Sequence record: OR620964.1
DNA: 64,000 nt
Strand: one strand, 5' to 3'
In this document: positions 1 through 64,000 of the stretch, one piece after another
Numbering within the stretch: position 1 is the stretch's first letter
Layout of the letters: every line of letters begins with the position of its first letter
Notes under the pieces: generated by a model
Seen by the model: the letters and a program-made list of their open reading frames with translations, nothing else
What the model was told of the DNA's origin: nothing
Database searches by the model: none
Program-made: the position numbers and the translations under genes

Positions 1-18
1 CGCTTCCTGCGTAACGCA

Positions 19-228
19 ATGGAGCAAGTTCTAGAGTCGTGTGATAAATATAAACTACCTGTAGATCGCCAGATAGCAATTCAGCGAGTATACGGTGGAC
101 TCGGGGGAGTGTCGTGGGCAGAAGTACAGACAGTGCTTGATGATATTTGTGATAAGCATAAGTTTAGTCTTTACGCCTACCTCCCAACTACGTATGATAC
201 TCAATTTGTACGCGGGACAACTCGCTAA
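19..228 (+). CDS. hypothetical protein
   Basis: 69-aa ORF, co-oriented with the downstream gene run; no recognisable motif. Confidence 0.5.
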   Translation: MEQVLESCDKYKLPVDRQIAIQRVYGGLGGVSWAEVQTVLDDICDKHKFSLYAYLPTTYDTQFVRGTTR

Positions 229-245
229 GTACACGGGATGAAGTT

Positions 246-569
246 ATGAGAGCGATTCGTGGCTTTGATTTTATATATTATGGGGATGGCACTAACGACG
301 GTCAGCAATTAATTGACGTACTTGACTTAGACCAAGATGCGAAGACCATCCGGCTAACGTTCTTTGCCGGAAATACTTCTACTGTTATTCGTGCGTTGCA
401 GCAGAATTCGGTAATATATACACAAGCAGAAAGTGGCCTGTATGAAATGAAGTACAAATGCGGGTTCAAAAATCTGGATGCAACGGCTGTACCAGAACTT
501 TCTTCGGTGACATTACGATTGGTAGAAGCTAAGTTCTATCAAGGTGTCACAAACATAGATTATCAATAG
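246..569 (+). CDS. hypothetical protein
   Basis: 107-aa ORF tightly packed in the + strand run. Confidence 0.7.
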   Translation: MRAIRGFDFIYYGDGTNDGQQLIDVLDLDQDAKTIRLTFFAGNTSTVIRALQQNSVIYTQAESGLYEMKYKCGFKNLDATAVPELSSVTLRLVEAKFYQGVTNIDYQ

Positions 570-580
570 GACAATTAATT

Positions 581-1264
581 ATGTATTCCGCAAAAGAGAT
601 AGAGAGTAAGCTGGCAAAGATAGACTATAACTTCTATTCACGGCCTAGCGAAGCATTGCTTGATGAAGTATTCCGTGATGGTAAGAGTCGTGTTCTTGCC
701 TCAGGTAACACGACACGCTTGTGTAAGTTATCTGATACCTATTTCGATTTCTGTTGGGCACAGGTAGCACAGTTCTGTGTCAGTTCGTACAACGCTGTTG
801 AGATCGCGTTTATGGTAGGCATTCAACCTATCTATGTTGCTGCATACATCAATCGCTATGGGTCTGACTGGTCAGTTAAGTTATTCCAGCGTAAAGGCAT
901 TTCAGAAATTTGCCGTGACGAATATTCGGTTGTGCAGACCAAAGACTTGTTCTGGTCTGTCTATGCAATCCAGCAACGTCTTGTTCCACGCACTGCGCTT
1001 GTTACTGAGGCACAGAAACGAATGCATGGACTGCTTTGCCAAAAACGTTACAGTGAATTCCAAGCTGCGGCATCACATACGCATACCATGCTTATTTCAC
1101 TTGTCACAAATGATCGCCAGGCTATCTTTAATGACCCTCGTGTGAATAAGAAGACAAAGGCCGAAGAAAAACAATCAGACCCAGATCTGGTTCGTATTCG
1201 TCCTGTTGTCATTCCAGCACAATCGGATCGCCCTGCATTCAATGCGCATCTAAGACAATATTGA
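581..1264 (+). CDS. hypothetical protein
   Basis: 227-aa ORF, AGGA RBS upstream; no motif recognised. Confidence 0.75.
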   Translation: MYSAKEIESKLAKIDYNFYSRPSEALLDEVFRDGKSRVLASGNTTRLCKLSDTYFDFCWAQVAQFCVSSYNAVEIAFMVGIQPIYVAAYINRYGSDWSVKLFQRKGISEICRDEYSVVQTKDLFWSVYAIQQRLVPRTALVTEAQKRMHGLLCQKRYSEFQAAASHTHTMLISLVTNDRQAIFNDPRVNKKTKAEEKQSDPDLVRIRPVVIPAQSDRPAFNAHLRQY

Positions 1265-1279
1265 TAAATAAGGTAATCA

Positions 1280-2047
1280 ATGAACGTAGATAAAACAATG
1301 CCTTCAGGCAAGTGGGAATTTGATGAACCAGTAGCTGCCGTATTCGATAACATGCTGGCCAACTCGATTCCATCGTATGACCGTATGCGTGACCTGACGT
1401 TTCGCTTGGGTAAACGTTTCGTAACACCTGGTTCAACTATTGTTGATCTTGGTGCATCACTAGGCCGTGCTATTGAACCGTTCTGTGAGTATTTCGGTCC
1501 GTACATGTATATTCATGCGGCAGATAGACCTGAGCCAGACCGAGAGATAGGCAATCATTACAGCCTGTATGAAACAGCACCTGCAATGCGTGAGCGTCTT
1601 GCGAAGAATGACGTGTTGAATGCGGCAGATGCAAAACTTGAATCCGAATCTCTTGTGGACGTTGATACGTTTCGTTTTAGTGAGCAGGTTGAATGCTCAC
1701 TGATCCTGTCCGTGCTAACACTACAGTTTACGCCTATCGAACATCGCCAACATATTCTGGAAAAGGTCTATGACTCTCTCCAGACAGGTGGTGCATTCAT
1801 TCTTGTTGAAAAGGTTCTTGGCGACGATAACTATCTGGACAAGCTGTTGGTAGATACTTACTATCAGATGAAAGGTGGTAACGGGTACTCGCAAGAATCC
1901 ATTGCTACCAAGCGTAAGTCGCTAGAAGGTGTTCTGGTTCCTGTTAAGGCAGCGTGGAATGAAGAACTATTACGCAAGGCAGGATTTAGCCGCGTTGAAT
2001 GCTTCTACCGAGATCTTAACTTCGCTGGATGGATCGCGATCAAGTAA
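1280..2047 (+). CDS. cmoA: carboxy-S-adenosyl-L-methionine (Cx-SAM) synthase, CmoA family
   Basis: WEFDEPVAAVFDNMLANSIPSY, IVDLGASLG, LTLQF, GGAFILVEK, NGYSQESIATKRKSLEGVL and AGFSRVE..LNFAGWIAIK align motif by motif with E. coli CmoA ([52 protein letters not shown]), including the Arg of the KR motif. Confidence 0.93.
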   Translation: MNVDKTMPSGKWEFDEPVAAVFDNMLANSIPSYDRMRDLTFRLGKRFVTPGSTIVDLGASLGRAIEPFCEYFGPYMYIHAADRPEPDREIGNHYSLYETAPAMRERLAKNDVLNAADAKLESESLVDVDTFRFSEQVECSLILSVLTLQFTPIEHRQHILEKVYDSLQTGGAFILVEKVLGDDNYLDKLLVDTYYQMKGGNGYSQESIATKRKSLEGVLVPVKAAWNEELLRKAGFSRVECFYRDLNFAGWIAIK

Positions 2048-2054
2048 TGCATGT

Positions 2055-2074
2055 GGGCTGCCTTCGGGTTGCCC
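2055..2074 (+). other. C(UUCG)G tetraloop hairpin without U-tract between cmoA and the amide ligase
   Basis: GGGCTGCC-TTCG-GGTTGCCC followed by TATCTACT rather than a T run. Confidence 0.55.
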
Positions 2075-2099
2075 TATCTACTATATAAGGAGTATTATT

Positions 2100-2954
2100 G
2101 TGTCTAAGGCACTGGCGATTTCTAAAGTAATCAGACGCACATTGGTGAGCACGTTTAAGAACGCGAAAACAGAACGTCCGTTCGTGTTCCTGTCCAGCGG
2201 CGCTGATAGTAACTGTCTTTTGTTCGCTGCGCTTGAGGCAGGCAAGCAACCAGTTACACTATCATTTCATATGGAAGGTACTATTAGTCGTGACTTCCGT
2301 CAGGCGCAAGCAACTGCCAAACTGTTTAACGTACCGTTCATTGAAGTTGTATTACCTACCAACGTCGAGACACTCAAGAAAGAGTGCATACTATTAGCCA
2401 AGAAATACGGATGTCGTAGTAAGTCTGACTTCGAATGTGTCTGGCCTATGTACCACGCGTTCCGTGCTGTTGCGAAATATGCAAAGAAACACAAGATTGC
2501 TTCACCTACAATCTACACAGGTCATGCGGCTGATATATACTACGTTCTTTCCAAGAAAGGTAACATGCATTATAAAGATCGCCCAGACGATTATCGCAAT
2601 GAGCGCTTTGTAGATCCTAAACTATCACAGAGACACATACTGCCTTCGATTGCTTCTGACCTTGAAATTTCTAATGAAATACCATGGGTCGATAAGAAAA
2701 TCTTGAAATCATTCCAAGGTGCTTCTATCGCTGACGTCAATAAGCCTCGTCAGAAAGAGCCGTCACGTCTAGCCTTTGATAGTTATTTCTCCCAAACGAA
2801 AGTCTATCAACATACGAATTTCCAACTCGGTGATAGCGGCATTTCGAAACATTTTGAAGTATTGTTGTCAGATCCTGAATGGAATCCCGACAACAAGTTT
2901 CGTGCTGTCATCGGTGTGTACAACGAACTCTGCCGAAGACTCGGAGTGGCGTAA
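2100..2954 (+). CDS. asparagine-synthetase-like (N-type ATP pyrophosphatase) amide ligase lacking the glutaminase domain; CmoY-like candidate
   Basis: PP-loop VFLSSGADS, D...A...A..F.VP.IEV, and IYTGHAADIYY (cf. TGxGADE); 284 aa, synthetase domain only; GTG start at 2100 behind AAGGAG (the track start at 1929 overlaps cmoA). Confidence 0.82.
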   Translation: MSKALAISKVIRRTLVSTFKNAKTERPFVFLSSGADSNCLLFAALEAGKQPVTLSFHMEGTISRDFRQAQATAKLFNVPFIEVVLPTNVETLKKECILLAKKYGCRSKSDFECVWPMYHAFRAVAKYAKKHKIASPTIYTGHAADIYYVLSKKGNMHYKDRPDDYRNERFVDPKLSQRHILPSIASDLEISNEIPWVDKKILKSFQGASIADVNKPRQKEPSRLAFDSYFSQTKVYQHTNFQLGDSGISKHFEVLLSDPEWNPDNKFRAVIGVYNELCRRLGVA

Positions 2955-3526
2955 TGATTCGCGTATTTGATTCCGGCGCAGGAGGAGCATACGTATCGGA
3001 GTTGCTTACTGCGCACGGAGTACATAACAAACTAAGCATGTTCCCTAACATGTTCCCGTTTGGTACTAAGACAGCCGACCAGTTACTTAGCTTATTTCAT
3101 GATTATCGGAATAGTGTTACTGGTACTGTTTTCTGTGCTTGTAACACTATGAGTCTTGTGCTTAACTCCAATGGGTACGACTTTACCTCATGTGATGTTA
3201 TTCCTACATTTCCTAATCTGTCTCCTGATGCGCCAGTTTGCTACGGCACAAAGAATACAGTTTGTCTGGCTCAGATACTGTCACCTAACCTTAGAGTTCG
3301 TGCCGTGCCTAATCTTGTTTCTATGGCAGAAGATGTATATCAAGGTAGGGCTGATAGGAAAACAGCGCTGGCATTATGGGAACAAGAAGTTAGAGAAACA
3401 ATTCAACTAGGATCTACACACTTGTCATGGCTAGCCCATACTTTAGGTGTAGCTGGTGATCATGTTGAGCCGGACTATATGCGCTTATACGTAGAGCATC
3501 TGTCTGACGAAACAATAGGCATATAG
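2954..3526 (+). CDS. glutamate racemase (MurI)-like protein, second catalytic Cys replaced by Ser
   Basis: IRVFDSGAGG, PFGTKT, FCACNTMS and QLGSTHL (canonical LGCTH); ATG overlaps the ligase stop (TAATG); 190 aa. Confidence 0.85.
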   Translation: MIRVFDSGAGGAYVSELLTAHGVHNKLSMFPNMFPFGTKTADQLLSLFHDYRNSVTGTVFCACNTMSLVLNSNGYDFTSCDVIPTFPNLSPDAPVCYGTKNTVCLAQILSPNLRVRAVPNLVSMAEDVYQGRADRKTALALWEQEVRETIQLGSTHLSWLAHTLGVAGDHVEPDYMRLYVEHLSDETIGI

Positions 3527-3541
3527 CTTCTGGATATAATA

Positions 3542-4177
3542 ATGAAAAAGATTATTAATGTTTTCGATTCTGTTCTAGGTGCGAACTATGTATGTGGTCT
3601 ATTATGTGACGCTGGCTATGATGCGCGTCCGTATACACCACGACGTCAATACGTATCTCGCACGAACTCCGGCCCGGCGTTAACTATTGGCACACGAAGT
3701 GTTGAAGAGGTTAGCGACGAAATAAGCGAGGCGCTTGTTGCGATTCGTGGTAACTGGCTAATCAGTAGTACATCTGCCAGTCTTGTTGCACAGGATATGC
3801 TTGACCTGAAAGGGCTGTCTGAGAATATTGTATATGCAATTCCTGAACTTGATGGTAACCTACCTATATTGGGATCTGCCTTGACCGTCGATAGGGCTAG
3901 ACGCATACAGCGATTGCAATCAATCCATCGACGAGGCAAAAGCTCAAGAGCAGCACCGCTAGTCGATGCTTCGGATTTGTTGGCGCAATTTGAAAACTTA
4001 GCGTACTACGAAGATGAGCCTCAGGCATTCCGTCCTGAATTCGATGCGCTTGTTGGCGATAAGAAGTTTCAGTTAGGTAGTTCTAACCTTGCTCACTATG
4101 CCAAGCTGTGTAAAATTACAAAGCACACAGTTATTGATTATGTAGGTCTGGTGGCACGTCACTTGGAGACAAGATGA
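3542..4177 (+). CDS. degenerate glutamate-racemase-fold paralogue, both catalytic Cys absent
   Basis: INVFDSVLGA, IGTRSVEEV, ISSTSAS (for ACNTAS), QLGSSNL (for LGCTHY), VIDYVGLVARH. Confidence 0.7.
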   Translation: MKKIINVFDSVLGANYVCGLLCDAGYDARPYTPRRQYVSRTNSGPALTIGTRSVEEVSDEISEALVAIRGNWLISSTSASLVAQDMLDLKGLSENIVYAIPELDGNLPILGSALTVDRARRIQRLQSIHRRGKSSRAAPLVDASDLLAQFENLAYYEDEPQAFRPEFDALVGDKKFQLGSSNLAHYAKLCKITKHTVIDYVGLVARHLETR

Positions 4178-4434
4178 TTAATACCTTCACTCTAAAGAAG
4201 ACTCCTACCATTCAGGCATGCCAATGGAATGGCAGTAACATAAAAGAAATGGATACTTTCCTAAATGGATCTGGTTACTGTAAAGGACAGTATGTAGAGG
4301 TTGGTGCTGTTGTTAACGGCCAGCCTACTTTACGTAATGCCAGAGTAGGAAGTTATGTAATCAAGGATGCCCTTGGTAACTATTCTGTGCTTTATGCCGA
4401 AGAACTATTTGAACAGTATGTTCTGTCTGACTAG
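4174..4434 (+). CDS. conserved small phage protein (K-p..I.A.QW.G.N type)
   Basis: KKTPTIQACQWNGSNIKEM...VGSYVIKD pattern typical of a widespread phage family; ATGA overlap with the upstream gene. Confidence 0.7.
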   Translation: MINTFTLKKTPTIQACQWNGSNIKEMDTFLNGSGYCKGQYVEVGAVVNGQPTLRNARVGSYVIKDALGNYSVLYAEELFEQYVLSD

Positions 4435-4442
4435 GAACTCAA

Positions 4443-4904
4443 ATGAATCCGTTTGCAATACTCAAGCAGCAGGTAAAAAAGGCGCTTACGCTTGAATCAA
4501 CACTCGAACCCGAACAGCGCGCCATGTTCGACTGGCAGTACCTTGTTAATGTAAGCGGCCGATATTACAAGGTGGGTAAGACAGGAGCAAATACCTGTTA
4601 CTTTAAAACGCCTGATATGGATGAAGAGAAAGCTGTTTATCCAAATGAACTCGTAGATATAATCGAGTCATGGGGTAAAAGTAAATACGTATCTTTTTCT
4701 ATCTGCCATAAGAACTTTGATAATGTACTGGTAGATAATATCAAGGAAGAAGAACGAGCGCTCAAGTCCAAGCCTAAGAAGTTCAGAAAGGGTATCTTTA
4801 TCTGTGGGTACACACCTAAAGGTAAACGAGTTAAACTATGGCGACTGCGTGAAGGTCTAGCAGGATCTCAGTGGGTAGCCGTTGAACGGGAGTCCAAGCC
4901 GTGA
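4443..4904 (+). CDS. hypothetical protein
   Basis: 153-aa ORF with AGGA RBS. Confidence 0.75.
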   Translation: MNPFAILKQQVKKALTLESTLEPEQRAMFDWQYLVNVSGRYYKVGKTGANTCYFKTPDMDEEKAVYPNELVDIIESWGKSKYVSFSICHKNFDNVLVDNIKEEERALKSKPKKFRKGIFICGYTPKGKRVKLWRLREGLAGSQWVAVERESKP

Positions 4905-5296
4905 TTGTGTCTGAAAAAGAATGTCCACCCTTGCTTACAATTATGGGACTAGCTTATTGGGAACGTAGCTCAGACCCAAGTCACGTTGATGCCTTCCCAA
5001 AAGAATTGCGCAACGCCGAAGGTCTCACTAAAGGAACCCGTGCAGAAGGCTGGATGGCTATTGACTGGTCAGAGAATCCTATTGGCTTTATTGCTGACGG
5101 TGAAGAATATCCCGATGATGATACTGTCTGGATTCGATACCTAGGACCATTCAACCATGACGTATGTGTATCCAGTAAAGTCTCATACATAGGTGACTTG
5201 TTTGCTCGTCATGCATTAATGATCCGCCAGAATGCAAGTCGTAGGAAGACAGGCATTAAGAGTTATTTGTATAAAACGTTTGGTCGTAATAAGTAG
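4901..5296 (+). CDS. hypothetical protein
   Basis: 131-aa ORF, GTGA overlap with the upstream stop. Confidence 0.7.
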   Translation: MIVSEKECPPLLTIMGLAYWERSSDPSHVDAFPKELRNAEGLTKGTRAEGWMAIDWSENPIGFIADGEEYPDDDTVWIRYLGPFNHDVCVSSKVSYIGDLFARHALMIRQNASRRKTGIKSYLYKTFGRNK

Positions 5297-5385
5297 TAGA
5301 ATACTGGGGCTATCGGGCATCTTGTCTTGTAGCCTGAGGTGGGCACTGCCTGCGTCGAACCTAATCCACTAATAGGTAAGACAAA

Positions 5386-5769
5386 ATGAAAATAACTGAA
5401 CAAGTAGAATTCAAATCGAAGTACATTGCGGATGATGGTATGATTAACTTTGCAGACTGTACGCAAGATAGCTTAGATATCATTGCCTCAGATGTATTGC
5501 AGCATTTTGGTTGTATTGCTACGCTTGCTCAAGGTCAGACTGCCGCAATTGAGGGCAGATACTTCGAGGAAGAGACTATCAAGTTAAGGATGGCTAGATC
5601 AGATTGGTCTAATGTATCCGCCTTGTTGAAAGAAAAAGTAGCAGATGCACTTAGTGGTAAGCATCTTCGTAAGGGAGGTCGAATAACTCTCAGGCAAGTG
5701 AGTATGCATGATATAGGTAATTCAGAATTATTCATCAGTCTGATAGTCGGATTTCCAGCGCGAGTGTAA
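5386..5769 (+). CDS. hypothetical protein
   Basis: 127-aa ORF followed by a terminator. Confidence 0.7.
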   Translation: MKITEQVEFKSKYIADDGMINFADCTQDSLDIIASDVLQHFGCIATLAQGQTAAIEGRYFEEETIKLRMARSDWSNVSALLKEKVADALSGKHLRKGGRITLRQVSMHDIGNSELFISLIVGFPARV

Positions 5770-5770
5770 T

Positions 5771-5797
5771 AAAAAGGGTGGCTTCGGCTGCCCTTTT
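5771..5797 (+). terminator. intrinsic terminator, potentially bidirectional
   Basis: AAAAAGGGTGGC-TTCG-GCTGCCCTTTT. Confidence 0.85.
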
Positions 5798-5928
5798 CTG
5801 ATCTTATGCTACATAAAACCACCCATTTTGTTCGAGTAGAACCATGCCTAGGCAGCGTATAGGTAGGCTAATATTGACCTAAATACCACCCCTTTTCTGT
5901 ACCGTGCACAAAGCACTAGAAATATAGA

Positions 5929-5952
5929 AAAACTGTAAATATAGAGTATAAT
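5929..5952 (+). promoter_or_regulatory. putative phage promoter motif, copy 1
   Basis: AAAACTGTAAATATAGAGTATA(AT), identical over 22 bp to 23852-23873; ends in TATAAT 12 nt upstream of the dam ATG. Confidence 0.6.
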
Positions 5953-5964
5953 CGAGGATAAGTA

Positions 5965-6792
5965 ATGACGTACATTAGCCCAATGCGGTATCAAGGATGC
6001 AAGCGCTCTCTGGTGCCGGTTATCAAAGAACTCATGCCACAAGATTGTACTCGGATGATTGATGCATTTGGTGGCTCTGCTACTGTGGTGCTAAATATGG
6101 ATACCAAGCACCGCCTGTATAACGAGAGCAATTTCCATGTATTTAAAATCATCGAACTATTTGCCAGAACAGACCCGAAGAAAACACTGAGCAAAATACG
6201 CCGAGTGATAAAGCGATTTGATCTAACAACCGATAACGATGAGCAGTATTATGAATTCCGTAGTTATGCTAATCGTCGGTATGATCCATTGTTGTTTTAT
6301 ATTCTGTCCCGTCATGCTCACAGCAACATGATTCGTTTCAACGGTAATGATGGATTCAATGCTCCGTTTGGTAAGCGAAGCCTGATAGGTAAGATGGATG
6401 TTCTTGAGCGTGAGGTAGTTGAGTTTTATGATAGAATGCATAACGTGCAATTGTCTAATTCTCGATATGCAGAACTACTTAATCGCATAAGCCACCAGCT
6501 CGATTCTACTTTCATCTATCTTGATCCTCCTTACTTGGCCAGCGGTGCAAACATCTATGACTCTTGGTCTGAGGAATTGGATATCAAGATGATGGCCAAC
6601 CTTGATGCTTTAGATGCAAAGAATGTTAAGTGGATGATGAGTAACGTTCTTACACACCGGCATTTCGAAAACAAGCGACTGGCTCGTTGGGCTAAAAACT
6701 ATCGTCTTATTGACGTAGACAAAACGTATAGTCTTGCGAATGCACAACAAGATAGCCACTCAACCCGTGAAGTGATTATCGTTAACTACTGA
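5965..6792 (+). CDS. dam: Dam-family (D12 class) N6-adenine DNA methyltransferase
   Basis: PMRYQGCKRSL, IDAFGGSATV (motif I), FIYLDPPY (motif IV), WMMSN, REVIIVNY. Confidence 0.92.
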   Translation: MTYISPMRYQGCKRSLVPVIKELMPQDCTRMIDAFGGSATVVLNMDTKHRLYNESNFHVFKIIELFARTDPKKTLSKIRRVIKRFDLTTDNDEQYYEFRSYANRRYDPLLFYILSRHAHSNMIRFNGNDGFNAPFGKRSLIGKMDVLEREVVEFYDRMHNVQLSNSRYAELLNRISHQLDSTFIYLDPPYLASGANIYDSWSEELDIKMMANLDALDAKNVKWMMSNVLTHRHFENKRLARWAKNYRLIDVDKTYSLANAQQDSHSTREVIIVNY

Positions 6793-6799
6793 GGTACTT

Positions 6800-7375
6800 A
6801 TGTTAGCTCGTCTGCAACACCTTGCACAAACTATCAATGCTTATGTTTCTTCTTCCGTGCTATTCTTATACAAGCATGATACTGAGGTACGTGAACTCGG
6901 TCCGATGACAACCATTGAACAATGTTTTACCGAGATCGATTTATGCATAGCTTGGTTTCGTGCACGGCTGGAAACTCATGATATGTCTGAGGATGATGTT
7001 GCTCATCAACTCCGTGCTGTATGCAAGACACGGCATGTACTCGACGCAGAGAGCCTGGCACAAGAGCTTACGCAGCGCTCCGTCCTCCAAACAGCCGGCG
7101 TTCGTTACCATGATATGGATGCAGAGCGCGTAGCAAGATCTGTAGCGAAACAGATTCGTGAATATGAAAACTCAATTAAAGATAGGCCAACGCTTGAGGA
7201 CGTATACCGAGCACGAATAGAGGAGGCACAGAATCACTACGCGAATGTACAGATTATCGAATACATTGGTGAGTCTAAGCCTTTCCGCTTGGTATATGAT
7301 TTAAAGAATAAAGGTACTGGTGGTTTCCAAAGTGCTGAGTTAGCCGCATCTTGGTTCTACGAACAAGGACGGTAA
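6800..7375 (+). CDS. hypothetical protein
   Basis: 191-aa ORF, GAGG RBS. Confidence 0.75.
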   Translation: MLARLQHLAQTINAYVSSSVLFLYKHDTEVRELGPMTTIEQCFTEIDLCIAWFRARLETHDMSEDDVAHQLRAVCKTRHVLDAESLAQELTQRSVLQTAGVRYHDMDAERVARSVAKQIREYENSIKDRPTLEDVYRARIEEAQNHYANVQIIEYIGESKPFRLVYDLKNKGTGGFQSAELAASWFYEQGR

Positions 7376-7426
7376 CTTGTACTACATGACCTAACTCTTG
7401 AACGACAAACAAATATAAGGATACAT

Positions 7427-8089
7427 ATGTCTATCTTATCTTACCCAGTAGATAACAAGCCAACGACAAAAGAGGATGTTTCTACTTTTGTTCTTTCAAG
7501 CATGAATTACGCTGTGCTTGAAACCTATATCCAGCTTCGACTTGCTCGCTTTCAAGTTGATCAGTTAAACTTTTGGGATTTAGTTTTTGCAGAGGAACAT
7601 GGATTCTCCGCATTCCCTTCATTCAAGTTGCCAAACAACTTGGCTCGTCGGCACTTCGCCCAGCCATTTGGTGCTCCAACTTATGCTGAGGCACTTCGCC
7701 AATACGAGGCATACTTTGAATATGTGCATACGTCCGTGTGCAAATTTATCGATACTTTCCACGACCATATTCTCATCATATATAAAACACGGTATGGTCA
7801 CGGTATTCGTTCTCAGTTTGGATACTGGTCTAAGGGAGAGCGAATCGATAATCAACTGTTGTCTATTGCCCATCGCCTGGGACTATTGACATGTTTTGGT
7901 TTTGGCGGGCGCCCCCAGTATGCATTGTCTGATCAGATCGAGCGCCTATTCTTATCGGAACCGTCGGACAGTCGCTTGACAGAAACCATTAGATACATGC
8001 TGCGTACTGCTACCTATGACCATCATACGTTAAATTGTATTCTTCAATACGGCATAAACAATGGGTGGATTCTGGCTGATGCTGAATGA
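7427..8089 (+). CDS. hypothetical protein
   Basis: 220-aa ORF, AAGGA RBS. Confidence 0.75.
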   Translation: MSILSYPVDNKPTTKEDVSTFVLSSMNYAVLETYIQLRLARFQVDQLNFWDLVFAEEHGFSAFPSFKLPNNLARRHFAQPFGAPTYAEALRQYEAYFEYVHTSVCKFIDTFHDHILIIYKTRYGHGIRSQFGYWSKGERIDNQLLSIAHRLGLLTCFGFGGRPQYALSDQIERLFLSEPSDSRLTETIRYMLRTATYDHHTLNCILQYGINNGWILADAE

Positions 8090-8498
8090 CAAACTAAAAG
8101 AGCTGTGGGAGAAACGACATGAACTCGCGGCGCAGTTAGCAGAACTGAATGGCTGGACTGTGCAAGATGGTTGGTCCTACGCCGAGTGTAGTGATGTACC
8201 TGCATGGTTCGATGCGCGTGGACAACAGGTACATACGGTTGATGGGTATATGTACCTGTTGTTTGGTACAAAGTTCTGTATTGATACGATGGATCAATAC
8301 AACATGACGGTTGACCGATCTGATACTGGACTTAGACGTGTATCCTTTTCCGTGTTGCTCGATCCCGTAGAAGAAGCAGTTACCTTTGAGGGAGTAGCGC
8401 ACGGAATACAAGAAGCGCTTGTCTTATCTATAATAAATTTCTATGCGTATACAAAGCGCACACAAGAGGTAAACAATGGAACTACCATTATCAATTGA
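8079..8498 (+). CDS. hypothetical protein
   Basis: ORF in the run; ATG 8079 preferred over 8061; weak resemblance of AAQLAELNGW..WFD to small phage sandwich domains. Confidence 0.7.
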   Translation: MLNDKLKELWEKRHELAAQLAELNGWTVQDGWSYAECSDVPAWFDARGQQVHTVDGYMYLLFGTKFCIDTMDQYNMTVDRSDTGLRRVSFSVLLDPVEEAVTFEGVAHGIQEALVLSIINFYAYTKRTQEVNNGTTIIN

Positions 8499-8979
8499 AA
8501 AATGCGTCGCACTTGTTGCTCAGTGCTTTACGCTTGCTACAAGTTCTAAATCAAAACGACGAGCCTGTGGAGCACTGCTTGTTTGTGTACGTGAAGACGG
8601 TGTGCCCGTTGTTATCAGCTCTGGCATTAATGGTACTGCCCCTGGTGCAGATAATGCTTGTGAGCCACCTTGTCTGACATATACATTTGGTCATGTTGTT
8701 CACGCAGAGCCAAATTGTCTAGCTAACTTTGATTCTGATTTTGTGTTCACTGATAGACATATTCTGTTTGTATCGGATAGCCCGTGCCCACACTGCTTCA
8801 AGATAATTGCAGAGCGGGGTATTAAGCACGTTGTGTTCGGCAGGGGTTATCGTATTCAAGAGCATCTAACCGATGAGGTTCTGGCACTTCACGGTATGAC
8901 TCTGACTCAGGTAGATATGCAGAACGTGATTCAATATCTGTCTAACACTGTTACCAGAATTGAACAGGTGATTTGCTAA
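8476..8979 (+). CDS. dCMP deaminase
   Basis: GINGTAPG, zinc motifs HAEPNC and SPCPHC, GIKHVVF. Confidence 0.92.
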   Translation: MELPLSIEKCVALVAQCFTLATSSKSKRRACGALLVCVREDGVPVVISSGINGTAPGADNACEPPCLTYTFGHVVHAEPNCLANFDSDFVFTDRHILFVSDSPCPHCFKIIAERGIKHVVFGRGYRIQEHLTDEVLALHGMTLTQVDMQNVIQYLSNTVTRIEQVIC

Positions 8980-9134
8980 TGGAAAATGATATCTTCGGTG
9001 AGTTCGAGCGTAGCTTTCGACTAAGCAAGACAGAGCCTGTGAATCACATGCCAGTGCCTAAGTTTGGTAATCGTGCTGCTATTCGTTCGAAGCGTCGTGC
9101 GCAGAAACAGGCACGTAAACAAAACAGAAAATAA
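8979..9134 (+). CDS. small basic protein (51 aa), below the ORF-track cutoff
   Basis: MENDIFGEFERSFRLSKTEPVNHMPVPKFGNRAAIRSKRRAQKQARKQNRK; TAATG overlap; fills the gap between neighbours. Confidence 0.65.
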   Translation: MENDIFGEFERSFRLSKTEPVNHMPVPKFGNRAAIRSKRRAQKQARKQNRK

Positions 9135-9143
9135 GAGGATACT

Positions 9144-9647
9144 ATGCAGGTTGCATATCGCTGCCGTGCTTGTCGCCATGTGTATACAGGAATGGTAGCT
9201 GAGTGCGACTGTTCTACTGGCCAGAAGTTTCGTTACGTTGAGGTTCTCGTCTCTAACATTGTAACGAATAGAAACTTATCGGATGTTCCTAAGATAAGTG
9301 ACCTCAAGTTTACCAAAGGGCCTTGGACAAAACGAAATCCAAGCATGTATGCAAATACAGTGAGTGCATTATCTGTTGATGCCGATGAATCAGGTCAGTA
9401 TAGACAGAAGCCAATTGCTCAGGTGATGAGTACCTATAGTGGACGGGATAGATCGCAAGAGGATAAAATAGAAGCCTCTGCCAATCTCGCGCTTGTGTCG
9501 GCCGCACCAGAGTTAATTGAATGCTGCTATATCTTACGTGCCCAGATGATGCGCCGCGTTGCTGCTGATCCTACAAATGTGGATGCACAAAAGACGCTGG
9601 AATTTGTAAATACAACTATCAGTAAAGCAACTACATTAGAGGAATAA
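9144..9647 (+). CDS. phage protein with N-terminal CxxC/CxC cluster and TxGPW...ANxxLxAAAPEL motif
   Basis: CRACRH..ECDC; FTKGPW; ANLALVSAAPELIE, a motif pair common in phage accessory proteins. Confidence 0.75.
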   Translation: MQVAYRCRACRHVYTGMVAECDCSTGQKFRYVEVLVSNIVTNRNLSDVPKISDLKFTKGPWTKRNPSMYANTVSALSVDADESGQYRQKPIAQVMSTYSGRDRSQEDKIEASANLALVSAAPELIECCYILRAQMMRRVAADPTNVDAQKTLEFVNTTISKATTLEE

Positions 9648-9650
9648 GCA

Positions 9651-10199
9651 ATGAAGTATATTGTGTTTATGCAAAAGATTGAGGGCATTGAGACGCGCCT
9701 GATGTCTGTATTATTCGATGAGCATTTTGTTCATCGAGATATTGCTAAAGGCATTGACCTGCATGGTACTATTGAGACCCGTGACTTAGGTGATGTCACT
9801 ACGTATCAGGCAGTCAGTGCTGGGTTCTATAACCCTAGTACGCATACGTGTAGCGGCAAGAGTGATTCGCTTGGACTAAAATCTGAACCAATGCGTGATG
9901 CACATATCATCCGTAGTGGTATCAGACATATAGAGCCAGAAGCTCCAGTACCGACGGGACCAGCGCTATCCGAGCACAACAAAAGTGTATTACGCAGAAC
10001 GTTTGATCCAAACACGCTAGTTGTTATATCTTATATACTAGAGCATAGAGTTAACCTAGACGGACAAGCTGTGGATGTAGAAGCAATAACGCTTGTTGCA
10101 AATGGTAAGCAAGTTTCCATTTCACCTATGCAGGGATTCCGTATTGGTGATGCCTTTGTTGTTCAAGCTGATGGATCTCTAAGGGATATGCCGCGATGA
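9651..10199 (+). CDS. hypothetical protein
   Basis: 182-aa ORF with GAGG RBS; ends GSLRDMPR. Confidence 0.75.
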   Translation: MKYIVFMQKIEGIETRLMSVLFDEHFVHRDIAKGIDLHGTIETRDLGDVTTYQAVSAGFYNPSTHTCSGKSDSLGLKSEPMRDAHIIRSGIRHIEPEAPVPTGPALSEHNKSVLRRTFDPNTLVVISYILEHRVNLDGQAVDVEAITLVANGKQVSISPMQGFRIGDAFVVQADGSLRDMPR

Positions 10200-10202
10200 G
10201 TA
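10172..10202 (+). repeat. 31-bp direct repeat, copy 1
   Basis: TGGATCTCTAAGGGATATGCCGCGATGAGTA; one mismatch to 10714-10744. Confidence 0.9.
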
Positions 10203-10738
10203 GCTCGGAGGGTACCATGAAAGAAGAACATATTACTGAACTGCGTACACGTCTGGCTAAGGCTCTAGGTTATGTATACGTAGCAGGTAGACGTGTGATG
10301 AGCGGTATACCCGCATCCGGCCTTGACCATTATGACGATGTGGATGGGAATCTAGTCTGCATGGTTTCTGACTGGCTGCCAGACTCACCTGATAAAATTC
10401 TTCAGGTGATTGAACGTTACGGTCTATCGGTAGAACGTGCTGCACTTCCTAATCAGCGTCCTATGTGTGCAAGCGACGTCAAGTGGGAATATTGTGTATG
10501 GTCTCGCATGACAATGTATCGTACTCTCTCGGCTGACCCATTCGGATATCGTCTGCCAGCAAGACCAAGAGTACGGGCGAAAGACATAACGACTGCTGTG
10601 CTAACTTGGGCCGTGCTACGGGCTGAACATGTACTCGCCTTGAAGCAAGAAGCACCGTCCTCAGATCAATACAACTTTGATCGTCTAGCAGAAAAAGTTT
10701 ATGTATCAAAAGCTGGATCTCTAAGGGATATGCCGTGA
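10196..10738 (+). CDS. hypothetical protein flanked by 31-bp direct repeats
   Basis: 180-aa ORF, ATGA overlap; ends GSLRDMP like the upstream gene. Confidence 0.75.
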   Translation: MSSSEGTMKEEHITELRTRLAKALGYVYVAGRRVMSGIPASGLDHYDDVDGNLVCMVSDWLPDSPDKILQVIERYGLSVERAALPNQRPMCASDVKWEYCVWSRMTMYRTLSADPFGYRLPARPRVRAKDITTAVLTWAVLRAEHVLALKQEAPSSDQYNFDRLAEKVYVSKAGSLRDMP

Positions 10739-10744
10739 TGAGTA
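10714..10744 (+). repeat. 31-bp direct repeat, copy 2
   Basis: TGGATCTCTAAGGGATATGCCGTGATGAGTA. Confidence 0.9.
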
Positions 10745-10845
10745 TAGAAGGCATTGTGCTAGGTACTATAATCTGTGTAGGTGTTGTATGGGTTCTCATC
10801 CATGAATATCTAACACGTAAAAACAAACCAACTAACGGACAGTAA
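10738..10845 (+). CDS. small membrane protein (35 aa)
   Basis: MSIEGIVLGTIICVGVVWVLIHEYLTRKNKPTNGQ; TGATG overlap; one hydrophobic helix and a basic tail. Confidence 0.6.
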   Translation: MSIEGIVLGTIICVGVVWVLIHEYLTRKNKPTNGQ

Positions 10846-10850
10846 AATTT

Positions 10851-11948
10851 ATGTCTCATATTTTTGATTTACGTAATGACGACCACTTCTTTCAATACTC
10901 ACTGGACAATGTAGACTGTCAGTATATGGATCTGGTTAATGCTATTCTGACCGAAGGCACAAAAGAAGCTGATCCGAAACGCAGTGAAGATACTTGGACG
11001 ATGTTACCATCTATCTCTATGACGTTGCGCAATACAGCCATGGCCTTTCCAGTCCTACTATCTAAGCGTACCCGTTACGTGCCAGCTATTGATGAGACGT
11101 GCTGGTTCATGCGCGGTGAGACAAACATCGAGACTCTTAACTCTCGCATATGGGATGAATGGGCAGACGAGTCAGGTGATTGCGGTCCTATCTATGGTTA
11201 CATGTGGCGCCACTGGCCAGATGTAAAAGCATTCCAAGACTTCACTAAGCCATCTGCTGTTTGTCCGTCGGCCGATGCTATCCGTATTCGCAACGAGATT
11301 ATTCGTATGCGCGCCGCTGGATACAAAGAGACTCAGTTGGCTGATGGGCGAATCCTATTTGAAGGTGAAATTGATCAGTTGTTAAATGCACTGAATGCTT
11401 GTGTTGCGCATGACCGTTCTCGTCGTATTAAAGTTGAAGCATGGAATCCTGGGTACATCCATATGCAGGGCCTTCCTCCGTGTCACACTGGTTTTGAATT
11501 CAACGTAACCAAAACTACTGACTATGAGCGTAAGGCAATGGAAGCTATGGGCCATACTGCTTACGAGGATTCGTTACATCTTACTGCCACAATGAGGAGT
11601 CAAGATGTGGCACTTGGAAGAAGTTTTAACATTATTGGCTATACTACGATGCTCCACCTGTTCGCCAAGTATAGCAAGCTAAATATCGGTAGCTTTACGT
11701 TGAACACTTCTAACACGCATGTTTATGACCATCACCGTGAAGGTCTTGAGACACAGCGTAAGCAGTTCCAAGAAATTTTGGACGTTGTGCGGTCTACTGG
11801 TAAGCCTATGCAGTATCCTGTCCTGCATGTTCACGATGATATCATGAAGATGGAGCCAAAAGAAATGCTGGATAGCATTACCAAAGATCATTTTCTTGTT
11901 GAAGGCTATCTGTCTATGCCTGAGATCAAATTCCGCGTCACCAAATAG
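10851..11948 (+). CDS. thyA: thymidylate synthase (ThyA type) with insertions
   Basis: IWDEWAD, GPIYGYMWRHWP, DQL, SRRI...WNP, catalytic LPPCH, RSQD..LG..FNI, HVYDHH. Confidence 0.95.
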   Translation: MSHIFDLRNDDHFFQYSLDNVDCQYMDLVNAILTEGTKEADPKRSEDTWTMLPSISMTLRNTAMAFPVLLSKRTRYVPAIDETCWFMRGETNIETLNSRIWDEWADESGDCGPIYGYMWRHWPDVKAFQDFTKPSAVCPSADAIRIRNEIIRMRAAGYKETQLADGRILFEGEIDQLLNALNACVAHDRSRRIKVEAWNPGYIHMQGLPPCHTGFEFNVTKTTDYERKAMEAMGHTAYEDSLHLTATMRSQDVALGRSFNIIGYTTMLHLFAKYSKLNIGSFTLNTSNTHVYDHHREGLETQRKQFQEILDVVRSTGKPMQYPVLHVHDDIMKMEPKEMLDSITKDHFLVEGYLSMPEIKFRVTK

Positions 11949-11957
11949 GGGACTGCT

Positions 11958-12896
11958 ATGATTACTGTGCTTGATTTTAAAAATGGTCATAACTGCGCTA
12001 GTGGCTTAATAGTAAAAAGTGATACTCCGCTACCAGAAGCTGTAGACCATACGCTGCTGTATCCATTCTTACAGTTAACGAACGTGACATTCACACCAAT
12101 GCTCGATGCAGATCCTTCCGTGTATGCCATGACGTGGGCCTCATGGATGATAGCACCTGAGGTTAGTGAAAAATATGGAAGACGTGTAGAACCTTATATT
12201 GAAGCAGACATTCGTAAAACTGTTAATGTTAGTACGAGCGCACATAAGTTCCTATCTGATCTGGACGACACTGCGGCTCAGGCAAGCACTGACTCTATTC
12301 ATATTTCATTCAACTACTTTGGCGGTGATGAAATACAGATGAATATCGATGACGCTGGAAATAAGCGTACTCAGCATCTGTCTGCTACCCGTCTATATAA
12401 ACACTTCTTGATATCCAACCGCGTTAACGTTGGAAGTCGTGCGCAGGAAGATGCCAGCCTACCACTAAGTTTTTATGTGACGTGTACATCGGCGAATACT
12501 GATGATAGATTTACTACGTTAGGCACACGTATTAATAATCGTCTATTCGATATCCAAAATGAACATGATCAGATACACGCGCTCGTCGCCTGTGTTGACA
12601 TTGATCATGCTATCAGAAAATCTGAACTTGAGATTCTCATGGTGTTGCGTGACAGTGATACGCCAGCCATGCGCATGAATATACCACAAGACTTCTTAGT
12701 ATGGCTGGCAGTCCATGATCTTGTGCTGGAGCCAGAGATTCAGTATACGGATGAAGGTAAAATCCATGGCGCACGTCTACCTCAGTATCAGCATGTTATT
12801 GATGCACAAGGCAGCGCCGCTGATCTTCAATTCAAGACTATCTACCTGATTGAGTCGATGGATGAGTTGAAGCGTGGCGAGTATACTATCTACTGA
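11958..12896 (+). CDS. hypothetical protein
   Basis: 312-aa ORF directly after thyA; no motif recognised. Confidence 0.8.
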   Translation: MITVLDFKNGHNCASGLIVKSDTPLPEAVDHTLLYPFLQLTNVTFTPMLDADPSVYAMTWASWMIAPEVSEKYGRRVEPYIEADIRKTVNVSTSAHKFLSDLDDTAAQASTDSIHISFNYFGGDEIQMNIDDAGNKRTQHLSATRLYKHFLISNRVNVGSRAQEDASLPLSFYVTCTSANTDDRFTTLGTRINNRLFDIQNEHDQIHALVACVDIDHAIRKSELEILMVLRDSDTPAMRMNIPQDFLVWLAVHDLVLEPEIQYTDEGKIHGARLPQYQHVIDAQGSAADLQFKTIYLIESMDELKRGEYTIY

Positions 12897-12963
12897 TAGT
12901 GCGAAGCCTATTGAAATCTTAAAATAACCCTGTCAAGGACGACAATAACCTATTGGAGTACGT

Positions 12964-13623
12964 ATGAATATCCCAGCATCTGGTCAATTACCTTTGGTCT
13001 ATATCGATAGACAATATATTAGTTCTAAATACAATGATGGAAAGTTCCGCGCAACCTGTGAAGTGCGCTCATGTGTAGTTGATGGCTCCTCTATTATTGG
13101 CATTGAAGACTTCTGCGCCAACTCTAAGCAAGAACTGGACAGCGCGATTGACAACTGGTCTACTGAGACCATGAAGCATATCAATCAGAAACTTAATCCA
13201 GTTGGCCGTGAAGCTGTGATTGCTGATATCTTAGAGCAGTTCAAGCAAGAGTTCCATAAGGCGGAACGTGTACACCCTGTGTGGTCTACTGATCCTATTT
13301 ATGCTGCTGCAATTCTCGGAGAAGAGACTGGCGAGACTATTCAAGCAGCACTTAACTTTGTACAGGATGGTGGTACTGAGGAGCAACGAAAATTCATTGG
13401 CGAAGAAGCTGTTCAGGCTGGTGCTATGGCTCTGCGTCTTATCATTAACCTTGATCGCCTTGATGCTTCTCGTGTTGCTGGCTATAGTGTCAGCGACTCA
13501 CATCTTCGCTCTCTTATAGATCACCTAAGTGCGAACGCAAGCCCTGATGTACTTGCGGCGCTTGGGTCTTTCCGTAAACTGATCGATAATCCAGATTTGC
13601 CTGCTGTTCCTTATACAGAGTAA
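12964..13623 (+). CDS. MazG-like NTP pyrophosphohydrolase domain protein with possible HicB-like N-terminus
   Basis: AAILGEETGETIQAALN...GEEAVQAGAMALR is the all-helical EExxE...EE pattern; N-terminal FRATCEV..IIGIEDFCANSKQEL weakly HicB-like. Confidence 0.6.
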   Translation: MNIPASGQLPLVYIDRQYISSKYNDGKFRATCEVRSCVVDGSSIIGIEDFCANSKQELDSAIDNWSTETMKHINQKLNPVGREAVIADILEQFKQEFHKAERVHPVWSTDPIYAAAILGEETGETIQAALNFVQDGGTEEQRKFIGEEAVQAGAMALRLIINLDRLDASRVAGYSVSDSHLRSLIDHLSANASPDVLAALGSFRKLIDNPDLPAVPYTE

Positions 13624-13689
13624 TTTAAGCTACGACAAATCTGAGGCTTGGTTCTGCAAATGGTAATTAAGCCTCACAGGAGAACTAGC

Positions 13690-14004
13690 ATGAATCCATT
13701 CCGTATTATAGGACGCGATAAGCCAAAGCCAGGGCAGTATTTCAACGTAGGCATGACGAAGCACATTCGAAACTATTTCCCGCTCATTGGTGATATGGAA
13801 TGTGTATTAGAGTTCGCACCAGAAGAGTTCAATGCTATGATCCGCGAGACAGTGGATGTAACGGCAAAAGATTCTGTAGGAGAACTTGAAATAACTACAG
13901 CTATCGTTATAGGCGGTAAGATTACGGTCAAGTTCCAGCGACCAGCTACTGCAAATACGTGTGTCAAAGTTATGTGGGATGAGAACTACCTGTATAACTT
14001 CTGA
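13690..14004 (+). CDS. hypothetical protein
   Basis: ATG 13690 after AGGAG; 104 aa. Confidence 0.7.
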   Translation: MNPFRIIGRDKPKPGQYFNVGMTKHIRNYFPLIGDMECVLEFAPEEFNAMIRETVDVTAKDSVGELEITTAIVIGGKITVKFQRPATANTCVKVMWDENYLYNF

Positions 14005-14068
14005 TAATTCTGTAAAGACATAATGTGATTGCTTTGTGTTAAAGCATCGTTTGACGAGAACAACCAAC

Positions 14069-14815
14069 ATGACAGATAAGCTAAAGAAAAAGGTGAAAGT
14101 TAAAGGGAAAGAAGAACTGGCGCCTAAGAAGAAAAAGTCGAAAGACAAGCCAGTCAATAAAGCTGTTGGTAAGCCTATTACTAGCATCAAGCAACTTAAA
14201 GGTGCTAAGTATAACCCACGGTTTATTACTGATACGCGACTCAAGTCGTTAGAAAGTTCTATCAGCTCTTTCGGCGATTTGTCAGGTGTTGTATTCAACA
14301 ATAACATTGATTCTGGTGTTCTTATCTCTGGCCACCAGCGTATTGCCTCCATTGCAAAGTGGAAGACACGAGTTGAAGTACAGAAAACGACTGATGCGCA
14401 TGGTACTGTTGGCGTTGGATTTATTCATGCCACCAATCCTAAGTCTGAAAAGACAATCAGTATCCCTTTGCGTATTGTTAACTGGTCAGACAGAAAAGCT
14501 GAGTATGCTGCTAACATCGCGGCAAATGCTCATGGTGGTGAATTCGATAACAGTAAGCTGGCTGCTCTGGTTGAGAAACTGGATATGGATAAAATGCCAA
14601 GCTCGTTAATCGGATTAGACCCTTTGCAACTTCGTGGCCTACGTCAACGCCTTGGTCGTGATGCAGAAGCAATCGAAGCTGCGGCTAATGCTAAGAAGGC
14701 ACCGTCTGGTAAGCAGAATGGATCTACCGGTAAGTTTAAAGAATATACAACTGATGACGTCGAGGCTGAATTACAGCATCGTTGCCCACGTTGTGACTTC
14801 CGGTTTAACTCGTAG
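14069..14815 (+). CDS. ParB/Srx-like domain protein with C-terminal CxxC
   Basis: LKGAKYNPR, SISSFGDLSGVVFN, LISGHQRI, ANIAANAHGGEFD, terminal HRCPRCDFRF. Confidence 0.8.
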   Translation: MTDKLKKKVKVKGKEELAPKKKKSKDKPVNKAVGKPITSIKQLKGAKYNPRFITDTRLKSLESSISSFGDLSGVVFNNNIDSGVLISGHQRIASIAKWKTRVEVQKTTDAHGTVGVGFIHATNPKSEKTISIPLRIVNWSDRKAEYAANIAANAHGGEFDNSKLAALVEKLDMDKMPSSLIGLDPLQLRGLRQRLGRDAEAIEAAANAKKAPSGKQNGSTGKFKEYTTDDVEAELQHRCPRCDFRFNS

Positions 14816-14824
14816 GATAATCGT

Positions 14825-16903
14825 ATGGTAATCAAACCACCTACAATGAAAGAGATCAACGCGCTGGAGAAACCTTGGCGCGGTATGAGCTTCTTTGCTG
14901 GATGCGGCGGCTCCAGTACAGGTCACAAGATGAGTGGCGTTAATATTCTGATTGCAAATGAGTTCGTAGACTCGGCGCGGTTATCATATGAAGCAAACCA
15001 TCCGACGACTAAAATGCTGCCGCAGGATATTCGCCGCTTAGACCCAGCTAAGATTTTGAAGTATCTGGGCCTTAAGAAAGGTGAATTGGATTTGCTTGAT
15101 GGTAGTCCTCCTTGCTTCACAGAAGAGACACTCATTCAGACACGTAGTGGCATGAAGTACATCAACCAAATAGTAGTTGATGACTTTGTTCTTACGCACA
15201 AGCAGCGCTATCGCCGTGTCGTTGAGCCTATGCGTCGCCAGTACACAGGACTAATGCATAAGATTGTTAGTTCTGTAAGTGAGAACAATGCTACACCTGA
15301 ACATCCGTACTATATTCGTCGTATGGAAAATGATGTGCTGTCTGAGCCACAGTGGGTAGATGCAAGAGACGTTCGTGTTGGCGATAAGGTAGCTATTCCT
15401 ACTAGCACACACGCGACTGCTGATCTATCTGAGTGCTCTCAACAGATTCGCCAGTGGGCACAGCATGATGAGTTCTGGTGGTTAGTAGGTCAGTGGGTAG
15501 CTAACGGTAGTATGTCTCGTTGTGGAACACACCGAGCTATTCGTTTTCGTACACACAGCTCCCGTGGTAATCAATTGCTTGAGCAGGCGCTCGACCTGCT
15601 GGAGCTAACATCTATTCAGACTGCGTACTGTGGCGGTAAGTATATAGAGCGCTTTGTTATGAATGAAGAACTGGCAACATTCTTCAAGCTGTTCCTAACA
15701 GATAGTGCTCAAGCCCGACAGATACCAGGCTTTGTTTTAGACTTACCTGACAGGTCACAGCGGCAATTTGTATTCGGCTATCAGTCTCGCTGCTATGAGT
15801 CTACTTTTGGTAAGGCGCTTGTCGTACAAACACGCAGTCTTCCTTTCATGACTGCTATGCGTCACCTAGTTGCTTCTGCGTTCAAGTGCCCGCTGTTTAG
15901 TTTCAATACGCAAGCAGCACCAGAAGAACTTCCTGTTAGTAACTTCACTTATCTACCTGAATCCGAGTGCGGCCAGTGGGTAAACCACCAAGCAGTATTC
16001 TTTATTCAGGAAGAAGATCGTGGTTTTATTCGCGATGCTGATGACTTACTTTGGGTTGATGTGCTGGCCAATACGCAATATGAATCTAGTGTGCAGGTAT
16101 ATAACTTTAGTGTATCACAGGATGAGACGTATGTTGCGACGAATACAGTCGTGCACAACTGTAAGGGGTTCTCTTCTGCTGGCGTTAAAGAGGAAGGCTG
16201 GGGACGGGAAGTAAAATATAGCGAGGATAAAGTCCAACACGTCGATGACCTGTTTGATGAGTTCTGCCGTATGCTTAGTGGTACAATGCCTAAAGTATTT
16301 ACGGCAGAGAATGTAAGTGGTCTGGTTAAAGGTGTGTCTCGTGGATTCTTCATTGAGATAATGAAAGAGTTTGATCGTATCGGATATAAAGTTCGAGCAC
16401 CTTTGATGAATGCTGCTTGGCTTGGCGTACCACAATCGAGAGAGCGTATTCTCTTTATGGGTGTGCGTAAGGATATACCGTTTGATGTGCCTGATGTTGA
16501 GGTTCAAGATACGATAGCCATTCTTGCAGATGCCTTGCCTCACATTGCTGCGTTTAAGGGAATCAGGAATGATATGATTACCTACATTCCTGCAATTAAC
16601 AGTCCGTGCAAGACAATAACAGCAACGGATAGTACGGCATATGAAACAGCACGTTTCAGTACCGCGGGCTTTATCGAAACTATGGAAGGCAAGCGCCGCA
16701 AGCTAACCATTGAAGAACTTAAAGTTATTTCTGGTATGCCTTCTGACTATAAGTTAGTTGGTACTTTCGAGCAACAATGGGAACGACTTGGTCGTGTCTG
16801 TGTTCCGCAGATGACACACGCTGCGTCTAAGGCACTTATCGAGCATGTGTTGATTCCTTATGCGAAGAAGCGTAAGAAGAAAGTTGGGGATATCTTCCGA
16901 TGA
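14825..16903 (+). CDS. C5-cytosine DNA methyltransferase-family enzyme with intein; predicted cytosine carboxymethyltransferase (CmoX-like)
   Basis: Motif I FFAGCGG, ANEF, motif IV GSPP|C (split by the intein), VI AENV, VIII PQSRER, IX R.LTIEELKVISGMP; motif X reads LGRVCVP instead of GNSV/GNAV (Arg codon 16793-16795). Confidence 0.88.
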   Translation: MVIKPPTMKEINALEKPWRGMSFFAGCGGSSTGHKMSGVNILIANEFVDSARLSYEANHPTTKMLPQDIRRLDPAKILKYLGLKKGELDLLDGSPPCFTEETLIQTRSGMKYINQIVVDDFVLTHKQRYRRVVEPMRRQYTGLMHKIVSSVSENNATPEHPYYIRRMENDVLSEPQWVDARDVRVGDKVAIPTSTHATADLSECSQQIRQWAQHDEFWWLVGQWVANGSMSRCGTHRAIRFRTHSSRGNQLLEQALDLLELTSIQTAYCGGKYIERFVMNEELATFFKLFLTDSAQARQIPGFVLDLPDRSQRQFVFGYQSRCYESTFGKALVVQTRSLPFMTAMRHLVASAFKCPLFSFNTQAAPEELPVSNFTYLPESECGQWVNHQAVFFIQEEDRGFIRDADDLLWVDVLANTQYESSVQVYNFSVSQDETYVATNTVVHNCKGFSSAGVKEEGWGREVKYSEDKVQHVDDLFDEFCRMLSGTMPKVFTAENVSGLVKGVSRGFFIEIMKEFDRIGYKVRAPLMNAAWLGVPQSRERILFMGVRKDIPFDVPDVEVQDTIAILADALPHIAAFKGIRNDMITYIPAINSPCKTITATDSTAYETARFSTAGFIETMEGKRRKLTIEELKVISGMPSDYKLVGTFEQQWERLGRVCVPQMTHAASKALIEHVLIPYAKKRKKKVGDIFR
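15113..16159 (+). mobile_element. intein (349 aa) with degenerate LAGLIDADG homing-endonuclease region
   Basis: Starts CFTEETLIQTRSG, block B TPEHPYY, block F VYNFSV, ends VVHN followed by +1 Cys; middle WWLVGQWVANGS and QFVFGYQSRC resemble eroded LAGLIDADG blocks. Confidence 0.93.
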
Positions 16904-17019
16904 GTTTATCAACGATCGGCATTGTCTTTGCTTGCTTTATCGTCGGCGCCTTTTTAGGCGTCGTATTGTTTGTGCGTGGCATTGCAGCCGCGTTCTCTGG
17001 TTGTAAGTTTTTCCGCTAG
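16900..17019 (+). CDS. small membrane protein (39 aa)
   Basis: MSLSTIGIVFACFIVGAFLGVVLFVRGIAAAFSGCKFFR; ATGA overlap with the transferase stop. Confidence 0.6.
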   Translation: MSLSTIGIVFACFIVGAFLGVVLFVRGIAAAFSGCKFFR

Positions 17020-17096
17020 TGGCAATCAGTACCTACCTTTTGAAGACGCTGCGATATGAAGGGAGGACATCCGTTCTCCTAGAAAGGTAGATCATT

Positions 17097-17366
17097 ATGA
17101 AAAGTGTATTAATCCGTCTACGTGAAAAAGATTCCATTATTGGCGTTAGTGCTAATACTCTTGACCGTTTGTGTCGTACTATGGGCTTGAACAAGACAGA
17201 AGTAACGCACTTAGCACTACGCAAAATGGCAGAACTGTGGAACATCGTAGAACCAGAACCTTGGTACGAGGCGGACGATGGTCCTTTCACGGAACAACAA
17301 TGGGCGGAAATCAAAAAGCACTCACTGGATATTCCAGATGAGCGTGTTACGAATAGGCTATTCTAA
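17097..17366 (+). CDS. ribbon-helix-helix antitoxin-like protein (orphan)
   Basis: VLIRLR strand, two helices LDRLCRTMGLNKTEVTHLALRKMA, acidic tail YEADDGPFTEQQW. Confidence 0.55.
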   Translation: MKSVLIRLREKDSIIGVSANTLDRLCRTMGLNKTEVTHLALRKMAELWNIVEPEPWYEADDGPFTEQQWAEIKKHSLDIPDERVTNRLF

Positions 17367-17461
17367 AAGCAGTCGGACATGGACGTCCTTTAGGAGTAGT
17401 GAATACTGGAATGCAAATCACGTAAGGAGTGTCCGTGCTAAAAGCCAACAACAATAATCCC

Positions 17462-17842
17462 ATGTCTAAGGTAGAGAAAGAGAAAGCGATTGATCTACTA
17501 ATGTCAAATCGCATTCATTACGAGAATGGTTATATTCGCCGTGCTCGTGGTGAGAATACGTTAGACAGCTATATCTTTCATATGTCAGAGATCCGCAACC
17601 TGCATATCCTACGCGTAGCAGAGAATAGCATTAGTATCCAGATCGATCTAAAATCTGGCAACGAGAAGTTTACGTTTAATGTGATTGATAATAGTCCTAA
17701 GCATACGCAGGGCTTGGGCTGGCCTATCGATTATATTAATGATGTTGTCCAATTAGCCAAAGCCATCCTAGACCTTCGCGATGCCTCACTAGGGTTGAAT
17801 AAGGCAAACTATTCGGAGCGTTGCTTTGATACAACCATTTAA
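17462..17842 (+). CDS. hypothetical protein
   Basis: 126-aa ORF from ATG 17462 (alternative GTG 17429 behind AAGGAG). Confidence 0.7.
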   Translation: MSKVEKEKAIDLLMSNRIHYENGYIRRARGENTLDSYIFHMSEIRNLHILRVAENSISIQIDLKSGNEKFTFNVIDNSPKHTQGLGWPIDYINDVVQLAKAILDLRDASLGLNKANYSERCFDTTI

Positions 17843-17963
17843 AGTATGCTATCACTGTCTTGCTGTGTACAACATACTCACTGCTCCAAAGACCAAAACA
17901 AAGGGCCTTAAGCAGAAAGAGCCAGCTTGCCCTACTTGCGGTAGTAAGTTGTATTTCTCATAA
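17826..17963 (+). CDS. small zinc-ribbon protein (45 aa), missed by the ORF track
   Basis: TTG start 7 nt after GGAG; MIQPFKVCYHCLAVYNILTAPKTKTKGLKQKEPACPTCGSKLYFS with two CxxC. Confidence 0.6.
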   Translation: MIQPFKVCYHCLAVYNILTAPKTKTKGLKQKEPACPTCGSKLYFS

Positions 17964-17964
17964 T

Positions 17965-17976
17965 ACTGTAAATATA
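17965..17976 (+). promoter_or_regulatory. partial copy of the putative promoter motif
   Basis: ACTGTAAATATA, intergenic, upstream of ORF 18005. Confidence 0.45.
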
Positions 17977-18004
17977 CAGAAGAGAAAGTACAGAGGAATA
18001 AACA

Positions 18005-18370
18005 ATGGAAGTAGTAGTTATTGATAAGCGTACACCTAATGAGTTACGCTACAGATTTCAAACTGATAATATAGGAAATATTGGTGCACGTAATGCCGCA
18101 CGAATTGATAACCTGCTAGGTGATGCTATGTTTGAGGCAGCATTTAAGTGTGGTATTGGAAAGGACTTCAAAGTAACGGTGTACAGTGATATCAATACAA
18201 TGCTTAAAGCATCTAATGGGGCTGAGTATCATATGTTTGATATTGCTGGGCCTGAACCAATGACTCCTGACCAATTGGCATCACGCGCATACCATCTGAT
18301 GCGGCAGGATAATTGTGTTGGTCTCGTATACGATCTCATGATTGGCCGCTGGTACTTGAGTTCTTTCTAA
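18005..18370 (+). CDS. hypothetical protein
   Basis: 121-aa ORF, GAGG RBS. Confidence 0.75.
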   Translation: MEVVVIDKRTPNELRYRFQTDNIGNIGARNAARIDNLLGDAMFEAAFKCGIGKDFKVTVYSDINTMLKASNGAEYHMFDIAGPEPMTPDQLASRAYHLMRQDNCVGLVYDLMIGRWYLSSF

Positions 18371-18538
18371 GGAAAATTCAGATGCTAGCTAAATTAAAGG
18401 TATGCGTCGAGCCACGGACTCCTCCCGATCCGCTACATCCAAAGTATTAGTATCAAGTAACTGAGTATCGCATATGCTGTACTCCAAACCAGTGATGGGC
18501 ACGGACGTGACCTATCCTAATTCCAAAAGGAATGTAAT

Positions 18539-19150
18539 ATGCAACAAACGTATAAAGAACACACATCGTATAGTTCTGCTTTCGCAATTGGCGAACATGC
18601 CATGATGGTACTGTCTAAGATTGATGACCATGAATGGCCTTTGGGTCAGATCGTAGGCGTTAACTATTCCCGTTACGGAATGTCCTACGATGTTGCGCCT
18701 CTTATTCTTGATGGCAGCCCTGAACAAGATATTATTGTTCACACTAAGTTACCTTTCTACGGCATTGTTGAAGAACGCCTTGCTATTCTTCCGACAACTG
18801 GCCTATCGGATAAGATGAAAGCCATAGTAGAAGAAGCGTCCTTATGGAATGTTCCTACTCCGCCCAACTCCCGTTATGATATAGGGGATCTTGTTCGTAT
18901 CGATTTTCAAATTTCTGATCAAGGACGTGGACGTTTCAGCGTACCAGTCCTTATCTATTCTGTTGGATACTCCGAAGGTACTGTGACATATGGGGTATCC
19001 ATTGACCGTAGTCTATACGCAGGTACAAAAGGATGGGACAATCTGTATGAGCGTATGGCTAAGGATTGTTACGACAACATTGATTGTGTTTTGATAGAGC
19101 CTGTTCGTGGCTGGACTACGCAATCAACTGCTGTTGATACTGTGGCCTAG
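18539..19150 (+). CDS. hypothetical protein with two SH3/KOW-like internal repeats
   Basis: FAIGEHAMM..GQIVGVNYS..SYDV and YDIGDLVRI..LIYSVGYS..TYGV. Confidence 0.7.
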   Translation: MQQTYKEHTSYSSAFAIGEHAMMVLSKIDDHEWPLGQIVGVNYSRYGMSYDVAPLILDGSPEQDIIVHTKLPFYGIVEERLAILPTTGLSDKMKAIVEEASLWNVPTPPNSRYDIGDLVRIDFQISDQGRGRFSVPVLIYSVGYSEGTVTYGVSIDRSLYAGTKGWDNLYERMAKDCYDNIDCVLIEPVRGWTTQSTAVDTVA

Positions 19151-19185
19151 TAACTTGACTTGGTGACTATCTGATAAACTAACCC

Positions 19186-19214
19186 AATGGGCGGCCTTCG
19201 GGTTGCCCATTTTT
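19186..19214 (+). terminator. intrinsic terminator
   Basis: AATGGGCGGCC-TTCG-GGTTGCCCATTTTT. Confidence 0.88.
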
Positions 19215-19230
19215 CGTTAAGGTACATACA

Positions 19231-19551
19231 GTGACAAAAGAAACATTGCACGACTGCAAAGATATTGATGATAGTTCTGTTCGTCTATTCATGGATCGTT
19301 GGTGGGAAATGGTAACAGGTGATAGTGAGCCTTACCAACTACAAATGCCTGAGGCTGTACGCGTATTTTTGATCTCTGTTGGTTATACAGAGCAACAGTT
19401 GGATAGCATGAAGATCGTTGGCGTATCCTCTCCAATAGCTGAAGGTGCTGACACAGAGTATGCCATGACAATAGCTGTTAATCCACCACCAACAAACAAA
19501 CAGATAGTTATTGTGTGGGACACGATCTCCAGAATGCAAATCAAGCAATAA
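19231..19551 (+). CDS. hypothetical protein
   Basis: 106-aa ORF, GTG start after AAGG. Confidence 0.65.
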   Translation: MTKETLHDCKDIDDSSVRLFMDRWWEMVTGDSEPYQLQMPEAVRVFLISVGYTEQQLDSMKIVGVSSPIAEGADTEYAMTIAVNPPPTNKQIVIVWDTISRMQIKQ

Positions 19552-19676
19552 CTTTGTACTTACTCAAGGCAACAGTTAACCTAATGCCAGATACTGGCAC
19601 CGTATGTTCTATTCATAGTGAGCACGGTATCCTGCATCTAAGAAAGTATATACCAGACTTGATATAGGAGCGATAC

Positions 19677-20009
19677 ATGCAAGATGATAATAAGTTTACT
19701 GTTCTCCGACTACAGTTTATCGAAGCTGCTTTCATTGTGTTTGGTATTATGAATAGAAACATGATTTGCGGTACGTTTGGTGTATCTGCAATAACTGCTT
19801 CCAGAGATATGTCTAAGTACCTATCACTCAATCCAGGCGTTGCATATAATCTTTGTACAAAGCAATGGGAGAAACAAGATTCCTTTGTACCAACTGCCAA
19901 TCTGCTTACAATGAATGCTGATACATTCATCATGAGAGTCGAACAACTATTTGATATTAAACTTGCAGTTGTTCCTGTCCGTACACAGCTTAGGGTTATA
20001 CAGAAATGA
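19677..20009 (+). CDS. stand-alone winged HTH resembling the N-terminal domain of CapW/BrxR WYL regulators
   Basis: RLQFIE...FGIMNR..I...FGVSAITASRDMSKYLSLNPG..YN...KQW....SFVP follows the RL.FI....G..NR..l...FG.S...AS.D...Y..L.P....Y.......F.P pattern; no WYL domain in 110 aa. Confidence 0.7.
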   Translation: MQDDNKFTVLRLQFIEAAFIVFGIMNRNMICGTFGVSAITASRDMSKYLSLNPGVAYNLCTKQWEKQDSFVPTANLLTMNADTFIMRVEQLFDIKLAVVPVRTQLRVIQK

Positions 20010-20521
20010 AAATAAATGAAGATAGGCGTATCATAGTATTAGACTCTGCTATGTTTGATACTCTAATGCATTATGCTAATATCGGGGCCGAGGAAGCTGG
20101 TAACACAGATGTAATTGAAAGCATCAAACGCCATGCATCAAAATTTAACTTGGCTGTTAAGCAAGAAAGAGCGAAAGAAAGAAAAGAGATAAGCATGGAT
20201 AGAATAGAGCATGGCCGCATGAAGAAACGAATGATGCGAATGCTTACCAATCGAACTATCGTCACGTTCGATACCGTTGATGGGTGTCCGAGTGTACGAA
20301 CAGAACATCGTGTATTCTATTATCTAGACCACACTAGCATGACAGCATCACCTATACGTATCTCATGGAACAAGTCGGCAGCATCAAGACTCTTGGTACC
20401 CTTCCGTTATATAAATACTGCTACTGCGGAACGGTATTTAGGTTATTCCAGTGTGTCTCACGTCAAGAATATTGTAGAGACACTTGAAGAAGTACCCGAA
20501 TCGTTTAAGGTGGTAGAATGA
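20006..20521 (+). CDS. hypothetical protein
   Basis: 171-aa ORF, ATGA overlap. Confidence 0.7.
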   Translation: MKINEDRRIIVLDSAMFDTLMHYANIGAEEAGNTDVIESIKRHASKFNLAVKQERAKERKEISMDRIEHGRMKKRMMRMLTNRTIVTFDTVDGCPSVRTEHRVFYYLDHTSMTASPIRISWNKSAASRLLVPFRYINTATAERYLGYSSVSHVKNIVETLEEVPESFKVVE

Positions 20522-20940
20522 AAGCACTTGCCATAAAGCAGCCCTGGGCTTGGCTCATTGTTCATGGATTCAAACCAGTAGAAAACAGAACTTGGGCAAC
20601 AAAGCACAGAGGTAAATTTCTTATCCATGCCTCAGCGTCTCGTCCTAGTGTATCTGATTATGAAATAGCTAGAGATATCTACCTACGGTCTAACTTACGT
20701 AATACAGTAGCGCGTTTCCCCGATCGCGATGCATTCGAGTTAGGTGGGATAGTTGGTATTGTTGACCTTGTTGATATTGTTACAGACCACATTAGTCCTT
20801 ACTTCTTTGGGCCTATTGGATTCGTTCTGGATAAGGCCAAGCCGTGTGAGCACATACCACTGAAAGGCAAACTCAACTTCTTCCCTACGGATATTGAAGA
20901 AGAAGACCTTGTTATATCAAGGAAGAGAGTGCGCAAATAG
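20518..20940 (+). CDS. ASCH domain protein
   Basis: MKALAIKQPWAWLIVHGFKPVENRTW...RGKFLIHAS; GGIVG; GKLNFF. Confidence 0.92.
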   Translation: MKALAIKQPWAWLIVHGFKPVENRTWATKHRGKFLIHASASRPSVSDYEIARDIYLRSNLRNTVARFPDRDAFELGGIVGIVDLVDIVTDHISPYFFGPIGFVLDKAKPCEHIPLKGKLNFFPTDIEEEDLVISRKRVRK

Positions 20941-20976
20941 GCAGTTGCAATTAACAAGTAACGATGAGGCAATAAC

Positions 20977-21807
20977 ATGTCAGACGCATTGAAACAACAG
21001 GCAGTCGTAAAGTTTTATACTGGTACAGAGAATCCAATCCTTAAATGGAATAAGAATGAGTGGGTTATTGAAGGTGACCGTGAGGATGCGGAACTGCTAG
21101 CCGAATGTATTAACAAGCTAATAGCCCTAACTACACCTGAATCTGTGATATCTGCTGTCAGGTATAGCAGTGGTTGGATAGACGATTACCAGGATGGAGG
21201 TCATCGCTGCTGTAAAGCAGAACCAGATGGTGATCTAGTTGACTATCATGTGCTAGAATCTGCTGTGGTCATGCTTAAACATGCAGAAGATCGTGTACGA
21301 GAGTTAACTCTTCAGGTACAAGCATTGAAACAGACTCCAGTGGTAGACACAGTGCAGCCTACTGATTTATCAGATGCAGGTACTATGCGTAAGCTCGATC
21401 ACGTACTCCCAAGGACACAGGATGTGATCAATATCCGACATTTGCTAACACAGGATGTGATCAATATCCGACATTTGCTAACACTGGCTCGATGTTTATA
21501 TACATGTACGCCGGAAGCGCTATCAGCAATGGGGCCTTCTGTGCAGAGGCAGCGCTCGGTAAGTTTCTCGGATATCCCTGCCATGTTAGCAGAGTATAAA
21601 GCGCCTAGTGCCTTACTATTGGTAGGTCAATATGTTAAACGCACTGTGCGCCATACAGACTTGTATACCCTTCGTGGGGAGGCAGCAGGTTATGTAAACC
21701 CAGTATTAAGTCATGATGTTACCCTGGTACTTGTGTTGGACGGTGAGGTAATGCTGCATATGGTTACTGGTTGGGAAGCTAAACGACTGTCCTCGGAGGG
21801 AGCGTAA
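20977..21807 (+). CDS. hypothetical protein with an in-frame 11-aa tandem duplication
   Basis: 276-aa ORF, GAGG RBS; TQDVINIRHLL x2. Confidence 0.75.
   Translation: MSDALKQQAVVKFYTGTENPILKWNKNEWVIEGDREDAELLAECINKLIALTTPESVISAVRYSSGWIDDYQDGGHRCCKAEPDGDLVDYHVLESAVVMLKHAEDRVRELTLQVQALKQTPVVDTVQPTDLSDAGTMRKLDHVLPRTQDVINIRHLLTQDVINIRHLLTLARCLYTCTPEALSAMGPSVQRQRSVSFSDIPAMLAEYKAPSALLLVGQYVKRTVRHTDLYTLRGEAAGYVNPVLSHDVTLVLVLDGEVMLHMVTGWEAKRLSSEGA
21415..21484 (+). repeat. perfect 33-bp tandem duplication
   Basis: ACACAGGATGTGATCAATATCCGACATTTGCTA x2 plus ACAC. Confidence 0.95.
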
Positions 21808-22133
21808 TGAGTTTTCTAAATAGACTCCGTGCTACAGTAGCATACATGGTCATGACAACTGAGCAAAAGCGTGATCTAGATAAAGCATACTTCTTCGAGC
21901 TTCGGTCACAAGAGGCGTATACTTGGTTATCATCATGGCAGCCTCAGATGTCGGATGCTATTGAGTATCTACGTGTTCGCATAGACCCACCGACCAACGA
22001 TATGTCAGATGAGCGTATGCGCTATCACGTCCCAATAGATCGTTTCCGCGATATGATGGAACGTAAATGGGGAAGAACAAAGCCTTGGACGGACGACTGC
22101 CTGACGTTCGATAAAGAGAAAGGACTCCATTAA
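21807..22133 (+). CDS. hypothetical protein
   Basis: 108-aa ORF, TAATG overlap. Confidence 0.75.
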   Translation: MSFLNRLRATVAYMVMTTEQKRDLDKAYFFELRSQEAYTWLSSWQPQMSDAIEYLRVRIDPPTNDMSDERMRYHVPIDRFRDMMERKWGRTKPWTDDCLTFDKEKGLH

Positions 22134-22217
22134 TAACGCAGTAACCTAATATCAAGGGTGCTTTGAGTTTCTTCTCAACACCAGTCACTATTCATATAGG
22201 CAAGTCAAGGAGATCAA

Positions 22218-22877
22218 ATGATCACAGAACATGAGCAACATGCAGCACAGCAAGTATTAAGCACTCTAGAAATACTGCGTACCATGTCGAAAGAACAAGG
22301 CTTTGAAGTGCGTGAAGACCGTAAAGGTATTATGGGTATTAAATACGGCGGATTCACAGGAAGCCAAGTTTATGAGCATTATACTTTGGCTAAGATGGGC
22401 CTTATCTCGGCCGCGACAGGTACTCCGATGTCTGTAGTCTTCAATAAGAGTCATGGTGTACTGCAACCTATGGTAGACGTCGATAACTTGGACACTATCG
22501 CTAACATGTTCCGTAAGCTGAATAAAGGTCTGAGCGAGTTTGTGTCCGAACAAGATCCTCTTGGTGCGTCTCACATTGTATGGCGTATGCCACCAGCTCC
22601 AGACATCAATGCTAGTGAATCTGAGCGCAGCGCACACGCTATTCTTGAGAACATCTACGAGTCAGGTGCTTTCCGTAACCGTACATTCATGCGTGATCAC
22701 TTCATATACCTGTATCTGACAGATCGTTTCACTTACGTTGTAAACACAGATGATTCCCACGATCGCTATGTTGATATTCCTGCGGATCTAAGTTTGGCTT
22801 TTAATCAGAGCGTCGCACGTATCGTGGCACAGGTAGCAGACGAGATTAAAAAGGCGGCTTCGTGTGCCCTTATGTAA
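22218..22877 (+). CDS. hypothetical protein
   Basis: 219-aa ORF, AAGGAG RBS. Confidence 0.8.
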   Translation: MITEHEQHAAQQVLSTLEILRTMSKEQGFEVREDRKGIMGIKYGGFTGSQVYEHYTLAKMGLISAATGTPMSVVFNKSHGVLQPMVDVDNLDTIANMFRKLNKGLSEFVSEQDPLGASHIVWRMPPAPDINASESERSAHAILENIYESGAFRNRTFMRDHFIYLYLTDRFTYVVNTDDSHDRYVDIPADLSLAFNQSVARIVAQVADEIKKAASCALM

Positions 22878-22902
22878 TACAACAAATCGTATGGATTGAT
22901 CA

Positions 22903-23268
22903 ATGCTTATATTTGGCCCCAGCACAAAGCTCATAAACAGACGTGACGGAATTCCCTATGATATATCAATAGGACGTGATGGCCGCTGGGGAAATAAATA
23001 TCACATGAAAGATAAGTCATTGGCTGAGCGTAACAGGGTATGTGATTTGCACAAAGAGGACTTGTGGCGCGCGATACGTGATGGCTCAATAACACTTTCT
23101 GATTTAGATTCCCTGTATGGCAAGACGCTTGGGTGCTGGTGTGTTCCGAAAAGATGCCATGGACTGGCGGTAATGGAAGCTGTTGAGTGGGCACATAATC
23201 TTCTGTCTAAGTATGAGCGTATTAGAAAGAAATATAAGAAGAGACGTAAGAAAATAAGGGTGGCCTAA
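22903..23268 (+). CDS. DUF4326 domain protein
   Basis: DISIGRDGRWGNKY, LYGKTLGCWCVPKRCHG. Confidence 0.88.
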   Translation: MLIFGPSTKLINRRDGIPYDISIGRDGRWGNKYHMKDKSLAERNRVCDLHKEDLWRAIRDGSITLSDLDSLYGKTLGCWCVPKRCHGLAVMEAVEWAHNLLSKYERIRKKYKKRRKKIRVA

Positions 23269-23282
23269 TGGCTGCCCTTTTT
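23256..23282 (+). terminator. intrinsic terminator overlapping the DUF4326 stop codon
   Basis: AAGGGTGGCC-TAAT-GGCTGCCCTTTTT. Confidence 0.8.
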
Positions 23283-23336
23283 CATTTCTATCAGCAATCT
23301 GTAAAGATGGATCATATTATAAATGAGGATATAGAA

Positions 23337-23861
23337 ATGAAGCCTAAGACAGGAAGGAAGTTCCTACATGCCGCAAGCCACTCTCTTGATGCCATAGGAT
23401 GGAAGGTTAAAACACATCACGTATCTGGTTATGCATCTGGTAGCTTTGCTCTTACTATAGGCTATAGTTCTATCTGTATTCATACGCTGGACTATTATGA
23501 GGTTGAGCGACCCGACTTGCTGTATGTGCAAAAGCTGGATAAGATTCTAAATGCCATTCAATCATTTAGACAAGTAATGGGAACCAGAGAGATTTCCTCG
23601 CAGTGTGAGTGGCTGAATAGTGAACGTAGTGGCGCCACAGGATGTATCGCATTCTACAATGATACAGTCAGCGAGAACAAGATGGTTTTCTTTGAGATCA
23701 GTAGCTGTACAAACACTATCCGCCTATCTATATTTGATTTCAAGGCATATGAATTCAATAGACTGGATAGGCTGCTGGTACGTATCCATGATGAATTGGT
23801 CAGGCATCGTAGTGCCATGCAGGAAAGGATCGACTATATAGATTCTACAAGAAAACTGTAA
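23337..23861 (+). CDS. hypothetical protein
   Basis: ATG 23337 behind GAGG (the track start 23268 lies inside the terminator loop). Confidence 0.7.
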   Translation: MKPKTGRKFLHAASHSLDAIGWKVKTHHVSGYASGSFALTIGYSSICIHTLDYYEVERPDLLYVQKLDKILNAIQSFRQVMGTREISSQCEWLNSERSGATGCIAFYNDTVSENKMVFFEISSCTNTIRLSIFDFKAYEFNRLDRLLVRIHDELVRHRSAMQERIDYIDSTRKL

Positions 23862-23873
23862 ATATAGAGTATA
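23852..23873 (+). promoter_or_regulatory. putative phage promoter motif, copy 2
   Basis: AAAACTGTAAATATAGAGTATA identical to 5929-5950. Confidence 0.6.
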
Positions 23874-23911
23874 GAGAGCACTCTGCACTCTACCTAATAT
23901 TGGGGCATATT

Positions 23912-24436
23912 ATGAGCTATTCAATGGTAGTAGACTGGAATATTCGCCTAAAGCCAAACACCCCGAAAGAGGTTATCAGCAAGTTACGTGCGTGGCATAA
24001 GAATCCGCATAACTTTGATCACCTTCTCGATCAGGGTATTGATATAGCGGCCGCACTAGGTGCATATGACTCTGATGGATTCGCTGGTGTTTTACCAGAA
24101 GCAAACTTTATCCATGGTTCAGGAGTTGTGTCCTATATACGTACCAGTGCTAACTTCAAGCACCGTAGAGAAGGCGTGAATAGACTCTTTGGCTTCTTAG
24201 CTTGGCTCGAACCTTGGATCGATCATCGTGACGAAGTTATTGGTATCGTCCGTGGTGAAGATGACCTGTATGAATTAAATGATACGTATTATAGAACTAG
24301 CTTTGCTTATGCTCTATGTAATGAAGAGCCTGAGCCATCAAAGGCGTATTCTGAAATTCGCATCATCAATAACTACCCAGAGATCAAATTCACACGGGGC
24401 GACCTGCATGGTAACTATCCATGGTTGCTCGTATAA
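23912..24436 (+). CDS. hypothetical protein
   Basis: ATG 23912 after GGGG; 174 aa. Confidence 0.75.
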   Translation: MSYSMVVDWNIRLKPNTPKEVISKLRAWHKNPHNFDHLLDQGIDIAAALGAYDSDGFAGVLPEANFIHGSGVVSYIRTSANFKHRREGVNRLFGFLAWLEPWIDHRDEVIGIVRGEDDLYELNDTYYRTSFAYALCNEEPEPSKAYSEIRIINNYPEIKFTRGDLHGNYPWLLV

Positions 24437-24449
24437 TAAGGATTGCGTA

Positions 24450-25052
24450 ATGATGAACCGTAAGCAATACCTTTTGTTAAAGCTAAGTGAGGAAGCTGTC
24501 GAAGTAGCAAAAGTTGCTCAAAAGGCAATGCAGTTTGGCATGGACAGCTTCAACCCAAGTGACGTGAAGCGTGAGACTAACGTAGCCAACCTGCACTCTG
24601 AGCTTAATGACTTGTTAGGCATTGTTAACATGCTTAACGAAGAATTCGGCTTTGAATACGTTATCAATGAGCAAGCACTGCTGGCTAAACGCGATAAGGT
24701 TAATAAATACTATGCTGTATCTCAACGTCTTGGTCAGATAGAGAAAGAGCCTGACAATACAGTTCGTATCAGAGTAGGTAATCAAGTTCACCTAATGCCG
24801 GGACTATTTGCAGCACCAGAAATACCTAAGCCTGTGAAGAACGCTATGTACGTCCGACGTGATGGAACCAAAGAAGGTTTCGTTATCGTCTATTGCGCAG
24901 GATATGAACGTGAGACAATGATAGTCAAATGTTTTACGGAAAAAGGATGGCAACTGCAAGACCAGCATCGTTGGTGGGATCAGGTGTATTACGATTTTGA
25001 GCGCGTAGACAACTACCCTGAATGGGCGTCTATTGTGGAGAGTGGTCGATGA
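24450..25052 (+). CDS. MazG-like nucleotide pyrophosphohydrolase domain protein with C-terminal extension
   Basis: KLSEEAVEVAKVAQKAMQFG...LHSELNDLLGIVNML...KRDKVNKY; ATG 24450 after AAGGA. Confidence 0.7.
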   Translation: MMNRKQYLLLKLSEEAVEVAKVAQKAMQFGMDSFNPSDVKRETNVANLHSELNDLLGIVNMLNEEFGFEYVINEQALLAKRDKVNKYYAVSQRLGQIEKEPDNTVRIRVGNQVHLMPGLFAAPEIPKPVKNAMYVRRDGTKEGFVIVYCAGYERETMIVKCFTEKGWQLQDQHRWWDQVYYDFERVDNYPEWASIVESGR

Positions 25053-25618
25053 CAAAGACAGAATTGATTGAATCTAAGGATTGGATTAACCACTGGCGGA
25101 TAATAGAGCTTGTGTATGAAACGCAAGAGAAGCGGCGTATTGCACAGGAGCAAAAACTTGCTATCTGTGGTAGTATTATTGGAAGAAGAACTCAGGTAGC
25201 GCTGGAATTTCTAAAGCATCTTAGTCAAGCACCGATTACTGCACGGGACCGTGTACGTAAGGAGAAAGAACTTGTGCTTGCTTCTCTACCATCTTATTCT
25301 GACTGGCATAGAACACCGATATTCATATCAGGTACATCCGTAGCAGATGAATCAATCTCTATAGAACGTGGTAATGAGATTCTTTCCGAGATTGATTATA
25401 AGCAGGATTGGATACTACGCCAGTTAAATGGAAATGGTTTGAGGCCGGTAGATATTCATGCAGAGCTAGAGACACTAGCACAGCAACCCCAATCGTATCG
25501 TGAGCCGCAGTCGTATCAGCACCAAAAGGGCAATCGCATTCTAACACAACAGCGGTCTCACAAGAAACCTCCAATACAGCAACAACGTATGCTAAGAAAA
25601 ATAGGCCGTGGACGATGA
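25049..25618 (+). CDS. hypothetical protein
   Basis: ATG 25049, ATGA overlap, GGAG RBS. Confidence 0.7.
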   Translation: MTKTELIESKDWINHWRIIELVYETQEKRRIAQEQKLAICGSIIGRRTQVALEFLKHLSQAPITARDRVRKEKELVLASLPSYSDWHRTPIFISGTSVADESISIERGNEILSEIDYKQDWILRQLNGNGLRPVDIHAELETLAQQPQSYREPQSYQHQKGNRILTQQRSHKKPPIQQQRMLRKIGRGR

Positions 25619-25905
25619 CAGACTTAACTGTAAGTGTTTGTGGTATAAAGCTGGATAGTGCGATGGCTAAAGCCCGTGATGAATTCAATGCACATATTCG
25701 TGCGCAGCCTTGGTTTAGTGCGTATATCACGGAGTATCGTGCTGTATCATCCGTAACAGGATCTATGGAAAAGACAAAAGCATTATTGCTTGAGCATCCA
25801 GACCTGACTGCTGATGAACTACGTGATATGCTTGCCGAGCAACGTGCTTCTGCAATGATTGATACACTCTGGAATGCCAGCAACATGGACAAAGATCTTG
25901 GCTAG
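25615..25905 (+). CDS. hypothetical protein
   Basis: 96-aa ORF, ATGA overlap. Confidence 0.7.
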   Translation: MTDLTVSVCGIKLDSAMAKARDEFNAHIRAQPWFSAYITEYRAVSSVTGSMEKTKALLLEHPDLTADELRDMLAEQRASAMIDTLWNASNMDKDLG

Positions 25906-25933
25906 GCAGACCTATAACTATCAGGTAGGAAAT

Positions 25934-26278
25934 ATGAACATTCTAAAGAGAACGTACCTAGTTGATTCGTTTGTAGTAGCAGCCGATAAGTCAGTTCGTG
26001 CAAAAGTACAATGCCTTGTCTGGTTGTTTGGTAAGTGTATTAAGAAAACAATATTAGATGTGCGCTCTGCTAATGCGTGGCGTAAACATGCAGTATGGAC
26101 AGCATCATCCGATACAGATTTCATGCAGTCTCATCCTATCGCCAAGATGTTGTCCAATACTGTAAAAGAAATGAAGTATTACAAGACAACATCGTACCAA
26201 ACACTGATAATGAAACGCCTTCTTATCTCAGTACAGAAAGACTGGCATTCAGCAAAACATAACATATTAACTCAATAA
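25934..26278 (+). CDS. hypothetical protein
   Basis: ATG 25934 after AGGA. Confidence 0.65.
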   Translation: MNILKRTYLVDSFVVAADKSVRAKVQCLVWLFGKCIKKTILDVRSANAWRKHAVWTASSDTDFMQSHPIAKMLSNTVKEMKYYKTTSYQTLIMKRLLISVQKDWHSAKHNILTQ

Positions 26279-26288
26279 GGAAAATATC

Positions 26289-27170
26289 ATGGCATCACCT
26301 AAAGATACAGGTAAGTCCGTTCGCTCTGCACATGCTGCTCCGGCCGCTCCAGGTGCTGTTGTTGTTCCTAAGAAATGTACTTCCCGGCAAGCACAGGCAG
26401 TATCCGTAGCATCGGTTGCCTACCAATCAGCATCTAATAATATTGCAGTGGGTCACGCTATGTGTCGACCTGTACGCATGACAGATATTGGACACGGCCA
26501 AGTTGGTGACAAGACGCTATCTGGCATAATCCAGTCGTCCTATCTAAACTTGCTGGACGCTAGCTCCAATCTGGATATCACATTTGCACAACTTGGTATG
26601 TATCCTACAGCTCCGTATTATACTCTGGTTATGAATATGGATGCAGTATCTGATGTTCCTGTGGCCAATCTTGAAGAGTATCCAGTTCTTAATGCTATCA
26701 TGAACATGAGCGCCGAACTTCGAGATCCTATGCCTCTGAAATATACAGTTTGCACCATGGGCCGTGCTGTTGTAAATGCAGTAGAGTGTTTGATCTACAA
26801 TGCAGAGACAGGCAGAGCCGAGTTCAATGAAATGGATTCTTCGGAAGATCTTGAATGCGCGGCACCGTCAAGTAATCAGATTATGGCTACGCATACAACA
26901 TTTAGTCATTCCTTACATTACATGGCTACTGCTAGTATCGCGCGCCTTAATGCAACTAACTACCGCGTAAATCGTATTCGCTCGGCACTTATCCCAAGCG
27001 GCCCTGTAGAAGCAGCAACGGATTCGAAAGCGCTTGGCCCTACCTGCAATTTACAGGAAGATATCTCACTGCGTGAGACTCTGGACAGCCTGGTAGCTAC
27101 TCAGGCACTATTGCATGAGAATATCACGATGTTAAACATCGAAATTCGCGATAACTATCTGTCTCTGTAG
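26289..27170 (+). CDS. hypothetical protein
   Basis: 293-aa ORF, AAGGA RBS. Confidence 0.8.
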   Translation: MASPKDTGKSVRSAHAAPAAPGAVVVPKKCTSRQAQAVSVASVAYQSASNNIAVGHAMCRPVRMTDIGHGQVGDKTLSGIIQSSYLNLLDASSNLDITFAQLGMYPTAPYYTLVMNMDAVSDVPVANLEEYPVLNAIMNMSAELRDPMPLKYTVCTMGRAVVNAVECLIYNAETGRAEFNEMDSSEDLECAAPSSNQIMATHTTFSHSLHYMATASIARLNATNYRVNRIRSALIPSGPVEAATDSKALGPTCNLQEDISLRETLDSLVATQALLHENITMLNIEIRDNYLSL

Positions 27171-27233
27171 TATCGACTGCATAGTATTGGCCTTTACTGG
27201 TATCTAATATAAACTTTATTTGTGGAATAGAAA

Positions 27234-28016
27234 ATGACTGAACCTAAAGTAAAACGTAATAACCGTGGTCGCTTTGAAAGTATTGCAGAAGCAAAAGCAC
27301 CAGTGGCTCAACAAGAGCAAGATAGTCTGGCTACCGCAGATCCAGCGCAAGATAGTCTAGACCATGCAGAGCCAGATCCAGCTATGCCTTCTCAAGCACA
27401 GCGCATGGTTGATTCCTGCCGTAATCTGACCCGAATCTGTATTGTTATCTCTGCCGCTCTGTATGACTGTGGTCTACTGCCTACCGATGATTTGTATGAA
27501 TCGTTGAAGGGTGAGTCAGATGTGTGCGAAGACGAAGATGCTGCACCATCACTCATGGCAGACGTATCGAATACAATCCTTAACTCGCTGCGTGAAGGTG
27601 CTACTGCATATAACTGCCGAGCAATGACTGTCATTGAAGGTAATGCTGTGCCCGCAATGAATTTCGCAGTGCTTATCTCAATGCTGTCCCGCCAACAAGA
27701 TCTGGAAACTGCATACGGCGAATCGTACAAAGAGAATCTCATCCAAAACATGCCAATGCCTCTAGTTGGCCAAGATATGGTACTTCGTTCGTTTGATGAG
27801 ATTCGTGACAATGTGGCGACTGCTGCCTACACCTTGTTCGGTGTTCAGGTCAATCCTGATTCTGTTGCTGATCAAGATTTCACTCCTCGCGAAAACGTAT
27901 CTGATGCCAATGAGAATGTGATTACCATTCTGGACACAACGGCAACTCTGCTTCGTACCGATATTATTCGTAACATCAATATGCACTTTGGTGTAGAGTG
28001 CCCAGGAGTCGTATGA
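27234..28016 (+). CDS. hypothetical acidic protein
   Basis: 260-aa ORF; translationally coupled to the chorismate mutase gene. Confidence 0.8.
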   Translation: MTEPKVKRNNRGRFESIAEAKAPVAQQEQDSLATADPAQDSLDHAEPDPAMPSQAQRMVDSCRNLTRICIVISAALYDCGLLPTDDLYESLKGESDVCEDEDAAPSLMADVSNTILNSLREGATAYNCRAMTVIEGNAVPAMNFAVLISMLSRQQDLETAYGESYKENLIQNMPMPLVGQDMVLRSFDEIRDNVATAAYTLFGVQVNPDSVADQDFTPRENVSDANENVITILDTTATLLRTDIIRNINMHFGVECPGVV

Positions 28017-28432
28017 GCAAGTTAGATGAACTGCGATCTTCCGTAGATATGCTTGATACAGGTCTGGCTCTTGCGCTAACGCGTGATTCTGATATGAATG
28101 AAGTGGATGAAGACATCTACTTTGGTCGTCTTGGTGCATTGTTCGAACGAGCCGTTGAACGTATCGAAGCTGCTGGCTATGGCTCTTCGAAAACTGTGAT
28201 GTGTATATCGTTGCTTATTCTTCGCTCTATCTATGTGGTTGAGATCATGGATGAGAAGAAGCGCCTTGGCATTGTTGCCTATCAGCCAGAACGTGAGCAA
28301 CAGATTCGAGATCGTCTAACAGCTATCCCTAATATTAGCCCTGCGGTAGTTGAGCTAATGATGCAGGTAGTTGAAGATATGCGTAACGGTCAGCTATTAG
28401 ATCCAGAAGGCTTTCGACCAAGTTTGAACTAA
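28013..28432 (+). CDS. aroQ: AroQ-class chorismate mutase with an about 46-aa insertion
   Basis: LDELRSSVDMLD; LLILRSIYVVEIMDEKKRLGIVAYQPERE; VVEDMRNGQ. By-eye register places R8, R71, K82, R94, E95 and Q127 on E. coli PheA CM residues R11, R28, K39, R51, E52 and Q88; AGGAG RBS. Confidence 0.8.
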   Translation: MSKLDELRSSVDMLDTGLALALTRDSDMNEVDEDIYFGRLGALFERAVERIEAAGYGSSKTVMCISLLILRSIYVVEIMDEKKRLGIVAYQPEREQQIRDRLTAIPNISPAVVELMMQVVEDMRNGQLLDPEGFRPSLN

Positions 28433-28438
28433 CAAATG

Positions 28439-28475
28439 AAAAAGGGGAGACGCCAATTAAGGTGCCTCCCCTTTT
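28439..28475. terminator. bidirectional terminator between the convergent arms
   Basis: AAAAAGGGGAGACGCC-AATTAA-GGTGCCTCCCCTTTT. Confidence 0.88.
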
Positions 28476-28480
28476 GTTTT

Positions 28481-28945
28481 CTATAACGCAAAACCAATTG
28501 CAATCGCTGCAATCAATCTTGTTACTGTTAGTTGTAGATCTGCTGATTTCTGATCTGATATCCTTGCCTTACGCTCCTGTTCTAAATCAAGAGCTAGTCC
28601 GTTAGAACGTAGTTCCTCCGCTTGTGCTAGGCGTAGTAGTGCATTCCTTTCATCTATTGTGTGATTCAGCACATCCACCAGCTTGTTTGTTTCTTCTGTG
28701 CGATTCTTAGCACTAGAGTACAGAGCAATCAAATCATGCATACCCTGCTTATTCAATACAGCTACCTGTTGTTCTTCAACTACCTTTATTTCAATCTTAG
28801 GCTTCGTAGGTAATTGTGCCTTATCCCATACCAGCTTCTCAACAACAGGTATCTGCTGTATTGTCGCTTTGGTAGGTACAGATATCTCATTCATGCTAGA
28901 ACATCCAGCAAGAGCAAGACATATCAAAACTAGAATCAGTCTCAT
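28481..28945 (-). CDS. outer-membrane lipoprotein, o-spanin-like, with hydrophobic C-terminus
   Basis: Lipobox LALAGC then Ser at +2; coiled coil; ends RLIAAIAIGFAL. Confidence 0.7.
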   Translation of the reverse strand: MRLILVLICLALAGCSSMNEISVPTKATIQQIPVVEKLVWDKAQLPTKPKIEIKVVEEQQVAVLNKQGMHDLIALYSSAKNRTEETNKLVDVLNHTIDERNALLRLAQAEELRSNGLALDLEQERKARISDQKSADLQLTVTRLIAAIAIGFAL

Positions 28946-29232
28946 AGTTTATCATATTCCTTAGCAAGGTCTTCCATAGACTTGTCTTTATCAGGAACAA
29001 TATCTGGCTTACGTGTCTCATTCAAATCTTTTATTTCAGAGACAACTGATTGAGCATCTTCTTTTTGTTTATCAATCTCTTTCTGGCGTATCTCTTCCTC
29101 CGCCTTTTGAAGATTGGTAATCCCTGTATTGTTCTTGCGTGTGTTAGGACGAACAAGGAATGCTCCGGCAATAAGACCTAGCAGACCTAATATCCAGAGT
29201 CCCCACTTCTTAACAAATAGCCATGCTTTCAT
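28942..29232 (-). CDS. i-spanin-like inner-membrane protein
   Basis: N-terminal TM (WGLWILGLLGLIAGAFLV) plus charged coiled coil; ATGA overlap with the lipoprotein gene. Confidence 0.7.
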   Translation of the reverse strand: MKAWLFVKKWGLWILGLLGLIAGAFLVRPNTRKNNTGITNLQKAEEEIRQKEIDKQKEDAQSVVSEIKDLNETRKPDIVPDKDKSMEDLAKEYDKL

Positions 29233-29294
29233 ACAAACCTCTTCGTATTATAATCAAAATGGGCACCCTACCAAACGATAGAGCGCCCATCATA

Positions 29295-29666
29295 TTAGCC
29301 TACTGTCTTATCGTCGGATTCAACGTCAGGCGCTTTGGCTATCTTTGCCTTTCTCTGTTTCTTCTGTGTGTCATCGGGTCGCTTACTGTTAATCAAGTTC
29401 TCTGCCATGAACGCAACTGAGAAATAGGTTAAATGGTTAGTCTCGTCAGATAACAACATACTGATACAGATACCAAAGGAAACAACCAGACTCGCAATAG
29501 TGGTCAATGGGTTGCGCGTCCAATACTCTTTCCAGTCCAGCCCTTCCCGCGTAGTCTTGTTCACGTAGTTAACTAGAACACCGCCTGCCCATGAGCATAA
29601 AAATGCAACCATTTGAATCCATGTTAGATGATCTGCGGCTTTCTGCACTACGTCGATTGCTTCCAT
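29295..29666 (-). CDS. putative holin
   Basis: Two to three hydrophobic segments and a highly charged C-tail; directly upstream of the spanin pair. Confidence 0.6.
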   Translation of the reverse strand: MEAIDVVQKAADHLTWIQMVAFLCSWAGGVLVNYVNKTTREGLDWKEYWTRNPLTTIASLVVSFGICISMLLSDETNHLTYFSVAFMAENLINSKRPDDTQKKQRKAKIAKAPDVESDDKTVG

Positions 29667-29677
29667 TATTAATACTC

Positions 29678-30232
29678 CTAGAAATTGATTGTCAAGTCTG
29701 TCATCCTGTAATGCTGTCCCTGAGTTAGTGCACCTCCTAATATTTTAAGATCTGCTTCTGAGTTTTCGTCCCCAACTGTGCCAAACATAATGACGTTGGC
29801 GCCGGACGATGCTGCGAATGATGCGAATGATACTGTAGATGATGCTACTGTACTATAGCGCAGAACAAATACGGAAGGAGTACCGGACTTAAGAGATATC
29901 AAGTCTCCCCCTGTAGCGCTAAGGTTAAACGTGAGACTACCAGTAACTGAATCTATGGTGCGAGTAACTGCTTCATTGCAGACGAACACGCCAAGAAAAT
30001 TAGTGTCTGTTAGACCAAATGTCGCAAGTGTAGAGGCGTCCCATACTTCTAAGTTACTTGGATTGGTAAGTGGCTTTGCTGTATCTCTGTAGTATGCCTT
30101 CATTGCTGTAGTAATAGTAGCAGCATCACCTGAGAAAACGCCTATGTGTGTTGTGTTTCCAGCGCCAAGAAATGCAGTGTTAGAAAACATGCCATATGTG
30201 TAGCTACGTCCAGTAATAGTATTCTGAATCAT
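29678..30232 (-). CDS. virion structural protein, paralogue family A
   Basis: SGTPSVFVL and GTVGDENSEADLKILGG motifs shared with 31566 and 33121. Confidence 0.75.
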   Translation of the reverse strand: MIQNTITGRSYTYGMFSNTAFLGAGNTTHIGVFSGDAATITTAMKAYYRDTAKPLTNPSNLEVWDASTLATFGLTDTNFLGVFVCNEAVTRTIDSVTGSLTFNLSATGGDLISLKSGTPSVFVLRYSTVASSTVSFASFAASSGANVIMFGTVGDENSEADLKILGGALTQGQHYRMTDLTINF

Positions 30233-31254
30233 AGTGCGTTAAACTCCAGGTCTGCTGATACCATAGTCCAGCCATTTGGATTTGCTAGTGGCCCTGCGTT
30301 CGTAATAGGCCCTGTTGGTATAAATACATCTTTGGCCACCTTCAGGTCTGAACTCACAGTAAACCCATAGCCAAGATAATCCTGATAACCCAGATAGGCA
30401 TTAGGTAAGATATCAGTTGATGTATTTGGCCAAGATTCATTATGTGGATTGGAGGTGTAGTGGGACGGAATGAGTACCATCCAGCCAATTGTTTTAGGCG
30501 TATTTGGCTTCGGCGTAACGAAGTGTCCATCGAATAGCGTCTGGAAGGGAACAGTCGAAACACCACCACTATTAAGAGCTGACCAGTACAATCTGACCTT
30601 AGAAGTGGTAGCATCTATGTGTATTGGATTAAATCCAGGTGTGGTAGCTAATGCGCCTTTATCTACCCAGGCGTCATTCACCCATATCTGTACGTTTATC
30701 CTAACGGCTGAATTGGACACTGGGGCATTCGGTACTGATACGGGTGATGTTGCACATCCCAGAACATACACATTATTTAATTCTACAGGATCTCCAAATT
30801 CATAGACTATAGTGTCGCCGACAGCAACGAGATTGTTGAATATAGCACTGCCTCCAGCATTATAACCAACAAATGCCTCGGATGCATGTATTCTATGGCT
30901 CAAGCCAAATCCACGAGTTAGCCGTATCATCATCTGGGCATTATACGTAGTCGCTTGTCCTGCGCTGCTCCACAATGCAGACTTAGGAACAACGTACTGC
31001 ACTCCCTTATATTCGTACTGACTATCTGGCCATACGTATACAGAAGGTAGAAATGTTTCGGCCCTCATAGAGAACTTAGCATTCCTATTACCTACTCCAA
31101 ACCGAACACCCTTAGCATACTGCATCTGTAGGCAGTTATTGTATAGATCATTTAGTGGTGGGAGTGTCGCAGGTAGTTCACCATCCATTAAGAATACTGT
31201 ATACTTAGGGGATGAAAGAAGATTATTGTTTAACGTTTGGTTTACAATATTCAT
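30229..31254 (-). CDS. virion structural protein, paralogue family B (jelly-roll-like)
   Basis: G.LP..LPP..DL.NNC, YVVPK, YEFG, W...WVD motifs shared with 32183 and 33669. Confidence 0.75.
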   Translation of the reverse strand: MNIVNQTLNNNLLSSPKYTVFLMDGELPATLPPLNDLYNNCLQMQYAKGVRFGVGNRNAKFSMRAETFLPSVYVWPDSQYEYKGVQYVVPKSALWSSAGQATTYNAQMMIRLTRGFGLSHRIHASEAFVGYNAGGSAIFNNLVAVGDTIVYEFGDPVELNNVYVLGCATSPVSVPNAPVSNSAVRINVQIWVNDAWVDKGALATTPGFNPIHIDATTSKVRLYWSALNSGGVSTVPFQTLFDGHFVTPKPNTPKTIGWMVLIPSHYTSNPHNESWPNTSTDILPNAYLGYQDYLGYGFTVSSDLKVAKDVFIPTGPITNAGPLANPNGWTMVSADLEFNAL

Positions 31255-31264
31255 TGCCTATCCC

Positions 31265-31504
31265 TTATACTTGGTCGGCAGTAATGGAACCTTCTTTATA
31301 CAGCTCTTTCTTGCGTTTCTTCCACTCACTGCTTATCTCTTGGAAGAACTGTGCCATATCATCGTCAGATAACTGGAATGGGTTTGTTACACCACGTTCT
31401 TCGCACTTGGCGGTGAACATGTTCTTGTATTCTTGCTGTAATAGACTAAGGTCAGCGCTTACGCTAATCAGTTCTTTTGCTGCTAGGGCAATACGAATTT
31501 CCAT
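31265..31504 (-). CDS. small helical protein inserted in the paralogue array
   Basis: 79 aa, GAGG RBS; EYKNMF..K....GV.NP..L......FF..I...W. Confidence 0.75.
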   Translation of the reverse strand: MEIRIALAAKELISVSADLSLLQQEYKNMFTAKCEERGVTNPFQLSDDDMAQFFQEISSEWKKRKKELYKEGSITADQV

Positions 31505-31540
31505 GATATATTTCCTCTCATAATTGTGTAGGGAAATTAC

Positions 31541-31561
31541 TGAGGGCCGACTAAGCCCTCA
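31541..31561. terminator. hairpin, possible terminator
   Basis: TGAGGGC-CGACTAA-GCCCTCA with AT-rich flanks. Confidence 0.5.
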
Positions 31562-31565
31562 TATT

Positions 31566-32186
31566 TTATTGAACGTTAATTACGAAGTCGCCAATGATTG
31601 GCACTAATGCACTTACTGTACCAGCTGATAGTATCTGCCCGCCAAGAACCTTGAGATCAGCGTTAGAGTTTTCATCACCAACAGTACCTATAATACATTG
31701 ACCTAGCGCTCTCTGCGTTGTTAACGTGAAGAAGTTGCTGGCATCTACGCGCAGGACAGCGTTATCACAAAAGGCTAGGACGAACCAAGTAGGAGTACCA
31801 GCCGCTATAATCTGACCAGTAGCAGTAGCACCACCGTTAGCCCAAGGAGCTACGTCTGCGACAGATAGCTTTATCTTAAGCCCATTCGTCCCAGCTTTCT
31901 CCGCAGTTACTGCTTGTTGGTATGGAAACGCTGCAAGTAACTTCTTGTTCGAAGGAGAGTTAGCCCACAAGTCTGCGAAGTTAATACCGGGCTCGTATGA
32001 CGTTGCTCCAACAACATGCGGATTTGTTTTAAGCCATTGTGTAATAAGAGCTTCACTCGGCATTGTACCTTCGAATAAATACAATACACGCCCCTGTGTC
32101 GTGCCAGATGTCCCTGCGACACCACCTTTAGCATTTATGCCCCACATCTTTGTTGCTCTTGCTGCGCCTGGTCCGAATTTCATCAC
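31566..32186 (-). CDS. virion structural protein, paralogue family A
   Basis: AGTPTWFVL; GTVGDENSNADLKVLGG. Confidence 0.75.
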   Translation of the reverse strand: MMKFGPGAARATKMWGINAKGGVAGTSGTTQGRVLYLFEGTMPSEALITQWLKTNPHVVGATSYEPGINFADLWANSPSNKKLLAAFPYQQAVTAEKAGTNGLKIKLSVADVAPWANGGATATGQIIAAGTPTWFVLAFCDNAVLRVDASNFFTLTTQRALGQCIIGTVGDENSNADLKVLGGQILSAGTVSALVPIIGDFVINVQ

Positions 32187-33070
32187 ACCACCTCCGTCAT
32201 AATAGATGCAATAGGAACAAGTATTTCACTGAAATTAGGCGCACTAATACTACCCGTCTTAATCACATCTGTCCAGTAGTCCGTACCGTGCTCGGCAATT
32301 ATAGAGAAGTAATCCGCTACACTGTAATCAATGTACGTATCATCTGATTGGCCTGTAGCAAGAGCATAGTACCGTGGCACAAAGGCTATGTGCGTGATTG
32401 GTGTTTTTGCAAACTCAGTACCACGGTCCGACCAGAACTGCAATGTATGATAACAGTTGAACGTACCAGAGGCTAGATACAGGCGCCATTTCTGCGCTAC
32501 AATATCAACAGGGAATTGTGTACTTGTTGCAGGCAGTGTTAGCGCTATATTAGTTGTTACCCAAGAGGCACCATCCCAATACTGAACAACAGGCGGAGTC
32601 CCTATAGATGGATATGTAGGACTCGTCCATCCAAGTTGGCGCATATGCAGAGAACGACCAAAGTCATACTCGATATAGCCACCACCAGATAGAACAAAGT
32701 AGATATTTGTTGTGTTACTTGCCATAGACATACCGGATACAATAAATGATGTATCTCTTGTATTTACTGATCCTGGGTACATGTACGCATACTCAGGAAC
32801 CACATAGTACGTATCAAACGTACCTACTCTCATCGCCTCTCCGTATCCGCCTGTCTTTACCTGAGTATCATAGTGATGAATAGACATTGCCTGAGTTTTA
32901 TCGGCGTTGATAGTGACGGACCTATCGAAACGTGCAACACCTACGGATGTCCTACACAACTGCTCAAACGTTTTTGGCATATTGTCTGAGCTTCCTGTTC
33001 GCAGAAAACCGTACCAATAGCCAGAGCTATTTAAAGTTGTTAGTAGATCTTGTTTCCCTGTACTAATCAT
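32183..33070 (-). CDS. virion structural protein, paralogue family B
   Basis: YYVVPE, IEYDFG, QYWDGASWV. Confidence 0.75.
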   Translation of the reverse strand: MISTGKQDLLTTLNSSGYWYGFLRTGSSDNMPKTFEQLCRTSVGVARFDRSVTINADKTQAMSIHHYDTQVKTGGYGEAMRVGTFDTYYVVPEYAYMYPGSVNTRDTSFIVSGMSMASNTTNIYFVLSGGGYIEYDFGRSLHMRQLGWTSPTYPSIGTPPVVQYWDGASWVTTNIALTLPATSTQFPVDIVAQKWRLYLASGTFNCYHTLQFWSDRGTEFAKTPITHIAFVPRYYALATGQSDDTYIDYSVADYFSIIAEHGTDYWTDVIKTGSISAPNFSEILVPIASIMTEVV

Positions 33071-33093
33071 GGATGCTTCCTCTGGAAGAAACT

Positions 33094-33115
33094 AAGGCCG
33101 CACTAAAGCAGCCTT
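33094..33115 (-). terminator. hairpin, probable terminator
   Basis: Minus strand AAGGCTGC-TTTAGT-GCGGCCTT followed by AGTTTCTT, just after the 33121 stop. Confidence 0.6.
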
Positions 33116-33120
33116 GTTTA

Positions 33121-33672
33121 TTAATAATTGATTATCAAATCTGATACTTGATACGACTGGTCTTTTGTGATATGACCTCCAAGTAATCTCAGATCTGCAC
33201 TAGAGGTTTCATCGCCAACTGTACCTGTGATAATAAATTCAGCATACATGTTAGCTACAGGGGAGCCTCCAAAGTTAGCCCAGCCAGAGAATGTTTGATA
33301 GTAAGGTGCTGTCATTGATATATCACTACACCGTAGACAGAATGAAACAGGTGTACCTGATATAAGTCCTTTAAGGTCTGCAATAATAGTAGACAGCGGA
33401 ATAGCGAATACGTTTTCAATAGTAGGTGTGTATGCAGGTAGCGTGATAACACCCAGACAGTCAGCTTCTACTACGCCCAATGCTGGTGACAGAGTTGCGA
33501 CAAGAGGAGTAAATCCAAGAGTATTTATGTATGTCACATTTATCGCGGCTATGGCTACATCTAGTTCTACCAGAGACTTACTGAATAGCGCTATCGAAGT
33601 TCTGCCTGCCGCAGATGCTGCGGAACCTAGCCCCTGTAACGCTAGCTTGGATGAGTATTTTGTAACGATCAT
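33121..33672 (-). CDS. virion structural protein, paralogue family A
   Basis: SGTPVSFCL; GTVGDETSSADLRLLGG; ATG 33672 gives a 4-bp overlap with the partner. Confidence 0.75.
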   Translation of the reverse strand: MIVTKYSSKLALQGLGSAASAAGRTSIALFSKSLVELDVAIAAINVTYINTLGFTPLVATLSPALGVVEADCLGVITLPAYTPTIENVFAIPLSTIIADLKGLISGTPVSFCLRCSDISMTAPYYQTFSGWANFGGSPVANMYAEFIITGTVGDETSSADLRLLGGHITKDQSYQVSDLIINY

Positions 33673-34691
33673 AGTGAAGTCCCTATGCAAGAAATTGGTA
33701 CCAGATTTACCTTAGGTATTGTGGCAGGAGACGTATTTCCTACGTAAGCATTAGGAATCAGTATATCCGATTGTGCTACCTGTGTAAGATCGTCAGTCAC
33801 AGATAATCCATACGCCCAGTAGTCTTTGTTTGTAGGAGATCTTGTTCCGCCACCAGCGTTCAAGCCCTGCACGTACCAGTCAACCATTGGAGATAGCGGC
33901 TTAGACGCAGGAATAAACACAATGTATGTAACCTTATTCGGTACAGTAGGTGCAGATACATAATGTCCCTCAAACAGACAGCACAGGGAGGATACAGAAA
34001 TGGCAAGCAGAGTAGCCGATGTTGCACGGAATCTTAACTTAGTTGTTCGTACAGGAGCATCGAATGCAAAACTATTTGTCATTAGAGCCGCTGTATACGT
34101 CTTGCCTGTATCTACCCAAACGCCACCAGATAAATATTCTATAGCAACAGGCTGCGTTGTACCACCAGATAAAGGTGTTCCACCTTGTCGAACAGCCAGT
34201 GAAGTAAGAATAACCTCAGTACCAAAGTCATATTCATTAAGAACAAATGGGTCTGCTGTTGAGTTACGCACATAATCACAAACAGAGACTGTCCTGTTCC
34301 ATGGCTCAATCGCAGTAGCAATATTGCTCACACTAATAGAGTTTCGTGTATGCACAATGGTATTCAGTTCACCGAATCCATAGTTTGATGCTTTATACGA
34401 AGGCGTTGTGTGCATCGTAACTTTAGGCACAACATATGTCAGACCATTAGATACAAATTCTGTCCAAGGCATCAAGTCCACATGCGTACTGGATGGAACT
34501 AGGTTAACACTGCGTCGTGTGATTGGATCTAATGAAGGTATCATGAATGTAGCAGATACACAGTTATTCATTAGCTCCGTTATGGTATCAGGCAGTTGTG
34601 CTGGTACCTGTCCCGTAAATGCACAAGCAATCCACCGTGTAACAATAGATGAGTTCATGTACTGATTTAGTTTGGTGTTTAAAATCTTCAC
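33669..34691 (-). CDS. virion structural protein, paralogue family B
   Basis: FTGQVPAQLPDTITELMNNC, YVVPK, EYDFG, GGVWVD; GTG 34691 behind AAGGGG. Confidence 0.75.
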   Translation of the reverse strand: MKILNTKLNQYMNSSIVTRWIACAFTGQVPAQLPDTITELMNNCVSATFMIPSLDPITRRSVNLVPSSTHVDLMPWTEFVSNGLTYVVPKVTMHTTPSYKASNYGFGELNTIVHTRNSISVSNIATAIEPWNRTVSVCDYVRNSTADPFVLNEYDFGTEVILTSLAVRQGGTPLSGGTTQPVAIEYLSGGVWVDTGKTYTAALMTNSFAFDAPVRTTKLRFRATSATLLAISVSSLCCLFEGHYVSAPTVPNKVTYIVFIPASKPLSPMVDWYVQGLNAGGGTRSPTNKDYWAYGLSVTDDLTQVAQSDILIPNAYVGNTSPATIPKVNLVPISCIGTSL

Positions 34692-34701
34692 GGAGTGCCC
34701 C

Positions 34702-35268
34702 TTAGTATAAATCAAGCTCTATTTGACTAAATACATAACTGTTTTCAGTCAATGTACCCTGATTGCCTGAGATCGATATAGGCTGACCCATGTTCTTAAT
34801 ATCCTGGGGCAAGACTTCTATCAGCATTGAATGCGCTGTTGTTGTTGACATTGTAGTCGTTGGGTAGAGTAGGAATAACGCAAAGTCAAATATTACTCCT
34901 GCCCAACCTGATCCTAAGAGTGTCGGCTGCATATCAAGATAGCGTCTATTACCTTCAAATACCATACGGCCAACGTTAGACCCAGAACCTACCGTAACCC
35001 AGACCTTAGTAACTGTTATTTCAGGTCTATTAGCTGATATAAATGTAAGAAGCTGTGCATATGTTGGCGTGGCGTTCAATGCGTGGAACTTAGCCCAATC
35101 ATCTTCTGTCAAGGTACCGCCCTTAAAGAATGCAGTTGCTACACTCATAGGGTCAGAGAAAGGTGACATGCCAGTATTAGAAGCATTCGTCAAAACTGGA
35201 TTGACAGGTACTGTGTAATATATAGAGTTACGGGTACGTGCCCGTCGAAATGCTTTTGAAATAATCAT
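34702..35268 (-). CDS. virion structural protein, divergent family A-like
   Basis: Size and position match the A partner; ATG 35268 overlaps the 35265 stop. Confidence 0.65.
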   Translation of the reverse strand: MIISKAFRRARTRNSIYYTVPVNPVLTNASNTGMSPFSDPMSVATAFFKGGTLTEDDWAKFHALNATPTYAQLLTFISANRPEITVTKVWVTVGSGSNVGRMVFEGNRRYLDMQPTLLGSGWAGVIFDFALFLLYPTTTMSTTTAHSMLIEVLPQDIKNMGQPISISGNQGTLTENSYVFSQIELDLY

Positions 35269-36164
35269 ACAGATCTCCAATTATCAAAGCGAATCTTCGG
35301 ACAGTACATTGTATTCTGTACGTTTGCCTTGATGGGAGGAAGGATAACAAACGGGCCTGCTGCCTCGCACTTCTCTGCTATCCAAGGAATGTTATCACTA
35401 AATGCTGTATCGCCAACACCGATAGTATTGCCTGGTGCAAATACAACCCAACCTGGCTGCTCTAACGTATCACTTGTAGCCTGAGTAGTATCGGACAGCA
35501 GCAAGAACGTAGAGAACATTGTACTGGCGTCAAACTTAAGGCGGAATCGTTTGGATGTGAGGGGATTAGCTAACTTCCATACAGAACTATCAGCGGCCAA
35601 TACGGTAAGCGTACCACTAGACGACTCAACACCAGTATCAGACACAGCAAATAGTGTTGTCGGTACGGTTGATGTAGATAAGAATCGCTTAACGTGGGTT
35701 AGCTTGACTTCACTATCGAAAACAAAGTCGAATGTATTTCTGACTAATGGAGACACACCTAACGGAGATATAACCGCGGTACTTACCATTGGAGTTATAT
35801 CACGCTTGGTGACATCCGTCTCAACAATTGAGTGTGGCTGTAGTTGCGTATACGAGATACCACCAATTGTACCAAAGTAAGATACACCCTTTGGCGTATA
35901 GTTTGAGATTGGTGCCAGATTTAAGTTTACGGATTTACTGATACTGAGCACAGGTGACTTAACAATGCCTAGACTCTTATTGTACAGGTCAGCAAGTGAC
36001 TTTGTATTAAAGCGAGTGTTGACCGCTGTTTCATCAGCAGGTAAAGATCCCGGCATAGCAAAGATAGTCCAGCCACCACCAGAGTAAGGCTGAATGTAAT
36101 TAGCGCTCTGGGAAGAAGCTCCATAGATAACCTGTGCTTGAATATGACTATTAATAAATTTCAT
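35265..36164 (-). CDS. virion structural protein, paralogue family B
   Basis: IFAMPGSLP, LADLYN, FDFVFDSEV. Confidence 0.7.
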   Translation of the reverse strand: MKFINSHIQAQVIYGASSQSANYIQPYSGGGWTIFAMPGSLPADETAVNTRFNTKSLADLYNKSLGIVKSPVLSISKSVNLNLAPISNYTPKGVSYFGTIGGISYTQLQPHSIVETDVTKRDITPMVSTAVISPLGVSPLVRNTFDFVFDSEVKLTHVKRFLSTSTVPTTLFAVSDTGVESSSGTLTVLAADSSVWKLANPLTSKRFRLKFDASTMFSTFLLLSDTTQATSDTLEQPGWVVFAPGNTIGVGDTAFSDNIPWIAEKCEAAGPFVILPPIKANVQNTMYCPKIRFDNWRSV

Positions 36165-36169
36165 TATGG

Positions 36170-36562
36170 TTATCCTATGAACGGTGCCGCAGGCGGATAT
36201 TGATCTGATGGCGTACTCAAATCAAACGCAGTAGCATTAATTGTCACTATCGGATTATCCTGTGCTGGATACATTGCCGTAGGAGTTAAGGCAGTAGCAA
36301 CAGCAGTTATGATACCATAGGTAGGAGTCATTACAGGAGAGATAGGGAAGTTCAATGTACGTGTAACAAACGCCGCACGGATATTTGGATTAGATACGCC
36401 ATAAGTTGAATAAGTTTTATTCACACCCTGTGGCTTGAATAACATCCAAGATGGTGGCGCTGCCACATACGTAGAATGTGTACGATCCATTTGCTGCTCA
36501 GAGAACACCAGAGTATTAGATTTGAAGTAGTCTGGGTCGTAAGCGAATACCTGAACAATCAT
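36170..36562 (-). CDS. putative virion protein
   Basis: 130-aa ORF coupled within the array. Confidence 0.65.
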   Translation of the reverse strand: MIVQVFAYDPDYFKSNTLVFSEQQMDRTHSTYVAAPPSWMLFKPQGVNKTYSTYGVSNPNIRAAFVTRTLNFPISPVMTPTYGIITAVATALTPTAMYPAQDNPIVTINATAFDLSTPSDQYPPAAPFIG

Positions 36563-37011
36563 ATTAAGCCTCCAAGACTAATAGAGAATGGAGGAATATA
36601 TACAACAGACCCCTCGGTCGTGATATCAACCTGAGTAGATGACTCTGGATACAGGACAGATACATCCCCTCCAATAGACATCACTACAGGAACGATTCCA
36701 CCAAGTACTAGGTGCGTTGGTCGTCCCTCGGCAGAACACACGATGTTGGTTGTACTGAACGTTATTGTTTCACCTACTATCTGGCGTGTCATTGTTGTAG
36801 CTTCACCCAAGATAGTACAGATGCCGCTTATTTTTGTTTTATCGAATGCATAACCAGCGCCAGTCGTATGGATAGATAAGCACTTAGATAAATCTTTCTC
36901 AGCCGCACCAGCAGACAACGATAGCAGATACGCATTCTTACTATCATAGGTAGTGGAGTTAAACAGAGTAGTAAGCTGAGGTAGCACGGATATTTTATAT
37001 AGCTTGAACAT
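36559..37011 (-). CDS. virion structural protein, divergent family A
   Basis: AEGRPTHLVL matches the G.P..FVL motif of family A. Confidence 0.65.
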   Translation of the reverse strand: MFKLYKISVLPQLTTLFNSTTYDSKNAYLLSLSAGAAEKDLSKCLSIHTTGAGYAFDKTKISGICTILGEATTMTRQIVGETITFSTTNIVCSAEGRPTHLVLGGIVPVVMSIGGDVSVLYPESSTQVDITTEGSVVYIPPFSISLGGLI

Positions 37012-37946
37012 TATACCGCCTCCGTACCTGTAAGAATGTTCTGGATAGCTGGATACTCACCTGTAGATATCGAGGTAGATTCCAGTTGGATAAATGCATT
37101 TGACCCAGGGCCACCAACATCACACGCAAATATACGACAGTCACGCGATCCAGAAGCCGTAAGATTCATGCCTGTATCTTGTATAAGAACAAGAGCATAT
37201 CCTAGCTGTACAGATCTGGCAGTTGTTGAGTGGTCACCTTGTGATGCCAAAGTAATACGTCTACCACTTATCTGACGCAGACGTATCACGCTGCCTGTAA
37301 TAGGTGTAGCAACAATAGCAGCATCGGCACCAGCCACTATACTTACAGGTGACTCTGCACCAGCACCTACACGAATAGCACCACCAGCAGTAGTAATAGA
37401 AGCAACTGGCTCTATTGCAGATACCGCATCTACAGTTATTGACTGGTCATAGGTTAAGTCAGCAACGCCTTGAGCTAACTGACTGCCACTACCAGATTCT
37501 GGATTGCCCAAGAACCTAAATGCAGGGTATGTAGTGCCAAATAGTGCTCGGTTACCAGCAGCAAGTGATGTTGTATAAGCATTAGTTATTGTCTGACTTG
37601 ACATACCAGTACCTGCACCTATATCACGCAGATCGGTAGACTTTGGATAGTGAAGTGTCAGGCCACGTTTGGCATTATACACAGATCCAGACAACGCCTT
37701 AACGCCATACGTACGGTTGATATCTAGCAGATGACCAGTTGCAGTAGGGCGCAGTGACAGAGAAACAACAGCCTCTGCATTATTCCACAGCATACGGTAA
37801 TCTAGTATTTCATCCGGTACAGTAGATGGAATAGATCCCTGAAAGAAGAATGCTACGGCATTAAACTCAACCGAGGGACTACTCGCCCAGCTACTTGGCA
37901 TATGTGGGATGGATAAAGGTAGACAGTTGTGTCCTAAGATGCGCAT
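37011..37946 (-). CDS. virion structural protein, paralogue family B
   Basis: FFFQGSIPSTVPD..LWNN, LHYPKS, LTYDQSI. Confidence 0.7.
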   Translation of the reverse strand: MRILGHNCLPLSIPHMPSSWASSPSVEFNAVAFFFQGSIPSTVPDEILDYRMLWNNAEAVVSLSLRPTATGHLLDINRTYGVKALSGSVYNAKRGLTLHYPKSTDLRDIGAGTGMSSQTITNAYTTSLAAGNRALFGTTYPAFRFLGNPESGSGSQLAQGVADLTYDQSITVDAVSAIEPVASITTAGGAIRVGAGAESPVSIVAGADAAIVATPITGSVIRLRQISGRRITLASQGDHSTTARSVQLGYALVLIQDTGMNLTASGSRDCRIFACDVGGPGSNAFIQLESTSISTGEYPAIQNILTGTEAV

Positions 37947-38440
37947 TAGAACTCCTTAGAGAGTTTATTTACTATGGCTGTAAACTGCCCATTCTTAAGG
38001 CAAGCAGGAGACAACTTAAGATCCGCTGAGGATGCCGTATCGCCAATAGTAAGTACAAGGAACCCACCGTATGGTGTTGCAGCAATACTCTTATTGAAGA
38101 TGATTACGTTATACGTAGACAGAAGCGTCGCAAGGTCTTGTGCATACGCGCAGGTCAACGTTGCTTGTATTCTGAACTTCAACTTATTGCCTGGCGCATT
38201 TTCCCAGCGTATGGGTATGCTATACAGTGGAGTTAGATCAAGGGAAGCAGTAGCACCTAGCGCAGCAATCTCTGTTCCTGTGCCAACAATAATATTGTTT
38301 GGATCTGGTACTTTTGCAAAACACACAGTCTTAGCCATCTGGTTAAGTCCATACTCTAATGGAGCTTCCGCTGCAGGTCTCTTGCCTTCTTCTGGAATGA
38401 CAATACCTGTATTGACCGGGTTGAGCGTAAGGATATTCAT
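37946..38440 (-). CDS. virion structural protein, family A-like
   Basis: LTIGDTASSADLKL; AGGAG RBS. Confidence 0.7.
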   Translation of the reverse strand: MNILTLNPVNTGIVIPEEGKRPAAEAPLEYGLNQMAKTVCFAKVPDPNNIIVGTGTEIAALGATASLDLTPLYSIPIRWENAPGNKLKFRIQATLTCAYAQDLATLLSTYNVIIFNKSIAATPYGGFLVLTIGDTASSADLKLSPACLKNGQFTAIVNKLSKEF

Positions 38441-38546
38441 CTTATTCTCCTGGTGTGTGACACAGTTAAATTATACTAGAACATGATTAGAAATTAGTTC
38501 TTACAGGATAGGTCACTATAAGAAACGCCTTCCTTGGCATATTACA

Positions 38547-39122
38547 TTAACTAATCAGTCGCCCAGCTATGGTCACAGCAATGTTTGTAATAGTCGTATC
38601 CACAGTTGAGGGTGCAAATACTTTCAACTGGTCACCTGCGATAAGAACAATATCTACGTTAGGCGTGACTGCCACAAACGTTGCAACTCTCTGGCCAGCA
38701 GCAAACGTGAAGTTACCTATTGTAGATAGAGTGCCTGTATCACCATTCACTATTTTTACAGCAAAGGTAGTGTTAGCAGCAGGCACAACGTCACACATAC
38801 CAGAAGAACCTTCAAAGTTCTTGTGGATGATTGTACTGCGCACTGACAGGTAACGTGCTACCTCTGCATCTGCTGCATAGCGTCGCAGCATAGATAGGCC
38901 AACATCATACGGCTGGAAGTCTACCAATTGGAGAACCCATGATGTACGTGCAGTTGAATAAACGTATGTACCAATCTGGTTCTGGCCAACAACAGCAGTT
39001 AGTTGCCAAAGTTGACCGTTAGTTGGATCGGATGGAAATGTAGGGCCTGACACGCTAGGGTCACCAGCAGCGCGTGATATATTGGCATCAGGGCCAACTA
39101 ACTTTATGCCGTAAGAGAACAT
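38547..39122 (-). CDS. fibre-associated virion protein
   Basis: GPTFPSDPTNGQLW...YVY....W motif typical of phage fibre proteins; GAGG RBS. Confidence 0.7.
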   Translation of the reverse strand: MFSYGIKLVGPDANISRAAGDPSVSGPTFPSDPTNGQLWQLTAVVGQNQIGTYVYSTARTSWVLQLVDFQPYDVGLSMLRRYAADAEVARYLSVRSTIIHKNFEGSSGMCDVVPAANTTFAVKIVNGDTGTLSTIGNFTFAAGQRVATFVAVTPNVDIVLIAGDQLKVFAPSTVDTTITNIAVTIAGRLIS

Positions 39123-39178
39123 AGGAATTTCCTCAATGAATATGGTGGAATCTGGTGTTATGCAAAGATCAATTGTTA

Positions 39179-39403
39179 TCAGGCGATACGTGCTTCGCCA
39201 CTAACTGCAAAAGGAAATAAGATCTGAACATTATTGTCGTCTACGATGATGATATCAAGAGGCATAACTTGGTGTAGCTTACCATCAGCCTGTGTAACAC
39301 AAACAGATACGGCAACTGGACGGTTGTTATTATGTGCTATGTTCCATGTTGCAGCCGGTTCCGTTTGCTTATAGCTTTTCCCTGTAGATGGGTAAATGAT
39401 CAT
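39179..39403 (-). CDS. single-module fibre-associated protein (W.I.HN module)
   Basis: TWNIAHNNNRPVAVSV...DDNNVQILF. Confidence 0.7.
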   Translation of the reverse strand: MIIYPSTGKSYKQTEPAATWNIAHNNNRPVAVSVCVTQADGKLHQVMPLDIIIVDDNNVQILFPFAVSGEARIA

Positions 39404-39414
39404 GGAGCCTCCGA

Positions 39415-40014
39415 TTAGTACAGAATCACAGTGCCGGACTGAGGACTGCTAAACGTGATAGTTAGCTGGCTTGTACTGTCATGCACGATAGACTGAGGCT
39501 GAACAAGAACATTACCTTGATACACGTTAACAGCAGGGTTATAACCTAAGTTATGCACAACAACCCAAGAAGATAATGAAGTGAACGACTCAGTAAAGGC
39601 AACAGTTTGATGAGGCAATCCATTTTCGATACCAACGAGAACAACAGCAGCACCAGCAAGAGATTCAGAGAGAAGAATAATAACCGTGTTAGAGTCTTCT
39701 ACCTTGATGCTAGTTGGGATGATTACTTCGCCTGTGCTATCGTAGACTTGGACCATAGGAGTGCCGTAGTTAATGTTATGCTTAACTTCCCAACGGCTTG
39801 ACGCGGAGGTTTGGTGATGGGTATACATAGTCATTTGCTGTGTGAGTGGAACCCACATAGGTAGGCCATCTTCTGTGCTTACGCAGAGCATAAGACGCTT
39901 ATCAATAAATATTGTCGTGCCAGGCTTCGGAGTCGCCGGATACTCGGTAGCTGTGCTGAAACTAAAGTTAGATAGTCCACCAGCAGCTAAGTCTAAAATA
40001 CCAAAAACTTTCAT
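39415..40014 (-). CDS. fibre-associated protein with two W.V.HN modules
   Basis: RWEVKHNINY..PMVQVYD and SWVVVHNLGYNPAVNVY; ATG 40014 behind GGAG. Confidence 0.75.
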   Translation of the reverse strand: MKVFGILDLAAGGLSNFSFSTATEYPATPKPGTTIFIDKRLMLCVSTEDGLPMWVPLTQQMTMYTHHQTSASSRWEVKHNINYGTPMVQVYDSTGEVIIPTSIKVEDSNTVIILLSESLAGAAVVLVGIENGLPHQTVAFTESFTSLSSWVVVHNLGYNPAVNVYQGNVLVQPQSIVHDSTSQLTITFSSPQSGTVILY

Positions 40015-40033
40015 AGAAATTCTCCGTAGAAGT

Positions 40034-40064
40034 AAAAATGGGGCGGACAATTAAGCCCACCCCA
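40034..40064 (-). terminator. intrinsic terminator
   Basis: Minus strand TGGGGTGGGC-TTAATT-GTCCGCCCCATTTTT after the 40082 stop. Confidence 0.8.
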
Positions 40065-40081
40065 CGGTTCACCTTTTCTGA

Positions 40082-41602
40082 TTATACCGCAGCTGGGTCT
40101 GTTACGAACACAATTGCCAATTTCTTAGCGGCAGTGATCTCAACGCGCAGGCTGTTTGCGTCAACCAGAACGACTTCATCTGGAATTACTTGATATCCAG
40201 TGTCGTCATACACAGTGACAGTACCAAACTTGGTACCTGCATTATGCGTGAACAGGAAGGTAGTTGCAGCGGCTTCGGCTGTTTGGTCATAGATATAGGT
40301 CTTCGCAGTACCTGTACCGCCACCACCAGCAGTAATAGCATCATCAACATATTTCTTACTAACAACAGAAGCATCGACCAGAGGATCTTCTCCAGTAAGA
40401 GTCAGTGCTGCAACAGAGCCACCTGTAGTATCGATAAAGCCCGCAGTCTTAACAGCAGCGAAATCAACTTGTAACGTAGAGGTAGTAGCATCTTTCTTCA
40501 AGCCAGTACCAATAGCGGCGGTGTCAATCTTACCGTAAGTCACACCTCCATCAGCGATAGACAGACCAGCAGTTGCACGACCAAGAGAAGAACCATCCAG
40601 TTTAACACGCAGTTCATTGCTGCCGTTAACTTCAACAGCACCAGCAGTATCAACTTGAACAGACAGCTCATTGCCGCTAAGAACCAAGCCTACGCCAGCA
40701 GTAACAGAAGCCATACCACCAAAAGTAGACCACACGGTACCGTCAAAACGAACGTACTGATCAGTTGCAGCGTTCCATGCGATAGCACCTTCTGCGCGTG
40801 GTGCAGAAGGGCTGAATACTACTTGGAATTCAGTACCATCATACTCAACGATGCAGTTATCTGCTACGCCAGCAATAGTACCAAAGCCAGCGTTCAGGTT
40901 AGCTGTATCAGTCAGGACATAGCGATTGCCTGTGACAGCAACTGGAACCAGTGTGTTATCGATCTGGACAGCGTTAACATCTTCCTGCCAGTTAAGGCCA
41001 GCCAGCGCATTTTCAATATCAATCTTACGCGCAGCATCAGTCCCGACAGTAGGAGCACCCAAGTTAGTGATTTTGAATGCGCCTGCATCAAGAGCAGACA
41101 GCAGAGAACCACCGTTGGCATTCAGTTTAGAATCTAATTGAGTCTGAACGGAAGAAGTAACACCATCCAAATAACCCAATTCAGTAGCAGTAACAGTAGT
41201 AGAACCAACAACTGTATTGCCTGGGCCTGCAACAAGCACAGCACCATCTGTCAAGCCAGTCAGCTTATCTTGTTTTTCTCCAATCAGAGATTGAGCATAT
41301 GCTTTAGAGATAGCAGCCGCATCAGCAGATTCGCCTTGGTCTGTACTAGACAGAACAAGATCAGCAGTCATTGCAACAGTGCCATCAGCCTTAATCAGAC
41401 CTTCTGGCAGAACAGCATCACCACCCAGAACTTTGATCGCAGTACCATCAAAGTATTTATAAGCAGCATCAGTTGAGTTATACCAGAATACAGCAGTCTG
41501 GCCGGCAACCAACGTCCCCACTGTAGGGTCTGTTACCAGAACCTCAGGACGGAAGTTAGTAACCTGAGAGCCTAATAGCAGTTGTAAGGAACCTGTACGC
41601 AT
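40082..41602 (-). CDS. tail/hair fibre protein
   Basis: Gly/Ala/Thr-rich; DAARKIDI and SKKYVD fibre motifs; C-terminal F.HN.G module. Confidence 0.8.
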   Translation of the reverse strand: MRTGSLQLLLGSQVTNFRPEVLVTDPTVGTLVAGQTAVFWYNSTDAAYKYFDGTAIKVLGGDAVLPEGLIKADGTVAMTADLVLSSTDQGESADAAAISKAYAQSLIGEKQDKLTGLTDGAVLVAGPGNTVVGSTTVTATELGYLDGVTSSVQTQLDSKLNANGGSLLSALDAGAFKITNLGAPTVGTDAARKIDIENALAGLNWQEDVNAVQIDNTLVPVAVTGNRYVLTDTANLNAGFGTIAGVADNCIVEYDGTEFQVVFSPSAPRAEGAIAWNAATDQYVRFDGTVWSTFGGMASVTAGVGLVLSGNELSVQVDTAGAVEVNGSNELRVKLDGSSLGRATAGLSIADGGVTYGKIDTAAIGTGLKKDATTSTLQVDFAAVKTAGFIDTTGGSVAALTLTGEDPLVDASVVSKKYVDDAITAGGGGTGTAKTYIYDQTAEAAATTFLFTHNAGTKFGTVTVYDDTGYQVIPDEVVLVDANSLRVEITAAKKLAIVFVTDPAAV

Positions 41603-41623
41603 TTTATATCTCCTAGGTAGGTA

Positions 41624-42370
41624 TTAATAGAACTGAATATCGAATGAATCCAAACACGAACGTAGTGATTGGTACGCGACATTTCGTTCCGCAGTTAACG
41701 ATATGTACTTTTCATCGAGTGTTTGTTTGACTCGAATCTTTACATCTTGATACGGAGCTAACAGACCATGCTGCTTGTATGCATCGAAGCGAACTACAGG
41801 GCTACATGTTTCTGTTAACTCCATGATGTTTAGGTCTATCTTATCTGTGTAGATGAAAGGACGGTCACGCTTAACTATGAGATAATCCACCTCATGCAAG
41901 TTAAAGAGTGTGTAATTCATATACCCAATAACAAAGTCTGCTATTAGCCTGAACGACTCACTCATATCGGAACGAAAGAGTTTGTTGAGTACACGACTCA
42001 CATCAGGCAACAGCCGTTCCCTCATGTCAATCCAGACAGAGCTAAACTCGGCGCTGAAATCATTTGGGTTTTCGAGCATAATCTTATGAACGAGTCGCTC
42101 CATTTGGGCAAAACTTTCAATGATATGTTCACTGCTTTCCCTATCCGTGACACCATGACCTGATCGAATAAACGAACGCTCCACAAGCATTAGCCAATCC
42201 GTAGCTGACGCAAAATACTGTAGTAGTGTTTCCCTGGCTTGTGGTGTAAAGTCATGTCTATCACCATCGAGCAGTTGGCTTAACATGAATGCCTTTGCTT
42301 TATAGAACTCCGCATATCGCTCGGCTGTGAATCTGCGGAACCCTATGTTGTTCCTCAAATAGCCTGTCAT
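41624..42370 (-). CDS. hypothetical protein
   Basis: 248-aa ORF, ATGA overlap. Confidence 0.75.
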   Translation of the reverse strand: MTGYLRNNIGFRRFTAERYAEFYKAKAFMLSQLLDGDRHDFTPQARETLLQYFASATDWLMLVERSFIRSGHGVTDRESSEHIIESFAQMERLVHKIMLENPNDFSAEFSSVWIDMRERLLPDVSRVLNKLFRSDMSESFRLIADFVIGYMNYTLFNLHEVDYLIVKRDRPFIYTDKIDLNIMELTETCSPVVRFDAYKQHGLLAPYQDVKIRVKQTLDEKYISLTAERNVAYQSLRSCLDSFDIQFY

Positions 42371-42855
42371 TGCAACTCCCTCAAGTCGCTAAAGTTCTCT
42401 CTATCACGAGAACCTGTTGATGAATACACGGCACTGGAAAGGCTTTGGACTCTCTGCTTAACGGCCGATATTTCAAGGCACATTTCTTGAATAGCCAAAC
42501 GCATTTCCGAAATAACTTCGGTTGCATTTTGGTTGTCTCTGCTTGCTTGTGCCAGTGACCGTTCAAACCGCTGCATCCCTTTGTACAGAGAATCTAGACT
42601 TTCTTTAAGATCAAGACTGTCTACAGGGGCATTCTCTGCCAGTAGTTCTACCGCGCGCTTTATTTCAGACAAATCGGAAAGTGTCTGATCCGTTTGGAAG
42701 GAACCTTCCTCTTCTTTCTTTTTCAGTTCTTTATAGTGATCCATCTGTGGCAGGACTTTAAACCAATAGAACAGACCGCCAGCAAGTACAGCAAAAACTG
42801 ATAAGGCAGTAGGAAAGTTTGACCCAAGTATTTGGCCTAAGATATCTAAAAACAT
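42367..42855 (-). CDS. membrane-anchored coiled-coil protein
   Basis: TM FPTALSVFAVLAGGLFYWF followed by heptad-rich helices. Confidence 0.75.
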   Translation of the reverse strand: MFLDILGQILGSNFPTALSVFAVLAGGLFYWFKVLPQMDHYKELKKKEEEGSFQTDQTLSDLSEIKRAVELLAENAPVDSLDLKESLDSLYKGMQRFERSLAQASRDNQNATEVISEMRLAIQEMCLEISAVKQRVQSLSSAVYSSTGSRDRENFSDLRELQ

Positions 42856-42858
42856 GGT

Positions 42859-43146
42859 TTAGTCCTTACAGGTGTTATCGTTCAACGTGATAACCATCCT
42901 ATGCGCTCCAGACTCGTTTACATCCGTTGTTTGGTAGATGTGCGCAATTCTCGGACCGAATTCTATACAGTTCTGTCCATACGTGCCATCATTGGTGCAG
43001 ATAGACGACAGACAACTTACCTCTTCTTTGAGGACTTGGTTTACTGGCGACGTATCTGAGTTCTGCAATGTGGTTAGTATGACACTAAGCAGCACGACTA
43101 CAAGAACTACAATTATTACTCGTCGGACAGTTTTGGTGTTCACCAC
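42859..43146 (-). CDS. small bitopic membrane protein with Cys-rich exported domain
   Basis: RRVIIVVLVVVLLSVILTTL TM; four Cys in the C-terminal part; GGAGG RBS. Confidence 0.7.
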   Translation of the reverse strand: MVNTKTVRRVIIVVLVVVLLSVILTTLQNSDTSPVNQVLKEEVSCLSSICTNDGTYGQNCIEFGPRIAHIYQTTDVNESGAHRMVITLNDNTCKD

Positions 43147-43212
43147 TGCTCACCTCCACTCTCATTAATGGTCTTAGTGAAATTAGTGATAAGCAGTGAT
43201 TGTGCAACAAAA

Positions 43213-44181
43213 CTACTGAGGCATTACACCAATGATATCGTTGAACATATTCTTGTATAGAATCGATGCATCGAGTTTCTTTAACCTCTCCGGGTTTAGG
43301 TACAGCTTGGGGATTACTTGGTCTATTTGAATCGTGTCATTCTCGATCCGTGCTCCAACTATCTGAGGCACAAGAACAATACTCAAGTTGGTATTTCCTT
43401 TCGCAAAAGCCATATCAATGTGCTTACTGTTCATGCGCAAGATATAACTATTGATTCTATCTTGATCTAATGTCTTCTTAAACTCGTCCTCTGTGATTGC
43501 CGTCAGTAACGATATAATCAGACCTTTACGCATACCACGAAGATCCGTTAACGTTCTTTTCAGGTCACCAAGAGACTGTATTCTAAAGCTATCAACGGAA
43601 TGCCCACGCTCACGCAGGCAATCACCGATGTTACGAGCCGTCTCACCATGCAGCGTATTCTCATCCCGCAGTATGTAGATAGGGCTATCATTCATATAAG
43701 AACGCTTCAACAAGTTATCAATCGCATCACACGTTGTTTGTTCGGACTTCTCCAAATTAACCAAGGTGCGAAACTTTGTATTGTATATTGCCTGTAGTTC
43801 AGGGGACATATATTTCAGATAGTCATCGTCAAGGCTAATGATTTGACTTGGCTGGACTTTCTTTATAGTACGTTCCATACTCTGCAAGGCTGTCTTATAT
43901 TCCGTATCCGATAACACTTTACTTATTGGCATATACTGCACAATGATGTACTTATCTGGCAGAGCATTTACGATACCACGAACTACAGCACTACCAAGAT
44001 AAGGCCCAGCATTATACTGGGTCAATATCATGATAGATCCTGCTATAGGCTTGTTCGTTAGATCGGGTCGCTTACCAGAGGCACATACATGAGGAATGCC
44101 AAACCAGAGACAGGCGCAGAGAAGGTAACTTCTAATACGTTTGTTGGATCTTCTGCCATCGGATTTACACTGTCCGGCCAT
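43213..44181 (-). CDS. periplasmic-binding-protein-like (ABC substrate-binding fold) secreted protein
   Basis: IMILTQYN..YLGSAVVRGI..AL....VQYM...IKKVQPSQIISLDDD resembles ABC_sub_bind/sensor domains; possible signal peptide in the segment overlapping the upstream gene (alternative ATG 44031). Confidence 0.55.
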   Translation of the reverse strand: MAGQCKSDGRRSNKRIRSYLLCACLWFGIPHVCASGKRPDLTNKPIAGSIMILTQYNAGPYLGSAVVRGIVNALPDKYIIVQYMPISKVLSDTEYKTALQSMERTIKKVQPSQIISLDDDYLKYMSPELQAIYNTKFRTLVNLEKSEQTTCDAIDNLLKRSYMNDSPIYILRDENTLHGETARNIGDCLRERGHSVDSFRIQSLGDLKRTLTDLRGMRKGLIISLLTAITEDEFKKTLDQDRINSYILRMNSKHIDMAFAKGNTNLSIVLVPQIVGARIENDTIQIDQVIPKLYLNPERLKKLDASILYKNMFNDIIGVMPQ

Positions 44182-44867
44182 ACATAATCCCCTTCTGGCC
44201 CTAACACTACAACATAGCCGGAGCCTATTCCGACCTCATGCCGCAGAGTCCATATGGTATCTTCTGTTTCTTGCTGGAACACCTTAGCTACAACAGAGTT
44301 CTGACTTACCATAAGTGCATCAATACGCACGTTGATTTGGTCTATGTTCTCTGCATGGATACGGATATCAGCAAGGTTCTGGTTAACACGGGCGTTCATG
44401 TTATTGAACATTGTGAAGAAGCTGTTATTCATCGCAGTACGTACACCATCTACATACGACTTAGGAATAACCTCTGCATTCACATAAGGTGCTGCGTGAG
44501 GAAGTAACGGAGCTTGAAGCTGGCCGCCCTTACCACTGACAATCACCGGCTGAGGTAGGTCGGCAGCGTCCCACGTCTGTACTGTGTTCATCATATCGTC
44601 ATACTCAACTACTTCTTGCCACGTATTTTGGTACGGAGCGGTAGGAGTCTTTGATGTACGTCTATACAGCTTCTTGTAATTGGCGTTTGTGCTATCCGCC
44701 AGCATCCATAAGCCATTAAGTGGGAATAAATGGTCTATGGGTTCATCGAACGAAAGAATAATTAACACGTCAGGGTTCACGCGCAGGATAACATCGTTCG
44801 AGGCAGATAGCCCTTGCTGCATCCCAAGTTCTGTTATTGTATCAAGGTAGTTAGTTAGCTTGCTCAT
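44058..44867 (-). CDS. fibre-related virion protein
   Basis: IPKSYVD, coiled coil, C-terminal W.L.H..G module. Confidence 0.75.
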   Translation of the reverse strand: MSKLTNYLDTITELGMQQGLSASNDVILRVNPDVLIILSFDEPIDHLFPLNGLWMLADSTNANYKKLYRRTSKTPTAPYQNTWQEVVEYDDMMNTVQTWDAADLPQPVIVSGKGGQLQAPLLPHAAPYVNAEVIPKSYVDGVRTAMNNSFFTMFNNMNARVNQNLADIRIHAENIDQINVRIDALMVSQNSVVAKVFQQETEDTIWTLRHEVGIGSGYVVVLGPEGDYVWPDSVNPMAEDPTNVLEVTFSAPVSGLAFLMYVPLVSDPI

Positions 44868-45348
44868 CAGAGTCTCCGAGTTCTGTCACGCCAAGTAAGA
44901 TACGGCTATAATTCTGGTAGGCTTTAGCTATTTGAGATGCTGCCTCTGCTTCGATCTCAATTGTTTTAAACTTGCCACCAGAAGTGCAGAGGATAGTCTG
45001 AGGACAGTACTGGGCGCAACTTAGAGCCATAAGCAATGCTGCACCAAACGTACCACCTATTGTGATATCGATATCAAGTTCGGGCACGTTGAATAGTTGC
45101 TCGATCTCTCCATTATATCGTTGAATTGTTTCCGCATCTAGTTCTTGCACAGGTTGTGCTTCATAGTCTGCCCGCAATTCTATTGTGTGGGTCTCAGGCA
45201 CGAACTCGAATGCCTGCATCCCACCCAATATCCTACCAAATAGTTCTTCACTTACTTCTATGCAGTTATCATCTGTCTGGGCACGAACACGACCCAGGAT
45301 GTTATGTGTGGTTGGACATACGCGAATGAAGTATTGATCCATAATCAA
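44851..45348 (-). CDS. putative tail fibre assembly/chaperone-like protein
   Basis: 165 aa next to fibre genes; CIEVSEELF..ILGG pattern reminiscent of Tfa proteins. Confidence 0.45.
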   Translation of the reverse strand: MIMDQYFIRVCPTTHNILGRVRAQTDDNCIEVSEELFGRILGGMQAFEFVPETHTIELRADYEAQPVQELDAETIQRYNGEIEQLFNVPELDIDITIGGTFGAALLMALSCAQYCPQTILCTSGGKFKTIEIEAEAASQIAKAYQNYSRILLGVTELGDSDEQAN

Positions 45349-46169
45349 TCACCCTCAGCAGTAAAGAAGAAGTCCCAATCGACAACGTTCTGGCCTGTTG
45401 ACTTGAGAGTGAATCCACCTAACAGGAAGTTCTCAGAAGTTGCAGAGCTACCATCAAGGTTATACAACGCATACGTCTTCGCTTGGTTTACACCAGCATT
45501 CAGAAACGTGATGTTAAGCCCAACACAACGGTTAATAAAAGGTGTGTTAAAAATAACATGCACAGTGTCCTGCGTCTTTGGAGCAACTTGACGCCCCATA
45601 TTGATAGTAAAGCCAGTATTCTTATCACGATTGCTGCCTATAAATGCGTTAGGAACAATCTCACCAGTCAGTGGATCAAGAACCTGTGATGCTGCATAGT
45701 CATCTATGATTGCGTCACGGCCAGGTGCACCTGTCGGTCCTGTACTTCCTGTTGGCCCTACGTCTCCAGTGTTACCAGTAGCACCTATTGGACCTGTATC
45801 ACCAGTATTACCTTGACGCCCACGTTCTCCTTTAGGGCCTGGACATCCGATGTCACCGTCGCGTCCATCACGTCCATCAACACCAGCTTTTCCACCAAGT
45901 CCTTGTTGTCCCTGCTTACCCTCACGACCTTTCTTCAACATATCCGCAGTTGGCAGACCATCAGCCGATGCTTGACTACCATCTGTGAATATAAGAGTAA
46001 GTGTACCTGTCGTTGGGTCAAACGTTAGAGAGTTGGCGCCTGGTATACTAGCGGCCTCCTCATATGCCATGAAGCCTACTGAATCAGTAGACGTCTTACC
46101 TAGAACGTTACCAGTAGGAGCAAGTCCCGGCGCTAGCATCCTAGGGTCGATTTTAATCAAACCACTCAT
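45345..46169 (-). CDS. collagen-like virion fibre protein
   Basis: LTFDPTTGTLTL..GLPT then about 25 Gly-X-Y triplets with GCPGP. Confidence 0.85.
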   Translation of the reverse strand: MSGLIKIDPRMLAPGLAPTGNVLGKTSTDSVGFMAYEEAASIPGANSLTFDPTTGTLTLIFTDGSQASADGLPTADMLKKGREGKQGQQGLGGKAGVDGRDGRDGDIGCPGPKGERGRQGNTGDTGPIGATGNTGDVGPTGSTGPTGAPGRDAIIDDYAASQVLDPLTGEIVPNAFIGSNRDKNTGFTINMGRQVAPKTQDTVHVIFNTPFINRCVGLNITFLNAGVNQAKTYALYNLDGSSATSENFLLGGFTLKSTGQNVVDWDFFFTAEGD

Positions 46170-46179
46170 TGTACTTCTC

Positions 46180-46383
46180 CTAGCCAGTTATGGTTATCCA
46201 CTCCGGTTGTCCCTCTTTACCTGCATCTGGGTTCTTGACCTTCGTATTATTGATGGTCATTCGAACCCAGATTAAGCCACCGGTGGAAGACTTAGCTCTC
46301 ACCTTAGTGCCTCCTACAGCTAAATTAGATATCCACTTGCCTGTGCTAGGGTCTTTTATTGCTAATCTTCCGAAAGCAGGCAT
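46180..46383 (-). CDS. small virion-associated protein
   Basis: 67 aa; GRLAIKDPSTGKW resembles the N-terminus of 49307-51313 (ARFRVRNKANNGW). Confidence 0.65.
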   Translation of the reverse strand: MPAFGRLAIKDPSTGKWISNLAVGGTKVRAKSSTGGLIWVRMTINNTKVKNPDAGKEGQPEWITITG

Positions 46384-46394
46384 AATAGATTCCC

Positions 46395-49286
46395 TTACTC
46401 AAGTTCGTACGGTTCCCATGCATAGATAGGTCTACGGTATATCTGGAATACTGATTGGGCACGTGCCGATTCATACGTTGCGCCATTGGTTGTTATTCCA
46501 GTTACGTTGATAGAAGAACCATCATACAAGAATCCAACCCAACCAAGTGAAGTAGCGCCCAATGAAGCATTGTTCCATCCAGCACCAGCAGCATCCCACA
46601 CCCTATTCCAAGCATTGATATGATATGATCCTATCGATCCATCCGAGGCAGAAGCCATTATCATGTACTGATAGTTCTTAGCCAATGGGAAGCTATAGTT
46701 AGCACCTCCAGGCATTGAGGTTCCATTCCTATCGAGAACTAACTGCCATCCTGTTCTATCATCAAGTCCTATTGAATCGAACAGTGGGCGGCGCATGATC
46801 ATCATGATTCCGTTCTGATTTCCACTATTTGCATTTGTTGTACAGAACGCATCTGCAACCAGCGCACGGTTCACCGTAAACGTTGTACTGTTTGAGAAAT
46901 CATGCGTATATAGGTTAGCTCCCCACTTAGGCAAATTAGCTGCTTTTGGTACAAAGAAATGACGTTCTGCCAATTCTAAATCACCATATCTATCGTAGGC
47001 GAACATGATGTATTCATAACCAGCAGCAATCTGAATGTTATGCCCTTGTGAGCCTGCACCACTCCATTTCCAGATAACTTGCCAATCGTTTGTATCACGC
47101 CCAGGTACTGCGCTGGTGAGACCGTAGCGACGTTCATATATCTGCCAGATACGAGAAGATCCAGTGCCTTGGAAATACAGGCTTGCAGGATTATTCTTGT
47201 TGCCAGTAGAGGAACCACAATGGATTAAGTGGTCGATGCCTGCTTGGTTATACATTGTTGCTGTGCCAACGCCTGTAAACATTTCCCAATTCATCATGAA
47301 GTGGGACGTACACATTTCAGGAGGGCCAGAATCATCTGTGGACATAACTAAGTATTCATATCCATCCTTAAATGGATAGTATACAGTCTGTTGCCCTGGT
47401 GATAATGCAACAACACGTACCCAGTCATGGGAAGCAACTATTGGAACAGGCATACAAGGATTCGTTACACTAACAACGGACGAATCTTCATCATACATTG
47501 GTAGCTTCTTGAATCTATGGTCACGGAACAGGATGTCATGGTTAACGCCATACGTCTTACCTGCATCAGGAGAATGAATAACTTTGTAGTATTCAATATG
47601 CGCTGTCTTTGTATTCTCAGCAAGACCTGTGATTTGCATAGACAGACCAGAACTCTGACATCCAGTAGTATAAGGATTACCGAGTCTATCAAAGCTATAG
47701 CCTATATCAAACACTGCATGAGGATCAGAATCAATATCACCGAGATAAGTTTCGTTGATAGCATTACCTTCACCTACGCCAGGGCTACCTAGGACGTTAT
47801 ACGCACCTCTGTACTTAAACGCAGATGAACCATACACACGACGAGAAGCACCAATACGATACATAGCAGCAGGTAGGTTTCCTGCCATACGGTTATACTT
47901 CATTTCATCGTACATCGTACACATGATCCAAACATCGTCACCAAACGAGTTCAAGAAAGCAGCACAGGCATTAGCGTTAGCAATACCCGCAGGGTTACCA
48001 TCTTCTGCCTTTAGATCAAATGATCTTCTATCTCTAAGTAATCTATCTGACTTATTAATCACATAGACAGTAATGCCCCTATCACCATCTCGGTACTGTA
48101 TTCCATTTAGCACTGTATAACTAACTTCATCACTTCCAGCTACTCCGTAGCCAACTACATGGCTGAATATATAGCTTCTATCGCGTAATGATTTATCTGA
48201 ATCGTTCTTCCACGCAACTGAATGCGTACCAGCAGCAAGGAATGCTAGCCAACTATCTGGCTTGTATGGCATGGAAGTAATATCAAACTTAACATTGTAT
48301 CCAGTACCATCGACAACGCAGCAGTTATCCCGAATGATTACTTCTGGATCGAGAACTGTATCATCTACAATATCAACGTTAGCGCAGAAGAAACGTTTCC
48401 ATGCACCAGGCTGGCCACTCATAGAATCAGCAGTACCAGACACATTCGTCAGTCTGTACGTATCGGAGTTTCTATACATCCATTGGATATGTAACTTGAT
48501 TACGTTAGTCCAAGAGATATGATTACCGTACAAGGCGACTTGGCGATTCTTTGAGGCAGCAGTAGCAAGTGTTAGCGCGCCATTTGCAGTGCCTATGCCC
48601 ATGGAGTTAAATATAGAGTTGAAGTTTGTTCCACCTTGACCAGCACCTTTCTGAATAACAACAAAGGACACCCCGTTCTTGATCGCCTGTGTGAGTATCT
48701 GATTAAAGGCAGTAGGCATCGTTTGTGATGCACTAGAAAGCAAGAGGATAACACCTGCCCATTGATGATAGAACTTCTGGTCACCTTGATATCCATACGC
48801 ACCAGAGTTAACTTCTTGCCATGGATGTGCAACAAAGTTAACATCGCGGCGTTTCAGATATTGAACGAATTGACCCCAATGACCATAGTCTGTAGTATTC
48901 GAAACAGATGCTTCATCACTTATAATCAGCCACGTACTGCCATTCGTTATGTTCGCAGCATAGGCAATATTTGTCATTACGTGACGTAACACGCCGATGT
49001 TGTTAAAGTTTGTATTGGAGAAGTTACCTACCCAGCCCTGATTAGGGATAGTAGCTATAGCACCCGGTCGTACAAACTGACCATTCATTAACGTAGAGCC
49101 GTACCCACAAATATAACCTGTAGTATGACCATCAACTACTAGCGATGTGTAGCGACTATCATCAGGTGTGGTTCCTGCGTCTACTTGTTCCTCAGATCCG
49201 TTTCCAACAGACCCAGTATACGCAGTAGTTAATCCCCGCGCAAACAAGCAACTTTGTTTGATCATGATAATCCTTAGAGGCGCCAT
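46395..49286 (-). CDS. large virion protein with ILEI/PANDER-like domain and three C-terminal repeats
   Basis: RGITVYVI..SFD..FLNS...MYDE...YRGAY.VLG (ILEI pattern); three W..V...Y.Y...H...I.RR repeats. Confidence 0.8.
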   Translation of the reverse strand: MAPLRIIMIKQSCLFARGLTTAYTGSVGNGSEEQVDAGTTPDDSRYTSLVVDGHTTGYICGYGSTLMNGQFVRPGAIATIPNQGWVGNFSNTNFNNIGVLRHVMTNIAYAANITNGSTWLIISDEASVSNTTDYGHWGQFVQYLKRRDVNFVAHPWQEVNSGAYGYQGDQKFYHQWAGVILLLSSASQTMPTAFNQILTQAIKNGVSFVVIQKGAGQGGTNFNSIFNSMGIGTANGALTLATAASKNRQVALYGNHISWTNVIKLHIQWMYRNSDTYRLTNVSGTADSMSGQPGAWKRFFCANVDIVDDTVLDPEVIIRDNCCVVDGTGYNVKFDITSMPYKPDSWLAFLAAGTHSVAWKNDSDKSLRDRSYIFSHVVGYGVAGSDEVSYTVLNGIQYRDGDRGITVYVINKSDRLLRDRRSFDLKAEDGNPAGIANANACAAFLNSFGDDVWIMCTMYDEMKYNRMAGNLPAAMYRIGASRRVYGSSAFKYRGAYNVLGSPGVGEGNAINETYLGDIDSDPHAVFDIGYSFDRLGNPYTTGCQSSGLSMQITGLAENTKTAHIEYYKVIHSPDAGKTYGVNHDILFRDHRFKKLPMYDEDSSVVSVTNPCMPVPIVASHDWVRVVALSPGQQTVYYPFKDGYEYLVMSTDDSGPPEMCTSHFMMNWEMFTGVGTATMYNQAGIDHLIHCGSSTGNKNNPASLYFQGTGSSRIWQIYERRYGLTSAVPGRDTNDWQVIWKWSGAGSQGHNIQIAAGYEYIMFAYDRYGDLELAERHFFVPKAANLPKWGANLYTHDFSNSTTFTVNRALVADAFCTTNANSGNQNGIMMIMRRPLFDSIGLDDRTGWQLVLDRNGTSMPGGANYSFPLAKNYQYMIMASASDGSIGSYHINAWNRVWDAAGAGWNNASLGATSLGWVGFLYDGSSINVTGITTNGATYESARAQSVFQIYRRPIYAWEPYELE

Positions 49287-49306
49287 ATTTCAGACGCCTC
49301 TTATAG

Positions 49307-51313
49307 TTATGCAAATTCGATTGCTACGATTGCTAAGTAGTCCAACAAGTTAGCATCGCCTTCATCGCCATCGCCATGCCAGTATATCCAAATTTCCTCA
49401 CCGGCAGGAACAGCAGCAGGGATAACAACGCGCTGCATACCAGCATATAGACCTGTATATATGTCTTGCTGCTTATAACGCTCCCTTAACCACATTGGAT
49501 GCCATGCGTTTGTGCTTTGGTTAGCCATATCAAAGTGCAGTGTCTTAATAGGACGGACAAAGCTATTGTTATATTTAAACCAACCAGAAGTGCTTCCCCA
49601 TACACCTAACGTCCTACCGTCATAAGCACGAAGATTCTCAGGACTCATGCCCGATACGCTACGGCCACCAAGTTGTTGTATCTCATAGCAATACCAAGGT
49701 AAGATATCCATTTCAGGTGGCTGTGCACTACCGCCAGTAATTGTGACGCAGCGATAAGGAACAAGATAATCTGGAATATCAATCTTAGGAGGTTGCACAG
49801 GACAGTACACAAGGTAATGCCAATCACATCCAATAGCTGATGTAACACGCACGGTAATATTAGAACGCAGTACATGCTCTGGGTATTTCCAGAACTCAAG
49901 CGTACCAATGCCATCAACTATCTCAGTGTCTAACAGATTCATTTCACTATCAAACACTTCGAACTTGGCTTCAAAGCTACCACTATCAACTTGAACAAGA
50001 CCTGCACGAATATCTGACTGTGTTCCTAGCGCAAAATTATCTTCCGTTGTTGGATGTCCAGAAGAGAATACGCTATAGCTTTCACACGGATGGCGATACT
50101 CTCGCGCACCACGCTCTGACGGGCAGTAGATTGAATAGTAGTTACTACTTAATGATGCTGCCTGGCCAAAGTCTTTTGCGACAACCCGTATCATAAGGTC
50201 AAAGCATCTTGTATCGCGTGGGTCAAAGTAAAAGTATAGATAACCACGTTCAGTCTGCGCATCCAGTGTTGTTGCTATGCGTCTACCGCTATGGTATACC
50301 TCAACAAAGTCAGGTGTTTCCCATGAAGTAAAATCGAGATACATCCAACCAGGCTCTGTTCCTATATAGTGATAGTATTCAAATGCATTTGAATCTTGAA
50401 TACGTATAGGTACTGGCCATACAGCAGCGTGACATGGAGCAGGAAATACTGGAGTACCAATATAATCAGGATGGATTGTATCAGGGTACGTAATCACGTC
50501 GTATGCTGCTTGATAATCAAGAGGTAGATTGCCTCTGTCAGGCGCAGCAGTTAACCTAGGAGGGAAGCACATTAAGCTCCATTGTCCACCTTGGTCTGTA
50601 CGGACACGTATCATGATACGCATATCATCGGCATCTGGATCAAACTGGAATTTAATACGCGAACGACCACCAACACGGCCGCACGTAGAGGCCATGCGCT
50701 GTCCCATATGATACACGTCTACGCTCATACCTGATGTATGATATGAGGCAAACATGAGTTCAACAAAGCCTTCAACAGCAGGCATTGCATATACAAACTC
50801 AGTTATCATAGCACCACGCCCATGAACAGAAGCGTATGGTACGTTAGGGTTAGCCCATAGTCCTAGTCCAGCACGGGACGCAGTACCTGATGGGTCATAT
50901 GACTCGATTGTCTTTATACCAGGTCTACGAATGCCTCTACCAGTAGGAGGAAGCATATTATTAATCATGCCAAATCCAGTACGTCCAGCATCAGGTAAGT
51001 CGAAGCCAGGTGGATATCCTAATAACTGATCGAACTTAGGGCCACCTGAACCACTACCATTACCGCTGCCCTTAGTCTTAGACGTTGGGCCTCCTCCGCA
51101 CGATCCTGTATTGAGATCCAGACAAGGGTCATCATATGATGGGTCATACTCATCACTAATAGCATGCCAGCGCTTGCCCCACTGATTTCGCACACTAAAC
51201 TTATCGACAAGTAACGGTGCCCAATCACCATCTACAGTACGAACGTACATAGGTGTTGTTGAGCAATCATACCATCCGTTATTGGCTTTATTTCGAACAC
51301 GGAATCGAGCCAT
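49307..51313 (-). CDS. virion structural protein with three internal beta-sandwich repeats
   Basis: VDVYHMGQRMAST..FDP..IMIRV; VEVYHSGRRIATT..FDP..LMIRV; FEVFDS..LLDT..ITVRV. Confidence 0.8.
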   Translation of the reverse strand: MARFRVRNKANNGWYDCSTTPMYVRTVDGDWAPLLVDKFSVRNQWGKRWHAISDEYDPSYDDPCLDLNTGSCGGGPTSKTKGSGNGSGSGGPKFDQLLGYPPGFDLPDAGRTGFGMINNMLPPTGRGIRRPGIKTIESYDPSGTASRAGLGLWANPNVPYASVHGRGAMITEFVYAMPAVEGFVELMFASYHTSGMSVDVYHMGQRMASTCGRVGGRSRIKFQFDPDADDMRIMIRVRTDQGGQWSLMCFPPRLTAAPDRGNLPLDYQAAYDVITYPDTIHPDYIGTPVFPAPCHAAVWPVPIRIQDSNAFEYYHYIGTEPGWMYLDFTSWETPDFVEVYHSGRRIATTLDAQTERGYLYFYFDPRDTRCFDLMIRVVAKDFGQAASLSSNYYSIYCPSERGAREYRHPCESYSVFSSGHPTTEDNFALGTQSDIRAGLVQVDSGSFEAKFEVFDSEMNLLDTEIVDGIGTLEFWKYPEHVLRSNITVRVTSAIGCDWHYLVYCPVQPPKIDIPDYLVPYRCVTITGGSAQPPEMDILPWYCYEIQQLGGRSVSGMSPENLRAYDGRTLGVWGSTSGWFKYNNSFVRPIKTLHFDMANQSTNAWHPMWLRERYKQQDIYTGLYAGMQRVVIPAAVPAGEEIWIYWHGDGDEGDANLLDYLAIVAIEFA

Positions 51314-51323
51314 CTGATATTCC

Positions 51324-51818
51324 TTATGGTCTTATCCACAGTGCGCCTGGGGCTAACTCATTATCTTCTGCTGGGTCATTATCTTGGATAAATACCATAA
51401 GCACGCCTGGAGATCCTGTCTCACCCGTAGGGCCAGTACCTCCTGTCGGGCCTGGAACACCGCGACGTCCAATAGGGCCTTGCTTACCTTGTTTACCATC
51501 AGCGCCACGAGGACCAGGGCAGCCATCACCGCCTCGGTATCCATCCTTACCCATAGCACCATCAAGGCCGTCACGACCTCCATCCCCAGGCAGACCCTGC
51601 TCACCATATCCAATATCATTGATAGTAGGAAGACCAGTGATACTTAGCTTTCCAATGTTTGGGATGTTAATGTTGATCTGACCTGTAGCTCTGTCATACG
51701 AACCATTAAGTGTGGTCGTATCCTCAGGCGCGATCTTAACAGCAAGGCCAGTTTCATCAGACACAATCTGTCCTGTGCCATTGGCCTTAATCATCCCTAG
51801 ATCTACTTTTTCTACCAT
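51324..51818 (-). CDS. collagen-like virion fibre protein
   Basis: YDRATGQI..GLPT, Gly-X-Y run with GCPGP, ends GALWIRP. Confidence 0.85.
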   Translation of the reverse strand: MVEKVDLGMIKANGTGQIVSDETGLAVKIAPEDTTTLNGSYDRATGQININIPNIGKLSITGLPTINDIGYGEQGLPGDGGRDGLDGAMGKDGYRGGDGCPGPRGADGKQGKQGPIGRRGVPGPTGGTGPTGETGSPGVLMVFIQDNDPAEDNELAPGALWIRP

Positions 51819-51831
51819 TATAATATTCCTC

Positions 51832-52464
51832 TTATGGCCAAGTGATGCCTTGATCTTTAGTAGGATCTACCCAAACCGTTCCTTCCGAAACATTACCCGG
51901 GTTTACAGCACTTACAATTATGCGCAGCAATCCAGCAGGTCCCGGAGGGCCGTCTGGTCCCGTTGGTCCAGTAGCACCAGTATGTCCAGTAGGGCCTGTA
52001 CTACCACGTGGGCCTGTGTTACCGGGATTTCCACGTCTACCATCAGGGCCCGGCTCACCTCTTCGTCCGTCAGGCCCAGGCAGACCTTGTCGACCATCCT
52101 TTCCTGCTAGTCCTTGTTGTCCATCAGGGCCATCCGGTCCAGTACAGCCAACAGTACCAGGATTTCCATCACGACCATCACGCCCATCCTTTCCATCAGC
52201 ACCAGTTGCACCAATAGGGCCAGTACGTCCAACAGGTATGTTAGTTGGAGTAGGAAATCCTTTAACTGCAATAGAACTTCCGTTGGCGAACTTAAGCGTC
52301 AGCACACCTGATACTTCATCGTATGAACTTTCGGATGTAATCTCAGACGGGATATCAGATTCAGTACCTGATACTTGCAGAGATCCATTTGTCGCACGTA
52401 TTGGTGAATTGTTTGCTCCCGGTGCGCTGATTAACGTAGACGACACCTTCATTAATCCAGCCAT
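51832..52464 (-). CDS. collagen-like virion fibre protein
   Basis: YDEVSGVL..GFPT, long Gly-X-Y run with GCTGP, ends GTVWVDP. Confidence 0.85.
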   Translation of the reverse strand: MAGLMKVSSTLISAPGANNSPIRATNGSLQVSGTESDIPSEITSESSYDEVSGVLTLKFANGSSIAVKGFPTPTNIPVGRTGPIGATGADGKDGRDGRDGNPGTVGCTGPDGPDGQQGLAGKDGRQGLPGPDGRRGEPGPDGRRGNPGNTGPRGSTGPTGHTGATGPTGPDGPPGPAGLLRIIVSAVNPGNVSEGTVWVDPTKDQGITWP

Positions 52465-53906
52465 TAGTTTTTCTCCGCTTTCGATACTAGGTCAACATTG
52501 TGAACAAGAACATCACCAACAAAGTAGCAGTCATAAGGCTCCACATCTATATCAATAGTATCCACATCACCATCAATCTTCTGTGCTTCATAGATAACAG
52601 CAATAAGACCGTTACGGGATATAGTAGACATTGACCTAGTTACATCACGGGCAGGTAGATATTTCCACTCAGCGTTATCCAATACAAGTATCGGGTGCTC
52701 ATGTGTGAATTTCTGTCCGTTAATCAGGTAGCAATGCGTTTCAGTGCCGAATGTAATAGCTTTTACCGTAGCGTATACAGGACGTCCCTTAAGCGAAGAG
52801 GCTGTCCATCCACGGAAGTCTTTTGGCTGTCTTGAATAGGAGGACAAGCAATCACCGACACGAATATCCTTAGCATCCTTATCACCTATGATGGTCGATA
52901 TAACTGAACCAAACACAATACACCCTTTAGGATTGGCAGATGTAGGATTATATGCAACAATTGATATTGCAGCAGTGGCTTTCTTCGTTGGTCGATTGGC
53001 CTGACCCATATCAGTAACAGTGCAGTAGATATTGCCCTTCAATACTATATTAGCCCCATAACCTAAGCGCTGTGCGTAATGAAGCTCTACGATATTTGAT
53101 GTATCGGCATCGAGCGTCACACCATCAATCTTATCAACTGTCCACTGGTACTTATATGGCCCTATCCCACCACGAACGTTAACAGGTAAGTAAGCATCTG
53201 CGGCAAACAGGTCAGAGTTTGGTGCTATGCGCGTACCTACAGTAGATATAGAACTCACTGAGGCAGATAATGGTACTATGACTGGAAGAGGTGGAGCAGG
53301 AGTCACGTTTGCAGTAGGGAATAACCACATGCCTATACGTCTATCCTCTGGAGTAGTAGCACTAACTACCGCAGTCTCTATAGGCGCAGGCCCTGTTTCG
53401 CCTCGTGCACCAGATATACAGTTAGGACCATCGTTTCCTCTTGGGCCGTCTGGTCCTGTTGGGCCAGTAGGTCCCGTAGCACCATCTGGCCCTGGCTTTC
53501 CTGCATATCCTTGAATACCCTCTTCTCCATCCTCTCCGTCGTCACCATCATCACCATCAATTCCATCAAGCCCACGAGCACCAGGGCGCCCGGCGCAACC
53601 AGCTAGTCCAGTTGATCCATCACGCCCATTGCGCCCATCTTTACCCGGCTGTCCAGTTCCACCTCGTTTACCGGGCAGTCCTTGCCCAAACATTGCTATA
53701 GTTGGAAGTCCACCTATAGTAACGAGTTCGCCGTTCTTGCGAACAATAACGAGTTGTCCTTTCTTTCCGTTGTACTTGACGTCAGCAATGAGTTTATCTT
53801 GCTGTAGATCTGTAGACGCGAAATCCAAACTGCCGCCTGCACCAATAGCTTGCTTACCTTCTTGATTGAGAGTAGTGCTCACTTGGTTCAAACGAAGTGT
53901 TGTCAT
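52464..53906 (-). CDS. collagen-like fibre protein with C-terminal Hint domain
   Basis: YNGKKGQL..GLPT, Gly-X-Y run with GCAG, beta domain, then CIVFGS...VLVHN. Confidence 0.85.
   Translation of the reverse strand: MTTLRLNQVSTTLNQEGKQAIGAGGSLDFASTDLQQDKLIADVKYNGKKGQLVIVRKNGELVTIGGLPTIAMFGQGLPGKRGGTGQPGKDGRNGRDGSTGLAGCAGRPGARGLDGIDGDDGDDGEDGEEGIQGYAGKPGPDGATGPTGPTGPDGPRGNDGPNCISGARGETGPAPIETAVVSATTPEDRRIGMWLFPTANVTPAPPLPVIVPLSASVSSISTVGTRIAPNSDLFAADAYLPVNVRGGIGPYKYQWTVDKIDGVTLDADTSNIVELHYAQRLGYGANIVLKGNIYCTVTDMGQANRPTKKATAAISIVAYNPTSANPKGCIVFGSVISTIIGDKDAKDIRVGDCLSSYSRQPKDFRGWTASSLKGRPVYATVKAITFGTETHCYLINGQKFTHEHPILVLDNAEWKYLPARDVTRSMSTISRNGLIAVIYEAQKIDGDVDTIDIDVEPYDCYFVGDVLVHNVDLVSKAEKN
52497..52922 (-). 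other. Hint (intein-like) autoprocessing domain, 142 aa, no endonuclease
   Basis: G|CIVFGSVI, DIRVGD, FTHEHPI, DIDVEPYDCYFVGDVLVHN|V. Confidence 0.85.
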
Positions 53907-56221
53907 CTTGGTTCTACCTTAATGCACAGGTTAGCCGTCAACTTGGCGCCGTATCCAGTAACGTTTGCTCCGACTACACGCATCTTAGCAACGACATCTA
54001 CGTAGCCTGCTGCGTGGTTCTCTATAAGCAATTCGTATAGCTGGTTGATACTGGCGTTACTATATGCCACAGTCTCATTGGTTGAAGTAAGGAAATTGAA
54101 TCCTGCCTTACCACTTCCTTTAACCCCACGACCATACTCAGTTTCAATATACCCTGGTCCGCGTGTTGAGAGAACAAACTCTACGTGCTCATTACCACTA
54201 AGCACTGCGAAGCCAGGACCAAGCTCTGCAATGAAGTCTGCCGAGCAAGTCACAACGATAGCTTTCTTAAAATCAATACGCTGTACAACAACAATTTCTT
54301 CAACATCATCATTGGTATCTTGAATGTTATAGATTGCTTTTGGATCAGCTTCTGCCGCAAGTGCTGCATCAGTATTGATTGTTATTGCTGGCCACTTTCC
54401 TGCTATCGAAATGCCTTTACCTGCAATAACATCAGGCTTAAACATTGGTACGATAAGAGGACTCATTCCCTGACGAGAGAAACTATAACCATCAGGAGTT
54501 GGCAGAACGTCTACGATAACGCCTTCAATGGAAGTATCTTGGGAGCCAACAGATTTAACGTTCTCAAAGATAGTGAATTCCACAGTCGTATCAGCAGGTA
54601 CAGAACTAAGAGTACGAACAACGTTATTAACCAGTGTGAAGTCAGTGCCGTGTACAGCAAGGCCACCAACATTCATCACAACATATGCCTTGGATAGCGG
54701 AGTTAGCGGCAGAATAAACTCAGACTGAGGCATTGTTGTTTCAAAGTGTGCAACACGTATGCGAGACGTCCAGCCAGCACGTTCTTCATATCGGGCGCAG
54801 TATAGGCTTACTTTATTTCCACTAGGAATACTATCAGTGAAAGCAAGTCTGATACTGTTCTGAATAGCATAGCTTGTAACTGGCTGCCATACGTTACCAA
54901 CGATAGCAAACACTTGGTCAGCACTATCAACAGCAGTACCCAAACTAAATACAGAAGTCTGGCCATCACCAGTTGCTTCTACAATTTCCATATTCAGAAC
55001 ATGGCCTTGAGTTGGCTCTGTGCGGAACATGCGTAGGTCAAGTGTCATCTGACTAGGAACATTACCACCTAAGTCTAGACTCTGACCGCGTGTTATATAG
55101 CTTGTTCTACTTTGCATAACACCTGACGTGATACACAATACATCAGCAGAAGAGGCAATATCTTGTCCCATCGGATATGATAGTTGGTCTGGATATGCTG
55201 TAGTCGTAATAGAGCTAAAGATCAACTTACCAGGCGGAGTAAATAGAGTAGCAGTTGTTTGTCGATTGCCGCCACTTACAGATGACCAGTACGGCTTGTC
55301 GTCTTCTCCACGGCACAGTACCCATTCTTTAGGCACTTCATTGTTGAGAGGCCAAGGAATGCCAGTCGTAGGCATCAGTGGGTTTGTTATTCTTCTCCAA
55401 ATAGCTACAGTAGAGCTAGCACTAATGAAAGGAATAACTTGTCCTTGGTTAACTAACTGACCGCCAAGCATTTTATAGTGACGACATGCTCCTGCACCTG
55501 GGCCAGATATTACTTGGAGTATAACAATCTCAGCAGAGTTAAGCACAAGGTCAGTTATCTTAAACGTATTAGCGTTTATAAACGACGTTCCTAATTGCTT
55601 TGCCCATACACGGTCATGCTCACTGAATCCCCAATTATACCCACCGGGCCCGTAACGATATGCTACACCAGGGCTTCCAGTATTATCACTATTCGTATGC
55701 AAGTCTAGGACGCTAACTGCGTTGAATTGATTGTCGTTGGAGCTAGGTAATGCTTCAAGTTTTGCTACACTCGGTATTGTGGAATAGTCATAGAGTGTAA
55801 CATCAATAATCTTTTGTATGTCTTGTTGAACGTGCACCAAAAGACTAATTCGGTTAAGAGAATTAGGCACTGCAATGATCGGGTCACGTAACACAACATG
55901 ACCGAATGTACGATTATCTTCCAGTAAGATTAGAAGCTCACCAACACTCTTCATTGCTTCGCCCGCTACATAATCCACCTTAATATCAAAGACGAATCGA
56001 GCGCTATTTTCTGTTAGAATTTGCACAAAAGATAAGTCACCTGACGCAAGCTCGTTACCCAATAGCGTTGTAGGTACATCATTCGGATTCTGCCCGATAT
56101 AATCCCCTGCCTTAAATCCAACAGGACGTATAATAATCCCGCCACTATTGGCATTAGCTATTGCTTGTTCTCCCTCAGGCGTTAGTCTTAGCGCATTAAC
56201 ATATATCGATGTTGTGGCCAT
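53903..56221 (-). CDS. baseplate-attached tail fibre/structural protein
   Basis: N-terminal LTPEG..AIANA..GG fibre-attachment-like segment; repeated F.L......V.V...G..Q....Y modules. Confidence 0.75.
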   Translation of the reverse strand: MATTSIYVNALRLTPEGEQAIANANSGGIIIRPVGFKAGDYIGQNPNDVPTTLLGNELASGDLSFVQILTENSARFVFDIKVDYVAGEAMKSVGELLILLEDNRTFGHVVLRDPIIAVPNSLNRISLLVHVQQDIQKIIDVTLYDYSTIPSVAKLEALPSSNDNQFNAVSVLDLHTNSDNTGSPGVAYRYGPGGYNWGFSEHDRVWAKQLGTSFINANTFKITDLVLNSAEIVILQVISGPGAGACRHYKMLGGQLVNQGQVIPFISASSTVAIWRRITNPLMPTTGIPWPLNNEVPKEWVLCRGEDDKPYWSSVSGGNRQTTATLFTPPGKLIFSSITTTAYPDQLSYPMGQDIASSADVLCITSGVMQSRTSYITRGQSLDLGGNVPSQMTLDLRMFRTEPTQGHVLNMEIVEATGDGQTSVFSLGTAVDSADQVFAIVGNVWQPVTSYAIQNSIRLAFTDSIPSGNKVSLYCARYEERAGWTSRIRVAHFETTMPQSEFILPLTPLSKAYVVMNVGGLAVHGTDFTLVNNVVRTLSSVPADTTVEFTIFENVKSVGSQDTSIEGVIVDVLPTPDGYSFSRQGMSPLIVPMFKPDVIAGKGISIAGKWPAITINTDAALAAEADPKAIYNIQDTNDDVEEIVVVQRIDFKKAIVVTCSADFIAELGPGFAVLSGNEHVEFVLSTRGPGYIETEYGRGVKGSGKAGFNFLTSTNETVAYSNASINQLYELLIENHAAGYVDVVAKMRVVGANVTGYGAKLTANLCIKVEPR

Positions 56222-56264
56222 TTAAAACTCCCATTGTATCAACGCTTTTAAATTAGCGAGATCC

Positions 56265-56303
56265 AAAAGGCTCCTAGAGAACATCTGCCCTCAGGAGCCT
56301 TTT
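56265..56303. terminator. intrinsic terminator after the 1508-aa gene
   Basis: AAAAGGCTCCT...AGGAGCCTTTT. Confidence 0.8.
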
Positions 56304-56307
56304 ATTT

Positions 56308-59300
56308 TTATTGATATCTCACGGTGATAACAGCGACGCCGAACGCACGAGCATCTGACCTGTAGATATGCATATTCTCTGATACGTTGTCATAAGATTT
56401 CCGAACAACTAGCGGGCCTGTTAATCCATTATCGCCAGTGATAGGCCATCTTGCCCCATTAAATCCATTCCAATCAGGATTAACTACACCCTGACCATCA
56501 GAACCCGGTGCAAACAACGCGTCGCCGTAACTAGCACGACACATAAAGTAACCATAGTCCTCTGTTCTAGGACTAAGAACAAACGTACCACCAACACTAG
56601 ACCTTAATCTCTGGACAAGCACCTGCTCTGCGGTAGTAATAGTGTTAACGCCATAAGGTGCTGAACCATATCTCGGATAGCTTGAGTAGGCAGTCATTGG
56701 GTGTAGGATAGTTAATCGCACATCCTGTTCAATATAGGTTACTCTCACACAGAAGTTAGTATCAGACAGTAGTTGATCAATTCGCAGAATACCTTTCTGA
56801 TCAATGCTGATACCTTGAACGGTAACCGTATCACCTTGCACGTTGGTCACAGTCCATAATGCCTTCTCGGTCACATCCTCTTTGTTGAACGTAGCACTAC
56901 GACCCAGCATAGCTTTCATCTGCATCGTACTATCATCACGGACGTTTGTGAATCCGACAATTGAAATGTCTTGTGGGAATCCAATACCAGGGCACACAAT
57001 CAACATTGTTTTATCGATTGAAGTACGCTGCTCTGTCAGCACACAACCGACCTGAACTTCTTGCTGTGTCTTCTGAGGAATGAATTGGAATACACCACTA
57101 GGCGATATCGTAAAGCCAGGCACAGAATCTTGAACATACCACGCGAAATTAACACTATCAGAATCAGGATTAATGTTACTTGCGGTGCTTCCTGACCGTC
57201 TTGTGTATTCCATTATTGCTTGGTACTCTTTGTTTGGCTCAATGTTTGACGGAGGAACATCAGGCACCGCTTCAATAATGGTTCGTGTACTATTGAAAGT
57301 AATCACACGCGTACCTGTAATCACTTCCTCCTGTACGTTCACAGGGTTCGTTGTCAAGTATCTGACATTGATTCGGATCTTAGCATCAGATAACTGTGGC
57401 TCTGCTATATACAGCGCACCCGTCAGGCTATCTATAGATACCGCTTCTACGTTTGTTTCAGCACCTATTTCCCAAATGGCATCGGTTGGTAATAGTTCTG
57501 TGCTATCAGACAGCAGCACACGAATAGAGTACGGGATAAACCAACGCCCATTCTCATACTTAGCTGTACTGTTTCGCTCAAATATATCCCAAACAACTTC
57601 TTGGCCTATAACAGTTATGGATCGCAAGTATTCGTTAGCCTGTGTCATGTAGACCAATAGGAAGCGTTCAATAGCAGCACCATCACAAAGGAACTGGGCA
57701 CGAATCCTGATAGCACCATTAACATTGAGTATTGGTGTTACATACCCATCATCATCTATGGCAGCAATCGGGTCTTGCGTTGGGATAAGGATTTGATCGC
57801 CAGATGGGTCTATCTCTGTAAGATAATGATCTTGGATTGACCACGTTGCTGTCACCTCCATATCAAACTGAGATTTCTCACCCTGCACATAACTACCATC
57901 GAGAATCTGCGTTATACCAGAAAGCTCATACGTATTCACCAGAGCATAACTTTCTGTAGCAGAGCCAGCACTAAACGTTGTGGCGCCATCGATACGGCTA
58001 TTAAGGATTTTATTAATGCTATCTCTTGGCGTAGGCACAATAAGCAGGTCATGCTTTGTCTCGATACGGTAGAATCGTGCAACAACAGAACTCTGTGTCT
58101 GCTCACTGCACTTACCAACCTGCATGATAGCGCCATCCCAATATGTAGTACGCAACTGCTCTATAGTACCAATTGAGGTAAATATAGGTAGCTTGCTCAC
58201 CTTCATATTACGGAAGTCTCTGATATCAACAGGTGCTCGACCTTCAATTGTTTCTATGATTGCAATACCTGTATACTTAGCAGGGAAGAAGCGAAGCACT
58301 TGGTATTCATCACTATCTTTCTCTGGCCAGTTACCATACCAGTCTGCTGCCTGTACGTATTCTTGTGTGCCATCTTGATAGGTAGCAAACAATCGCACGA
58401 ACGTTCGAGACTGATCATTAATTGTATCTGGACATTCAATTTGTACGTGATCAACAAGGGCACGTTTAGGTACCAGTTGCACATCACGCGTATTGGTGAT
58501 AGTTGTTTCCTCGAAGTTATAGGTCATATGAAGGCGCGCAGCACCATGTAAATCCCCTGCAAAATAAAGCTGCTTAACAGGTGTTTGGCGCTGTAACATT
58601 GCATCATAGATATTCTGGTTTAAGTCAGTTAGGACAAGCGTTATCCAGCGACTGTAGTCAATGTTTTCCAAATCATATTGAGTCGGATCTTGACCTGCTG
58701 CAATAGCTTCTTTCTGTAGTTGCAACAGACGTTCTTTGGCTTCGGTAACTGCCGACTGCGATGGTATGTACTCAACAGTTACCAGTGCCGCAGCACCGTA
58801 AGTAAGACCTGTATTCCACTTTGCCGCTGTCTTGATTGGCAGAGCACCAGCATTGCTGATCTTAGATGCAACAAGTGCATCAATAAGAATAGGCACATAC
58901 TGGGTATCGAACACATCAAACAAACGAGAGAACGTTTTGGTAGTTGTATTATCCAGTACCGTAACATGGATGCTATATTTGATAGGATCATCTGATACTA
59001 CTGGCGCTATGAATGTGCCGTCATTGATATTGATGTCAGGTAGGTTATAGATATTGTTGGGAATATCAGAAGAACTAAACCACTGACCTTTTATCTCTGT
59101 ATAAGCTACGACAATACTTGGATCTCTATTATCGATCTGTTCTTGTGTAGCTCCCTCCGTTACATACAGCGCTTTCGCTATCGGACGAATAACCTGACGT
59201 TCTTCAATGATATCTGGAATGATGATATCAACGGCAGCCAGTACAGACACAGGTGCTGTTAGCATTACCTGAACGGTGTCACTAACTGTTAGGCCATCCA

Positions 59301-60834
59301 TGAATGAAGCACTAAGGCTAGTCATATAGTTAGTGCGCTTCACCTGTGACTTCAATACGTCCTCGACTATTACCACGTCAGGGCTTGTTGCTGTCAATTG
59401 GGGCACAACTATTTTAGTAGTCGTATCATTGTAGGTGACGTGGCACAGGATTGGAGTATCCACGCCTTGAACAATTTCATCCTGCACAACGATTCGCATC
59501 TGAACAGGCACGATTTCCCGAACAGATCTAAACACTTTGAAATACTGTGTAATAGATATGTCAGCGATGCCTTGGTATAATGCGCGTATTGATATCTCTG
59601 TATCTTCTACAGCACTTGGGAGTACCAGAGAGCTACCTGCCATAGCACCCATATCTGGTGTTATGAATACTGCGCCGGATTCGGTCAGCTCTCTTGTTGT
59701 TCCATCTTCATACTTACCATACACACGAATACGAGAAGTTGAATTACCGAATAACGTAGGTGCTTCGATAAAAATCTCTTTCGGGTCTGGCTCAATGCCC
59801 AGAGGAAACATCGTTACCTGCATAGGATGTTCTGTTCCTTGGTAGCTAACTACAATCGGTATAGTTCTAATTGAAGCAGGCTCTTTGAATACAACAGCAT
59901 TCCCATTACGGCTTTCAATAAATTCAGTATCCAATACATAGCACTCTTCTGTTCTGCTTGTGTTATCGGAGAAATTTAAGATAACAGCGAACGTAACAGG
60001 CTCACCGCCATGCACATACTTCGGTTCAATAAACTGCAATGCTGTACGCAAAGGCTGACCGATAGAGAAACGCTTGATAGATTCCGTTACGGTATGCGCA
60101 GATAACAGGATAGATGCACCTATATCTAACGTAGCAAATACTCCGTGCAGCACTTCCTCTATCGGTGCCCATTGATAGAACAATTCAGCCAGTCTACGAT
60201 TGAACATGACGGCACGGGCTGTGCGTTGCTCCACATCTAAGTTAACTGGATCAAACCCTACGTGGTTAAGATGCCACTCAGTAGCCTGTTGCTCTGTTAA
60301 CCCTACTGTCATCAAGGCAGCAATAATCTGAGGCCCGGCTGCACCATCTATTGTCAGATCCAGACCACTATCGATTACATGCGCATCAACCTCAAGGTCA
60401 ACGTGAGTCGTCTTATACCAAGTACCGCCACTCTGAATAAGAGTACCTAAAGGTGTAGGAAGGAACGTAGCATAGTCTGAGGTAAACAGTCTATATGAAT
60501 TAAATTGAGCACCAAGCAGCATACCAACAAACTTAGGCCACTGCGACGTACCTGCAACTAGATTATAATCTGGTAGTGAATCAAATACAGACTTGTATGA
60601 TGTTGTTCTATACTCCATCAGGTCACGCGCAATATTAATCCCCAATTGCCTGACAGATTGCTCGGTCAGGGTATCGTTTGAGGTAGGATCAATTTTACGT
60701 ATACGTAACAGTTGTTCAATCGTTGATAGGTTAAGCTCATCATTGTGCTGGGACATAACCTCAAACAGTTCTTCCCACGCTGGATTATTTTGCAGGAAGT
60801 CTAGATAGAAGAAATCTTCGCTCTGTGTCTTCAC
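56308..60834 (-). CDS. large baseplate wedge protein with Ig-like repeats
   Basis: 1508 aa downstream of baseplate J; N-terminal P2 gpI-like region, repeated A.W......I...G.L Ig-like modules. Confidence 0.75.
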   Translation of the reverse strand: MKTQSEDFFYLDFLQNNPAWEELFEVMSQHNDELNLSTIEQLLRIRKIDPTSNDTLTEQSVRQLGINIARDLMEYRTTSYKSVFDSLPDYNLVAGTSQWPKFVGMLLGAQFNSYRLFTSDYATFLPTPLGTLIQSGGTWYKTTHVDLEVDAHVIDSGLDLTIDGAAGPQIIAALMTVGLTEQQATEWHLNHVGFDPVNLDVEQRTARAVMFNRRLAELFYQWAPIEEVLHGVFATLDIGASILLSAHTVTESIKRFSIGQPLRTALQFIEPKYVHGGEPVTFAVILNFSDNTSRTEECYVLDTEFIESRNGNAVVFKEPASIRTIPIVVSYQGTEHPMQVTMFPLGIEPDPKEIFIEAPTLFGNSTSRIRVYGKYEDGTTRELTESGAVFITPDMGAMAGSSLVLPSAVEDTEISIRALYQGIADISITQYFKVFRSVREIVPVQMRIVVQDEIVQGVDTPILCHVTYNDTTTKIVVPQLTATSPDVVIVEDVLKSQVKRTNYMTSLSASFMDGLTVSDTVQVMLTAPVSVLAAVDIIIPDIIEERQVIRPIAKALYVTEGATQEQIDNRDPSIVVAYTEIKGQWFSSSDIPNNIYNLPDININDGTFIAPVVSDDPIKYSIHVTVLDNTTTKTFSRLFDVFDTQYVPILIDALVASKISNAGALPIKTAAKWNTGLTYGAAALVTVEYIPSQSAVTEAKERLLQLQKEAIAAGQDPTQYDLENIDYSRWITLVLTDLNQNIYDAMLQRQTPVKQLYFAGDLHGAARLHMTYNFEETTITNTRDVQLVPKRALVDHVQIECPDTINDQSRTFVRLFATYQDGTQEYVQAADWYGNWPEKDSDEYQVLRFFPAKYTGIAIIETIEGRAPVDIRDFRNMKVSKLPIFTSIGTIEQLRTTYWDGAIMQVGKCSEQTQSSVVARFYRIETKHDLLIVPTPRDSINKILNSRIDGATTFSAGSATESYALVNTYELSGITQILDGSYVQGEKSQFDMEVTATWSIQDHYLTEIDPSGDQILIPTQDPIAAIDDDGYVTPILNVNGAIRIRAQFLCDGAAIERFLLVYMTQANEYLRSITVIGQEVVWDIFERNSTAKYENGRWFIPYSIRVLLSDSTELLPTDAIWEIGAETNVEAVSIDSLTGALYIAEPQLSDAKIRINVRYLTTNPVNVQEEVITGTRVITFNSTRTIIEAVPDVPPSNIEPNKEYQAIMEYTRRSGSTASNINPDSDSVNFAWYVQDSVPGFTISPSGVFQFIPQKTQQEVQVGCVLTEQRTSIDKTMLIVCPGIGFPQDISIVGFTNVRDDSTMQMKAMLGRSATFNKEDVTEKALWTVTNVQGDTVTVQGISIDQKGILRIDQLLSDTNFCVRVTYIEQDVRLTILHPMTAYSSYPRYGSAPYGVNTITTAEQVLVQRLRSSVGGTFVLSPRTEDYGYFMCRASYGDALFAPGSDGQGVVNPDWNGFNGARWPITGDNGLTGPLVVRKSYDNVSENMHIYRSDARAFGVAVITVRYQ

Positions 60835-62291
60835 TTCATTGACCTCTCGCTGTAGCTGATATTAACCCGAAGATTACGTAATGCCACATACTCTAACATT
60901 GAGTTAGGTATGATATCCTGAATAGGAGAAGGCACGTTTACGTAATCAACTTCCGGGCGCTTGATAGGCTCTTCTGGATTTGTTATATGGTCATACTTTA
61001 CAGCATCAATGATGTCACTTACGGCAAGACGCTTACCTAATGTGCCTGGTGACCGAGAGAAAACATGCTCAATGGCTGTGCGTAACGTATCTTCATTAGA
61101 CTGCCTTGTGCCTGGTGCATCAGAGAACAGTGCAATATCAACAACAACATCAGCACTTAGCTTAGTTGGGTTCCACGTCTGAACATCAAGCATTGGATGC
61201 ATATCAGCAAGCCATTGTAAAAACTTAGTCCACGCGGCAGATGTAGGGTTAGGATTAATGCCTCCCCACGTACTTGTATTGACTGGAAGTACACACAGGC
61301 GCACGACACCCATCCACTCCTTATCATTTGGTGCTATGTCACGCTGTCCCATAACTACGCAGTCTGCCACATCAGGATATAGCATAACCGCAGCTTTCCA
61401 TTCATCAGCACGAATAAGGCGTTTACGACTTCTTCCCACAACAGGCGCGAATGTTTTATAATAGCTTAATGGTGGCTCATTTGCACCACCAGCAACTACA
61501 GTAGTTGTCTTACCTGCAACAGTAAGCAGATTAACTGACTGTACTTTTAGCCCAACTGTATCAGTATTAGCAGCAGCACCAGAAGCAATCAATCCTCGAA
61601 CATGTAACGTCTGGCCAATAGCAGGCTGCGTTCCCCAAAGCTCCCCACCAAATTGAATACTAACATCACCAGTATCGGTAGTTGCGTCCATAAAGATACG
61701 CTGGCCTTGATACGCTTCGAACATTGCTTTTGTATGGCGCTGGTAATCAGTCTTAGCTCCTGTAGTATCCTCTGTCCATACGGATATATCGGTTGTTAGC
61801 TGGGAGTTCTCTGTGCCTAAATCTACTGTCATGTAGTCGTACACATCAGTTAATATCTGTGTGAAGTTAAACACAGTGGCAATAATCATATCTACTGTTT
61901 TAGTTTCGCCTGGCTGCCATTGTGTAATCTCAGATAATAATGCAGGCAGCGTACCGACAACAAATGGCTCGTATTTATCAAACGTTACTTTATTTGCTGT
62001 AGTATTTGTAACGGTACATGTAACATAGGCAGCAGACTTACGTCCAATGTCCACGCCTAAGAATCGGGCGCCCTGTAAGATACTTGTCTTACGTCGTGCC
62101 AACTTAATGAATGCCTCACGCGCTGCGAATCTAGCACTGTAGCCGTTGGTAACGCCGATATCAGCCATAGCATCGGCCAGTAGCGTTGTCAGTGAGCTTA
62201 TCTGTGCATCAGTCCAGTACGTAGTCTCATTGATGCGACGAATAAAGTCTTGGTAGAATTCATCATGGGTAGTAAATGTGTTGAGCAGCAT
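60831..62291 (-). CDS. baseplate wedge subunit (baseplate J / T4 gp6-like)
   Basis: AREAFIKLARRKTSI..A..LG, QFGG..WG..P, GGA..PL, RLIRADEW..AV. Confidence 0.85.
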   Translation of the reverse strand: MLLNTFTTHDEFYQDFIRRINETTYWTDAQISSLTTLLADAMADIGVTNGYSARFAAREAFIKLARRKTSILQGARFLGVDIGRKSAAYVTCTVTNTTANKVTFDKYEPFVVGTLPALLSEITQWQPGETKTVDMIIATVFNFTQILTDVYDYMTVDLGTENSQLTTDISVWTEDTTGAKTDYQRHTKAMFEAYQGQRIFMDATTDTGDVSIQFGGELWGTQPAIGQTLHVRGLIASGAAANTDTVGLKVQSVNLLTVAGKTTTVVAGGANEPPLSYYKTFAPVVGRSRKRLIRADEWKAAVMLYPDVADCVVMGQRDIAPNDKEWMGVVRLCVLPVNTSTWGGINPNPTSAAWTKFLQWLADMHPMLDVQTWNPTKLSADVVVDIALFSDAPGTRQSNEDTLRTAIEHVFSRSPGTLGKRLAVSDIIDAVKYDHITNPEEPIKRPEVDYVNVPSPIQDIIPNSMLEYVALRNLRVNISYSERSMK

Positions 62292-62713
62292 TATGCCAGG
62301 CTCCTCATAGCAAAGTTGATAGAGTTAGATTGTTCTAGCTTAGGACAACGCCACGAGACAGAACAAACAAATGTCATTGTAGCCGAGTCTGCGACCACTA
62401 AGCAGTTAACATCCGTAACGTCGTCGGTAAGCCCGTTATCTGGGTCTTCAATTGCGGTACGGATGTAAGTCTGAATCCATCCGGCAGTCTGTTGATCGAA
62501 TGGTTCAAACAACTGGCTGTATACATTACTACCAAACTTCTCACGCCATTTACGACTACCTTTTCTTGTACCGATAATAAACAGTATCTTCTGTGTAATA
62601 CTATCTATGTCCTGAACAGTATCAAGTAGTTGGATTTTAATATCAGCATGGATATCAGAATAGGTTCTTTGGTCTGGAGGCAGATTAACTCTTGTTTTAA
62701 ATAAGCTGGCCAT
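62291..62713 (-). CDS. gp25/GPW-like baseplate protein
   Basis: SITQKILFIIGTRKGSR.WR..FGS.VY..LFEP. Confidence 0.88.
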   Translation of the reverse strand: MASLFKTRVNLPPDQRTYSDIHADIKIQLLDTVQDIDSITQKILFIIGTRKGSRKWREKFGSNVYSQLFEPFDQQTAGWIQTYIRTAIEDPDNGLTDDVTDVNCLVVADSATMTFVCSVSWRCPKLEQSNSINFAMRSLA

Positions 62714-63003
62714 TATCCAAACCTCACGTTAGGACTTCCATTAGATGCAGTATCATTGCACGTATTACTGTCACCAGCACGTTGTGCCTTTTTCCCATTA
62801 ACAATAACAGAGCCTCCACCTACAGCATATCCAATATGAGGTGGTTTCTCTGGTGCAGAATGCATCTGAAATGCATCACCCTGACGAACACAGCCCTTAC
62901 CATTTATATTTACGTTTGAACTAGCAGCAGTAGCGGGCACTGGAAAGTATCCCTCATGCCCAGTAGTGTTATCAGCACCTAAGCGAATCACTGGTTGTCC
63001 CAT
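62713..63003 (-). CDS. PAAR-motif spike tip protein (T4 gp5.4-like)
   Basis: PVIRLG.D.TTGH, NVNING..CVRQGD...H, V.VNG..A.R.GD. Confidence 0.9.
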   Translation of the reverse strand: MGQPVIRLGADNTTGHEGYFPVPATAASSNVNINGKGCVRQGDAFQMHSAPEKPPHIGYAVGGGSVIVNGKKAQRAGDSNTCNDTASNGSPNVRFG

Positions 63004-63056
63004 ATGTATCTCCTTTGATTATGGTTCAAATTAGACAAAGCAGGCTCCATAGATAC

Positions 63057-63082
63057 AAAAAAGGCCACCCGAAGGCAGCCTT
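63057..63082 (-). terminator. intrinsic terminator upstream of the PAAR gene
   Basis: Minus strand AAGGCTGCC-TTCG-GGTGGCCTTTTTT. Confidence 0.85.
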
Positions 63083-63552
63083 AATTGTTCTGATTGTCCG
63101 GTCGCAGGTTATCCGGTTCGAGGAGCTTGATGCTGTATTACTGTGCTAGACTAAGATCTCAAACAATATTCACCGTCGTGTCATGTAGGATATCATTTAT
63201 CTAATCCAAAGTATTGTGAGGACTATGGAAAGCACACCTCTCAAGTTTTTGTAGGTTGACGGACGTTCTGCCCACTCTATATGTTACGCGCATATGCCTT
63301 GTAAGGTCACACAATCAGATTATTGCCGTAGGTACTACCGTGCTTGGATTTGTCGCTCGTCTACAGAATCTAGAATTCTGCGCTATACGGAGCACATGCC
63401 CAATAGCCGGACGCAGACTTTGTTTGCTCTGCGGAATAAACAAAGTGACTACAAATGTGCCAAGCAAACACATAAGTAGAAGCAACAAGAAGAGTAGTTG
63501 TATCATGGGTTCCTCTTGTCTAGCGTAGCGTTGCTACGGATTCTTTATACTA

Positions 63553-63732
63553 TTAAGCAGGATGATTTTCTTCACCTCCTTCGAAATTAGGTTCTATATT
63601 GCCAGACGCACAATCACATATCCATTGACGCTGTTGTTCTCTCGTCATGTTACTAGGCATTGTGAATGCAGGCGAGGATAATGCACTTTCCATTCTCTTT
63701 ATATCTATAACTACAAAAGGTTCGTTTGACAT
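63553..63732 (-). CDS. hypothetical protein (59 aa), below the ORF-track cutoff
   Basis: AGGA RBS; MSNEPFVVIDIKRMESALSSPAFTMPSNMTREQQRQWICDCASGNIEPNFEGGEENHPA. Confidence 0.6.
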   Translation of the reverse strand: MSNEPFVVIDIKRMESALSSPAFTMPSNMTREQQRQWICDCASGNIEPNFEGGEENHPA

Positions 63733-64000
63733 ATATTTCCTATGGTGTCAGCCTGTTGATCACTAGGTGAAAGCCAATGAGCAACAAGCTGTCTTTCCAA
63801 GCTGTCCGACTTGCCAAATACGTGTCCCCGTTCCCGACTTCAAATAGGTCTGACACAGTTTTGGCTCAAGGCATACTGCTATGAAATACTCCGAGAGCAT
63901 CCTCATAGTGGAGTGTGTATCCTAGGTCTGCGGCGGTTACGTGCTCACCTTTAAGCGTCCTCTTTCAGCATACATGCAGACGCTCCGCACGAGTTCTGTA

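Follow-up and report, generated by a model that had tools for sequence, protein, structure and literature searches.

The window analysed here, the whole stretch of 64,000 nucleotides taken from sequence record OR620964.1, belongs to the genome of the jumbo Yersinia phage fHe-Yen9-02. The genes considered are the following.

1280..2047, + strand: gp252, CmoA homologue, predicted carboxy-SAM synthase (TIGR00740; identity to phage CmoA)
2100..2954, + strand: gp253, CmoY-type PP-loop amide ligase (identity to the S-B05 ligase; phrog_26038; QueC-like PP-loop)
2954..3526, + strand: gp254, mini-MurI of 190 aa with Cys63/Ser154 (profile, TIGR00067, fold model)
3542..4177, + strand: gp255, Ser/Ser paralogue of gp254, 211 aa (hhalign, BLASTP, BFVD)
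4174..4434, + strand: gp256, small gene with no assigned function (phrog_36935)
4443..4904, + strand: gp257, small gene with no assigned function (phrog_23597)
14069..14815, + strand: gp274, ParB-like, directly upstream of CmoX (GenBank annotation)
14825..16903, + strand: gp275, CmoX homologue of 692 aa bearing an intein (PDB 8yf3, Pfam, S-B05 alignment)

The TAA of the ligase gene (2952-2954) overlaps the ATG of gp254 by one base and a GGAG lies 8 nt upstream of that ATG, which bears out the translational coupling (TAATG) proposed in a sequence-only reading of the same DNA. No + strand terminator was found inside the array, and the promoter/terminator scan, also without enrichment, gives a faint hint that the array may be co-transcribed. 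Gp256 and gp257 continue the tightly packed array after gp255 with a synteny that is kept in related phages, and a gp257-like gene also lies downstream of the cassette in locus L023, described below.

The 5cxmC setting assumed in the sequence-only reading is present, as the window encodes homologues of CmoA and CmoX and a CmoY-like ligase. The CmoA homologue gp252 matches TIGR00740 with E=3e-42, under the equivalog cutoff, and shares 29% identity with CmoA from Synechococcus phage S-B05 and 68-94% with CmoA from Y3/Alexandra-like jumbo phages. The ligase gp253 is annotated from position 1959 but probably starts at the GTG at 2100, which is preceded by AAGGAG; its homologues have 283-289 aa and their alignment begins at residue 48 of the annotated protein. 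A sequence search of the PDB gave no relative of gp253, but it shares 30% identity (E=3e-24) with the ligase encoded in the CmoA-ligase-CmoX cluster of S-B05, and the gene at 2100-2954 is thus a homologue of CmoY, an AMP-forming amide ligase, encoded with CmoA. The best PDB match of gp275 is SpCmoX (8yf3, E=7e-52), compared with 3e-16 for ordinary C5 methylases, and Pfam finds both DNA_methylase and Intein_splicing/Hint_2 in it. The in-frame intein (approximately 15113-16159) is sited at the catalytic Pro-Pro-Cys motif and splits it in such a way that the Cys is the first residue after the intein, and the two extein pieces align separately to residues 22-98 and 98-369 of S-B05 CmoX. The gene at 14825-16903 therefore encodes a C5-methyltransferase with the Ser-Pro-Pro-Cys motif and also retains an Arg aligned to the Cx-SAM carboxyl-binding R350 of S-B05 CmoX, where the S-B05 numbering is taken as equal to that of S-B43, both proteins having 372 aa. 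ParBc proteins have been associated with CmoX (PMC12783734). A Pfam search with the ParB-like gp274 gave no match, and the protein is 40% identical to the product of a gene that lies between a mini-MurI gene and CmoX in locus L024.

Single-sequence searches of PDB and Pfam with gp254 and gp255 return only noise (antibody chains, coelenterazine-binding protein, TetR), and it is by profiles and fold only that gp254 is connected with MurI. The profile of its family matches E. coli MurI (2jfn) with E=2.7e-7 and with the three motifs in register. The match of gp254 to TIGR00067 has 27.6 bits (E=1.7e-6) and stays below the cutoff of 146.65 bits, and none of the 13 family members reaches a Pfam gathering score; the profile and NCBIfam matches that exist are to glutamate racemase only. 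The AlphaFold model (pLDDT 95.4, pTM 0.90) has the two-domain α/β fold of the Asp/Glu racemases, and in a Foldseek search of the PDB with this model ranks 1-38 are all glutamate racemases (TM 0.54-0.68). As already remarked from the sequence, gp254 is shorter than typical MurI (190 aa, compared with about 250-290 aa). Relative to a normal MurI it lacks about 70 residues, and the alignment begins only at residue 23 of 2jfn, leaving gp254 without the N-terminal segment of the E. coli enzyme. Members of the family have acidic pI values (4.9-6.4; net charge -2 to -13) and lack a basic patch, as expected for a small-molecule enzyme, and at 50% identity their clade resolves into just three clusters out of 1.84 billion representatives.

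The motifs FDSG (residues 5-8), ACNT (62-65) and GSTH (153-156) are all found in gp254 as previously described, with codon 154 being TCT at 3413-3415. In H. pylori MurI, deprotonation of D- and L-Glu involves D7, S8, C70, T72, E150, C181, T182 and H183 (PMC6927343). Their counterparts in gp254 are D6, S7, C63, T65, E126, S154, T155 and H156, which are invariant in 13 sequences, as are P35, G37 and N64. The auxiliary residues of the superfamily (N-domain Asp-Ser and Thr, C-domain Glu, Thr and His; PMC6927343) are hence all in place, and the pair of catalytic Cys, one per domain, has become Cys63/Ser154. The earlier description of a near-complete MurI active site with a Cys/Ser pair agrees with this count, seven of the eight catalytic residues being kept and the eighth, the second Cys, being Ser. 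That the TCT codon is a single base away from TGT is irrelevant, since Ser154 is invariant in the 13 homologues and is encoded from both Ser codon families (TCT, TCA, AGC); it is fixed, and a sequencing error at codon 154 is ruled out on the same grounds. Among short homologues, P0022, P0029 and P0062 have Cys/Cys, and P0023 has Cys/Ser. Judged from the conservation of these residues, gp254 would interconvert L- and D-glutamate.

Gp255 is a true paralogue of gp254 that has lost most of the active-site residues. BLASTP aligns the two proteins over their full length (E=0.002), and profile-profile comparison of the two families by hhalign gives a probability of 98.9% (E=1.5e-17), which upholds the idea of two paralogues of MurI fold. 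Gp255 finds no match in Pfam or NCBIfam family searches, its profile does not reach MurI directly, and its own model is poor (pLDDT 44.8). Its membership in the fold is supported indirectly, by the hhalign link to the gp254 family and by BFVD models of its relatives, as the only significant matches of the gp254 model in BFVD are two gp255-family proteins (TM 0.80 and 0.69). FDS (residues 8-10), SSTSAS (75-80) and GSSN (179-182) were read correctly from the sequence, as was the lack of a catalytic Cys: Ser76 and Ser180 are invariant in 8 sequences. The other invariant residues of the family are D9, R69, S80, D88, G91, S93, D145 and Y200, and only the Asp (D9) of the auxiliary MurI residues is kept. 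The protein is neutral to basic in pI, with a basic segment around residues 110-135, and this insert suggests a non-catalytic role, perhaps in binding DNA or the ligase. The term degenerate, which had been applied to both genes, suits the catalytic residues of gp255 but not the genes themselves, neither of which is decaying: where dS is measurable (it is saturated in most pairs, leaving few usable values), dN/dS is 0.09 for gp254-like and 0.07-0.15 for gp255-like genes, indicating purifying selection. Pseudogenes are ruled out for both, the frames being intact and pN far below pS.

A gp254-like gene directly follows a ligase of one CmoY-type clade in all 15 loci found (12 of them distinct), with junctions of -4 to +2 nt and in no fewer than four genome contexts. 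No homologue lacking the link to the ligase, which would have spoken against the sequence-only reading, was among them. The order in L024 is ligase, mini-MurI, ParB-like gene and CmoX, while in L023 the ligase and mini-MurI are followed by a DAHP synthase that passes the TIGR00034 cutoff. DAHP synthase opens the shikimate pathway, the route to prephenate, which CmoA uses as its co-substrate. On contigs L003/4 and L008-10, no CmoA was seen within 8 kb of the gp254-like genes; for L003 the sequence covered was 16.6 kb of a 218-kb contig (Ga0485749_000005). A scan of genomes contributed two phage fragments from a MAG bin and one further candidate (L021), which was rejected from the family as an ordinary bacterial MurI adjoining Ddl. 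No match came from IMG/VR, whether scanned with the gp254 family or with the short Cys/Cys relatives, and the scan of metagenomes yielded just one more match, partial, at 30% and unrelated (L016).

Across related jumbo phages CmoA is conserved (68-95% identity) and the ligases split into four clades, which differ in their accessories: mini-MurI; none; a 2OG-Fe(II) oxygenase; and a DgcN-like protein with or without a PLP alanine-racemase homologue. The ligases adjoining gp254-like genes are 61-95% identical to one another (77-95% in the main set), compared with 24-56% between the gp254-linked ligase and the other clades; the sister clade, which is 53-56% identical, has no accessory gene. DgcN is a D-glutamate N-acetyltransferase. 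In Alexandra-type and pEa_SNUABM_3-type phages, DgcN-like (NF041892) and PLP alanine-racemase homologues, both below their equivalog cutoffs, occupy the CmoA-ligase slot. The presence of two unrelated racemase folds in one slot favours the supply of D-amino acids to the ligase, and the alanine-racemase and DgcN-like homologues of the sister phages lend the D-amino-acid idea independent support.

A racemase-like gene coupled to an amide ligase in this way suggests that a D-amino acid is attached to the phage DNA. In the proposed pathway, CmoA would produce carboxy-SAM, and the intein-bearing CmoX would use it to carboxymethylate C5 of cytosine in the phage DNA. The ligase would then adenylate the carboxylate of 5cxmC and couple the activated carboxylate to an amine, which for the gp254-linked clade would most likely be D-glutamate or a very close D-amino acid. 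Gp254, as a putative amino-acid racemase of MurI lineage, minimal and independent of cofactors, would make D-Glu from the large cellular pool of L-Glu, with the ATP-driven ligase as the sink, and the product would be a D-aminoacyl amide of 5cxmC. Gp255 has lost the racemase machinery (Ser/Ser) and belongs to the conserved CmoA-side backbone. The core of this proposal, that gp254 is a minimal racemase supplying a D-amino acid, probably D-Glu, to the upstream ligase, is given a probability of roughly 45%. A broader statement, that 5cxmC in fHe-Yen9-02 and its metagenomic relatives carries an amide of D-Glu or another D-amino acid and that the CmoA backbone docks cassettes of ligase and supply enzyme, swapped to diversify the adduct (the partners seen being mini-MurI, a PLP racemase with a DgcN-like protein, or a 2OG oxygenase), is tentative, with the odds slightly against it.

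Published work supports several of these steps. CmoY ligates the α-amino acid glycine to 5cxmC, and its authors consider that other ligase clusters probably use other amines (PMC12783734). That study, whose ligases number 2,251, reports m/z 286.1 for 5cxmdC and 343.1 for the glycine amide; the amide of glutamate would be expected at about 415.1. UDP-MurNAc-L-Ala is described as an activator of E. coli MurI (PMC10886550; title of PDB entry 2jfn), whose N-terminal segment gp254 lacks, and a phage requiring bulk D-Glu would therefore benefit from its own enzyme. The direction of the reaction is less favourable to the proposal. The first Cys of MurI deprotonates D-Glu and the second L-Glu (PMC8142540, PMC6927343), and a Cys-to-Ser replacement lowers the activity of Lactobacillus MurI about 1000-fold (PMC6927343, citing Glavas and Tanner 1999). 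With Cys63 kept and the L-Glu base lost, analogy with EcL-DER would favour D-to-L kinetics, which counts against supply of D-Glu. The equilibrium constant between free enantiomers is 1. Net flux would probably be set by pool sizes and the ligase sink, and could run from L to D. The Cys/Ser pair, the sub-cutoff scores, the missing residues, the sister clade without an accessory gene and the contigs in which CmoA was not seen also weigh on the negative side.

An unlikely alternative is that gp254 acts after ligation, epimerizing abundant L-Glu or another L-amino acid that the ligase has joined to 5cxmC, or turning a D-form into an L-form. OpaE, which falls in the Asp/Glu-racemase family, epimerizes a peptide-derived residue quasi-unidirectionally from D to L (PMC12661438), the kept Cys63 is the D-face base (PMC8142540), and the shortened C-terminus of gp254 could open the cleft. 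However, the acidic family has no basic patch for DNA, the MurI residues that hold free glutamate are all kept, which argues for a free amino acid, and the PLP alanine-racemase homologue of the sister clade is of a type that acts on free amino acids. Equally unlikely is a one-base enzyme that does not racemize but carries out a half-reaction (such as elimination, decarboxylation or stereospecific protonation) on an amino-acid-like precursor to give the ligase an unusual amine. In related two-base superfamilies, an epimerase becomes a dehydratase when one Cys gives way to a hydroxyl residue (PMC8142540), and Ser154 has been kept while its codon family changed, which suggests that Ser is selected for and not simply tolerated; the coexistence of short Cys/Cys and Cys/Ser homologues also fits. 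Yet the remaining glutamate-racemase residues are all kept, no candidate substrate or partner enzyme is seen adjoining gp254, and the alanine-racemase and DgcN-like genes of the sister clade point to plain D-amino-acid chemistry.

The sequence-only reading had favoured an active/pseudo-enzyme pair supplying or tailoring the amino acid. MurI enzymes are commonly dimers (PMC6927343), and the two paralogues lie side by side in six distinct loci (L005, L006, L007, L019, L020, L022) besides the window. An obligate heterodimer is nevertheless very improbable, because gp255-like genes occur in 39 further phage records without gp254, gp254-like genes stand without a gp255-like gene beside them in four or more distinct contexts (L003/4, L008-10, L023, L024), gp255 identities track the phage backbone and not the ligase type, and in Yoloswag the module is present without gp255. 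Gp255 belongs to the backbone of the Y3/Alexandra-like jumbo phages and is no specific partner of gp254, and the pairing is the part of the sequence-only reading that fails; as a whole, that reading is partly supported. Least probable of all is an action on the host, as a MurI-like inhibitor of DNA gyrase, known from bacterial MurI to be independent of racemization (PMC10886550), or as a drain on cell-wall D-Glu through the D-Glu-deprotonating Cys63 (PMC8142540), as this would leave unexplained the strict coupling to one ligase clade, the position in L024 between ligase and ParB/CmoX, and the fact that other D-amino-acid enzymes were recruited in parallel.

Glycine is the sole known adduct of the 5cxmC pathway, whose description dates only from December 2025, and the locus yields a testable prediction for one ligase clade, namely a D-amino acid, probably D-Glu. 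To our knowledge, a D-amino-acid decoration of DNA would be the first of its kind. If true, a D-amino acid on DNA would represent a new class of nucleic-acid chemistry, likely relevant to the evasion of restriction and other DNA-sensing defences. The four ligase clades, which differ in accessory enzymes on a shared, conserved CmoA backbone, provide a comparative framework that is spanned by cultured phages (fHe-Yen9-02; pEa_SNUABM_5 or 36; Y3 or Yoloswag; Alexandra or pEa_SNUABM_3). Two groups within the racemase superfamily are defined here, a very small clade of MurI-like proteins of 190 aa whose Cys/Ser pair is fixed and the Ser/Ser pseudo-racemase family of gp255, both of interest to enzymologists working on two-base racemases.

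Among known systems, MurI (TIGR00067; 2jfn, 2jfo, 1zuw) is the nearest relative of gp254, sharing the two-domain fold, collinear motifs and the Asp-Ser, Cys-Asn-Thr, Glu and Thr-His positions. It differs in having a C-terminal part and, in E. coli, an N-terminal extension that gp254 lacks, in its second catalytic Cys, and in serving cell-wall synthesis, whereas gp254 is phage-encoded beside a DNA-modification ligase. A natural change from Cys to a hydroxyl residue is also found within the superfamily in EcL-DER (Thr/Cys) and MMP0739 (Cys/Thr) (PMC8142540). Compared with the published description, gp254 has lost the L-face base in the same way as MMP0739 (PMC8142540). The analogy with EcL-DER drawn in the sequence-only reading is reversed, because EcL-DER lost the first (D-face) Cys, while gp254 keeps the D-Glu base and has the second Cys, the L-Glu base, replaced (PMC8142540, PMC6927343). 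Moreover, gp254 has Ser where these enzymes have Thr and is nearest to MurI, not to the Asp/Glu racemase branch. The fungal OpaE demonstrates that the fold can epimerize a residue already within a larger molecule (PMC12661438), but it keeps the cysteine dyad, belongs to the allantoin/hydantoin racemase branch and bears only on the possibility of action on DNA. DgcN and PLP alanine racemase, which do not occur in the window, share no homology with gp254 but are functionally analogous as D-amino-acid accessories. Also close is the CmoA-CmoX-CmoY pathway of S-B43 for 5cxmC and 5-glycylcarboxymethylcytosine (PMC12783734): homologues of all three proteins are found here, and a ParB-like gene adjoins CmoX as reported there (PMC12783734). 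Unlike S-B43, which has no racemase and uses the achiral amine glycine, the present system has an intein in CmoX, genes at two places about 11 kb apart, sister clades with other accessories, and a mini-MurI tied to one clade of ligases.

The window forms the final 64 kb of OR620964.1, the 249-kb genome of Yersinia phage fHe-Yen9-02, which infects Yersinia enterocolitica O:9. This jumbo phage shares synteny with Y3, Alexandra, pEa_SNUABM_x, Yoloswag and AD1, jumbo phages of Erwinia/Dickeya. Behind the amide ligase gp253 lie two genes that GenBank labels 'hypothetical protein' (fHeYen902_254 and fHeYen902_255).

Features of the window
1280-2047: CmoA
2954-3526: gp254, 190 aa; motifs FDSG, ACNT and GSTH; codon 154 is TCT at 3413-3415
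3542-4177: gp255, 211 aa; motifs FDS, SSTSAS and GSSN
14825-16903: CmoX homologue, about 11 kb downstream of the ligase

The stop codon of the ligase overlaps the start codon of gp254 by one base (TAATG, 2952-2956). This coupling, the motifs and the TCT codon had been described in a sequence-only reading, and all proved correct when the window was re-read. The ligase gp253 has 30% identity with its counterpart in Synechococcus phage S-B05, where CmoA, ligase and CmoX form one cluster; the characterised relative of that cluster is the S-B43 CmoA/CmoX/CmoY system (PMC12783734). Its annotated start at 1959 overlaps CmoA by 89 nt; the homologues, 283-289 aa long, all align from residue 48, and a GTG at 2100 stands 7 nt behind AAGGAG. 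The true start is probably this GTG, and 1959 a misannotation.

The CmoX homologue has SpCmoX (8yf3, E=7e-52) as its best PDB match and, with its two extein pieces compared separately, retains the Arg that aligns to R350. The gene contains, in frame, an intein of about 349 aa (about 15113-16159; Pfam Intein_splicing and Hint_2) that sits precisely at the catalytic Pro-Pro-Cys motif, so that the catalytic Cys would be the first residue after it; to judge from this placement, the carboxymethyltransferase would become active only once the protein has been spliced. A ParB-like gene directly precedes the CmoX homologue, as described for many CmoX loci (PMC12783734). Between the ligase array and CmoX, dCMP deaminase and thymidylate synthase are annotated at 8476-8979 and about 10851-11948 (193154-193657 and 195529-196626 in record coordinates), which shows pyrimidine nucleotide-metabolism genes situated close to the cytosine-modification genes.

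Single-sequence searches with gp254 and gp255 gave no Pfam or PHROG match and only noise among PDB entries. The MurI ancestry of gp254 is nevertheless established by three independent lines: profile, NCBIfam and predicted fold. A profile of gp254 with 12 homologues (A1) matches ten different glutamate racemases in the PDB, the best being E. coli MurI (2jfn, E=2.7e-7) with three motifs in register; NCBIfam TIGR00067 matches residues 2-164 (E=1.7e-6); and the best 38 PDB matches of the AlphaFold model (pLDDT 95.4, pTM 0.90) are all glutamate racemases, followed by aspartate and allantoin racemases. Although homologous, gp254 differs from MurI in its curated score, which is below cutoff, in the second cysteine and in length, and is therefore called MurI-like rather than MurI. 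The protein gp255 is a true paralogue of gp254, matching it over its full length in BLASTP (E=0.002) and over 183 columns in profile-profile comparison (probability 98.9%, E=1.5e-17). The model of gp255 itself was of too low quality for use, and gp255-family models of other phages were compared instead: among predicted viral structures, the gp254 model has only two significant matches, gp255-family proteins of pEa_SNUABM_5 (TM 0.80) and Y3 (TM 0.69).

The gp254 family is rare. Its relatives number 13 at cluster level among 5.8 billion proteins; of 1.84 billion representatives searched, three clusters score E<1e-30, and no other record was found among 50,697 phage genomes and none in IMG/VR. 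The next-nearest sequences are a handful of metagenomic proteins of 182-192 aa with the same short C-terminus; four of them (P0022, P0029, P0062 and P0023), Cys/Cys in three cases and Cys/Ser in one, may represent the ancestral group of the phage family. Members of the gp255 family appear in 40 phage records, every one from a jumbo phage of Erwinia, Dickeya or Yersinia.

In H. pylori MurI, D7, S8, C70 and T72 serve the D-Glu side and E150, C181, T182 and H183 the L-Glu side (PMC6927343). The aligned residues of gp254 (D6, S7, C63, T65, E126, S154, T155 and H156) are invariant in 13/13 sequences, and its site is thus complete except that serine replaces the L-side cysteine. Sequencing error at codon 154 is ruled out; the homologues keep this serine across long divergence, encoded variously by TCT, TCA or AGC. 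Cys-to-Ser replacements in Lactobacillus MurI lower activity about 1000-fold (PMC6927343). The first Cys of MurI deprotonates D-Glu and the second L-Glu; in EcL-DER, which runs L to D, one Cys is replaced by Thr, and in MMP0739 the opposite base is replaced (PMC8142540). Because gp254 keeps the first Cys and has lost the second, its arrangement is that of MMP0739 and the opposite of that in EcL-DER, the analogue originally proposed. In the gp255 family, only D9, S76, S80 and S180 survive at MurI catalytic positions, S76 and S180 standing at those of the first and second Cys. gp255 is a pseudo-racemase, yet one under purifying selection, with dN/dS of 0.07-0.15 (only pairs with unsaturated dS). 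The gp254 proteins are acidic (pI 4.9-6.4), and gp255 proteins are neutral to basic; around residues 110-135 the latter have a basic stretch with no counterpart in gp254.

Fifteen loci carrying gp254-like genes, 12 of them distinct, were read (the window and contigs L003-L010, L019, L020 and L022-L025).

Contexts of gp254-like genes
Y3-like backbone (window, L005-7, L019, L020, L022): CmoA, ligase, gp254-like, gp255-like, gp256, gp257
Different jumbo-phage context (L003/4, L008-10): ligase/gp254-like, then tRNA-Met, with HNH endonuclease too in L008-10 (L003 8852-8928; L008 4718-4803 and 4828-5403)
L023: ligase/gp254-like, then directly DAHP synthase (879-1706; TIGR00034, above cutoff), baseplate genes
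L024: ligase, gp254-like, ParB-like, CmoX-like C5 methyltransferase

Unlinked homologues, which would have spoken against a joint function, were looked for, and in 15/15 loci a 283-289-aa ligase, 61-95% identical to gp253, lies directly upstream, the two genes overlapping by up to 4 nt or standing up to 2 nt apart. In L003/4 and L008-10, neither CmoA nor a gp255-like gene occurs within 8 kb of the pair. Two more links between the cassette and carboxymethylation chemistry come from L023 and L024. DAHP synthase catalyzes the opening step of the shikimate pathway, the route to prephenate. Prephenate is the CmoA co-substrate, its availability having been flagged as an open question (PMC12783734), and the L023 gene is possibly an auxiliary gene raising shikimate flux, hence prephenate, for carboxy-SAM synthesis. 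L019 and L020 (JAVWLC010000408.1 and JAVWLC010000354.1) are 2-3 kb contigs of a 'Raoultibacter' MAG that carry ligase, gp254-like, gp255-like, gp256 and gp257 genes; these Y3-like jumbo-phage fragments are likely a binning artefact. In L020, at about 5x coverage, the gp254-like and gp255-like frames each appear interrupted at least once.

Among ten jumbo-phage representatives, CmoA is 68-95% identical, and the ligases fall into four clades, 24-56% identical between clades, with accessory content that differs clade by clade.

Ligase clades and accessory genes
Clade I (window, L003, L005, L006 and others): mini-MurI (gp254-like)
Clade II (pEa_SNUABM_5, pEa_SNUABM_36; ligases 84% identical): none
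Clade III (Y3, Yoloswag; ligases 89% identical, CmoA only 70%): 2OG-Fe(II) oxygenase (PF13640) after the ligase, L002 7948-8586 (Y3_020) and L018 6447-7088 (Yoloswag gp19)
Clade IV (Alexandra, pEa_SNUABM_3; ligases 83% identical): DgcN-like protein; Alexandra_18 (DUF1611/DgcN-like), L011 3088-4143, between CmoA and ligase; in pEa_SNUABM_3 (L017, NC_061445.1) the CmoA-to-ligase interval, 1034-5128, holds a 420-aa protein, the DgcN-like protein and a PLP alanine-racemase homologue

CmoA of the window is 94% identical to that of Y3 and the ligase only 33%; between Alexandra and pEa_SNUABM_36 the values are 95% for CmoA, 74% for the gp255-like protein and only 24% for the ligase, the Alexandra ligase being very divergent (24-29% identity to other clades). 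Such incongruent identities indicate that ligase-plus-accessory units have been exchanged on a conserved backbone. The clade III oxygenase likely tailors the adduct or the base. DgcN acts as the D-glutamate N-acetyltransferase in a route of D-Glu breakdown (PMC12363236; NCBIfam name), and the clade IV proteins match NF041892 with E=2e-82 (Alexandra_18, which is below cutoff) and 1e-91. The 420-aa protein has no detected relatives. The 311-aa PLP protein (PF01168, E=4e-14; alanine racemases of the PDB, best E=6e-8) retains the lysine motif; it gives this module slot a second racemase, unrelated to the first.

Most economically, the accessory genes are read as supplying or tailoring the amine which each ligase clade joins to 5cxmC. 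D-amino-acid chemistry is the best-supported theme, since the same slot holds racemases of two non-homologous folds as well as a family of acyltransferases acting on D-Glu; for the clade I amine, D-glutamate is the best guess in view of the MurI-specific residues in gp254. We give a probability of roughly 0.45 to gp254 being a racemase that supplies a D-amino acid, likely D-glutamate, to the clade I ligase for joining to 5cxmC. As the equilibrium constant is 1 for the free enantiomers, net flux would be directed out of the large L-Glu pool and into the ligase sink. E. coli MurI is gated by a cell-wall precursor (PMC10886550; 2jfn title), and its N-terminal extension is absent from gp254 in the profile alignment, so a dedicated, ungated phage racemase is plausible. 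The main difficulty is the Cys/Ser pair, for which one-Cys racemases predict slow L-side deprotonation. Two alternatives are each unlikely, one in which gp254 acts after ligation or epimerises D to L, the other in which it catalyzes a non-racemase half-reaction. An obligate pairing of gp254 with gp255, the active/pseudo-enzyme pair of the sequence-only reading, is improbable, as gp255-like genes track the phage backbone and not the ligase clade, and Yoloswag has none. Action on the host, for example gyrase inhibition, is the least probable. gp255 is a conserved backbone MurI-fold protein, non-catalytic for racemisation, which carries a basic insert and does not depend on the type of amine; a role as scaffold or in binding DNA is conjecture.

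The paper describing the CmoA/CmoX/CmoY pathway (PMC12783734), the only one found in the literature search to mention CmoX, makes no mention of a racemase, oxygenase, Erwinia or Yersinia. The system of the window is like that of S-B43, with the addition of a predicted supply enzyme.

Follow-up and report, generated by a model that had tools for sequence, protein, structure and literature searches.

A probable intein-interrupted DNA cytosine carboxymethyltransferase of the CmoX kind in the Yersinia jumbo phage fHe-Yen9-02

The genome of the Yersinia jumbo phage fHe-Yen9-02 holds an open reading frame (ORF), fHeYen902_275, with the fold of DNA cytosine C5-methyltransferases (C5-MTases), interrupted by an intein and carrying an arginine in motif X where ordinary C5-MTases have an asparagine. 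The question raised by this locus is whether its product transfers a methyl group from SAM or, as the original prediction proposed from the arginine, a carboxymethyl group from carboxy-SAM (Cx-SAM). We examined the window, that is the whole stretch of 64,000 nucleotides from record OR620964.1, and consider the product to be, with a probability of about 0.85, a carboxymethyltransferase of the CmoX kind that acts on C5 of cytosine in DNA and is made as an inactive precursor. We base this reading on features of the sequence, on homology, on equivalent residues and on the genes present. The gene and its parts are the following:

14825..16903, + strand: CmoX precursor ORF, 692 aa, 'hypothetical protein' in GenBank, with a C5-MTase fold interrupted by an intein
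14825..15112, + strand: N-extein, aa 1-96, with motif I (FAGCGGSS), F24, E46, F47 and D68, and motif IV up to GSPP
15113..16159, + strand: intein, 349 aa (aa 97-445), with Cys1, block B T-P-E-H, a VVHN end and a central LAGLIDADG-fold domain
16160..16903, + strand: C-extein, aa 446-692 and stop, with motifs VI (ENV) and VIII (QSRER), a short target-recognition region, and motifs IX and X
16160..16162, + strand: Cys+1 of the C-extein, after splicing the catalytic Cys97 in motif IV (GSPP-C-KGF), aligned with SpCmoX Cys98
16793..16795, + strand: motif-X Arg codon CGT, R657 in the precursor and R308 in the spliced protein, equivalent to SpCmoX R350 and M.HhaI N304

The 692 codons are translated with no internal stops, and the precursor matched PF00145 in Pfam (E 4e-36) together with intein/Hint signals. 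Motifs I, IV, VI, VIII and IX had been described as normal, and in an alignment of 107 sequences F24-x-G26-x-G28-G29 (motif I), S94-P95-P96-C97 (IV), E146-N147-V148 (VI) and Q188-x-R190-x-R192 (VIII) were indeed invariant. The motif-X string EQQWERLGRVCVP was found in the translation and reads ERLG-R-VCVP, so that the candidate has G-R-V-C in place of the SAM-type G-N-(A/S)-V. Translation and removal of the intein reproduced exactly the predicted position of this arginine (codon 16793-16795, residue 657, or 308 after splicing). It is present in 121 of the 123 closest homologues, in the context E-R-x-G-R-(A/S)-V-P-P, and the catalytic Cys97 is invariant among them (123/123); the more distant C5-MTase loci that were fetched (22/22) have the canonical Q-x-G-N-(A/S)-V at an identical ungapped distance from motif IX. 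These alignments mark the motif-X arginine as a trait of the family, not a chance exchange.

A publication of December 2025 described natural carboxymethyltransferases (CmoX) and obtained 5,615 candidates by searching for a C5-MTase fold with SPPC and for an arginine at the R350/N304 position (PMC12783734). The structure 8YF3 (Yang et al., Nat Commun 2025, PMC12783734) is SpCmoX of Synechococcus phage S-B43 with Cx-SAM, a natural phage DNA C5-carboxymethyltransferase that uses Cx-SAM only and does not accept SAM. In this crystal structure, R350 touches the carboxymethyl group of Cx-SAM and stands in place of M.HhaI Asn304, while F25, E47, F48 and D69 contact the adenine and ribose of the cofactor (PMC12783734). 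When the spliced protein of fHe-Yen9-02 was searched against PDB sequences, 8YF3 came first (E 1.9e-57) and M.HaeIII second (E 2.4e-19), and the AlphaFold model of the spliced protein (pLDDT 93.5, pTM 0.92) also retrieved 8YF3 first in a fold search (E 4.8e-28). In the phmmer alignment to 8YF3, R308 falls on R350, C97 on C98, and F24, E46, F47 and D68 on F25, E47, F48 and D69; splicing would restore GSPP-C, and with it the SPPC motif. The idea that the motif-X residue lies close to the cofactor and binds the Cx-SAM carboxylate, for which an alignment had been proposed as a check, was upheld by this comparison, since the arginine falls on the very residue that contacts the carboxymethyl group in 8YF3 (PMC12783734); by this equivalence R308 would be placed beside the carboxylate. 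Judged by its sequence, the spliced product belongs to the C5-MTase structural superfamily but would fall outside its methyl-transferring group. The exchange R350N in SpCmoX led to complete loss of activity with no reversion to methylation (PMC12783734), thus the arginine is necessary but is not the only determinant.

The candidate shares with SpCmoX the fold, the SPPC motif, the motif-X arginine, the conserved Cx-SAM contacts and, judged by homology, the companions, namely a putative CmoA, a ligase of the CmoY type and the link to ParBc proteins known from the published family. On the other hand, the two proteins are only about 31-36% identical, the fHe-Yen9-02 gene carries an intein at the catalytic cysteine, and its target-recognition region (about aa 205-270) is shorter and does not align with its SpCmoX counterpart. 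Thus, the GC specificity of SpCmoX is not transferable to the fHe-Yen9-02 enzyme, in agreement with the earlier statement that the target sequence is not readable from the letters. Type II C5-MTases such as M.HaeIII and M.HhaI are alike in fold, Cys-addition mechanism and motifs I, IV, VI and VIII, but they have the motif-X asparagine, use SAM and show similarities of only E 1e-9 to 1e-19, compared with 1e-57 for CmoX. As for M.MpeI N374K and related enzymes (PMC12783734; M.MedI, PMC12015181), a positive charge in motif X that permits the use of Cx-SAM to form 5-carboxymethylcytosine (5cxmC) is common to both; however, those enzymes were engineered in the laboratory by a point mutation to lysine in CpG methyltransferases, whereas the fHe-Yen9-02 enzyme is natural, has an arginine, falls in a separate clade and is accompanied by its own predicted cofactor supply and follow-up ligase.

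By homology, the window appears to encode three companions of CmoX:

1280..2047, + strand: CmoA homologue (carboxy-SAM synthase), recognized by homology to CmoA and annotated 'tRNA methyltransferase'
2100..2954, + strand: CmoY-like AMP-forming amide ligase, 284 aa, with PP-loop SSGADS and no glutaminase domain
14069..14815, + strand: ParB-like gene (phrog_620, E 3.5e-31), 9 nt upstream of CmoX

The CmoA homologue matched E. coli CmoA (4GEK, E 5.3e-30) and H. influenzae YecO (E 1.5e-28) over the full length. Its match to TIGR00740 (E 3e-42, 144.9 bits) lies under the NCBIfam equivalog cut-off of 193.3, and a stretch of roughly 60 residues diverges from E. coli CmoA. It is 29% identical to the assayed SpCmoA, which itself shows 27.9% identity to E. 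coli CmoA (PMC12783734). The gene is not adjacent to CmoX but lies 12.8 kb upstream of it, and with CmoA and CmoY about 13 kb from CmoX the pathway genes are spread over about 13 kb, whereas those of S-B43 are adjacent; the host also differs, being an enterobacterium that is itself already a Cx-SAM maker. The ParB-like gene is probably co-transcribed with CmoX. The ParB-CmoX pair is conserved in phage PaBG and in Erwinia phages, and ParBc proteins are frequent neighbours of CmoX (PMC12783734).

The likely true start of the ligase gene is the GTG at 2100, preceded by AAGGAG at 2087-2092, while the start given in GenBank (1959) overlaps CmoA. The protein showed 31% identity to the assayed SpCmoY (E 2e-30), whose product is the glycine amide of 5cxmC (PMC12783734). 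Profile searches gave weak QueC/PP-loop signals, and the PDB sequence search with the ligase returned no match. With a PP-loop AMP-forming domain, no glutaminase, homology to SpCmoY and a position next to CmoA, it has the features of CmoY. Perhaps 5cxmC is nevertheless the final modification and the ligase acts elsewhere, an alternative that we regard as improbable. It would fit the 13 kb between ligase and CmoX and the low identity to SpCmoY, and also the existence of CmoX contigs with no ligase (2,251 ligases versus 5,615 CmoX; PMC12783734). However, the ligase gene lies immediately 3′ of the CmoA gene, as in S-B43 and PaBG, the Erwinia, Dickeya and PaBG records with CmoX and CmoA contain ligase homologues too, and the virion DNA of S-B43 contained the amide only, with free 5cxmC absent (PMC12783734).

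The intein splits CmoX directly before the catalytic cysteine of motif IV. All splicing residues were read from its motifs, i.e. Cys1 (CFTEE...), TPEH, VVHN and then Cys+1, and Cys1, TxxH, HN and Cys+1 are invariant in 12 intein-bearing relatives, although the inteins there are only 41-53% identical. As the PDB sequence search with the intein returned no match, it was identified by motifs and fold; the intein part of the precursor model, which is poor outside the intein (pLDDT 61), resembled the inteins TliVMA, PhoVMA and PI-SceI as well as I-DmoI in a fold search. With the class 1 inteins PI-SceI, TliVMA and PhoVMA it shares Cys1, TxxH, HN and Cys+1, a HINT fold into which a LAGLIDADG-fold domain is inserted, and a position at a catalytic residue of the protein that hosts it. 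In contrast to the related inteins P0131, P0132 and P0135, which have GDG and ADG, its two LAGLIDADG motifs are degenerate (WVANG and GYQSR) and lack the catalytic acidic residues, while the fold is still endonuclease-like. Since these acidic residues are lost, homing is probably extinct; the endonuclease is probably inactive, and we infer from the motifs that the intein is still splicing-competent.

We think it very unlikely that the gene is in decay or already inactive, with an intein that splices poorly or not at all and with CmoA and CmoY as remnants or serving another purpose, e.g. SAM depletion. Such decay would agree with the degenerate homing-endonuclease motifs, and SAM depletion driven by CmoA is mooted in the published discussion (PMC12783734). 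The ORF, however, is intact over its 692 codons, every catalytic residue is kept in the exteins, and the splicing residues are invariant in inteins that have otherwise diverged, which argues for purifying selection on both splicing and enzyme function. Moreover, a degenerate endonuclease with splicing kept is common in fixed inteins.

To turn to the related phages, all CmoX-holding records from Erwinia (48/48), Dickeya (2/2) and PaBG (2/2) also hold CmoA and ligase homologues. The Pseudomonas jumbo phage PaBG has a single compact cluster, ParB-CmoX-CmoA-hypothetical protein-ligase (the PaBG_00177 cluster), and all five of its genes have homologues in the window (CmoX 48% identical, CmoA 42%, ligase 43%, ParB 42% and g257 32%). 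The motif-X arginine is identical; PaBG CmoX differs in having no intein and its genes are compactly clustered. The ligase of this cluster (E 1e-72 with that of fHe-Yen9-02) is named asparagine synthase, which the PaBG genome paper files under general metabolism. In a comparison of Dickeya phages, a cytosine MTase, an asparagine synthase and a methyltransferase were jointly absent from phage JA11 (PMC6143709). Judging from gene content, the pathway appears to run throughout the Y3/Alexandra/PaBG jumbo-phage group, and the ligase cassette appears to differ strongly among its members, the ligases of related phages being 24-54% identical.

In R-type loci (L002, L003, L006, L008 and L009), the CmoA gene adjoins CmoX, and in the fetched DNA of the 22 N-type loci a CmoA gene was found in none. 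The expectation that standard annotation would call this gene a DNA methylase held for its relatives, which are named as cytosine methylases, but not for the gene itself, which GenBank lists as hypothetical. That the enzyme is an ordinary SAM-dependent C5-cytosine methyltransferase making 5mC, with the arginine as tolerated variation, is hardly credible: the PF00145 fold, the complete set of catalytic motifs and the database name 'DNA cytosine methylase' of its relatives speak for it, but the canonical asparagine is missing in nearly all of the closest relatives (121/123), the sole assayed member of the R-type clade uses Cx-SAM and not SAM (PMC12783734), the phage has its own CmoA homologue, and CmoA adjoins R-type genes but is seen in the fetched DNA of none of the N-type loci (0/22).

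For the carboxymethyltransferase reading we propose the following pathway. The phage CmoA homologue (1280..2047) would turn SAM and prephenate into Cx-SAM. The 692-aa precursor would excise its 349-aa intein and join GSPP to Cys+1, rebuilding the catalytic cysteine of motif IV. The resulting 343-aa enzyme would flip the target cytosine, Cys97 would attack C6, and the carboxymethyl group of Cx-SAM would be transferred to C5, with Arg308 of motif X, where ordinary C5-MTases have Asn, holding the extra carboxylate. The CmoY-like ligase (2100..2954) would then probably adenylate the new carboxyl and couple an amine, which is glycine in phage S-B43, and the amide-hypermodified cytosine would shield the phage DNA against host nucleases. 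Tentatively, and as a possibility that we consider rather doubtful as a whole, Y3/Alexandra/PaBG-like phages may make several undescribed 5cxmC amides by means of a swappable ligase cassette between conserved CmoA and conserved downstream genes, the ligase of fHe-Yen9-02 adding an amine other than glycine and the intein at the catalytic cysteine serving as a post-translational timer or redox switch that sets when DNA modification begins.

The original prediction that the enzyme is more likely a natural carboxymethyltransferase gains support from 8YF3 as the top match in both sequence and fold, from the CmoA homologue and from the CmoY-like ligase. The idea is no longer new, as a 2025 publication already describes both the enzyme family and the Asn-to-Arg rule (PMC12783734). 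Given the homology to CmoX, the R350 equivalence, the arginine of the homologues and the companion genes, the fHe-Yen9-02 gene very probably joins this published kind and does not represent a new class. In the CmoX paper with its supplements we found neither fHe-Yen9-02 nor its relatives, nor any intein (PMC12783734). Papers on fHe-Yen9-02, PaBG, Dickeya AD1 and jumbo phages yielded nothing on modified DNA or on an intein in an MTase; only the joint absence in JA11 was relevant there. Likewise, the catalytic-Cys intein with a degenerate endonuclease, a pathway spanning the Y3/Alexandra/PaBG group and the variable ligase cassette were not found in the searchable literature.

With these assignments, a hypothetical protein and two vaguely named genes are re-annotated as a complete predicted pathway of cytosine carboxymethylation and amidation, and the pathway would extend beyond the cyanophage to an entire group of jumbo phages that infect Yersinia, Erwinia, Dickeya and Pseudomonas and are being investigated for biocontrol. 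The DNA of these phages is predicted to carry a bulky, charged or amidated cytosine, which would have consequences for host range as well as for restriction mapping, sequencing and cloning. With its intein at the catalytic cysteine, the enzyme would be a natural example of a DNA-modifying protein that needs splicing before it can act, and new enzymes that form amides, of use in DNA chemistry, may readily be drawn from the variable ligase cassettes.

One further gene of the window has a counterpart in the PaBG cluster:

4443..4904, + strand: conserved 153-aa protein, homologous to PaBG_00179, which lies between CmoA and the ligase in PaBG

Its product is 32% identical to that of L003:7857-8285 and 58-60% identical to the copies in Erwinia and Dickeya phages, gave no match in Pfam or PDB, and is possibly an accessory of the pathway. 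Around the CmoX gene, promoter-like sites were at chance level, and terminator-like sites showed a modest excess (7 versus 3.9 ± 2.1), none of them informative. A thymidylate-synthase homologue was considered as a sign of a second base modification and rejected; because the catalytic PCH and the uracil-type Asn are both in place, it is left as ThyA with an insertion.

The window matched Yersinia phage fHe-Yen9-02 (OR620964.1, 248,678 bp) with 100% identity; the phage's host is Y. enterocolitica O:9, and window position 1 is at position 184,679 of the record. Pfam detected a C-5 cytosine DNA methylase domain split in two (E 4e-36), together with intein/Hint signals, in a 692-aa ORF, which after predicted splicing gives an intein-free protein of 343 aa carrying GSPPCKGF. 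This ORF very probably encodes a CmoX, a DNA cytosine C5-carboxymethyltransferase. Its motif X reads EQQWERLG-R-VCVP. The ORF limits, Arg codon and residue numbers of the original prediction were all correct on translation, and the catalytic motifs are normal as it had claimed, with I, IV, VI and VIII intact and invariant among homologues. The main features are:

14825..16903, CmoX precursor ORF, 692 aa (fHeYen902_275; GenBank label 'hypothetical protein')
15113..16159, intein, 349 aa (aa 97-445), immediately before the motif IV catalytic Cys
16793-16795, CGT codon of the motif-X Arg (R657 in the precursor, 308 when spliced)
14069..14815, ParB-like gene, ending 9 nt before CmoX (phrog_620, E 3.5e-31)
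1280..2047, CmoA homologue (GenBank 'tRNA methyltransferase')

Among all PDB sequences, the best match of the spliced CmoX was 8YF3 (E 1.9e-57), followed by M.HaeIII (2.4e-19), with M.HhaI at about 1e-9. This entry is SpCmoX from Synechococcus phage S-B43, a DNA cytosine C5-carboxymethyltransferase crystallised with carboxy-SAM (Cx-SAM), the sole cofactor accepted by the wild-type enzyme (PMC12783734). In the alignment, the query ...QQWERLGRVCVPQM lies opposite SpCmoX ...QQTERVGRMVPPLM, which places R308 on SpCmoX R350 (counted from chain residue 315). In the crystal structure, R350 touches the carboxymethyl group of Cx-SAM and stands where M.HhaI has Asn304 (PMC12783734). Residues F24, E46, F47 and D68 align with the SpCmoX cofactor contacts F25, E47, F48 and D69, and C97 aligns with the nucleophile C98 (PMC12783734). 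The AlphaFold model of the spliced protein was confident (pLDDT 93.5, pTM 0.92) and its closest PDB fold was again 8YF3 (E 4.8e-28), with M.HaeIII and M.HhaI behind. The stretch linking motif VIII to motif IX (~aa 205-270) is shorter than its SpCmoX counterpart and could not be aligned with it.

The motif-X Arg was found in 121 of 123 sequences (the query, SpCmoX, the protein of Pseudomonas jumbo phage PaBG and the best 120 database homologues), inside a conserved E-R-x-G-R-(A/S)-V-P-P. Distant C5-MTases from the same viral-contig scan had the canonical Q-x-G-N-(A/S)-V in all 22 loci, their Asn being separated from motif IX by as many residues as the Arg, without gaps. The central idea of the original prediction, a natural change from Asn to Arg as the mark of a carboxymethyltransferase, was right, and was published in December 2025 along with a survey of 5,615 CmoX candidates selected by SPPC plus Arg (PMC12783734). 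Therefore, the window gene adds a member to a known kind. CmoX-like proteins with ERxGR, annotated as 'DNA cytosine methyltransferase', were also seen in Verrucosispora sp. and Azospirillum sp. (P0074 and P0107), on bacterial chromosomes of 7 Mb, where they may be prophage-borne.

The intein junctions were identified as ...LLDGSPP / CFTEETLIQ...NTVVHN / CKGFSSAG..., and the splicing residues Cys1, block B T-P-E-H, C-terminal H-N and Cys+1 are all present and invariant in 12 intein-bearing relatives. Since Cys+1 is the catalytic nucleophile of the methyltransferase fold, the precursor should be inactive before splicing. Although the model of the precursor was poor overall (pLDDT 61), its intein portion (70-89) resembles the homing-endonuclease-associated inteins TliVMA, PhoVMA, PI-SceI and PI-PfuI, as well as the LAGLIDADG enzyme I-DmoI. 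Both LAGLIDADG motifs are degenerate in the window and Erwinia-phage copies (WVANG/WVSNG and GYQSR/GFQSR), so the endonuclease is probably dead and the intein fixed; less closely related inteins inserted at this site retain GDG and ADG. Intein-free alleles (P0001-P0005) occur at 64-68% identity, and in the extein tree one of them, P0001 (68%), is nested within the intein-bearing clade, which implies either precise loss or repeated gain of the intein. The same PC/x site is also occupied in a C5-MTase with the canonical Asn (P0134) and in other enzymes with Arg, such as P0131, whose LAGLIDADG is intact. In PHROGs, the intein-bearing form of CmoX is phrog_36001, function unknown.

Other genes in the window probably correspond to the remaining steps of the pathway. 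Over its full length, the 1280..2047 product is homologous to E. coli CmoA, the Cx-SAM synthase (4GEK, E 5.3e-30), and to H. influenzae YecO, and it matched the NCBIfam CmoA model at E 3e-42 with 144.9 bits, under the equivalog cut-off of 193.3. Its identity was 42% to PaBG CmoA and 29% to SpCmoA of S-B43, an assayed enzyme that itself is 27.9% identical to E. coli CmoA (PMC12783734). Adjoining it is a CmoY-like ligase, with 43% identity to the PaBG 'asparagine synthase' (E 1e-72). Its identity to SpCmoY, an ATP-dependent ligase that couples glycine to 5cxmC (PMC12783734), is 31% (E 2e-30). The PP-loop SSGADS is present and the glutaminase domain is absent. Relatives match the annotated ligase only from residue 55 onward, and its annotated start at 1959 produces an 89-nt overlap with CmoA; GTG 2100, with AAGGAG upstream (2087-2092), is the likelier start. 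ParBc proteins, such as that preceding CmoX, are frequent CmoX neighbours (PMC12783734).

In PaBG the genes form a single cluster in the order ParB, CmoX, CmoA, hypothetical protein and asparagine synthase, whereas in fHe-Yen9-02 CmoA lies far from CmoX. A 153-aa protein of the window (4443..4904) is homologous to PaBG_00179, which PaBG encodes between its CmoA and ligase genes, and its conservation among the Erwinia/Dickeya relatives is 58-60%; family and structure searches gave no match for it, and it may be an additional component of the system. Among the fetched loci, CmoA adjoins the Arg-type gene in S-B43, PaBG, L006, L008 and L009, the exception being Erwinia jumbo phages, in which it lies elsewhere in the genome as in fHe-Yen9-02. 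CmoA was found in none of the 22 Asn-type loci within the fetched DNA, whose flanks were limited and many of which are close kin of each other. At the level of whole genomes, all the records bearing a CmoX homologue (48 Erwinia, 2 Dickeya, 2 PaBG and 1 Yersinia) also had CmoA and ligase homologues. Dickeya phage AD1 and Erwinia phage Y3 were reported to share a cytosine MTase, an asparagine synthase and a methyltransferase, the three being jointly missing in the related phage JA11 (PMC6143709).

A variable stretch (window 2100..4177; fetched loci L032:5777-8316, L033:6276-10995 and L034:5791-8286) separates CmoA from g255/g256/g257, all of them conserved, and related phages showed 75-94% identity to the window in CmoA but only 24-54% in the ligase. 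The cassettes contain:

fHe-Yen9-02: ligase and a unique 190-aa protein
Y3: ligase (33% identical to that of the window) and a 2OG-Fe(II) oxygenase
AD1: DUF1611 protein and ligase (24% identical to that of the window)
pEa_SNUABM_3: 420-aa unknown protein, DUF1611 protein, alanine-racemase-like (Ala-racemase-N-like) protein and ligase

These differences suggest that the amine or side chain on 5cxmC varies, which fits the proposal that the amine used differs from one ligase cluster to another (PMC12783734) and makes the Y3/Alexandra/PaBG-like jumbo phages a place to look for such ligases.

By homology to assayed enzymes, the phage CmoA would convert SAM and prephenate to Cx-SAM, the CmoX precursor would splice, the spliced enzyme would carboxymethylate target cytosines at C5 with Arg308 binding the cofactor carboxylate, and the ligase would adenylate the new carboxyl and then attach an amine. 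The modified DNA would resist host nucleases, a putative role based on the reported HhaI-resistance result (PMC12783734). Inteins, Yersinia, Erwinia and PaBG are not mentioned in the text and three text-form supplementary files of PMC12783734, nor is carboxymethylation in a 2026 jumbo-phage review, and the catalytic-Cys intein, the group-wide jumbo-phage pathway and the cassette variation appear unreported in the searchable literature.

Downstream of CmoX, a hydrophobic 39-aa ORF (16900..17019; MSLSTIGIVFACFIVGAFLGVVLFVRG...) has a start that overlaps the CmoX stop (ATGA), which suggests a small membrane peptide translationally coupled to CmoX. A 365-aa thymidylate-synthase homologue (10851..11948), conserved in the Erwinia relatives, has a ~100-aa insertion relative to E. 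coli ThyA but retains both the PCH of the catalytic site and an Asn of the uracil type (SFNIIGY); it may be either a plain ThyA or a variant that modifies dUMP. The interval from the CmoA/ligase genes to CmoX also encodes a D12-class (Dam-like) N6-adenine DNA methyltransferase (5965..6792; PF02086, E 9e-29) as well as a dCMP deaminase (8476..8979); given the former, the phage DNA may carry 6mA as well.

Follow-up and report, generated by a model that had tools for sequence, protein, structure and literature searches.

The gp285 gene of Yersinia jumbo phage fHe-Yen9-02 is a complete gene for the DNA-binding head of CapW/BrxR-class regulators and nothing more: a winged helix–turn–helix (wHTH) domain, the helix that follows it and a family-specific tail. 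CapW and BrxR repress CBASS- and BREX-associated promoters, and release DNA when their WYL domain senses nucleic acid. Lacking such a sensor, gp285 may act as an uninducible competitor at WYL-type operators of the host or of mobile elements, a reading drawn from sequence comparison that is given a probability of roughly 0.35 and is weighed below against four other explanations.

The gp285 gene and its DNA-binding head

The window, a 64-kb stretch of DNA, is the final part of the fHe-Yen9-02 genome (OR620964.1, 248,678 bp; 100% identity), the host of which is Y. enterocolitica O:9, and positions in the window equal record positions minus 184,678. In the record, fHeYen902_285 is annotated as a hypothetical protein. 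The reading frame runs intact from ATG to TGA, carries a Shine–Dalgarno sequence at its 5′ side and ends in an ATGA overlap with the start of gp286 (Table 1). It lies within a run of small, early-looking genes, gp283-gp285-gp286-gp287, whose upstream edge is formed by a strong terminator-like hairpin. Within this run gp285 is not preceded by a separate promoter or operator region; the gap separating it from gp283, 125 nt here, is reduced to 45 nt in a close relative, and no repeated palindrome was found near the gene. Comparison with a metagenome relative (L040, 94% identical) reveals 14 synonymous and 7 non-synonymous differences, corresponding to a dN/dS of 0.13, which identifies gp285 as a real gene under purifying selection.

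Table 1. Features of the gp285 locus, with positions in the window and residue numbers of gp285
Feature	Position	Strand	Basis and remarks
Intrinsic-terminator-like hairpin	19186..19211	+	Consensus scan; strong, 11-bp stem followed by a T run, just before gp283
Ribosome-binding site AGGAG (Shine–Dalgarno)	19666..19670	+	Read from sequence; 6 nt before the gp285 ATG
gp285 (fHeYen902_285)	19677..20009	+	110-aa stand-alone BrxR/CapW-type wHTH protein; ORF, annotation, homology, fold, dN/dS
wHTH core, residues 4–72	19686..19892	+	AlphaFold2 secondary structure, pLDDT above 95; aligned to CapW/BrxR residues ~10–90
Core elements: helix 1 (4–21), helix 2 (27–34), recognition helix (38–51), beta-wing (55–58 and 63–66)			AlphaFold2
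Recognition-helix start, residues 37–51 (SAITASRDMSKY...)	19785..19829	+	Residue mapping from alignments
Helix 4 (81–92) and ~18-residue tail (93–110)	19893..20006	+	AlphaFold2, A4 alignment
gp286, 171 aa	20006..20521	+	ATGA overlap between its start and the gp285 stop; no match to WYL or any other family

In direct scans, gp285 matches no entry of Pfam, NCBIfam, PADLOC or PHROGs, the Pfam copy scanned being one without PF26109. As a single sequence compared with the PDB, gp285 finds CapW 9c5g and 7tb5 as its top two matches, both weak (E 0.5–0.7), and by tblastn it reaches, on its own, plasmid-borne proteins annotated as WYL proteins (E 6e-6). Precomputed matches to PF26109 (WHD_BrxR) are present for its relatives P0002 (94% identical) and P0003 (66%), as well as for six other short members of the family. 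The relationship becomes far stronger with profile A4, which was built from 26 short members only, so that long WYL proteins contribute nothing to it. Searched against the PDB, A4 retrieves exactly the five solved CapW/BrxR sequences (7tb6, 7tb5, 9c5g, 7qfz and 7t8k; E 1.8e-16 to 1.5e-8), always at the N-terminal part of the chain (residues ~10–95). Aligned by hhalign with 13 long WYL proteins, it yields a probability of 99.5% and an E-value of 3e-23, placing gp285 residues 4–85 on residues 6–86 of the long proteins. Past gp285 residue 85, nothing aligns to the long family. The tail (residues 93–110), which is built of alternating hydrophobic residues and ends in a G-V motif in the relatives, is specific to the short family, and the A4 alignment shows it to be conserved across the 'tailed' members described below.

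Structure prediction leads to the same assignment. AlphaFold2 supplied with a 110-sequence alignment gives a model with a pLDDT of 91.9 that is confident up to about residue 100, whereas a 3-sequence alignment gives an unusable one (pLDDT 40). All 14 significant Foldseek matches of the model in the PDB are CapW or BrxR. In VIA-align, the model superposes on CapW 7tb5 with Z 14.4 (2.0 Å over 90 residues) and on the DNA-bound BrxR 7t8k with Z 13.8 (2.3 Å over 92 residues); CapW and BrxR structures together span Z 14.4–10.1, after which the score falls abruptly to Z 7.4, the level of generic winged helices. This sharp drop indicates that the head is specifically of the CapW/BrxR type. DriD (8tpk), which represents WYL activators whose head precedes a three-helix bundle and WYL, reaches Z 6.1 over 63 residues, no more than the level of winged helices in general, and no sequence match to a DriD/PafBC-type head was obtained in the PDB with either gp285 alone or A4. 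The centromere binders TubR and AspA also occur among the weak fold matches, far below CapW and BrxR. The initial annotation had described a 110-aa ORF with a CapW/BrxR-type wHTH and had suggested an HHpred/Foldseek-type comparison with these proteins; the A4 E-values, the hhalign probability, the uniform Foldseek result and the Z-scores of 10–14 bear the description out.

The sensor domains are absent. In all eight long matches tested, the Pfam WYL domain starts between residues 116 and 135, and the end of gp285 at residue 110 falls within the linker of these long relatives, so the earlier statement that the ORF stops where WYL would begin is roughly right. The sequence likewise leaves no room for a WCX dimerisation domain. 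A six-frame search of the whole 248-kb phage with PF13280 (WYL) gives no match at E<=1, while 9 of 14 control genomes were matched by the same model; the phage carries one copy of the head. The downstream gp286 was considered as a split-off WYL-WCX half, given that the summed lengths of the two proteins (~281 aa) and the ATGA overlap would suit such an arrangement. This candidate was rejected, as gp286 has no WYL signal and its homologue Y3_059 of Erwinia phage Y3 (40% identity, E 3e-39), which adjoins the same ASCH gene, has no wHTH partner.

A family of stand-alone heads on phages and other mobile elements

An exhaustive HMM search of 1.8 billion representatives recovers 118 proteins at E<=1e-3. 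Stand-alone heads make up about 100 representative clusters of 65–140 aa, many with a conserved tail of their own. About 50 are 'tailed' heads (95–140 aa) sharing a tail of ~18 residues that is unalignable to the long family, and about 40 are 'mini' heads (65–94 aa) that stop directly after the wing. One protein, P0020 (206 aa, complete gene), is a tandem head–head fusion, and the existence of this natural wHTH-wHTH protein suggests that two heads can work together. The remaining group consists of 14 long WYL proteins with the characterised architecture. The A4 profile matches gp285 over positions 2–108 of 109, and gp285 belongs to the 'tailed' subgroup, defined here by a length of 95–140 aa, a complete phage-borne gene and a tail of the pattern hydrophobic-x-K-hydrophobic...G-V.

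In the phylogeny, gp285 groups with other short proteins in a clade of 14 members that contains no long protein (SH-aLRT 90 in a weakly resolved tree of 69 columns), with long proteins mostly placed elsewhere. Some short rows sit beside long ones on very short branches and are probably contig-end fragments. A recent capture from a host regulator is not supported: the nearest relatives and the clade are all short, and long forms appear only from E~1e-6. Rather than a fresh truncation, gp285 is one of many stand-alone heads that form an old and diversified family. The initial proposal of a phage copy without the sensor thus holds as far as the sensor-less phage head is concerned, and fails in treating it as a one-off.

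Identity between gp285 and short members amounts to 28–45% (Nafs113 28%, Arash 38%, P0004 45%). Among deposited phages, tblastn with three short members as queries detects a relative in only four others, namely Salmonella phage Arash (gp136c), Pantoea phages LIET2 and Nafs113 (ORF74) and Stenotrophomonas phage Sonora (gp088). The single label that any source attaches to the family, 'WYL domain-containing protein' for Arash gp136c, is misleading, since a protein of 109 aa is too short for a WYL domain. No PHROG in PHROGs v4 covers the family, no description of stand-alone BrxR/CapW heads in phages was found in the literature, and pattern-based locus searches (IMG/VR and GTDB genomes) found nothing.

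All 12 genomic contexts inspected, as well as that of gp285 itself, are early, nin-like or accessory operons that belong to phages, prophages, apparent phage-plasmids or phage-like contigs. They comprise a lambdoid prophage in which the gene occupies a nin-like region between MT-A70 methylase and DUF968/VRR-NUC genes, an early-left prophage operon in which it precedes exc and int, a Serratia prophage, phage-plasmid-like contigs from Pantoea and Salmonella, a plasmid of similar appearance from Enterobacter, and the phages Arash, Nafs113/LIET2 and Sonora. In every case the gene is embedded among small genes that run in the same direction, their stops and starts mostly overlapping; it is translationally coupled and has no promoter of its own. 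No defence system was recognised beside a family member in these 12 contexts or at gp285. Methyltransferase genes recur in the surroundings, with MT-A70 directly upstream in L007/L008, a methylase in L015 and a cytosine methyltransferase in Nafs113. In fHe-Yen9-02, a CmoX-type enzyme is encoded 2.8 kb upstream of gp285; a ParB-like gene lies about 5 kb upstream, and nothing connects it with gp285.

Within its own phage group, gp285 occupies a variable position. About 19 relatives of fHe-Yen9-02 are found among the ~260-kb jumbo phages of Erwinia and Dickeya. Phage Y3 (~260 kb) conserves gp286 and gp287, and has an unrelated 94-aa ORF in the slot of gp285; a search of the whole Y3 genome with the short-family profile gives no match. 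The retention of the neighbours without gp285 marks it as an accessory gene in a variable slot, a status that suits a host-directed or counter-defence role better than that of a core transcription factor.

DNA contacts, candidate operators and function

Alignments place gp285 residues R27 (19755–19757), S37, T40 and S42 at the positions of R32, S42, Q45 and S47 of S. maltophilia CapW; R27, S37 and S42 are identical to their counterparts, and T40 stands in place of Q45. In CapW, operator binding is abolished by R32A and by the S42A/Q45A/S47A triple mutation (PMC9122588), and in Acinetobacter BrxR the stretch S37-R38-Q39-Q40 provides base-specific contacts (PMC9122589). Moreover, the near-invariant positions of the short family (R11, I15, G23, R27, F34, A41, D44 and Y48) reproduce the signature of the long family. 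With both the contact residues and the signature kept, gp285 has very likely retained DNA binding. Position 40 and its neighbours vary across the family, as expected of specificity residues. With good confidence, gp285 can be considered a sequence-specific, ligand-blind DNA binder.

The initial annotation had proposed that such a head could occupy host defence operators or poison host regulator dimers, or else be an ordinary phage regulator. In the favoured reading, gp285 would recognise a short palindrome as its operator, its own tail probably holding two copies together as a dimer. Without an ssDNA-sensing WYL domain, it would stay bound while ssDNA made during infection releases the resident WYL repressors. 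Because a sensor-less head would remain on its site throughout infection, it would most likely target operators that WYL-type repressors bind in defence islands and on mobile elements resident in the host, and occupation of these sites would keep the operons from rising above their repressed level while infection proceeds. Most concretely, the candidate targets would be ~19-bp TATCA-N3-TGATA palindromes upstream of rare long regulators of the SEITAS/TR type.

These candidates derive from a survey of long relatives. The short-family profile matches 23 of 301 enterobacterial species genomes (species in the GTDB sense), and all but two of the matches are open frames of about 300 aa, representing long regulators whose wHTH heads are 22–39% identical to gp285. 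Long BrxR/CapW regulators are themselves borne by mobile elements. The closest long head, L039 (299 aa, WYL confirmed), resides on an enterobacterial ICE, adjoining ArdC and ~3.5 kb from Hachiman HamA/HamB. Another long relative (295 aa, 33% identical), with a WYL match below the Pfam threshold, is encoded on the Yersinia ruckeri plasmid pYRKMM821_1. These two proteins are the only ones among 32 long relatives to carry Thr at the position of CapW Q45, their recognition helices starting with SEITATR and SEITASR. Both heptads also occur in short phage proteins (Arash, P0014, P0024), and SEITASR is one residue from the SAITASR of gp285. Between gp285 and the long SEIT regulators there is a difference at position 38, where BrxR makes base contacts; their wHTH identity to gp285 is 33–39%, and the tree sets them apart from it. 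The long SEIT subtype is rare, being present in 1 of the 301 enterobacterial species genomes sampled.

Both SEIT long genes are arranged divergently to a gene of ~56 aa, and the two intergenic regions share a palindrome of ~19 bp with the core TATCA-N3-TGATA, a candidate operator motif that is derived from these two upstream regions only. The exact motif occurs once in the whole of fHe-Yen9-02, as often as in the control, at a site outside the window. Sites with one mismatch number 9 within the window against 4.1 expected, a count reached by 3 of 100 shuffles. No sites are present in Arash or Nafs113, and no enrichment is seen in fHe-Yen9-02, Arash, Nafs113 or Y3, so that there is no sign of gp285 targeting its own phage through this motif. 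Pantoea alvi carries a short member on a phage-plasmid-like contig and has no detectable long BrxR-type protein; a second match in this species was rejected as a BrxR relative, being a DeoR-type GlpR.

Action on host or mobile-element operators is favoured by the kinship of gp285 to defence-island regulators, its accessory slot, the lack of a promoter of its own, the lack of any sign of self-targeting and the recognition-helix match. It is disfavoured by the difference at position 38, the rarity of the SEIT subtype, the derivation of the motif from two loci and the lack of a detectable long relative in Pantoea alvi. Published work on CapW, on BrxR and WYL cross-talk and on the DriD head also weighs against it. 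CapW mutants unable to derepress confer on E. coli the same protection from lambda as wild-type CapW (PMC9122588), and since constitutively repressing mutants still protect, locking the repressed state may gain the phage little. A first infection is likewise blocked without the need for BrxR derepression, and no regulatory cross-talk is seen among WYL repressors (bioRxiv 10.1101/2025.11.13.688357), which means that a match between gp285 and a target would need operator specificity. In addition, when isolated from the rest of the protein, the DNA-binding domain of DriD is monomeric, and DNA did not copurify with it (PMC12041258). Extended to the whole family, the favoured reading becomes the tentative proposal that these widespread, undescribed heads of phages, prophages and phage-plasmids may serve as dominant uninducible repressors which, seated on operators of WYL-gated immune or mobile-element operons, would block the ssDNA-triggered boost of defence, with gp285 as the Yersinia jumbo-phage case and a predicted target of the TATCA-N3-TGATA type.

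A possible but somewhat doubtful alternative is that gp285 is an ordinary phage transcription factor, with operators in its own or co-resident phage genomes, that times early or middle genes, its likeness to CapW/BrxR reflecting a shared domain pool of mobile elements. Regulation of phage genes is the usual task of small phage HTH and wHTH proteins, gp285 is surrounded by early-looking small genes and keeps its DNA-binding residues, and the mobile-element location of the long regulators agrees with such a pool. Against this stand the absence of gp285 from Y3 despite conserved flanking genes, the patchy distribution of the family across unrelated phage types, the missing upstream region with its shrinking gap to gp283, and the lack of a nearby repeated palindrome. 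Furthermore, the members in lambdoid prophages are located in the dispensable nin-like region and not in the immunity region.

It is unlikely that gp285 is a DNA-binding accessory with a non-transcriptional role, engaged in DNA marking or organisation, in replication or partition, or as a partner of DNA-modification enzymes. The proximity of members to DNA methyltransferases, along with the CmoX-type enzyme of fHe-Yen9-02, would fit this explanation, as would the location of several members on phage-plasmid-like contigs or plasmids and the weak fold matches to TubR and AspA. However, regions of this kind frequently contain methyltransferases, whose association with the family may therefore be coincidental; the partition-protein matches are far weaker than those to CapW/BrxR, and nothing ties gp285 to the ParB-like gene upstream.

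Considerably less probable still is a decoy at the protein level, in which the free head would not compete for DNA but would disturb the switching of host wHTH-WYL-WCX regulators, either by docking on their WYL or linker surface or by entering mixed dimers. In CapW, the WYL domain of each protomer makes most of its packing contacts with the partner's wHTH (PMC9122588), and the isolated DNA-binding domain of DriD binds the remainder of DriD in trans with a Kd of ~15 uM, an interaction weakened by ssDNA (PMC12041258). Yet this trans interaction is weak, gp285 shares only 22–39% identity with enterobacterial long wHTHs, and strong conservation within the short family is found at the positions that face DNA. 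Finally, the view of gp285 as a functionless, decaying remnant or pseudogene of a captured host regulator gene, to which its being shorter than all characterised members and its lack of two of three domains might point, is effectively refuted by the dN/dS value, by the roughly 100 stand-alone clusters with a conserved tail that are complete genes inside contigs, and by the short-only clade.

Action on WYL-type operators, if true, would bear on a current question about immunity. WYL repressors, including CapW, BrxR and their relatives, control many anti-phage systems, and the reason for their inducibility is still debated, a recent preprint proposing that induction primes survivors to overwhelm phage counter-defences. 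Ligand-blind heads carried by phages would then provide direct evidence from evolution for the natural importance of the inducible step, and would constitute a new class of counter-defence in which immune genes are silenced by mimicry of their transcriptional regulator. The family offers about 100 clusters, cultured phages of Yersinia, Salmonella, Pantoea and Stenotrophomonas, and one pairing of recognition helix and operator. If the heads regulate only phage genes, the analysis still names an unannotated family, corrects the label of Arash gp136c and shows that the head is able to work without a sensor.

Relation to known regulators

CapW (7TB5, 7TB6, 9C5G) and gp285 share the N-terminal wHTH and the helix that follows it, together with the signature and the equivalents of R32, S42 and S47. 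Unlike CapW, gp285 has neither WYL nor WCX, and consequently neither an ssDNA sensor nor a domain-swapped dimer scaffold; it bears its own tail of ~18 residues and Thr for Gln45, and is located in a phage operon, whereas CapW lies upstream of a defence operon. The likeness to BrxR (7T8K/7T8L, 7QFZ) extends over the head fold (Z 12–14, rmsd 2.1–3.1 Å over 89–94 residues), the DNA-bound form included, and the base-contacting stretch occupies the same place, S37–Q40 in BrxR and S37–T40 in gp285. Since the contact residues read SAIT in gp285 and SRQQ in BrxR, a different operator is expected for gp285, which moreover lacks the sensor and dimerisation domains of BrxR and is not adjacent to BREX.

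Aca proteins and AcrIIA1 are comparable as small phage HTH repressors within the conflict between phages and defence, although they belong to a different HTH family, no homology of gp285 to them was found, and Aca represses the phage's own anti-CRISPR promoter. A further group is that of the phage and prophage proteins that consist of the PF26109 domain only, for no member of which a function has been described. To this group gp285 itself probably belongs, with the same length class and tail (the 95–140-aa subgroup) and the same genomic setting. The domain is already known from its Pfam model; no description of its stand-alone, phage-borne, tail-bearing form as a diversified family was found in the literature.

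Genes flanking gp285

The position immediately ahead of gp286 (function unassigned) and gp287 (ASCH domain) behaves as a variable accessory slot, since this pair is kept in Erwinia phage Y3, where Y3_059 is the gp286 counterpart (40% identical), while the gene preceding it is swapped between fHe-Yen9-02 and Y3. Upstream of gp285, a stretch of about 80 nt holding gp284 is missing from a 94%-related phage contig, the intergenic gap at this site measuring 125 nt in the window versus 45 nt in that contig; gp284 is probably not a real gene.

Phage DNA methyltransferases, including MT-A70, C5 methylase and CmoX-type enzymes, repeatedly adjoin or neighbour short heads (phage-borne stand-alone BrxR-type wHTH proteins of the gp285 family), the CmoX-type enzyme being that of fHe-Yen9-02 itself. 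This proximity could be chance within accessory regions.

Coordinates of the features described
Feature	Location	Strand	Remark
gp284	window 19554-19667		annotated CDS, 37 aa
gp286 and gp287	window 20006-20940		
Y3 counterpart of the pair	L042 (phage Y3) 5152-6074		
Short head with methyltransferase	window 14825-20009		
Short head with methyltransferase	L007 5360-6330		
Short head with methyltransferase	L015 2987-6714		
Short head with methyltransferase	L003 3001-4258		
gp136c	L002 (Salmonella phage Arash) 3995-4324		109 aa; annotated 'WYL domain-containing protein'
P0020	L045 2525-3145		206 aa; phage-like metagenomic contig
wHTH-WYL cassette	L043 (plasmid) 3633-4867		two divergent genes
wHTH-WYL cassette	L039 (ICE) 9175-10290		two divergent genes
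ACTGTAAATATAGAGTA	window 5932-5948, 17965-17981, 23855-23871	+	17 nt
Tandem duplication	window 21415-21480		perfect, 33 bp, within gp288
GGN-CCN repeats	window 51400-53500	-	nine-nucleotide period

Repeats elsewhere in the window

The motif ACTGTAAATATAGAGTA occurs in three copies, two of them exact and all intergenic and on the same strand, a count matched in 0 of 100 shuffles, and may represent a phage promoter or regulatory site. The duplication in gp288 repeats an 11-residue peptide, and the periodic GGN-CCN tract indicates a collagen-like repeat protein, probably a fibre.

Relatives with and without the WYL domain

A cassette present both on a plasmid of Yersinia ruckeri and on a conjugative element from enterobacteria pairs a wHTH-WYL regulator with a gene of about 56 aa, and in each copy a TATCA-N3-TGATA palindrome, a likely candidate operator, lies between the two genes. 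Among the short heads, Arash gp136c leaves no space for a WYL domain because the short-head profile covers nearly its whole length, and its label looks like annotation carry-over. A single 56.8-kb Salmonella contig of phage-plasmid-like appearance carries two different paralogues, P0005 and P0011, at a distance of 17 genes from each other. P0020 consists of two tandem BrxR-type heads with the WYL domain absent, an arrangement likened to a natural 'covalent dimer'.
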